A stretch of 32,000 nucleotides of DNA, taken from positions 690,001 to 722,000 of the forward strand of contig NC_006055.1 of assembly GCF_000008305.1 (NCBI RefSeq), read 5' to 3'. Source of the DNA: Mesoplasma florum L1. Its GTDB lineage: Bacteria > Bacillota_I > Bacilli_A > Mycoplasmatales > Mycoplasmataceae. Both the position numbers and the translations under genes were made by a program. Below the pieces are notes generated by a model that saw only the letters and a program-made list of their open reading frames with translations, made no database searches and was not told the origin of the DNA. Positions 1 through 32,000 of the stretch are shown here, one piece after another. Positions within the stretch are counted from its first letter, which is position 1. Each line of letters opens with the position of its first letter.

Positions 1-786
1 AAAAGTTTTAAAGATTTGTATCAAGTACCTTTATTAATTGTTGAAGAAGATGGTACAACACATTTTAGTGATGATAAGTTAGACGATAACTTTTTTTATG
101 ACTTATTAGAAAAGCAGGCTCTTAAAACTGCACAAACCACACCGGGTGAAATGTTAAAGGTTTGAGATAAACTTTTAACTGAATATGATCAAATAATATT
201 CTTGCCTTTATCAAAAGGATTAAGTGGTCAATTCAATACTTACAGAATGTTAAGTGAAACTGAAGAAGAGTACAAAGGTAAAGTCTTTGTTTGTGATACT
301 AACGGAGTAAGTATTATTAATCAAGAATTTGTTAAGAAAGTTGCCTTCTGAATTGCACAAAATAAAAGAGGTTTTGAAATAATGGAATTAGTTTCTAAAG
401 CAAATGAGGATTTCATTGGATACATAATTCCAAAAACTTTAGATACATTGAAGCGTGGTGGAAGAATTAGCCCTGCTGCAGCTAGTTTAGCAAAAATGTT
501 AAAAATTGTTCCCATATTAAGATATGATGGAAAAATAGATAAAGAAGCAACTGCAAGAACTTTTAAAAAAGCAGTTAATGAAGCATTGGATTTAATAAAG
601 AAAAATGCTAAAGGTGTTAAGGTTGTTGATATATCTTATTCAAGAATGCAACCAGAAACATTAGCAGAAGTCATTCAAATAATTGAAGAAAAGGGCTTTC
701 AAATAAATTTAAAAAGCCAAATAACTAGCGTTATTGCAGCTCATACTGGTAAAGAAACTTTAGCAATTGCTGTATGAAAGAAATAG
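1..786 (+). CDS. DegV family fatty-acid-binding protein (5' end outside window)
   Basis: Frame 1 is open from base 1 when TGA=Trp (in-frame TGA at 163-165, 349-351, 775-777). It absorbs track ORF 382..777 and ends at a true TAG stop, 784-786. The translation contains TAQTTPGEMLKVWDKLL, LSKGLSGQFNTYRM and PKTLDTLKRGGRISPAAASLAKML, which are typical DegV/FakB-like motifs. Confidence 0.85.
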
Positions 787-794
787 GAGGATTT

Positions 795-1646
795 ATGAAA
801 ATAGTTATTTTATTAGATAGTTCAGGAACTAATCAATCAGAAAAAATAAAAAATAAAAATATTGAGGTTTTACCTTTACACTTTACTTTCCCTAATGGAA
901 CAGATATGTTAGACACTCCAAAAGAAGTGAAAGAAAAAGGCATTATTAAATTAATTTCAGAGGGTGTTGATATCAAAACAAGTCAAGCTAGTCCAGGTGA
1001 AGTCGAAAACAAATATGACGAACTTTTAAAAACTTATGATCACATTTTTCATATCCCTATAACAGGTAATTTATCAAGTATGCTACAAACAGCAATGATG
1101 GTTTCAAGAGATGATAAATATATTGGAAAAGTTACTGTTTATGAAAATTTAAACATTGCAGCTCAAGCAATAGAACAAACGGCTCTTCATATTTCTAAAT
1201 TGTTAGAAGAAGGTAAAATTAAAACACCTGAAGAAATAACACAAGCAATTAAAGAATATGAAAAAGAAATGTATATTGCAATTCTTCCTGGTGATTTAAA
1301 AAGATTAACAAATGGTGGGAGAGGTAAAAAAGCTGTCACAACTGTCTTAAATATTTTAAAAACTAAAGTATTAATTAAATGAGAAGCTGAACCTAAAAAA
1401 GAAGCTATGGGTAGAACAATCAATTCAATAATGGATAGAATTACTAAAGTATATCATGAGAGCTATTCAAAAGGTTTTGAAATGGTTTTTGTTAGAACAC
1501 CTTTAACTTCTTCAAAAATATATGAAGCTGCTAGAGGAGCTTTAGTTGAAGCTAAAGTTAATTTTTCAGAAGAATTAATACCAAATATTTACACAGCACA
1601 TGCAGGTGTAGACACAATAGGTTTTATTATTACAAAAAAAATATAA
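795..1646 (+). CDS. DegV family fatty-acid-binding protein (second tandem paralog)
   Basis: ATG at 795 sits 5 nt after an AGGAGG Shine-Dalgarno (785-790). Track ORFs 774..1382 and 1407..1646 share a frame and are joined by TGA at 1380-1382. Stop is TAA 1644-1646. Motifs seen: KTSQASPGE, GNLSSMLQTA, LKRLTNGGRGKK. Confidence 0.85.
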
Positions 1647-1650
1647 AAAA

Positions 1651-1695
1651 TGAATTGGTGAAAGTTTTTAACTTCATCAATTCATTTTATTTTTT
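1651..1695. terminator. Bidirectional intrinsic terminator between degV (+) and the tRNA-Trp pair (-)
   Basis: Arms tgaattggtgaa (1651-1662) and ttcatcaattca (1673-1684) form a 12-bp stem with one G.U-type mismatch. The stem is flanked by an A-run upstream and a T-run downstream, so either strand gives a hairpin followed by a U-tract. Confidence 0.65.
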
Positions 1696-1698
1696 AAT

Positions 1699-1774
1699 TG
1701 GCAGAGGTAACAAGACTCGAACTCGTGACACTCGGTTTTGGAGACCGATGTTCTACCATCTGAACTATACCTCT
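1699..1774 (-). tRNA. trnW: tRNA-Trp, anticodon CCA (reads UGG)
   Basis: The reverse complement is AGAGGTATAGTTCAGATGGTAGAACATCGGTCTCCAAAACCGAGTGTCACGAGTTCGAGTCTTGTTACCTCTGCCA. It has a 7-bp acceptor stem AGAGGTA/TACCTCT, anticodon loop CT-CCA-AA, a TTCGAGT T-loop and an encoded 3' CCA (76 nt). Confidence 0.95.
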
Positions 1775-1799
1775 AAAAAAGTACTCAATAATGAGCACT
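1775..1799 (-). terminator. Intrinsic terminator/attenuator between the two tRNA-Trp genes
   Basis: The minus-strand RNA reads AGUGCUCA-UUAU-UGAGUACU-UUUUUU. This is an 8-bp stem (one G.U pair) followed directly by a U6 tract, lying between tRNA-Trp(UCA) and tRNA-Trp(CCA). Confidence 0.6.
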
Positions 1800-1815
1800 T
1801 TGTTTTTTTTAAAAT

Positions 1816-1891
1816 TGGCAGGGGCAGCAAGACTCGAACTCGCGACACTCGGTTTTGAAGACCGATGTTCTGCCAACTGAACTATGCCCCT
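1816..1891 (-). tRNA. trnW: tRNA-Trp, anticodon UCA (reads UGA and UGG)
   Basis: The reverse complement is AGGGGCATAGTTCAGTTGGCAGAACATCGGTCTTCAAAACCGAGTGTCGCGAGTTCGAGTCTTGCTGCCCCTGCCA. It has acceptor stem AGGGGCA/TGCCCCT, anticodon loop CT-TCA-AA and an encoded CCA. It is a close paralog of the downstream CCA gene, with about 10 differences in 76 nt. Confidence 0.95.
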
Positions 1892-1906
1892 ATTAAACAC
1901 TTAAAT

Positions 1907-1935
1907 ATTATAAATAAAAAAAAGGTTTTTTTCAA
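1907..1935 (-). promoter_or_regulatory. Sigma-70-type promoter for the tRNA-Trp pair
   Basis: On the minus strand there is TTGAAA (1935-1930), a 17-nt spacer, then TATAAT (1912-1907). The -10 element lies about 15 nt upstream of the tRNA-Trp(UCA) 5' end. Confidence 0.6.
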
Positions 1936-1956
1936 TCCTAATATGAAAGCGTTGTT

Positions 1957-2412
1957 TTATTTTGAGCTACAATTTTCGCAAATCACATGTATCTCTATCT
2001 TAATATGCTCTAATTTTTGCTTTTTATCTGAAATTATATGATCAAACTTATCAAAATCTATGTTCTTTATTTTATCAGCAGAAACATGTTCTATTTTTCC
2101 ACAACCATCACATTTAATGTGAGCAGATTTGTTTGTTGAAAGTTCATATCATATATTTTTACCATCAAAAGTATTTGATGTTATTATGTGTTCTTTTAGT
2201 AATAAATCTATAGTATTGTAAATACTCGCAAGATTTACATTTGATAAGTTTTTTTCAAGCTTTAATGTAAGTTGTTGAATATTAATGTGTTCAGAAATAA
2301 TAATAATCTTTATAATATTTGATCTTATTTCGGTAATTTTTATTGACTTTACTTTTAATTTATCAATTATTTCAAAATATTTTTCTTCTTGAATTTTATT
2401 TAACTTTAACAT
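1957..2412 (-). CDS. Fur-family metal-responsive transcriptional regulator (Fur/Zur/PerR type not resolved)
   Basis: Track ORF 2149..2412 continues through TGA (2149-2151) to a TAA stop at 1957-1959; I translated this codon by codon. The product is 151 aa with an N-terminal winged-helix-like region. It carries two CxxC pairs (HIKCDGCGKIEH and HVICENCSSK), as in the structural Zn site of Fur-family proteins. Confidence 0.7.
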
Positions 2413-2414
2413 AA

Positions 2415-2639
2415 TTATTTTGTTAGCTCAGCTATAACATTTTCTAAATCTTTAATTGTTTTTATTTCTAATAGTTTATCATCTGGCACAAATATTGATA
2501 AACGGTCTTCTAGCACTGTTATCATGTCCATTAAATCTAAAGAGTCTAAACCAATTGATGAAAATTGAGTCTCAGCTGTTAGATTACCTTTTGCACCCTT
2601 ACTTTTTAATTCTTTTATAATTTCGTTATGTATATTCAT
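2415..2639 (-). CDS. acpP: Acyl carrier protein
   Basis: The translation is MNIHNEIIKELKSKGAKGNLTAETQFSSIGLDSLDLMDMITVLEDRL..., with the phosphopantetheine-attachment motif GLDSLD. I prefer the ATG at 2639, preceded by AGGTGA, over the track's upstream GTG at 2648. Stop is at 2415-2417, 2 nt before the Fur-family start. Confidence 0.85.
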   Translation of the reverse strand: MNIHNEIIKELKSKGAKGNLTAETQFSSIGLDSLDLMDMITVLEDRLSIFVPDDKLLEIKTIKDLENVIAELTK

Positions 2640-2670
2640 TTTTATCACCTAAAGAAATTATAACATTTAA

Positions 2671-3006
2671 TTAAGCTTTTTCTAATTGGTAAAATCACTT
2701 ATAATTTTTATAATTATTTCAAATATTTACTTCTACTTTATTTAATTCAAAATCAAAACTTATGTTTTCCACATATGCTTGATTTTCTAGTTTTAATAAA
2801 AATACACTGATAAATTTGTCTTTATCAATATCACCATCTTTATTTATAAAAGATCTCCATTCATTATCTTTAAAAGTAACTTTTTTAATATTTAGATTAT
2901 CTACTATTTTGTTTCCAAAAAAATTGGCACTTGTTATAGCAAAATATAAGGTAACTAAGCCTGAACATAAAATTATAGATACCAAAAGAATTTTAAAAAA
3001 TTTCAT
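2671..3006 (-). CDS. Small membrane-anchored hypothetical protein (111 aa)
   Basis: Track ORF 2719..3006 is extended through TGA codons (2719-2721, 2695-2697) to TAA at 2671-2673. The N-terminus MKFFKILLVSIILCSGLVTLYFAI is a single hydrophobic anchor, not a canonical lipobox. The start overlaps the upstream gene by 14 nt. Confidence 0.6.
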
Positions 3007-4123
3007 AACCTTTTATCATCTCCTTTATTTCTTCTGCATTTAGTAAAATTAAAATTGTTCAAAATAATTTATCGAATTTATAAATAAATTTTTTACTATT
3101 TTGAATATTAAATTTTAAATTATCTATAAATTGATATTTATTGTAAGACTTAATTATTGAATTGAAGGTAAAGGTTTCGCCAAAAATATTTAATCTCATA
3201 ACCATGCATTGATCTAAATTTCAATTATACGGATTTATGTAAAGGCCATCTAATCCTTCATTTAACAATACTTTTTTTGTTTTTTCATCTAACACTGATA
3301 AACCATCGTAATTTATTAAAAACAAATTTTCATTTTCAACTAATTTAGCAGTTAATTTGCCTGAATAATAATTTTTAAAATCATTTTCATCATTTATTTT
3401 AAAATCTTCTAATATTAAATGAGGAAAAATTTTATTGTTTTTAGCTTGCTGAATTTCTTCTAATATAATCTTATTGTTATTTATTAAATGTTGATTTTCT
3501 TCATTAAAAGAAATTGTCATTTTAGCAAAATTTTTATAATACTTATTAACTTCTAATTGATTAAAATTTAAATTTAAATTTGCACTTAAAATACAATCTG
3601 ATGTTCATTTTTTGATTTCATTTTTAATATCATAATAAGTTAAATAATTAATTAAATTTATATTAATCTCATTATCTACTTTATTAAATGTTGGATTTAT
3701 TTTTATAAATCCTTTAGACTTATATTTTATTTCTTTAAATTCATGACTGAAACCAAAACTTAAATTTATTGCATGTTCTTCTTTTAAAGAAATTGGTATT
3801 TCAAATTCAAAAAATATTTTACTTTTATTATTTATTTCATAATTTTTAGTAATTGTTGAAGCTGGTTTAATTTCTTTTAAATCAGAATTATATAATTTGA
3901 AATCTAAATTTGTAATACCATAAATCTTTTTATATTCATCAACATCAACCATATTTGGATTTAGGTTTAAACTTACTAACATTTTAAAATAGCTATTTTT
4001 GTTAATAGTGTAAGGTTTATTTATAAAAACTATCTCTGGTGCTAAAAAAGATTGATTAGCATTTGAAATAATATTTTCTACCAAAATATCAGTATTAACT
4101 TCTTCTTTGATTTGGTTTAGCAT
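2993..4123 (-). CDS. Hypothetical protein (376 aa), no recognisable motif
   Basis: Track ORFs 3605..4123 and 3221..3520 are in one frame. The gaps contain only TGA codons (3605-3607, 3221-3223, 3059-3061), verified codon by codon, and the true stop is TAA 2993-2995. The start ATG 4123 is preceded by GAGGTGA. There is no signal peptide or TM segment, and the composition is Asn/Lys/Ile-rich. Confidence 0.65.
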
Positions 4124-4156
4124 TTGTTCACCTCATTTATAATTAAGCAAAAAGCG

Positions 4157-4186
4157 CAAAAAAAATAAGATGATTAACATCTTATT
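4157..4186 (-). terminator. Intrinsic terminator after ldh
   Basis: Arms aataagatg (4164-4172) and catcttatt (4178-4186) form a 9-bp perfect stem with a 5-nt loop. On the minus strand it is followed by a run of T (plus-strand A-run 4158-4165). Confidence 0.65.
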
Positions 4187-4197
4187 ATTAATTTTAA

Positions 4198-5151
4198 TTA
4201 AGCAATAGCTTCTTTTGCTTTTTGGTAAGTTGCATCTAAAGCATCACATGATTTTTTAAATGCTGCTTTTTCTGCATCTGATAGATCTCATTCAATGATT
4301 GTTTCTCATCCTTTTGACCCTAAAATAACAGGAACTCCAGTATAGAACCCTTTTTGTCCATATTCACCATTTAGTTTAGCACCTACCATGAATGTAGTTT
4401 TTTCGTCTCTCAAGATTGCTGATGAAATTGCATTTAAACAAACACCAATTCCGTAGTAAGTAGCACCTTTACGTTCAATAATTTCATAAGCCATTCTAAT
4501 AGCTCTAGTTCAACATTCTTCTAAATCAGCTTCAGTAATTTTTCCTTCTGCTAAGTATTTGCTAATTGGTTGACCCATAACTGTTGCTTTTGAGTACGCA
4601 GCAACTGATGAATCTCCATGTTCTCCCATAATATAAGCATTAACTGATTTAGGAGCCACATTTAATTTTTCAGCAACTAATCTTCTTAATCTAGCTGAAT
4701 CAAGTGTTGTTCCTGCTCCTACAACTGAATGTTCATCATAACCAGTTACTTGTTGATAAACAGTAGTTAAAACATCACATGGGTTTGAAGCAATAACAGT
4801 TACTCCATTGAATCCTGATGCTTTAATAGCTTCAGCTATACCTTTCATAATTCTTGAGTTATCTGCAATTAATTCTAATCTTGTTTCTCCAGGTCTTTGT
4901 GGGCGCCCAGCAGTAATAACAATTAAATCTGCATCTTTACAATCTTCGTAAGTTCCAGCTTTAATTGTAAAAGGTTTGTCTAAAACAGCCATTGTATCTT
5001 GGATATCAATTGCGTTCCCTTCTGCAGCTTTTGTATTAACATCGATTAATACGTATTCTTCAGCTAAACCTTGGTTTACTGCTGAATAAATAAATGACAT
5101 ACCAACTGCACCAGTACCAACTAATACAACTTTATTTGAAGTTTTTTTCAT
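4198..5151 (-). CDS. ldh: L-lactate dehydrogenase
   Basis: Track ORFs 4510..5151 and 4306..4494, plus a C-terminal tail, join across TGA codons (4510, 4306, 4288). Stop is TAA 4198-4200. Motifs seen: VVLVGTGAVG (NAD-binding GxGxxG), ITAGRPQRPGETRLEL, IMGEHGDS. AAGGAG precedes the start. Confidence 0.92.
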
Positions 5152-5260
5152 ATTTAATATCTCCTTATTATTTCTCTCTACACATATAATTATATTCTCT
5201 CTATTATAAAAAATTAACTCTTTTGATAGAGAAAATATTTTTTGTTTTTTAAGTTAAATA

Positions 5261-5288
5261 TAAAAAAGCATCATTTAACATGACGCTT
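5261..5288 (-). terminator. Intrinsic terminator after rpoC
   Basis: The minus-strand RNA reads AGCGUCAU-GUUAA-AUGAUGCU-UUUUUU (8-bp stem with one G.U pair, then a U-tract). It starts about 12 nt after the rpoC stop. Confidence 0.6.
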
Positions 5289-5299
5289 TTAAATAAATA

Positions 5300-9064
<3,765 letters not shown>

Positions 9065-9073
9065 TTTGACCTC

Positions 9074-12000
9074 CTATTCCTCTTCAAATGAAAGGTTTAT
9101 TTCACTTTCATCTACTTCTTCAAAACTATCTAGGTCTTCAATTTCAACAAGTGATATTGAGTCTTCAAAAGTTAATTTATCAATTGATGCATGTTTCATA
9201 CTTTCATCGTTAATTAAATCGTTGTCATCATCGTATGCATTAATTTGTGATTTATTACCTTTGTTATCTAATAAGTAAATATCAAATCCTAATCCCATAA
9301 TTTCTTTTGAAAGAACGTTAAATGATTCAGGTGTTCCTGGTGTAGGAATGTTTTTTGATCTTACGATAGCTTCATAAGTTTTTGTACGACCTTTTAAGTC
9401 ATCTGATTTAATAGTTAAGATTTCTCTTAGAGTATGAGCTGCCCCATAAGCTTCTAACGCTCAAACTTCCATTTCTCCAAAACGTTGTCCCCCGTTTTGT
9501 GCTTTTCCTCCAAGAGGTTGTTGAGTAATTAATGAGTATGGTCCAACACTTCTTGCGTGAAGTTTGTCATCAACCATGTGTGAAAGTTTCAACATGTACA
9601 TAACCCCAACAGAAATTGGTTTGTCAATTGCTTCCCCTGTTTGACCATCAATTAATTTAACTTTTCCATAGTTTTCCATTCCAGCTTCAGCCATGATTTC
9701 ATCTAAATCATTACTGTTAACTCCTTCGAAAACTGGAGTTGCAATTTTAACTCCTAATTTTTTAGCAGCCATTCCTAAATGGATTTCTAAGATTTGTCCA
9801 ATATTCATACGTGATGGAATCCCTTGTGGGTTCAATAGAATATCTACTGGTGTACCATCTTCTAAGTGAGGCATGTCTTCTACAGGTAACACTTTTGAGA
9901 TAATCCCTTTGTTACCGTGACGTCCTGACATTTTATCCCCTTCTTGGATTTTACGTTTTTGAACAATATAAACTTTAATTACTTCTAATACATCTGCTGG
10001 TAAATCAATACCATCTGGGTTCGCTGCTGATTTAGCTTTGAAACGTTTAACAGATTGAACAATACCTTCTCCACCATTTGGAACTTTTAATGAGTTATCT
10101 TTAACTGATCTTGATTTTTCTCCAAAGATAGCATGTAATAATTTATCTTCTGGTGATAATTGAGTTTGTCCTTTTGGAGTTACTTTACCAACTAAAATAT
10201 CTCCTGTTTTAACTTCAGTACCAATAGCTACAATACCTTCGTTATCTAAGTATTTTTTAGCATTGTCACTAATGTTTGGGATTTCTGAAGTAATTTCTTC
10301 AGCTCCTTGTTTTGTATTACGTACTTCTAATACATATTCATCAATATGAACTGAAGTAAATTTGTCTTCCATGATTACTCTTTCAGACATAACAATAGCA
10401 TCCTCAAAGTTGTAACCATTATATGTAGTAAAGGCAACAACTACGTTTTGTCCTAAAGCTAATTCTCCATTATCAACAGATGGACCATCGGCGATGATTT
10501 GACCTGCTTCTATTGAATCTCCAACTTTAACAATTGGTTTTTGTACAATTGAACTTCCGTTATTTGAACGTTCAAAGTTTGCTAATGTATAAGTTTTAAT
10601 TCCTGCTTTTGATTCAACAGTAATTTGTTTTGCATCTACGTATTTTACAATACCGTTTTCTGTAGCAACAATACATACTCCTGAATCTCTAGCTGCTTCA
10701 AATTCAATTCCTGTTCCAACGAATGGTGATTCTGGAACAATTGTAGGAACTGCTTGACGTTGCATGTTAGCACCCATAAGTGCACGGTTGGCATCATCGT
10801 TTTCTAAGAATGGAATTGCTGAAGTAGCAACAGAAACGATTTGTTTTGGTGAAACGTCGATAAATTGAACTTCACTTACTTTAGCAATGTAATCATCACC
10901 TTTGTAATGTGAAACAACAGTTTCATCTAAAATTTTTCCATTTTCATCTTTAGTAACGTTTGATTGAGAAATAATGTATTCTTTTTCTTCATCAGCTGAT
11001 AAATATTCATGTTCATTTTGAATTACACCATCAATAACTTTTAAGTAAGGTGTTCTAATAAATCCTAATTCATCAACAATAGCATAAGTTGATAAGTTGT
11101 TAATTAATCCAATGTTTGGTCCCTCTGGAGTTTCAATAGGACAGATTCTTCCATAGTGAGAAGGGTGAACGTCACGCACTTCTAAACTGGCACGGTCTCT
11201 TGATAATCCCCCAGGTCCTAAAGCAGTTAATCTACGTTTATTTGTTAATTCTGCTAATGGGTTTATTTGATCCATAAATTGTGATAATTGTGATAAGTTG
11301 AAGAACTCTCCAATTACAGCAGTTAATGGTTTTGCATTAATAATTGTTGAAACTTTAACTTTGTATAAATCACTTGTTGAAAGTTTTTCTTTAACGTTTT
11401 TATCAATACGTGTTAATCCCATTCTGAATTGATTTTGTAATAACTCTCCAACTGTTCTAACACGACGGTTAGCTAAGTTATCAATATCATCATATTCACC
11501 AATGTTGTACTCTAATCCTAATAAGTAAGAAACAGTAGCTACAATATCAACAACTGTAATGTGTTCTTCTTTTGAGTTAGGAGTAATTCCAACAATTGTA
11601 AATGTTTCATCTTTTGAGTTATTGTCTTGGTAAACTTTAACTTTTTGGATTTGACGTGAACCAGGGATATCTTCTCTGTATTCAATTGAAGAAACCATTA
11701 CACCATCTTGTGATAATGCATCAGAAACTTCTTTAATATTTGCTTTTGAAATTTCAGTATTTTTAGCAACTAAAATTTTTCCGCTAGCATCAACAATATC
11801 TTCAGCTAATATTCTTCCCATTAAACGATTTTTAACAGCTAATTTTTGTTGTAATTTGAATCTACCTGCTTTAGTTAAATCGTATTTTCTACGGTCAAAT
11901 AATAATCCGTTAATGTATTTTGATGCTCCATCAGAAGTAGCAGTTTCACCTTGTCTAATTTTTTTATAAATTTCTTGAACGTGTTGTGCTCAGTCTGCAT

Positions 12001-12928
12001 ATGTATCACCAGTATCGTTGTCATTTTTTAATGTTTCAACAATAACTTTATCTTTATCATAAATATTTAAGATTGTATCTCTATCTAATCCTAAGATTTT
12101 CAAGAATGATGTTGCAGTTGTTTTTCTTGATTTGTCGATTTTAACAAATAGTGAATTTGTTGTTTCAGCAGTTTTTTTAGTATCAGTTTCAAACTCTAAT
12201 CAAGTACCACGACTTGGGATAATATCACCATTGTATAGGCTTTCCCCTGTCTTGTTATTGATTTCTGTTTTGAAATATGAACCAGGTGATCTAACTAATT
12301 GTGAAACAATAACTTTTTGTGAACCATTAATAACAAATGTTCCGGCATCAGTCATTAGAGGGAAATCTCCAAAGAATACTTGTCCTCATTTTCTTACACT
12401 AACTTCTGCTACAATAATATCTTCTTTTTCTTCTAAAATTGTAATTTGGAATAAGTCATTTTTTTCTGTTCCTTTTAACTTAACATCAAAGAAATAAATG
12501 TTATCAGTGTTTTTAACAAGTGAAACGTTTTTTGAATCTGTTTTTTCAGCAATTCAATTTGATAATACTTTCTTAACATCTTTTTCTACAATTTCTTCAA
12601 ATTCTTTTGAAATGTCTTCAGTTTTTGTAAACATTAATTGCAAGTCTACATAAATTGGAGCATCATAGATTTTTGATTGCTCTTTTGCTTTTGATGGTGA
12701 AATTTTTGCTTCTTTAATTTCTCATCCTTCTAAGAAAAGAGATGCACTAGCATCATTTGAGCTCATTGCAAAAAATTCATTTAAAACTTCATCAATTCCT
12801 TTTGTTTTGAATCATTCGAAAGTTTTAGTTTGAATTTCGATTAAGTTTGGTAACTCAAGATTACCAGAAACTTTTCTATAATCACGTCTTTCAACGCCAC
12901 GGTTTACTTTTTTAATTTTATATGCCAT
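9074..12928 (-). CDS. rpoB: DNA-directed RNA polymerase subunit beta
   Basis: Track ORFs 9074..9298 and 9461..11821 share a frame with the ATG at 12928 (N-terminus [20 protein letters not shown], verified). Motifs seen: [25 protein letters not shown]. The true stop is TAG at 9074-9076, only 9 nt before the rpoC ATG. Length is 3855 nt, divisible by 3. Confidence 0.95.
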
Positions 12929-12942
12929 GTTGTTTCCTTTCA

Positions 12943-14100
12943 TTATTCTAATATATATTTATATTTATTTAATTGCTTATCAGCAACTGTAAAGTTTGCG
13001 TCATTTTTTGTAACTTTGACTATGTTAGCACTTTTAAGGTTTTCTAAAGCATCCTTAATTTCTTGTTTTTTAACTGCTGCGTAACCTGCAATTTTTAATT
13101 TGTCAGTAATTCTTTTAACAGAAACTTCTTTAGTTCTTTCTGTCAAAATACTAATTAACACAATAAGTTCATAATCACTTGGAAAAAATTTTGATCTAAC
13201 TTCTAAATCTTGCGCTATTCATTCTTTTACCAAAGAAGCTATAAAACCTCTTTTTACAGAATCTTGCAAATGTTTTTTAACAACTTTTAAAAGGTTATTT
13301 ACATTTAAATTGTTAACGAAAGATTCATTAATTTTTTCAATAATTTCATCTCAGTGATTTAGCAAATCAAAAATTCAAATTTGAAATATTTCTTTCTCTT
13401 TAGATTGACCAATGAATCAAAGACTCATAAGCAAAGCTAATGTTGAATTGAATTTTTGATAAGGTTGAATAATTAAAATCTGTAAGAAAATAATTATTGC
13501 TTTTGTAAAACCATCAAAAGAATTTTCAGGTGTATCATTTATAAATTTGAATAAGCCTTTTAGTTCATCATCTATTGATTCAAAGTTAATTAAAACATCA
13601 GTCAAAAGTTTTTTATTGTCTGTTCTATAATAATTAGCTTTTCTGTCTAAGTTAAACTCTGTATTCCTGAATAATATATGAATTAACAACTCATAGTTAT
13701 CTTCATTAATTTCAAAGTCAGCTTTTTTGACCAATCTAACAGCTTCAATTAAATTCATTGCTAGTTTTTCTTTTTTAGTTTTTGGTTTAGCTCCGTTTTC
13801 AATTCTTCTAATCATGTTGTGAATAGAAATAGTTGAAGATCCTTCTGCCAAGTTTTCCAAAAACATCAATGAAGATATATTGCTAGTTAGAATAAAATCA
13901 TTTAATTCCTTATTCTTAGTAAATGTATATGCTTGAAAGTAGTTTGTTAAGTACTTATCTCCTTCAATTTCTTGAACTGGTTCAAAATTCATTTTTTGCA
14001 TTATTGAAAGTGGAAAGTCTAAAGTCAAATAACTTTGTTCTTCAACAATTTGATTCATTGAATCAATAATCTTTTTATTTAAAAAATAGTTTAGACTCAT
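12943..14100 (-). CDS. Fic-fold protein with degenerate active-site motif and C-terminal winged-helix-like domain (385 aa)
   Basis: Track ORFs 13417..14100 and 12943..13161 are in one frame. The 255-nt gap contains only TGA codons (13417, 13375, 13351, 13219), translated codon by codon. GGAGGA precedes the ATG at 14100. The layout matches Fic_N + Fic + wHTH proteins, but the HxFx(D/E)GNGRxxR position reads QPYQKFNSTLAL (13432-13467). The N-terminal SxxxEG inhibitory-helix position reads SSTISI (13822-13839). Confidence 0.6.
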
Positions 14101-14182
14101 ATGACTTCCTCCAATATTTCTTTTGCAAAAAAAATGAGGATAGCAGAAGCTCTTAACTAACTAAACTATACTCGATTATTAT

Positions 14183-14211
14183 ATTATATATAAAACCCCC
14201 TAAAAAATCAA
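14183..14211 (-). promoter_or_regulatory. Near-consensus sigma-70-type promoter upstream of the Fic-like gene (and probably rpoBC)
   Basis: On the minus strand there is TTGATT (14211-14206), a 17-nt spacer, then TATAAT (14188-14183), about 80 nt upstream of the ATG at 14100. Confidence 0.6.
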
Positions 14212-14249
14212 TTAGACTATTTGATTTAAAGCGGAATTAAACTATTTAT

Positions 14250-14278
14250 TTGCATATTTTTGTTATTAAAGTTATACA
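14250..14278 (+). promoter_or_regulatory. Candidate promoter of the serine-hydrolase gene
   Basis: TTGCAT (14250-14255), a 17-nt spacer, then TATACA (14273-14278), 37 nt upstream of the ATG at 14315. Confidence 0.4.
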
Positions 14279-14314
14279 ATTATTTACAAAATAAAGAAAT
14301 TAAAGGGATCTAAT

Positions 14315-15424
14315 ATGAAAAATATTGAACAAAAAATAAACGAATTTATTTCTAATAATTTTTATCCAGGAGCTGTTATTAAAATTGATATTAATGGTAA
14401 AGATTTATACTACTCTTCATTTGGATATAGTGATTTAGAAAATAAGAAACCAATGAAGAAAAATCAGATTTTTCCAATTTATTCAATGACAAAACCAATA
14501 GTTGTTGTTGCTTGTCTTTTATTAATCCAAGACGGGTTGCTTTCATTGGATACAAAAGTTTCAGATTTTTATTCTAACTTCAATCAAAATATGAAAATAA
14601 AAAACTTATTAAATATGACATCTGGTATAACTTATAGTTGGAGCGCAAAAAACAACATTGAAAAACAAATTGAAATTGAAGAAGAAATTGAAACTAATAA
14701 TTATAATCTTCATGAAATAATTGAAATGATTAGCAAAATACCCACAGAGATAGAACCTGGAGCAGATTGAATTTATGGAATGGGTATTGATGTATTAGGT
14801 GGAATTATAGAAAAAGTTTCTGGAATTAAACTTTCAACGTTTTTGAAAGAAAAAATTTTTTATCCGCTAAAAATGAACGATACTGACTTTAAGATAAAAG
14901 ATTTAAATAGAAAACCTGTGAAATATAATTTGGACTCTTCAAATGGTTATAAGCTTATTAGAAATGAAAATTATCATTGAATGATGCCAGAAGATTTAAC
15001 TAAAATTCCAAATTGCTGTCTTGGAGGCTCTGGAGTTTTTACCACAGCTAGTGATTACAATAAATTTCTTAATTTTTTATTATGTGGAAAAATTGAAAAT
15101 AAAGAATATTTAGATACTAAATATTTAAATGAAATGACAAGCAATCAAATTACTAATTTAAAAAATATTAAAATTTTTGATTTAAACGAAGACTACCAAT
15201 ATGGTTATGGTGTCAGGGTTAGAACTAAGAACAATGTTTTTCCATTAACTGAAGTTGGTGAATTTGGTTGAGGTGGTGTTTTAGGAACAACTTCGCTTGC
15301 TGATCCAAAAAATAAAGTTGTTATGTCATTTATGGTTTCTGTTTATCCAGGTAATAATATGCTGGTTGAAAAGGAACTTTTTGACGCTTTATATAAAGAT
15401 TTAAAAGATAAAAAATTAATATAA
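14315..15424 (+). CDS. Beta-lactamase-fold serine hydrolase (class C beta-lactamase / family VIII esterase-like)
   Basis: Track ORFs 14315..14770, 14780..14980 and 14981..15271, plus a tail, share one frame and join across TGA codons. Stop is TAA 15422-15424 (369 aa). The SxxK nucleophile motif is YSMTKP (Ser codon 14483-14485), and a C-terminal FGWGGVLGT box matches the usual HxG/KTG region. Confidence 0.8.
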
Positions 15425-15455
15425 AAAAATCTTGCTCTAAGCAAGATTTTATTTT
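15423..15455. terminator. Bidirectional intrinsic terminator between the hydrolase gene (+) and rplL (-)
   Basis: Arms atcttgc (15429-15435) and gcaagat (15441-15447) form the stem, which is extendable by the flanking A-run and T-run. Either strand gives a hairpin plus U-tract. Confidence 0.7.
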
Positions 15456-15468
15456 GTTTTGTGGAATA

Positions 15469-15837
15469 CTATTTGTATTCTACTGATGCTCCTGCTTCAA
15501 TTAATTGAGCTTTAATTGCGTCAGCTTCTTCGATTTTTACGTTTTCTTTAATAGCTACTGGTAAAGTTCCGTCAACTAATTTTTTAGCGTCCATTAATCC
15601 TAATCCAGTTACTTCTTTAACTACTTTAATAACTGCAACTTTTTGTCCACCTGCGTTTGTTAACATAATTGCAACTTCTGATGGAGCTGCGTCAGCAACA
15701 GCTGGTCCAGCAGCAACAGCAACACCTGCTGATGCAACAACGTCGAAGTGTTCTTCGATTGCTTTAACTAATTCGTTTAATTCTGTTAATTTCATTTCTT
15801 CTAATGCTTTAATAATATCTTCTTTTGTAATTGCCAT
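15469..15837 (-). CDS. rplL: 50S ribosomal protein L7/L12
   Basis: An intact 122-aa ORF: MAITKEDIIKALEEMKLTELNELVKAIEEHFDV...KVVKEVTGLGLMDAKKLVDG... Confidence 0.97.
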   Translation of the reverse strand: MAITKEDIIKALEEMKLTELNELVKAIEEHFDVVASAGVAVAAGPAVADAAPSEVAIMLTNAGGQKVAVIKVVKEVTGLGLMDAKKLVDGTLPVAIKENVKIEEADAIKAQLIEAGASVEYK

Positions 15838-15896
15838 GATTTTGGTCTCCTTTAATATTTTTCTTTTTTGCTATTAATACATTTTGATTATTTGTA

Positions 15897-16397
15897 TTAG
15901 TCTTGTTTTGTATCAGCAACAGCGTTAATTACAGCCATAACTTGACGTAATGGGTAAAGTAAGCTTGATGCAAACATTGAGTATAAATCTTCTTTTGATG
16001 GTAGTGTAGCAACTTCCATAATTGCTGCAGTATCCATAGCTGCGCCTTCGTAAACTCCGGCTTTTAATTTTAATGCTTCGTTTTCTTTTGCAAAGTTTGC
16101 TACTAATTTAGCGGCTCCAATTGCATCATCATTTGAGAAAACAAAAACATTTTGTTGAGTTAAATATTCGTTTAATTCTGTTAAATTTAATTCTTCCACA
16201 GCTCTTCTAACAAGTGAGTCTTTGTAAATTTTAACTTCGATACCTTGTTTTAAAGCTTGTCTTCTTAAATTTGACATTTGTTCAACTGTTAAGTGTTTGT
16301 ATTCTGCAATAGCAACACCTTGAGCTGATTGAATTTTAGAAACAATCTCAGCAACGATTTCTGCTTTTTTAGCATGTGCAGGTCTATTTGTTGACAT
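15897..16397 (-). CDS. rplJ: 50S ribosomal protein L10
   Basis: An intact 166-aa ORF: MSTNRPAHAKKAEIVAEIVSKIQSAQGVAIAEYKHLTVEQMSNLRRQA... AGGAGG lies upstream of the ATG at 16397. Confidence 0.95.
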   Translation of the reverse strand: MSTNRPAHAKKAEIVAEIVSKIQSAQGVAIAEYKHLTVEQMSNLRRQALKQGIEVKIYKDSLVRRAVEELNLTELNEYLTQQNVFVFSNDDAIGAAKLVANFAKENEALKLKAGVYEGAAMDTAAIMEVATLPSKEDLYSMFASSLLYPLRQVMAVINAVADTKQD

Positions 16398-16578
16398 TCG
16401 TATTCCTCCTATTTTCTTATTTTGTAAAACAAAACCCTCGGTTCTTAATGCAAAGACCGAGGGAAACGTAAAAATACATTTTTTAAATTAATGTTTGATT
16501 TATTTAATAAATGTTTATTTTAATCCTCGGTAACAAATTAAGGGAATTTCCCAGTTACTGTCTTTGGTATTAATAGCC
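16398..16578 (-). promoter_or_regulatory. rplJL 5' leader (L10-leader-like autoregulatory attenuator region)
   Basis: A roughly 180-nt untranslated leader lies between the promoter (16586-16613) and the rplJ ATG. It contains a GC-rich terminator hairpin and an upstream duplicate of that hairpin's 3' arm (ACCGAGG; plus-strand cctcggt at 16525-16531). The duplicate could form a competing antiterminator. A further hairpin lies at 16528-16560. Confidence 0.5.
16424..16463 (-). terminator. Leader terminator (attenuator) upstream of rplJ
   Basis: The minus-strand RNA reads CCCUCGGU-cuuugcauuaaga-ACCGAGGG-UUUUGUUUU. This is a perfect 8-bp G/C-rich stem (16435-16442 / 16456-16463) plus a U-tract, about 30 nt upstream of the rplJ Shine-Dalgarno. 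Confidence 0.6.
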
Positions 16579-16585
16579 TTTATTA

Positions 16586-16613
16586 ATAATATCATATTGA
16601 TTATTTATTTCAA
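16586..16613 (-). promoter_or_regulatory. rplJL promoter
   Basis: On the minus strand there is TTGAAA (16613-16608), a 16-nt spacer ending in TGA (extended -10 TGn), then TATTAT (16591-16586). It lies immediately downstream of the YhgE/Pip stop codon. Confidence 0.55.
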
Positions 16614-16622
16614 TAATTACAA

Positions 16623-19178
16623 CTAAACTTCAACATCATCATTTCGTTTTATTATATCCATATCAGTTTCATTTGGAGGGAATACACCATCATTTTGACG
16701 TTTTTTGTATCATTCGAATTGACCTTCAAATGGGTGCAATCTTCTAACTTCTTGAGCAAGTTCTATGTAAATATCATCACTCATACTATTTCAGTTATAT
16801 TTAAAGAATTTTCTATCTGATTTAAACTCTGCTAATTCTTTAACTAAACCTAACGAGATCATTCCATCTATTACATGTTTTCCAAGGAAACTACCAAATC
16901 TTATTTCTCTATTTCTGTTTCTTGCTCCAATAAGACCAAGGGTAACAAAGAAAACTGCAAATATTAATAATATTCCTGCTTGTTGCATAATGTATAGTGT
17001 ATCTGTTGAATTGAATCCATTTTCTCCAACACCATATATTATTGATCCTAGTCCATGTAATACATATGTGAACTCAGCAACAAAACTAATTTTGTGGAAG
17101 AATTCAAATTGCATAAATGAAGGGAATGTTCCTCATCCTGATGAAATATTTATAACTAAATAAATGATAACTAAAACTTTTGAAATTGTTTCATCCTTAA
17201 ACAAGAATCATAATCCTTGTATAGTAAGCACAAATATAAGATCTACAAATAATAGCCATAGTCATACAGATAACATAGCAGCTGAACCTATTGCTATTCA
17301 ACCGGTTAGACTTAAAGCTATAGTAAGTGCTGTTGCTTGAACTATTCCAGTAACAAACATAAGTAATGTTTTTGATACATATCATTTTCCAGTTTTAAGT
17401 TTTTTAGTTCTTCTTGCTCTATCATATATAAATGTTTGCATAAATGTACCAACAAACAATCCGATGATTATAAAGAACTCACCAATTCCAATTCCATAAA
17501 TTCCATTTTTTAAACCAGCTATTTCAATATTAACTATTTCAAATCTATCAAAAGTTTTATGTTTAATAGTTTCAATAACTTTTTTGCTTAATGTATTTAA
17601 AAATGAAATTTGATTACCAAATCCATTTGCTACAGCCAGTTTATCCATGTTTTTATTAAATTCAAATACAGTTGTTACATTTCTATTTAAAGGGTTTAAG
17701 GTTGAGTTAAACACTTCTTGAGATTTAATTAATCTTAGATTAAATCCAGTTTTTTCATTTAAAATTGAACTTATTTTTGGTAAGTAAGTTTTAAAGTTAA
17801 ATTTTAAGTTTTGGATAGGGCTATTATTGATTCCCGCTACAAAAGCTGTTATGGCTTTTTGAACTTTTGAATCTAAACCCAATTTATCTATATGATCTAG
17901 ATTAATTCACATTTTTTGTGAATCTTCGAATGGATCTATTCCATGCATCACATCATATAAGTATTTGTTTAAAATATGTGAGTTGTCATTTAATAATAAA
18001 ATATATCCCATTAGTTTTGAATTATAAAGATCTATTTTTAATATTTTAGCTATTGTTTTTAATTGGTCACTACCTAACAATGATGCGATTGTATTTGTAA
18101 ATATACCATTTGTTTTTTGCGCTGCATCTGCTTTTGAAGTTATTTCTTCTCTTATATCACCAAAAATAGTATTTTCAGATTTAACTTTTTGAACATCTTC
18201 TAGTGATGAAGTTGACTCATTTACTGAGTCACTTATAACATACTGTTTATTTGCTTCAATAATAACGTCAGAATTATTTATAGTTCCAAAACTTTGAGAA
18301 ACGCTTACTTTTTCATCATTTAAAGGTGTGTATGTTACTTGTTTATAGAAGTTCTTATAAACAATATTTGAAATAAATGACGGTATGTTTTCACCTAAAA
18401 AATCTTCAATTGCTGATACTATAAGCGCTGATTTCATCTCCATCATACTATTTAGGTAATATCCAAAAATAAAGTTTCTTTCAAATGTTGTTCAAAGATT
18501 AATATTTGATTTAGGTAATTTAGGTGCCTCATTTTTTTTATTAAAAGTAGTTCCTACTTGTTGAATTAAATATTCTCCAAAGCCTTTTTCAATTTTAGCT
18601 TGAACATAATATTTTTTACCTTTTCATTGTTTTTCAATTTCTTTTTCAGATGATATATATCTGATGTTTGTGAATGCCATATCTTCTTTTAATTCTGGAG
18701 AAGAAAAAACATAATCTTCATCCTTAATATTTTTATCTGTTTTTTCATTTAAAGCTGATTTAATTATGTCTCATACGTTAAATTGAAAAATGTGATTTGC
18801 AACTTCTTCTTTTGAAGCTGCTATTGTTCCAGTGTTTGTATATAAAATTCCTTTTTCAATGTCATAAGCTGAAGAAATGGCTTGTTCTTTACTTATATAA
18901 CCATCCAGTGAATTGTATTTATAATCTGTTAAAACACCGATTTTAAAATCGAGTTTTTCCATATCATTATTTTTATATACTCAGACTGTATTGTCTTCGT
19001 TTAAAATTGCAACTGGTGCTTTTCCTAAATTTATTGTTGGGTTTCAAAAAGCAATTAAACATGTTACTCCATACAATATGGGTATTAATGCAATACCTAT
19101 AAATTTAGAAATCCTTTTTACCGAAGACAGAACTCGAGATGTAAATTCATCTCGAAAACCTTTGATAATGTCTATCAT
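16623..19178 (-). CDS. YhgE/Pip domain-containing membrane protein (851 aa)
   Basis: Track ORFs 18771..18962, 17907..18446, 17382..17882 and 16791..17114 are all in one frame, and I translated every gap (TGA only). Start is the ATG at 19178 after AAAGGAG; stop is TAG 16623-16625. The N-terminus MIDIIKGFRDEFTSRVLSSVKRISKFIGIALIPILYGVTCLIAFWNPTINLGKAPVAILNED matches the YhgE/Pip N-terminal signature. A soluble domain of about 560 aa follows, then a C-terminal multi-TM bundle. Confidence 0.75.
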
Positions 19179-19234
19179 ATGTCTCCTTTTAAATAAATGA
19201 ACTTTAGTAGTTCATATATATAAGATAACACTTA

Positions 19235-19260
19235 ATAAAAAAAATAACTTAAAAGTTATT
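19235..19260 (-). terminator. Candidate intrinsic terminator after the permease gene
   Basis: Arms aataac (19243-19248) and gttatt (19255-19260) form an A/T-rich stem overlapping the TAA stop. On the minus strand it is followed by a U-run (plus-strand A-run 19235-19244). The stem is weak. Confidence 0.4.
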
Positions 19261-20644
19261 TGATTTTTATATTATTAAATTTAAAAATTCCAAACAAGTA
19301 AACTAAGAATGCGATAAGAACCATTAAAATAGGTTTTCACAAGATTGAGAATGTACTTGCACCTGTTTGTTGATGGGGCATTATAACCATTAAATAAATT
19401 GAACCTATAAATGTAAGAGCACATGTAACTAAACTTAAAATCATTAGTGTTCAGAAAGTTTTATTTCCATATATTTTTTTATATTCTGGATCTTTCAGTC
19501 TTAATTTTATTATCGATGAGTTTAATAAAATTTTTAAAACACTTGTAGCTAACGCAAATGAAGAAATGATTTCAGAAATAGAACTAAATAAAATATAAAA
19601 TACTGCAACACAACATAACAAGATAATTGCCATATAAGGTTGATTTGTTTTTTTATGCACTTTTCCAAAAACAGAATGAACATCTCCAGTTTCAGATAAT
19701 TTATGTATTAGTCTTGATTGAAAAAATAATAAAGAGTTTACAGAACCAATAAATAAAAATATTGCAAAAATATTAAAAGTTAAAACAGCCCATCTATGCT
19801 GAGCAAAAATTGATGACGTTGTTCCTCCTGGATTTATTCAATTTCCATTTGAGTCAGGTGTTGCTAATGATAAAAGAGCAATACCATAACAAACGTATAT
19901 AACTAAAACTATTAATACAGCACTAATGATGACTCATGGAATTGTTTTTTTAGGATTTTCAATTTCTTCTGTAATGTATGTTGGGAATTCATGACCAGAA
20001 TATGCAAACCCTGTATATGTTATTGCTGGAATCAACATAGCAGATGAAATATATGCATGCCCTAAATTCTTATTCATTTCTGAATTTGAAAGTAAACCAT
20101 CTTTTGAACCATACATTATTGCTAAAATAAAAACTAATATGATTGGTAATGTTTTAACAAATAAAAAGAATAACTGTGTGTATTTACTACTATTTTTAAT
20201 CATTATTTGAATCCCAGCCAAAAATATCAAGATAAATATTGCTAAGCTTTTTTGTAATGTTTCAACTGCTATTTCTTCAGGATTTAATTCTAAGATTTGA
20301 GTTATCATAGAACTCATTGCAGAACAACAACTAGCCAAAGATGTTGCTGAAACAAATAAAATTAAAACTCAACCAAATCAAAATGCTAATATTCTTCAAT
20401 TACATTTTCTAATTCAACTATAACCACTACCACTTTCTCCATAACCTATTGAAGGTTCAATAACAATAAATGCATCAGGTAGAACTATTAAAGCTCCAAA
20501 AACTCACGCCAATATCATTAAAAGAGGATTTGCTTCAGATAAAGCAAATACCATATTAAAAGAAATTATAATGCTTGAACCTACTATTGCAGCTAATGTA
20601 GATGCTAATACTGTTCAAAATCCATATTTTTTATTTAGTTTCAT
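19256..20644 (-). CDS. APC-superfamily amino acid/polyamine permease (462 aa)
   Basis: Track ORFs 19934..20338 and 19451..19660 are in frame with the ATG at 20644 and the TAA at 19256-19258. All gaps were translated and contain only TGA. The protein is hydrophobic throughout: MKLNKKYGFWTVLASTLAAIVGSSIIISFNMVFALSE...SIGYGESGSGYSWIRK..., typical of amino acid permeases. Confidence 0.75.
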
Positions 20645-21653
20645 TTACTTCTCACTTTCTAGCAAAATTTATTGTTTTAAGAATGTAATCATCATTATAA
20701 GTCTTAATTGTATTTACATGCTCTGAGCCTTCGGGTGTTCAAATTTTGCTTATTTTTACTTTTTCATACTTTATTTTTTTCTCATACATTATCTGACTCA
20801 TCTCATATGGAATAAAGGTATCACCTTTTGAGTGAACAAAAAATATCGGATTACTTTTTGCTTTCTTCATATTTAATAATAAGTTATATTTTCTTTGTTT
20901 AGTTTTTGTTTCTTTGCTAAATTTATGTGTAAAAAGAAATCCTATCTTTCATCATGGAACATGGTATAAATTATTTTCAATGTAATATCTATACTGCAAT
21001 TTTATATTACTAAAACCACAATCCGCAACAACCCAATTTATTTTTGATCTTAACTTATTTTTTTGAACAAATAAAATACTTGTTGACGCACCCATACTAT
21101 TACCAATTAATCCAATTGAGTCTGCTTGTTCTTCATTTTTTAGGTGCTCAACAATAGTTTCCAACATTGAAATAGAAGAATATCCTATATCAGTTTTTTC
21201 ACCATAACTTAAACCGTGAGCAAATGCATCAAAAGTTAATATATTGTATCCTTGCTTTCAAAAATGATGAACTAATCTTAAAGCTAAAAATTTATTTTCA
21301 GTTCAACCATGTAATCCAACTACTCATTTTTTAGAGTTTGCATTTTTTGCAACTAAACAGCTTATTTTTCCATTACTATTAAATAAATCAAATTCTTCAA
21401 TCGATTTTTCGTTGAAAGTATCAGTTAAATAATTTAAATTTTTATTTTTTAAATCATCATAATAAATATCAAGTGAATTTACCTTAATTCCTTCTTTAGT
21501 AAAACCATCTCTATAGTAGTTGTAACAAAAGTTTTTATAATCTAAAAAATGAGAACTAGAATTTTTTTTAATTGATTTCATTTGTAACAATGTTATTAAA
21601 ACTGTTTTTAATGAATATTTATATTTATTTATTTTTTCCAAAGTAAACCTCAT
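20631..21653 (-). CDS. Alpha/beta-fold hydrolase (340 aa)
   Basis: Track ORFs 21324..21653 and 20952..21167 are in one frame, with gaps translated. It reads through TGA at 20652-20654 to TAA 20631-20633, overlapping the permease start by 14 nt. Motifs: HGWTENKF (oxyanion region), the nucleophile elbow GNSMGAS, and later VADCGF and GSEHV as candidate Asp and His. Confidence 0.75.
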
Positions 21654-21681
21654 TTTTCATATTTAAATTAATTATACATAT

Positions 21682-21725
21682 AAAAAAAATAATTCCCAAA
21701 AAATTTTTTTATTTTGGAAATTATT
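21682..21725 (-). terminator. Intrinsic terminator after the GNAT gene
   Basis: 14-nt arms at 21688-21701 and 21712-21725 pair with one position that is G.U on the minus-strand RNA. A U-run follows (plus-strand A-run 21682-21689). Confidence 0.6.
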
Positions 21726-21727
21726 AA

Positions 21728-22168
21728 TTATTTTTTAATGATCATATCAATGTGATCTATACCATCATCATCATATACTTCAGAGCATTCTACAAAACCA
21801 AAACTTTTATAGAAATTTAATAAATAGTATTGAGCGCTAATTTTTATGTCTTTGTTTGGTCATTCTTTATTAATTCAATCAATAGCATTTTGCAAAAGTG
21901 TTTTACCCATTTTAAGTCCTCTGAATTTAAATGGAGTTAGTACTCTACCAAAAGAAGCTGTTCCATCTAATTTTTCATATATTCTTAAGTAAGCCACAAG
22001 TTCATTATCATCATTTCTAATAATTAAATGTGTTGCTGTCAAATCTTGTTCGTCAATTTCGCATGCTACTCATTTTTGTTCGACAACAAAAACTTCACTT
22101 CTACTTTTAAATATTTCTCAAGCTTCATAACTAGTTAGTTCACTAAGCTTCTTAAATTCTATTTTCAT
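21728..22168 (-). CDS. GNAT family N-acetyltransferase (ElaA-like, 146 aa)
   Basis: This gene is absent from the ORF track because of four in-frame TGA codons; I translated it codon by codon. It reads MKIEFKKLSELTSYEAWEIFKSRSEVFVVEQKWVACEIDEQD...GRVLTPFKFRGLKMGKTLLQNAIDW..., including the acetyl-CoA motif R-x-x-x-RG-x-G. AAGGAG lies upstream of the ATG at 22168; stop is TAA 21728-21730. Confidence 0.75.
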
Positions 22169-22191
22169 AAAATACTCCTTTTCTTTTATAA

Positions 22192-22212
22192 TAAAAAAAC
22201 AGCTAACGCCGT
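22192..22212 (-). terminator. Weak candidate terminator after rplA
   Basis: The minus-strand RNA reads ACGGC-GUUA-GCUGU-UUUUUUU. The stem is only 5 bp (one G.U pair) but is followed by U7. Confidence 0.35.
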
Positions 22213-22216
22213 TTTA

Positions 22217-22900
22217 TTAATTAATTTCTACTTTAATTCCAGGACCCATTGTTGTTGAAATTGTAATGTTAATGATGTAATCACCTTTAACAGTTTGAGG
22301 TTTAACTCTTTTCATTTCATTTAGGATTGTAGTAAAGTTTTCTTTCAATTGTTCTGCTGTAAATGAAGCTTTTCCAATAATTGTGTGGATGTTTCCTTCT
22401 TTGTCTGCACGGAATTCAATTTTTCCTTTTTTAATTTCGTCGATTGCTTTAGCAACGTCCATTGTAACTGTTCCTGTTTTTGGGTTAGGCATTAATCCTT
22501 TTGGTCCTAAAACTTTCCCAATTGCTCCTAATTTTGCCATCATTTCTGGTGTAGCAACAATTACATCAAATTCAAATCAATTTTCTTTTTGGATTTTTGT
22601 AATTAATTCTTCTCCACCAACAAAGTCAGCACCTGCATCTTGAGCTTCTTTAACTTTAGTATTTGTTAAAACTAAAACTTTTTGAGTTTTACCTGTTCCA
22701 GCTGGTAATACTAATGCTCCACGGATTTGTTGATCTGCTTTTCTTGGATCGATGTTTAAGTTAAATGATAATTCAACAGTTGAATCAAATTTAGTTGTTG
22801 AAGTTTCTTTTGCTAATTTAATTGCTTCGTCAAGTGCGTAAACTTTTTGTTTGTCTACTAAACCTTTAACGCTTTTCATTCTTTTTGAAATTTTAGCCAT
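22217..22900 (-). CDS. rplA: 50S ribosomal protein L1
   Basis: Track ORFs 22577..22900 and 22217..22543 are joined in frame by TGA at 22577-22579. Sequence: [32 protein letters not shown]...[35 protein letters not shown]... The start overlaps the rplK stop by 1 nt (TAATG). Confidence 0.95.
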
Positions 22901-23328
22901 TAGTTAGTTTCCTCCATACCTGTAATTTTGATTCCCATGTTTTTAGCTGTACCAGCAATAATTTTCATTGCTGCTTCAACATCATTTGCATTTAAATCAA
23001 CTAATTTGTACTCAGCAATTTCTCTAACTTTGTCAGCTGAAATAGTAGCAACTGTTTGAGTTTTAGCATTGCTTGCACCTTTTTCAATTCCTGCTGCTTT
23101 TTTTAATAAAATAGCAGCTGGTGTTGTTTTTAGTATAAAGTCAAATGATTTGTCATCATATGCTGTAATAACTACAGGAACAACGTCTCCTGCACGATCT
23201 TTAGTAGCATCGTTAAATTGTTTTGTAAATTCAGGCATGTTAATACCTAAAGAAGCTAATTCTGCTCCTGGTTTTGCTTGCATCGCCATAAATTCTAATT
23301 TGGCAATACGTGTAATTCTTTTAGCCAC
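22900..23328 (-). CDS. rplK: 50S ribosomal protein L11
   Basis: A 142-aa ORF: (M)[56 protein letters not shown]... It has a GTG start at 23328, 8 nt after a perfect AGGAGG. Confidence 0.95.
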
Positions 23329-23422
23329 GGGCTTATCCTCCTAATATTCTGTTAGTCGGCTGCTTTTACTCGCTGTGGTCCATATGAAGTATTAGAACTT
23401 CTCCCACAATAAAAATCAGTCA
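23329..23422 (-). promoter_or_regulatory. rplKA 5' leader with a nested stem-loop (possible L1-binding autoregulatory site)
   Basis: The minus-strand leader contains UGUGG-GA-GAAGU-ucuaau-ACUUC-auaugga-CCACA (23374-23408). This is two coaxial 5-bp stems separated by an asymmetric internal loop carrying GGGAG and GGAC. The architecture resembles L1-binding sites. Confidence 0.35.
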
Positions 23423-23428
23423 TTTTTA

Positions 23429-32000: not shown

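What the first reader, a model, noticed from the sequence alone, without database searches (positions are those of the whole stretch)
12929..14211. Catalytically degenerate Fic-fold/wHTH protein appears to be the first gene of the rpoB-rpoC operon
The 385-aa product follows the Fic_N-Fic-winged-helix layout. Examples are LAEGSSTISIHNM at the inhibitory-helix position, ANYYRTDNKKL at the G-x-R-x-x-x-V position, and TKAIIIFLQILIIQPYQKFNSTLALLMSLWFIG at the active-site helix.

The Fic motif HxFx(D/E)GNGRxxR is replaced by QPYQKFNSTLAL, so the catalytic His and the GNGR anion hole are absent. The inhibitory SxxxEG reads SSTISI, so the Glu is also absent. It therefore looks like a pseudo-enzyme retaining only the scaffold and a DNA- or protein-binding wHTH.

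Its stop (12943-12945) is 14 nt from the rpoB ATG, with the rpoB ribosome-binding site in between and no terminator. It has its own near-consensus promoter (14183-14211). It sits where rplJL and its read-through attenuator normally precede rpoBC. A dead Fic protein co-expressed with the RNA polymerase core subunits is not a described arrangement to my knowledge. It could be an RNAP-associated factor or an operon regulator.
Basis: partly seen in the sequence, partly recalled or inferred. Interest (0 to 1): 0.7.

Follow-up and report, generated by a model that had tools for sequence, protein, structure and literature searches.

The report
Dead Fic–wHTH gene leading rpoBC operon
The gene just upstream of the RNA polymerase genes in Mesoplasma florum really does encode an enzyme-dead Fic/winged-helix protein transcribed together with rpoB and rpoC, but this arrangement is already documented in published M. 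florum and minimal-cell (JCVI-syn3.0) data; what appears new is a highly conserved RNA leader in front of it.

Summary
Window 12943-14100 (- strand, genetic code 4) encodes a 385-aa protein, gene mfl599 of Mesoplasma florum L1. A profile of its family retrieves genuine Fic proteins (E down to 9e-8 in 1.8 billion sequences). Profile-profile probability is 99.4% over 291 columns. An AlphaFold model (pLDDT 90) matches only Fic+wHTH structures.

The catalytic motif HPFx(D/E)GNGRxxR is replaced by QPYQKFNSTLAL and is degenerate in every family member.

Co-transcription with rpoBC is already published for M. florum (5'-RACE TSS at window 14176; transcription unit TU_335). In JCVI-syn, orientation-dependent transposon insertions in the counterpart gene _0805 show that rpoB needs read-through. 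A 2026 paper calls MMSYN1_0805 an inactive Fic/HTH protein. So the finding is correct but essentially known, and the function is still unknown.

New here:
- The gene-rpoB junction is conserved in all 10 rpoB-linked loci examined, spanning Mesoplasma and relatives and the Mycoplasma putrefaciens group.
- dN/dS is 0.12.
- A 38-nt, nearly invariant, tRNA-D-arm-like leader (14136-14173) starts the transcript in all of them.

Most likely role: a non-enzymatic, non-essential regulator of its own rpoBC operon.

The parts
12943..14100 (-). mfl599 CDS (385 aa, code 4): catalytically degenerate class II Fic + C-terminal wHTH protein
   Evidence: identity with mfl599/peg.603
13852..13911 (-). helix at residues 64-83 equivalent to the class II inhibitory helix; L78-M-F-L-E82-N83 aligns with (S/T)xxxE(G/N)
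   Evidence: hhalign; alignment to FICD TVAIEGN; family column is E/D in 10 of 12 members
13405..13725 (-). Fic core (residues ~126-232), including the most conserved family block F.INEDNFEL.IHILFRN...YYR (R159 invariant in the family and in true Fic proteins)
13432..13467 (-). degenerate Fic motif QPYQKFNSTLAL in place of HPFx(D/E)GNGRxxR
12946..13185 (-). C-terminal winged helix-turn-helix domain (residues 306-385), basic (pI 9.5), poorly conserved
   Evidence: AF2 secondary structure; hhalign covers it; weak winged-helix hits; charge
14183..14211 (-). promoter: -35 TTGATT (14211-14206), -10 TATAAT (14188-14183); TSS at 14176
   Evidence: 5'-RACE p-gTSS 704175-704176 in Matteau 2020 Dataset EV1
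14136..14173 (-). conserved 38-nt leader element at +4..+41 of the transcript: stem GAGUAUAG/CUAUCCUC closing the near-invariant UUUAGUUAGUUAAGAGCUUCUG; tRNA D-arm-like
   Evidence: no Rfam match
14101..14135 (-). rest of the 5' UTR: T8 run (14134-14127) and SD GGAGG (14112-14108), which can pair with the CCUC tract of the leader's 3' arm
   Evidence: control shows the occlusion is not an outlier
12929..12942 (-). 14-nt Fido-rpoB spacer with the rpoB SD (AAAGGA); no terminator
   Evidence: junction conserved at 8-29 nt (0 nt in M. grammopterae, where the ORF finder took an upstream in-frame ATG for rpoB) in L001-L007 and L009
9074..12928 (-). rpoB (mfl598)
5300..9064 (-). rpoC (mfl597)
5252..5307 (-). 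terminator that closes TU_335 (published prediction)
   Evidence: Matteau 2020 Datasets EV2/EV3
15426..15450 (.). bidirectional terminator that insulates rplJL (and the + strand mfl600) from the Fido-rpoBC unit

Best explanation
Shown:
- The gene is mfl599 of Mesoplasma florum L1.
- It belongs to a narrow family restricted to the Mesoplasma/Entomoplasma/Williamsoniiplasma and Mycoplasma putrefaciens-yeatsii lineage.
- The family descends from class II Fic-wHTH enzymes (the SoFic/CccR/CbFic2 type) and has lost the catalytic His, the Mg-binding acid, the glycine anion hole and both arginines.
- It is the promoter-proximal gene of a dedicated transcription unit: promoter, conserved leader, Fido gene, rpoB, rpoC.
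- This unit is insulated from rplJL by a terminator.

Inferred from literature and position:
- It is the counterpart of MMSYN1_0805.

Inferred mechanism:
- The protein no longer AMPylates anything.
- It acts as a low-copy, non-essential regulator, by analogy with CccR, whose HTH domain represses its own promoter.
- Its basic winged-helix domain would bind nucleic acid at or near its own promoter or leader.
- The dead Fic domain would serve as a dimerisation or ligand/partner-sensing scaffold.
- Together these would tune transcription or translation of the operon that makes RNA polymerase beta and beta'.

Confidence:
- About 0.9 for the identity, fold, dead-enzyme and operon parts.
- About 0.35 for the autoregulator mechanism.
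For: Fold and homology:
- Exhaustive profile search, with Pfam verification of the hits.
- hhalign 99.4% probability, E 5e-21, over residues 70-379 including the wHTH.
- AF2 model with pLDDT 89.9 and pTM 0.90.
- Foldseek top hits are 7cb8, SoFic 3zcn/3eqx, 4rgl, CbFic2 8cil and 7xux.

Dead active site:
- The motif is degenerate in every member.

Selection on the protein:
- dN/dS is 0.12 between M. florum and M. grammopterae.
- Members are full length at 23-31% identity in more than 15 species.

Expression:
- Two validated peptides were detected, corresponding to about 42 molecules per cell, against RpoB 167 and RpoC 183.

Operon:
- TSS at 14176 and TU_335 in Matteau 2020.
- No TSS is listed inside the gene.
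- No terminator-like site lies before rpoB.
- The Fido-rpoB junction is intact in all 10 rpoB-linked loci (the window plus L001-L007 and L009), while the rplL-Fido spacer accepts insertions.

Regulator analogy:
- CccR represses its own promoter through its HTH domain.
- The CbFic2 wHTH binds DNA.
- The C-terminal domain has pI about 9-9.8 in 11 of 13 family members.
- JCVI labels _0805 'Transcription factor/Regulation'.
- The copy number is in the range of DNA-binding regulators such as DnaA (82 per cell).
Against: - There is no direct evidence of DNA or RNA binding.
- The putative recognition helix (KKQEIKDALENL) is rather acidic. It is poorly conserved in the family (region conservation 0.41).
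- The only conserved non-coding sequence near the promoter, the leader, is almost invariant. It therefore does not co-vary with the protein as a specific operator would.
- A transposon insertion at about codon 122 is viable in M. florum. Hutchison 2019 argues that _0805 may be fully dispensable once polarity is avoided. Any regulatory role is therefore not required in rich medium.
- The retained E82 and R159 leave open a residual ligand-binding or non-canonical activity.
- I could not align mfl599 with MMSYN1_0805 directly because the sequence was not obtainable. Orthology rests on Baby 2018 ('present in JCVI-syn3.0'), position, size (385 vs 391 aa), architecture and the His substitution.
Confidence: 0.4

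Rival explanations
1. Locus retained for cis reasons. The ORF is kept mainly because its promoter, leader and transcription/translation are needed to express rpoBC. The protein itself would be a functionless relic of a Fic toxin or immunity gene that landed upstream of rpoB.
For: - Transposon data in JCVI-syn show the apparent quasi-essentiality of _0805 is a polar effect on rpoB, and the authors say it may be completely dispensable.
- The 2026 mSphere paper offers the same resolution.
- M. florum tolerates insertions at about codons 122 and 357.
- The protein evolves fast: 23-31% identity where RpoC and L7/L12 are about 66-79% identical.
- The leader, not the protein, is the most conserved part of the region.
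Against: - dN/dS is 0.12.
- The ORF keeps its full length of about 367-397 aa, with no frameshifts, in every species examined.
- Blocks such as F.INEDNFEL.IHILFRN, R159, G197, P213, N218 and W228 are invariant or nearly so across the family.
- The protein is detectable by mass spectrometry.
- A neutral relic would not survive in genomes under strong reductive pressure, including the core genome of 13 M. florum strains.
Confidence: 0.2
2. RNA polymerase-associated factor. The dead Fic domain keeps its target-docking surface and binds an RNA polymerase subunit, or sigma or another transcription factor, as a non-catalytic accessory or assembly factor. Co-expression from the same mRNA would keep the amounts matched.
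For: - Linkage to rpoB is invariant across the family.
- Co-transcription with rpoBC is published.
- Pseudo-enzymes often keep substrate-binding functions (general knowledge; review PMC10211241 listed, not read).
- The Fic flap region and R159 are retained.
Against: - The copy number is about 42 per cell against about 170-180 for beta and beta', and mRNA coverage is about 6-fold lower than rpoB. This is sub-stoichiometric.
- The gene is not essential.
- No interaction data exist.
- Known targets of the closest active relatives are EF-Tu (SoFic), FtsZ (CccR) and histone H3 (CbFic2), not RNA polymerase.
Confidence: 0.15
3. Still an enzyme or nucleotide sensor. The pocket, with a retained inhibitory-helix Glu (E82), R159 and N218, still binds a nucleotide or carries out a non-canonical reaction with migrated catalytic residues.
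For: - E/D is kept at the inhibitory-Glu position in 10 of 12 members, followed by G/N in 8 of 12.
- R159, Y158, N135, P213 and N218 are shared with true Fic enzymes.
- Some pseudo-enzymes have migrated catalytic residues (abstract of PMC10211241).
Against: - All six residues that define catalysis and phosphate binding (H, D/E, G, G, R, R) are replaced, by Q/S, K/Q/E, F/N/Y, S/V/I, T/I/L and L/F.
- The replacements are not conserved among family members, which argues against a new fixed active site.
Confidence: 0.1

Closest known systems
MMSYN1_0805 / JCVISYN _0805 of Mycoplasma mycoides JCVI-syn (mSphere 2026, PMC13621843; Hutchison 2019, PMC6755753)
   Same: - It lies directly upstream of rpoB (_0804) on the same strand.
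- It is 391 aa, against 385 aa here.
- It has a Fic domain plus a C-terminal HTH.
- Its catalytic His is replaced (Ser there; Gln in the close Mesoplasma florum-like species and Ser in 8 of the 10 more distant members here).
- Its function is unknown.
- Transcription through it is needed for rpoB.
- Baby 2018 lists mfl599 as having a JCVI-syn3.0 ortholog.
   Different: - It comes from a different genus.
- I could not align the two sequences directly.
- JCVI scored _0805 as quasi-essential because of polarity, while mfl599 is scored non-essential in M. florum.
- The published work does not mention the rpoBC context together with the dead Fic fold, the clade-wide synteny or the conserved leader.
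CccR of Yersinia pseudotuberculosis (Nat Commun 2022, PMC9755527)
   Same: - It is a class II Fic protein with an N-terminal inhibitory helix and a C-terminal HTH DNA-binding domain.
- It binds its own promoter and represses itself, which is the model for the mechanism proposed here.
   Different: - CccR is an active AMPylase (His192) that targets FtsZ, and it is secreted by a type VI system.
- mfl599 lacks the catalytic motif.
- Mollicutes have no T6SS.
- The CccR operon has nothing to do with rpoBC.
SoFic (3EQX/3ZCN), CbFic2 (8CIL), 7XUX and 7CB8: solved class II Fic-wHTH proteins
   Same: - They are the best structural matches over the full length (Foldseek E 1.7e-7 to 1e-4, TM about 0.45-0.53).
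- They share the same domain order.
   Different: - Sequence identity is only 12-13%.
- They carry intact HPFxxGNGR motifs and documented AMPylation targets (EF-Tu for SoFic, histone H3 for CbFic2).
Classical rplKAJL-rpoBC cluster with the rplL-rpoB attenuator (E. coli; own knowledge)
   Same: - The gene order rplJ-rplL ... rpoB-rpoC is kept.
- An L10 leader is present upstream of rplJ (Rfam RF00557).
   Different: - Here rplL ends in a real terminator.
- rpoBC is driven by a dedicated promoter, through a conserved leader and an extra protein-coding gene, rather than by read-through from the ribosomal protein promoter.

Membership tests
Fic/Fido superfamily (Pfam PF02661) | Sequence similarity to the Fic profile above Pfam's gathering threshold | tested here: not met
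   13.5 bits against a cut-off of 24, E=0.14. Other family members score 14.8-15.9 bits or give no hit.
Fic/Fido superfamily (Pfam PF02661) | Statistically significant remote homology to verified Fic proteins | tested here: met
   The family profile hits 30 proteins at E 9e-8 to 1e-3 in 1.84 billion sequences. Of 10 tested, 9 pass the Pfam Fic cut-off (36.7-69 bits) and one falls just below it (21.7 bits). hhalign gives 99.4% probability, E 5e-21.
Fic/Fido superfamily (Pfam PF02661) | All-alpha Fic fold | tested here: met
   The AF2 model has pLDDT 89.9. All 50 top Foldseek PDB hits are Fic proteins. Caveat: the alignment used for the model contained true Fic sequences.
Catalytically competent Fic AMPylases | Active-site motif HxFx(D/E)GNGRxxR | tested here: not met
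   The motif is QPYQKFNSTLAL here and (S/Q/E/Y)P(Y/F/H)xxxNxxxxx across the family.
Catalytically competent Fic AMPylases | AMP transfer to a target protein | not testable with these tools
   Needs biochemistry.
Class II Fic (intramolecular N-terminal inhibitory helix) | (S/T)xxxE(G/N) motif preceding the Fic core | tested here: inconclusive
   The aligned segment is L78-M-F-L-E82-N83. The E(G/N) is kept and the S/T is replaced by Leu. The column is E/D in 10 of 12 members.
Fic-wHTH architecture (SoFic/CccR/CbFic2 type) | C-terminal winged helix-turn-helix after a long connecting helix | tested here: met
   The model shows H309-319, H328-334, H345-357, strands 361-363 and 369-372, preceded by a long helix 268-297. 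hhalign aligns this region with the C-terminal domains of Fic-wHTH proteins. Full-length Foldseek matches support it. Weak MCM4_WHD, Cullin WH-B and ArsR hits also point the same way.
CccR-like autoregulatory transcription factor | Sequence-specific binding to its own promoter through the HTH | not testable with these tools
   Only indirect evidence: the C-terminal domain is basic (pI 9.5). No conserved palindromic operator was found upstream of the TSS.
MMSYN1_0805 orthogroup | Immediately upstream of rpoB on the same strand, about 385-395 aa, Fic+HTH, catalytic His substituted | tested here: met
   for the mfl599 family; for _0805; the orthology flag in Baby 2018.
MMSYN1_0805 orthogroup | Direct sequence similarity to MMSYN1_0805 | not tested
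   The sequence was not retrievable. M. mycoides was not among the named hits. The closest named relatives are M. putrefaciens, M. yeatsii and M. cottewii.
rpoBC transcription unit | A single mapped TSS upstream of the gene, no terminator before rpoB, and a terminator after rpoC | tested here: met
   Scan. Published 5'-RACE and TU_335. No internal TSS is listed. Caveat: RNA-seq coverage steps up about 6-fold at rpoB.
Known cis-regulatory RNA families (Rfam 15) | Covariance-model match of the 5' leader | tested here: not met
   No hit at gathering thresholds or at E<=10 in 12850-14330.

The most novel reading that the evidence does not exclude
The Fido-rpoBC unit would be a previously unrecognised control module for RNA polymerase synthesis in the Mesoplasma/mycoides lineage, including the JCVI minimal cell. 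The nearly invariant, tRNA-D-arm-like 38-nt leader at the 5' end of the mRNA would be a new cis-regulatory RNA. It would be bound by a conserved cellular partner (for example RNA polymerase itself, a tRNA-binding enzyme or RNase P) or by the dead Fic-wHTH protein. It would switch between a closed stem and a Shine-Dalgarno-sequestering hairpin to set expression of the operon.
Probability: 0.25. Interest if true: 0.7.

Novelty: already known. Interest (0 to 1): 0.45.

Why it matters
RNA polymerase beta and beta' are among the most tightly controlled proteins in a cell, yet nothing is known about how near-minimal Mollicutes set their level. The gene that leads their rpoBC operon is one of the unexplained genes retained in JCVI-syn3.0. 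Showing that it is a conserved, selected, catalytically dead Fic-wHTH protein narrows the hypotheses for a 'gene of unknown function' in the minimal cell. Showing that a conserved leader RNA precedes it gives concrete, cheap experiments: a non-polar deletion, leader mutagenesis and binding assays.

Tried and rejected
I used the returned orthologs instead.
- The narrow family profile A1 found nothing in the PDB. The broader family-only profile A2 reached FICD only at E about 1.2. The PDB link therefore rests on profile-profile and fold comparison.
- The first AF2 model, from 9 sequences, was poor (pLDDT 60) and was not used.
None fits the extended consensus, so it says nothing about the element's wider distribution.
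- I considered the leader as a boxA-like antitermination site (GCTCTTAAC). That match is on the antisense strand, so I rejected it.
- I considered the leader as the operator of the wHTH. This is unlikely, because the leader is invariant while the recognition helix is not.
- Shine-Dalgarno sequestration as a regulatory switch is suggestive across species. In M. florum, however, the predicted occlusion (0.34) is not an outlier among 22 genes of the window.
- An internal rpoB promoter: the only sense-strand -10-like hexamer in or next to the CDS is TAGAAT at 12950-12945. No TSS is published there.
- I found no way to obtain the MMSYN1_0805 sequence.
Full report
**What is there**

The window is AT-rich (28% GC), and its ORFs are interrupted by TGA under the standard bacterial code, so the organism uses genetic code 4. 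Translated with table 4, the - strand ORF 14100->12943 gives a 385-aa protein. Its stop codon (12945-12943) lies 14 nt before the rpoB start (ATG 12928-12926, MAYKIKK...), and an AAAGGA ribosome-binding site sits in between.

Gene order on the - strand is rplK-rplA ... rplJ-rplL | terminator | (+ strand beta-lactamase-like gene) | this gene - rpoB - rpoC - terminator - ldh. Coordinates and sequences in the supplements of Matteau et al. 2020 show that the window is Mesoplasma florum L1, genome positions 690001-722000. The gene is mfl599 (peg.603, YP_053841.1), annotated 'hypothetical protein'.

**Is it a Fic-fold protein?**

Pfam alone is not decisive. NCBIfam and the PDB sequence search gave nothing.

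Homologs are few: Mesoplasma species at 66-97% identity and one at 32%. UniRef already names several 'Fido domain-containing protein'. A profile of these was scored against 1.84 billion representative proteins. It found about ten diverged full-length family clusters (E 1e-204 to 1e-37), followed by 30 proteins at E 9e-8 to 1e-3. I tested ten of those with Pfam. Nine pass the Fic cut-off (36.7-69 bits) and one falls just below it (21.7 bits). Their consensus motif is HPYxDGNGR.

Profile-profile comparison of the family (13 sequences) with 15 of these Fic proteins gives 99.4% probability, E 5e-21, over 291 columns (residues 70-379). The aligned region includes the C-terminal domain.

An AlphaFold model from the shallow family alignment was poor (pLDDT 60). 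A 41-sequence alignment gave pLDDT 89.9 and pTM 0.90. Foldseek against the PDB returns only Fic proteins in the top 50. The list is led by full-length Fic+wHTH structures: 7cb8, SoFic 3zcn/3eqx, 4rgl, Coxiella Fic2 8cil and 7xux (E 1.7e-7 to 1e-4). The fold assignment is therefore sound. The caveat is that the model's alignment contained true Fic sequences.

**Is it catalytically dead?**

The segment aligned with HPFx(D/E)GNGRxxR is Q212-P-Y-Q-K-F-N-S-T-L-A-L223. Only the Pro and the Asn are kept. In the wider family the His position is S, Q, E or Y, and the other catalytic positions are variable. The degeneracy is present in every member, so it is ancient. It is neither strain decay nor a sequencing error.

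hhalign and the alignment to FICD's T-V-A-I-E234-G-N both place the motif at L78-M-F-L-E82-N83, not at SSTISI. The Glu, and an Asn or Gly after it, are retained: the column is E/D in 10 of 12 members. The Ser/Thr is lost.

The most conserved block of the family is F.INEDNFEL.IHILFRN...YYR (residues 129-159). R159 is invariant in the family and in true Fic proteins.

**Operon status**

The scan finds a TTGATT-17-TATAAT site at 14211-14183 and no terminator-like site between the gene and rpoB. Published data settle the point for M. florum:
- Dataset EV1 of Matteau 2020 lists a 5'-RACE TSS at 704175-704176 (window 14176), with the -10 box at 704182-704188.
- Dataset EV3 lists TU_335 (695252-704176, 8924 nt) as peg.603, peg.602 (rpoB) and peg.601 (rpoC).
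- rplJL form a separate unit, TU_337, which ends at the bidirectional terminator.
- No TSS is listed inside the gene.

In the JCVI-syn strains, Hutchison et al. 2019 found that viable Tn5 insertions in gene _0805 are strongly orientation-biased (2 forward, 18 reverse). This gene is 391 aa and lies directly upstream of _0804, RNA polymerase beta. They classed it as 'downstream read-through needed'. That is direct genetic evidence that rpoB depends on transcription coming through the upstream gene.

**Comparative genomics done here**

I examined loci from the following sources, in addition to the window:
- M. grammopterae
- 'Acholeplasma' multilocale
- M. photuris
- Williamsoniiplasma lucivorax
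- M. lactucae
- a Mesoplasma sp.
- M. putrefaciens
- an uncultured relative

In all of them the Fido gene sits next to rpoB on the same strand: the ORF-to-ORF gap is 8-29 nt, and 0 nt in M. grammopterae, where the ORF finder took an upstream in-frame ATG for rpoB. The family also occurs in Entomoplasma, M. yeatsii and M. cottewii.

The rplL-Fido spacer is variable. It holds the non-core beta-lactamase-like gene in M. florum L1, which is absent from M. grammopterae. It holds an MmeI-type restriction-modification gene in L009 and a 70-aa ORF in M. putrefaciens. The Fido-rpoB junction is never interrupted.

The protein evolves quickly: 23-31% identity where RpoC and L7/L12 are about 66-79% identical. 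It is nonetheless under purifying selection, with dN/dS = 0.12 between M. florum and M. grammopterae.

**Expression and essentiality (literature)**

mfl599 was detected by proteomics with 2 validated peptides. The estimate is about 42 molecules per cell, against 167 for RpoB and 183 for RpoC. Its RNA-seq level is 465 FPKM against 2874 for rpoB.

Baby et al. 2018 score the gene as core in all 13 strains, non-essential, and with an ortholog in JCVI-syn3.0. Insertions are recorded at 703733 (about codon 122) and 703030 (about codon 357).

**Prior knowledge**

[quoted passage not shown] It reports similarity to VbhT and to a Fic-HTH structure it calls CccR, with the catalytic His replaced by Ser and the function unknown. 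It does not mention rpoB.

- dead Fic plus HTH;
- transcription through the gene needed for rpoB;
- a single transcription unit in M. florum.

I rate the finding as already known, with the reservation that orthology of mfl599 and MMSYN1_0805 is inferred rather than aligned here.

**Mechanism**

The closest characterised relatives give a model:
- CccR is a class II Fic-HTH protein that represses its own promoter through the HTH domain.
- The wHTH of CbFic2 binds DNA.

In the mfl599 family the C-terminal domain is basic (pI about 9-9.8 in 11 of 13 members), while the N-terminal part is acidic in most members. The copy number is that of a regulator, not of a polymerase subunit.

I therefore favour a non-enzymatic regulator acting on its own operon, at about 0.35. 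The rivals are a cis-only relic (0.2), an RNA polymerase-binding factor (0.15) and a residual enzyme or nucleotide sensor (0.1).

Two points weigh against the favoured model. The recognition helix is poorly conserved and rather acidic. The gene is dispensable in rich medium.

**Unexpected observation: a conserved leader**

The region upstream of the Fido gene is not alignable between species except for one block. This block begins 3 nt after the M. florum TSS and is about 90% identical in all of them: GAGUAUAG-UUUAGUUAGUUAAGAGCUUCUG-CUAUCCUC (window 14173-14136).
- It occurs exactly once in the window (0 expected by chance) and once in each orthologous locus.
- It matches no Rfam family, even at E<=10.
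- RNAalifold predicts a closing stem plus a small inner hairpin.
- On the named structure 87% of cells pair, against 33-52% when partners are slid. Three pairs show compensatory changes, a count reached by 26 of 500 shuffles. Structural support is therefore modest, because the element hardly varies.
- Its core resembles a tRNA D-arm and the 5' half of the genome's tRNA-Trp(CCA). The alignment score is 25 against a null of 13.7 +/- 2.7, reached by 3 of 2000 shuffles.
- The pyrimidine tract of the 3' arm can alternatively pair with the Fido Shine-Dalgarno sequence in most species. In M. florum, however, the predicted occlusion is not unusual among genes of the window.

The partner of this element is unknown. 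Because it is invariant while the Fido wHTH is not, a conserved cellular component is a more likely partner than the Fido protein.

**Unresolved**
- RNA-seq coverage steps up about 6-fold at rpoB without a mapped TSS.
- A mid-gene transposon insertion is viable in M. florum although rpoBC is essential. This implies read-out from the transposon or a weak internal promoter. The only candidate -10 hexamer is TAGAAT at 12950-12945.

Noticed in passing
window 14136-14173 (- strand); also L001 5924-5961, L002 5919-5955, L003 5916-5952, L004 5923-5960, L005 5907-5944, L006 5907-5944, L007 4922-4958, L009 4922-4959 (approximate): A 38-nt leader at +4..+41 of the Fido-rpoBC mRNA is nearly invariant across genera whose Fido proteins are only 23-31% identical. 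It occurs once per locus, has no Rfam match, resembles a tRNA D-arm, and has a closing stem with a few compensatory changes. It may be a new cis-regulatory RNA for the rpoBC unit.
   Followed up: partly
window 12929-14100 versus 9074-12928: Published RNA-seq shows 465 FPKM over mfl599 but 2874 over rpoB, with no TSS mapped in between. A Tn insertion at about codon 122 (window 13733) is viable although rpoBC is essential. The only sense-strand -10-like hexamer is TAGAAT at 12950-12945, overlapping the stop codon.
   Followed up: partly
window 14315-15424 (+ strand): A beta-lactamase/PBP-like gene (mfl600) is inserted between rplL and the Fido gene. It has its own TSS, is non-core and non-essential, and was not detected by proteomics. 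It is absent at this position in the 97%-identical M. grammopterae locus L001. The same spacer holds an MmeI-type R-M gene in L009 (2488-4884) and a 70-aa ORF in M. putrefaciens L007 (4066-4278). The spacer looks like an insertion hot spot next to an inviolable Fido-rpoB junction.
   Followed up: partly
window 16623-22168: In M. florum (and, for at least three of these genes, M. grammopterae) rplK-rplA and rplJ-rplL are separated by about 5.5 kb of unrelated genes: an 851-aa YhgE-like membrane protein, a permease, a 340-aa protein and a GNAT-like protein. In L002, L003, L005 and L006 rplA is followed directly by rplJ; L004 and L007 have one extra ORF in between.
   Followed up: no
window 1816-1891 (- strand): ARAGORN labels this tRNA 'SeC (tca)'. 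In a code-4 Mollicute it is the tRNA-Trp(UCA) that reads UGA. It sits next to tRNA-Trp(CCA) at 1699-1774.
   Followed up: no
window 12941-12943: An ATG overlaps the Fido stop codon (TAATG) and is in frame with rpoB, giving MKGNNMAYK.... It is conserved only in M. grammopterae. Orthologs start at MxYKIKK, so the annotated start at 12928 is the real one.
   Followed up: yes
PDB entry 7CB8: The 2026 mSphere paper cites 7CB8 as CccR of Yersinia pseudotuberculosis. The PDB table used by fold search describes 7cb8 as a FIC-domain protein from Mycobacterium marinum in complex with CDP. The CccR paper itself does not contain the code 7CB8 in its main text.
   Followed up: partly
window 14127-14134 (- strand): In M. 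florum and M. grammopterae the leader stem is followed directly by a run of 7-8 T, giving a terminator-like or attenuator-like appearance. The run is not conserved in the other species, and the site is absent from the published terminator predictions.
   Followed up: partly
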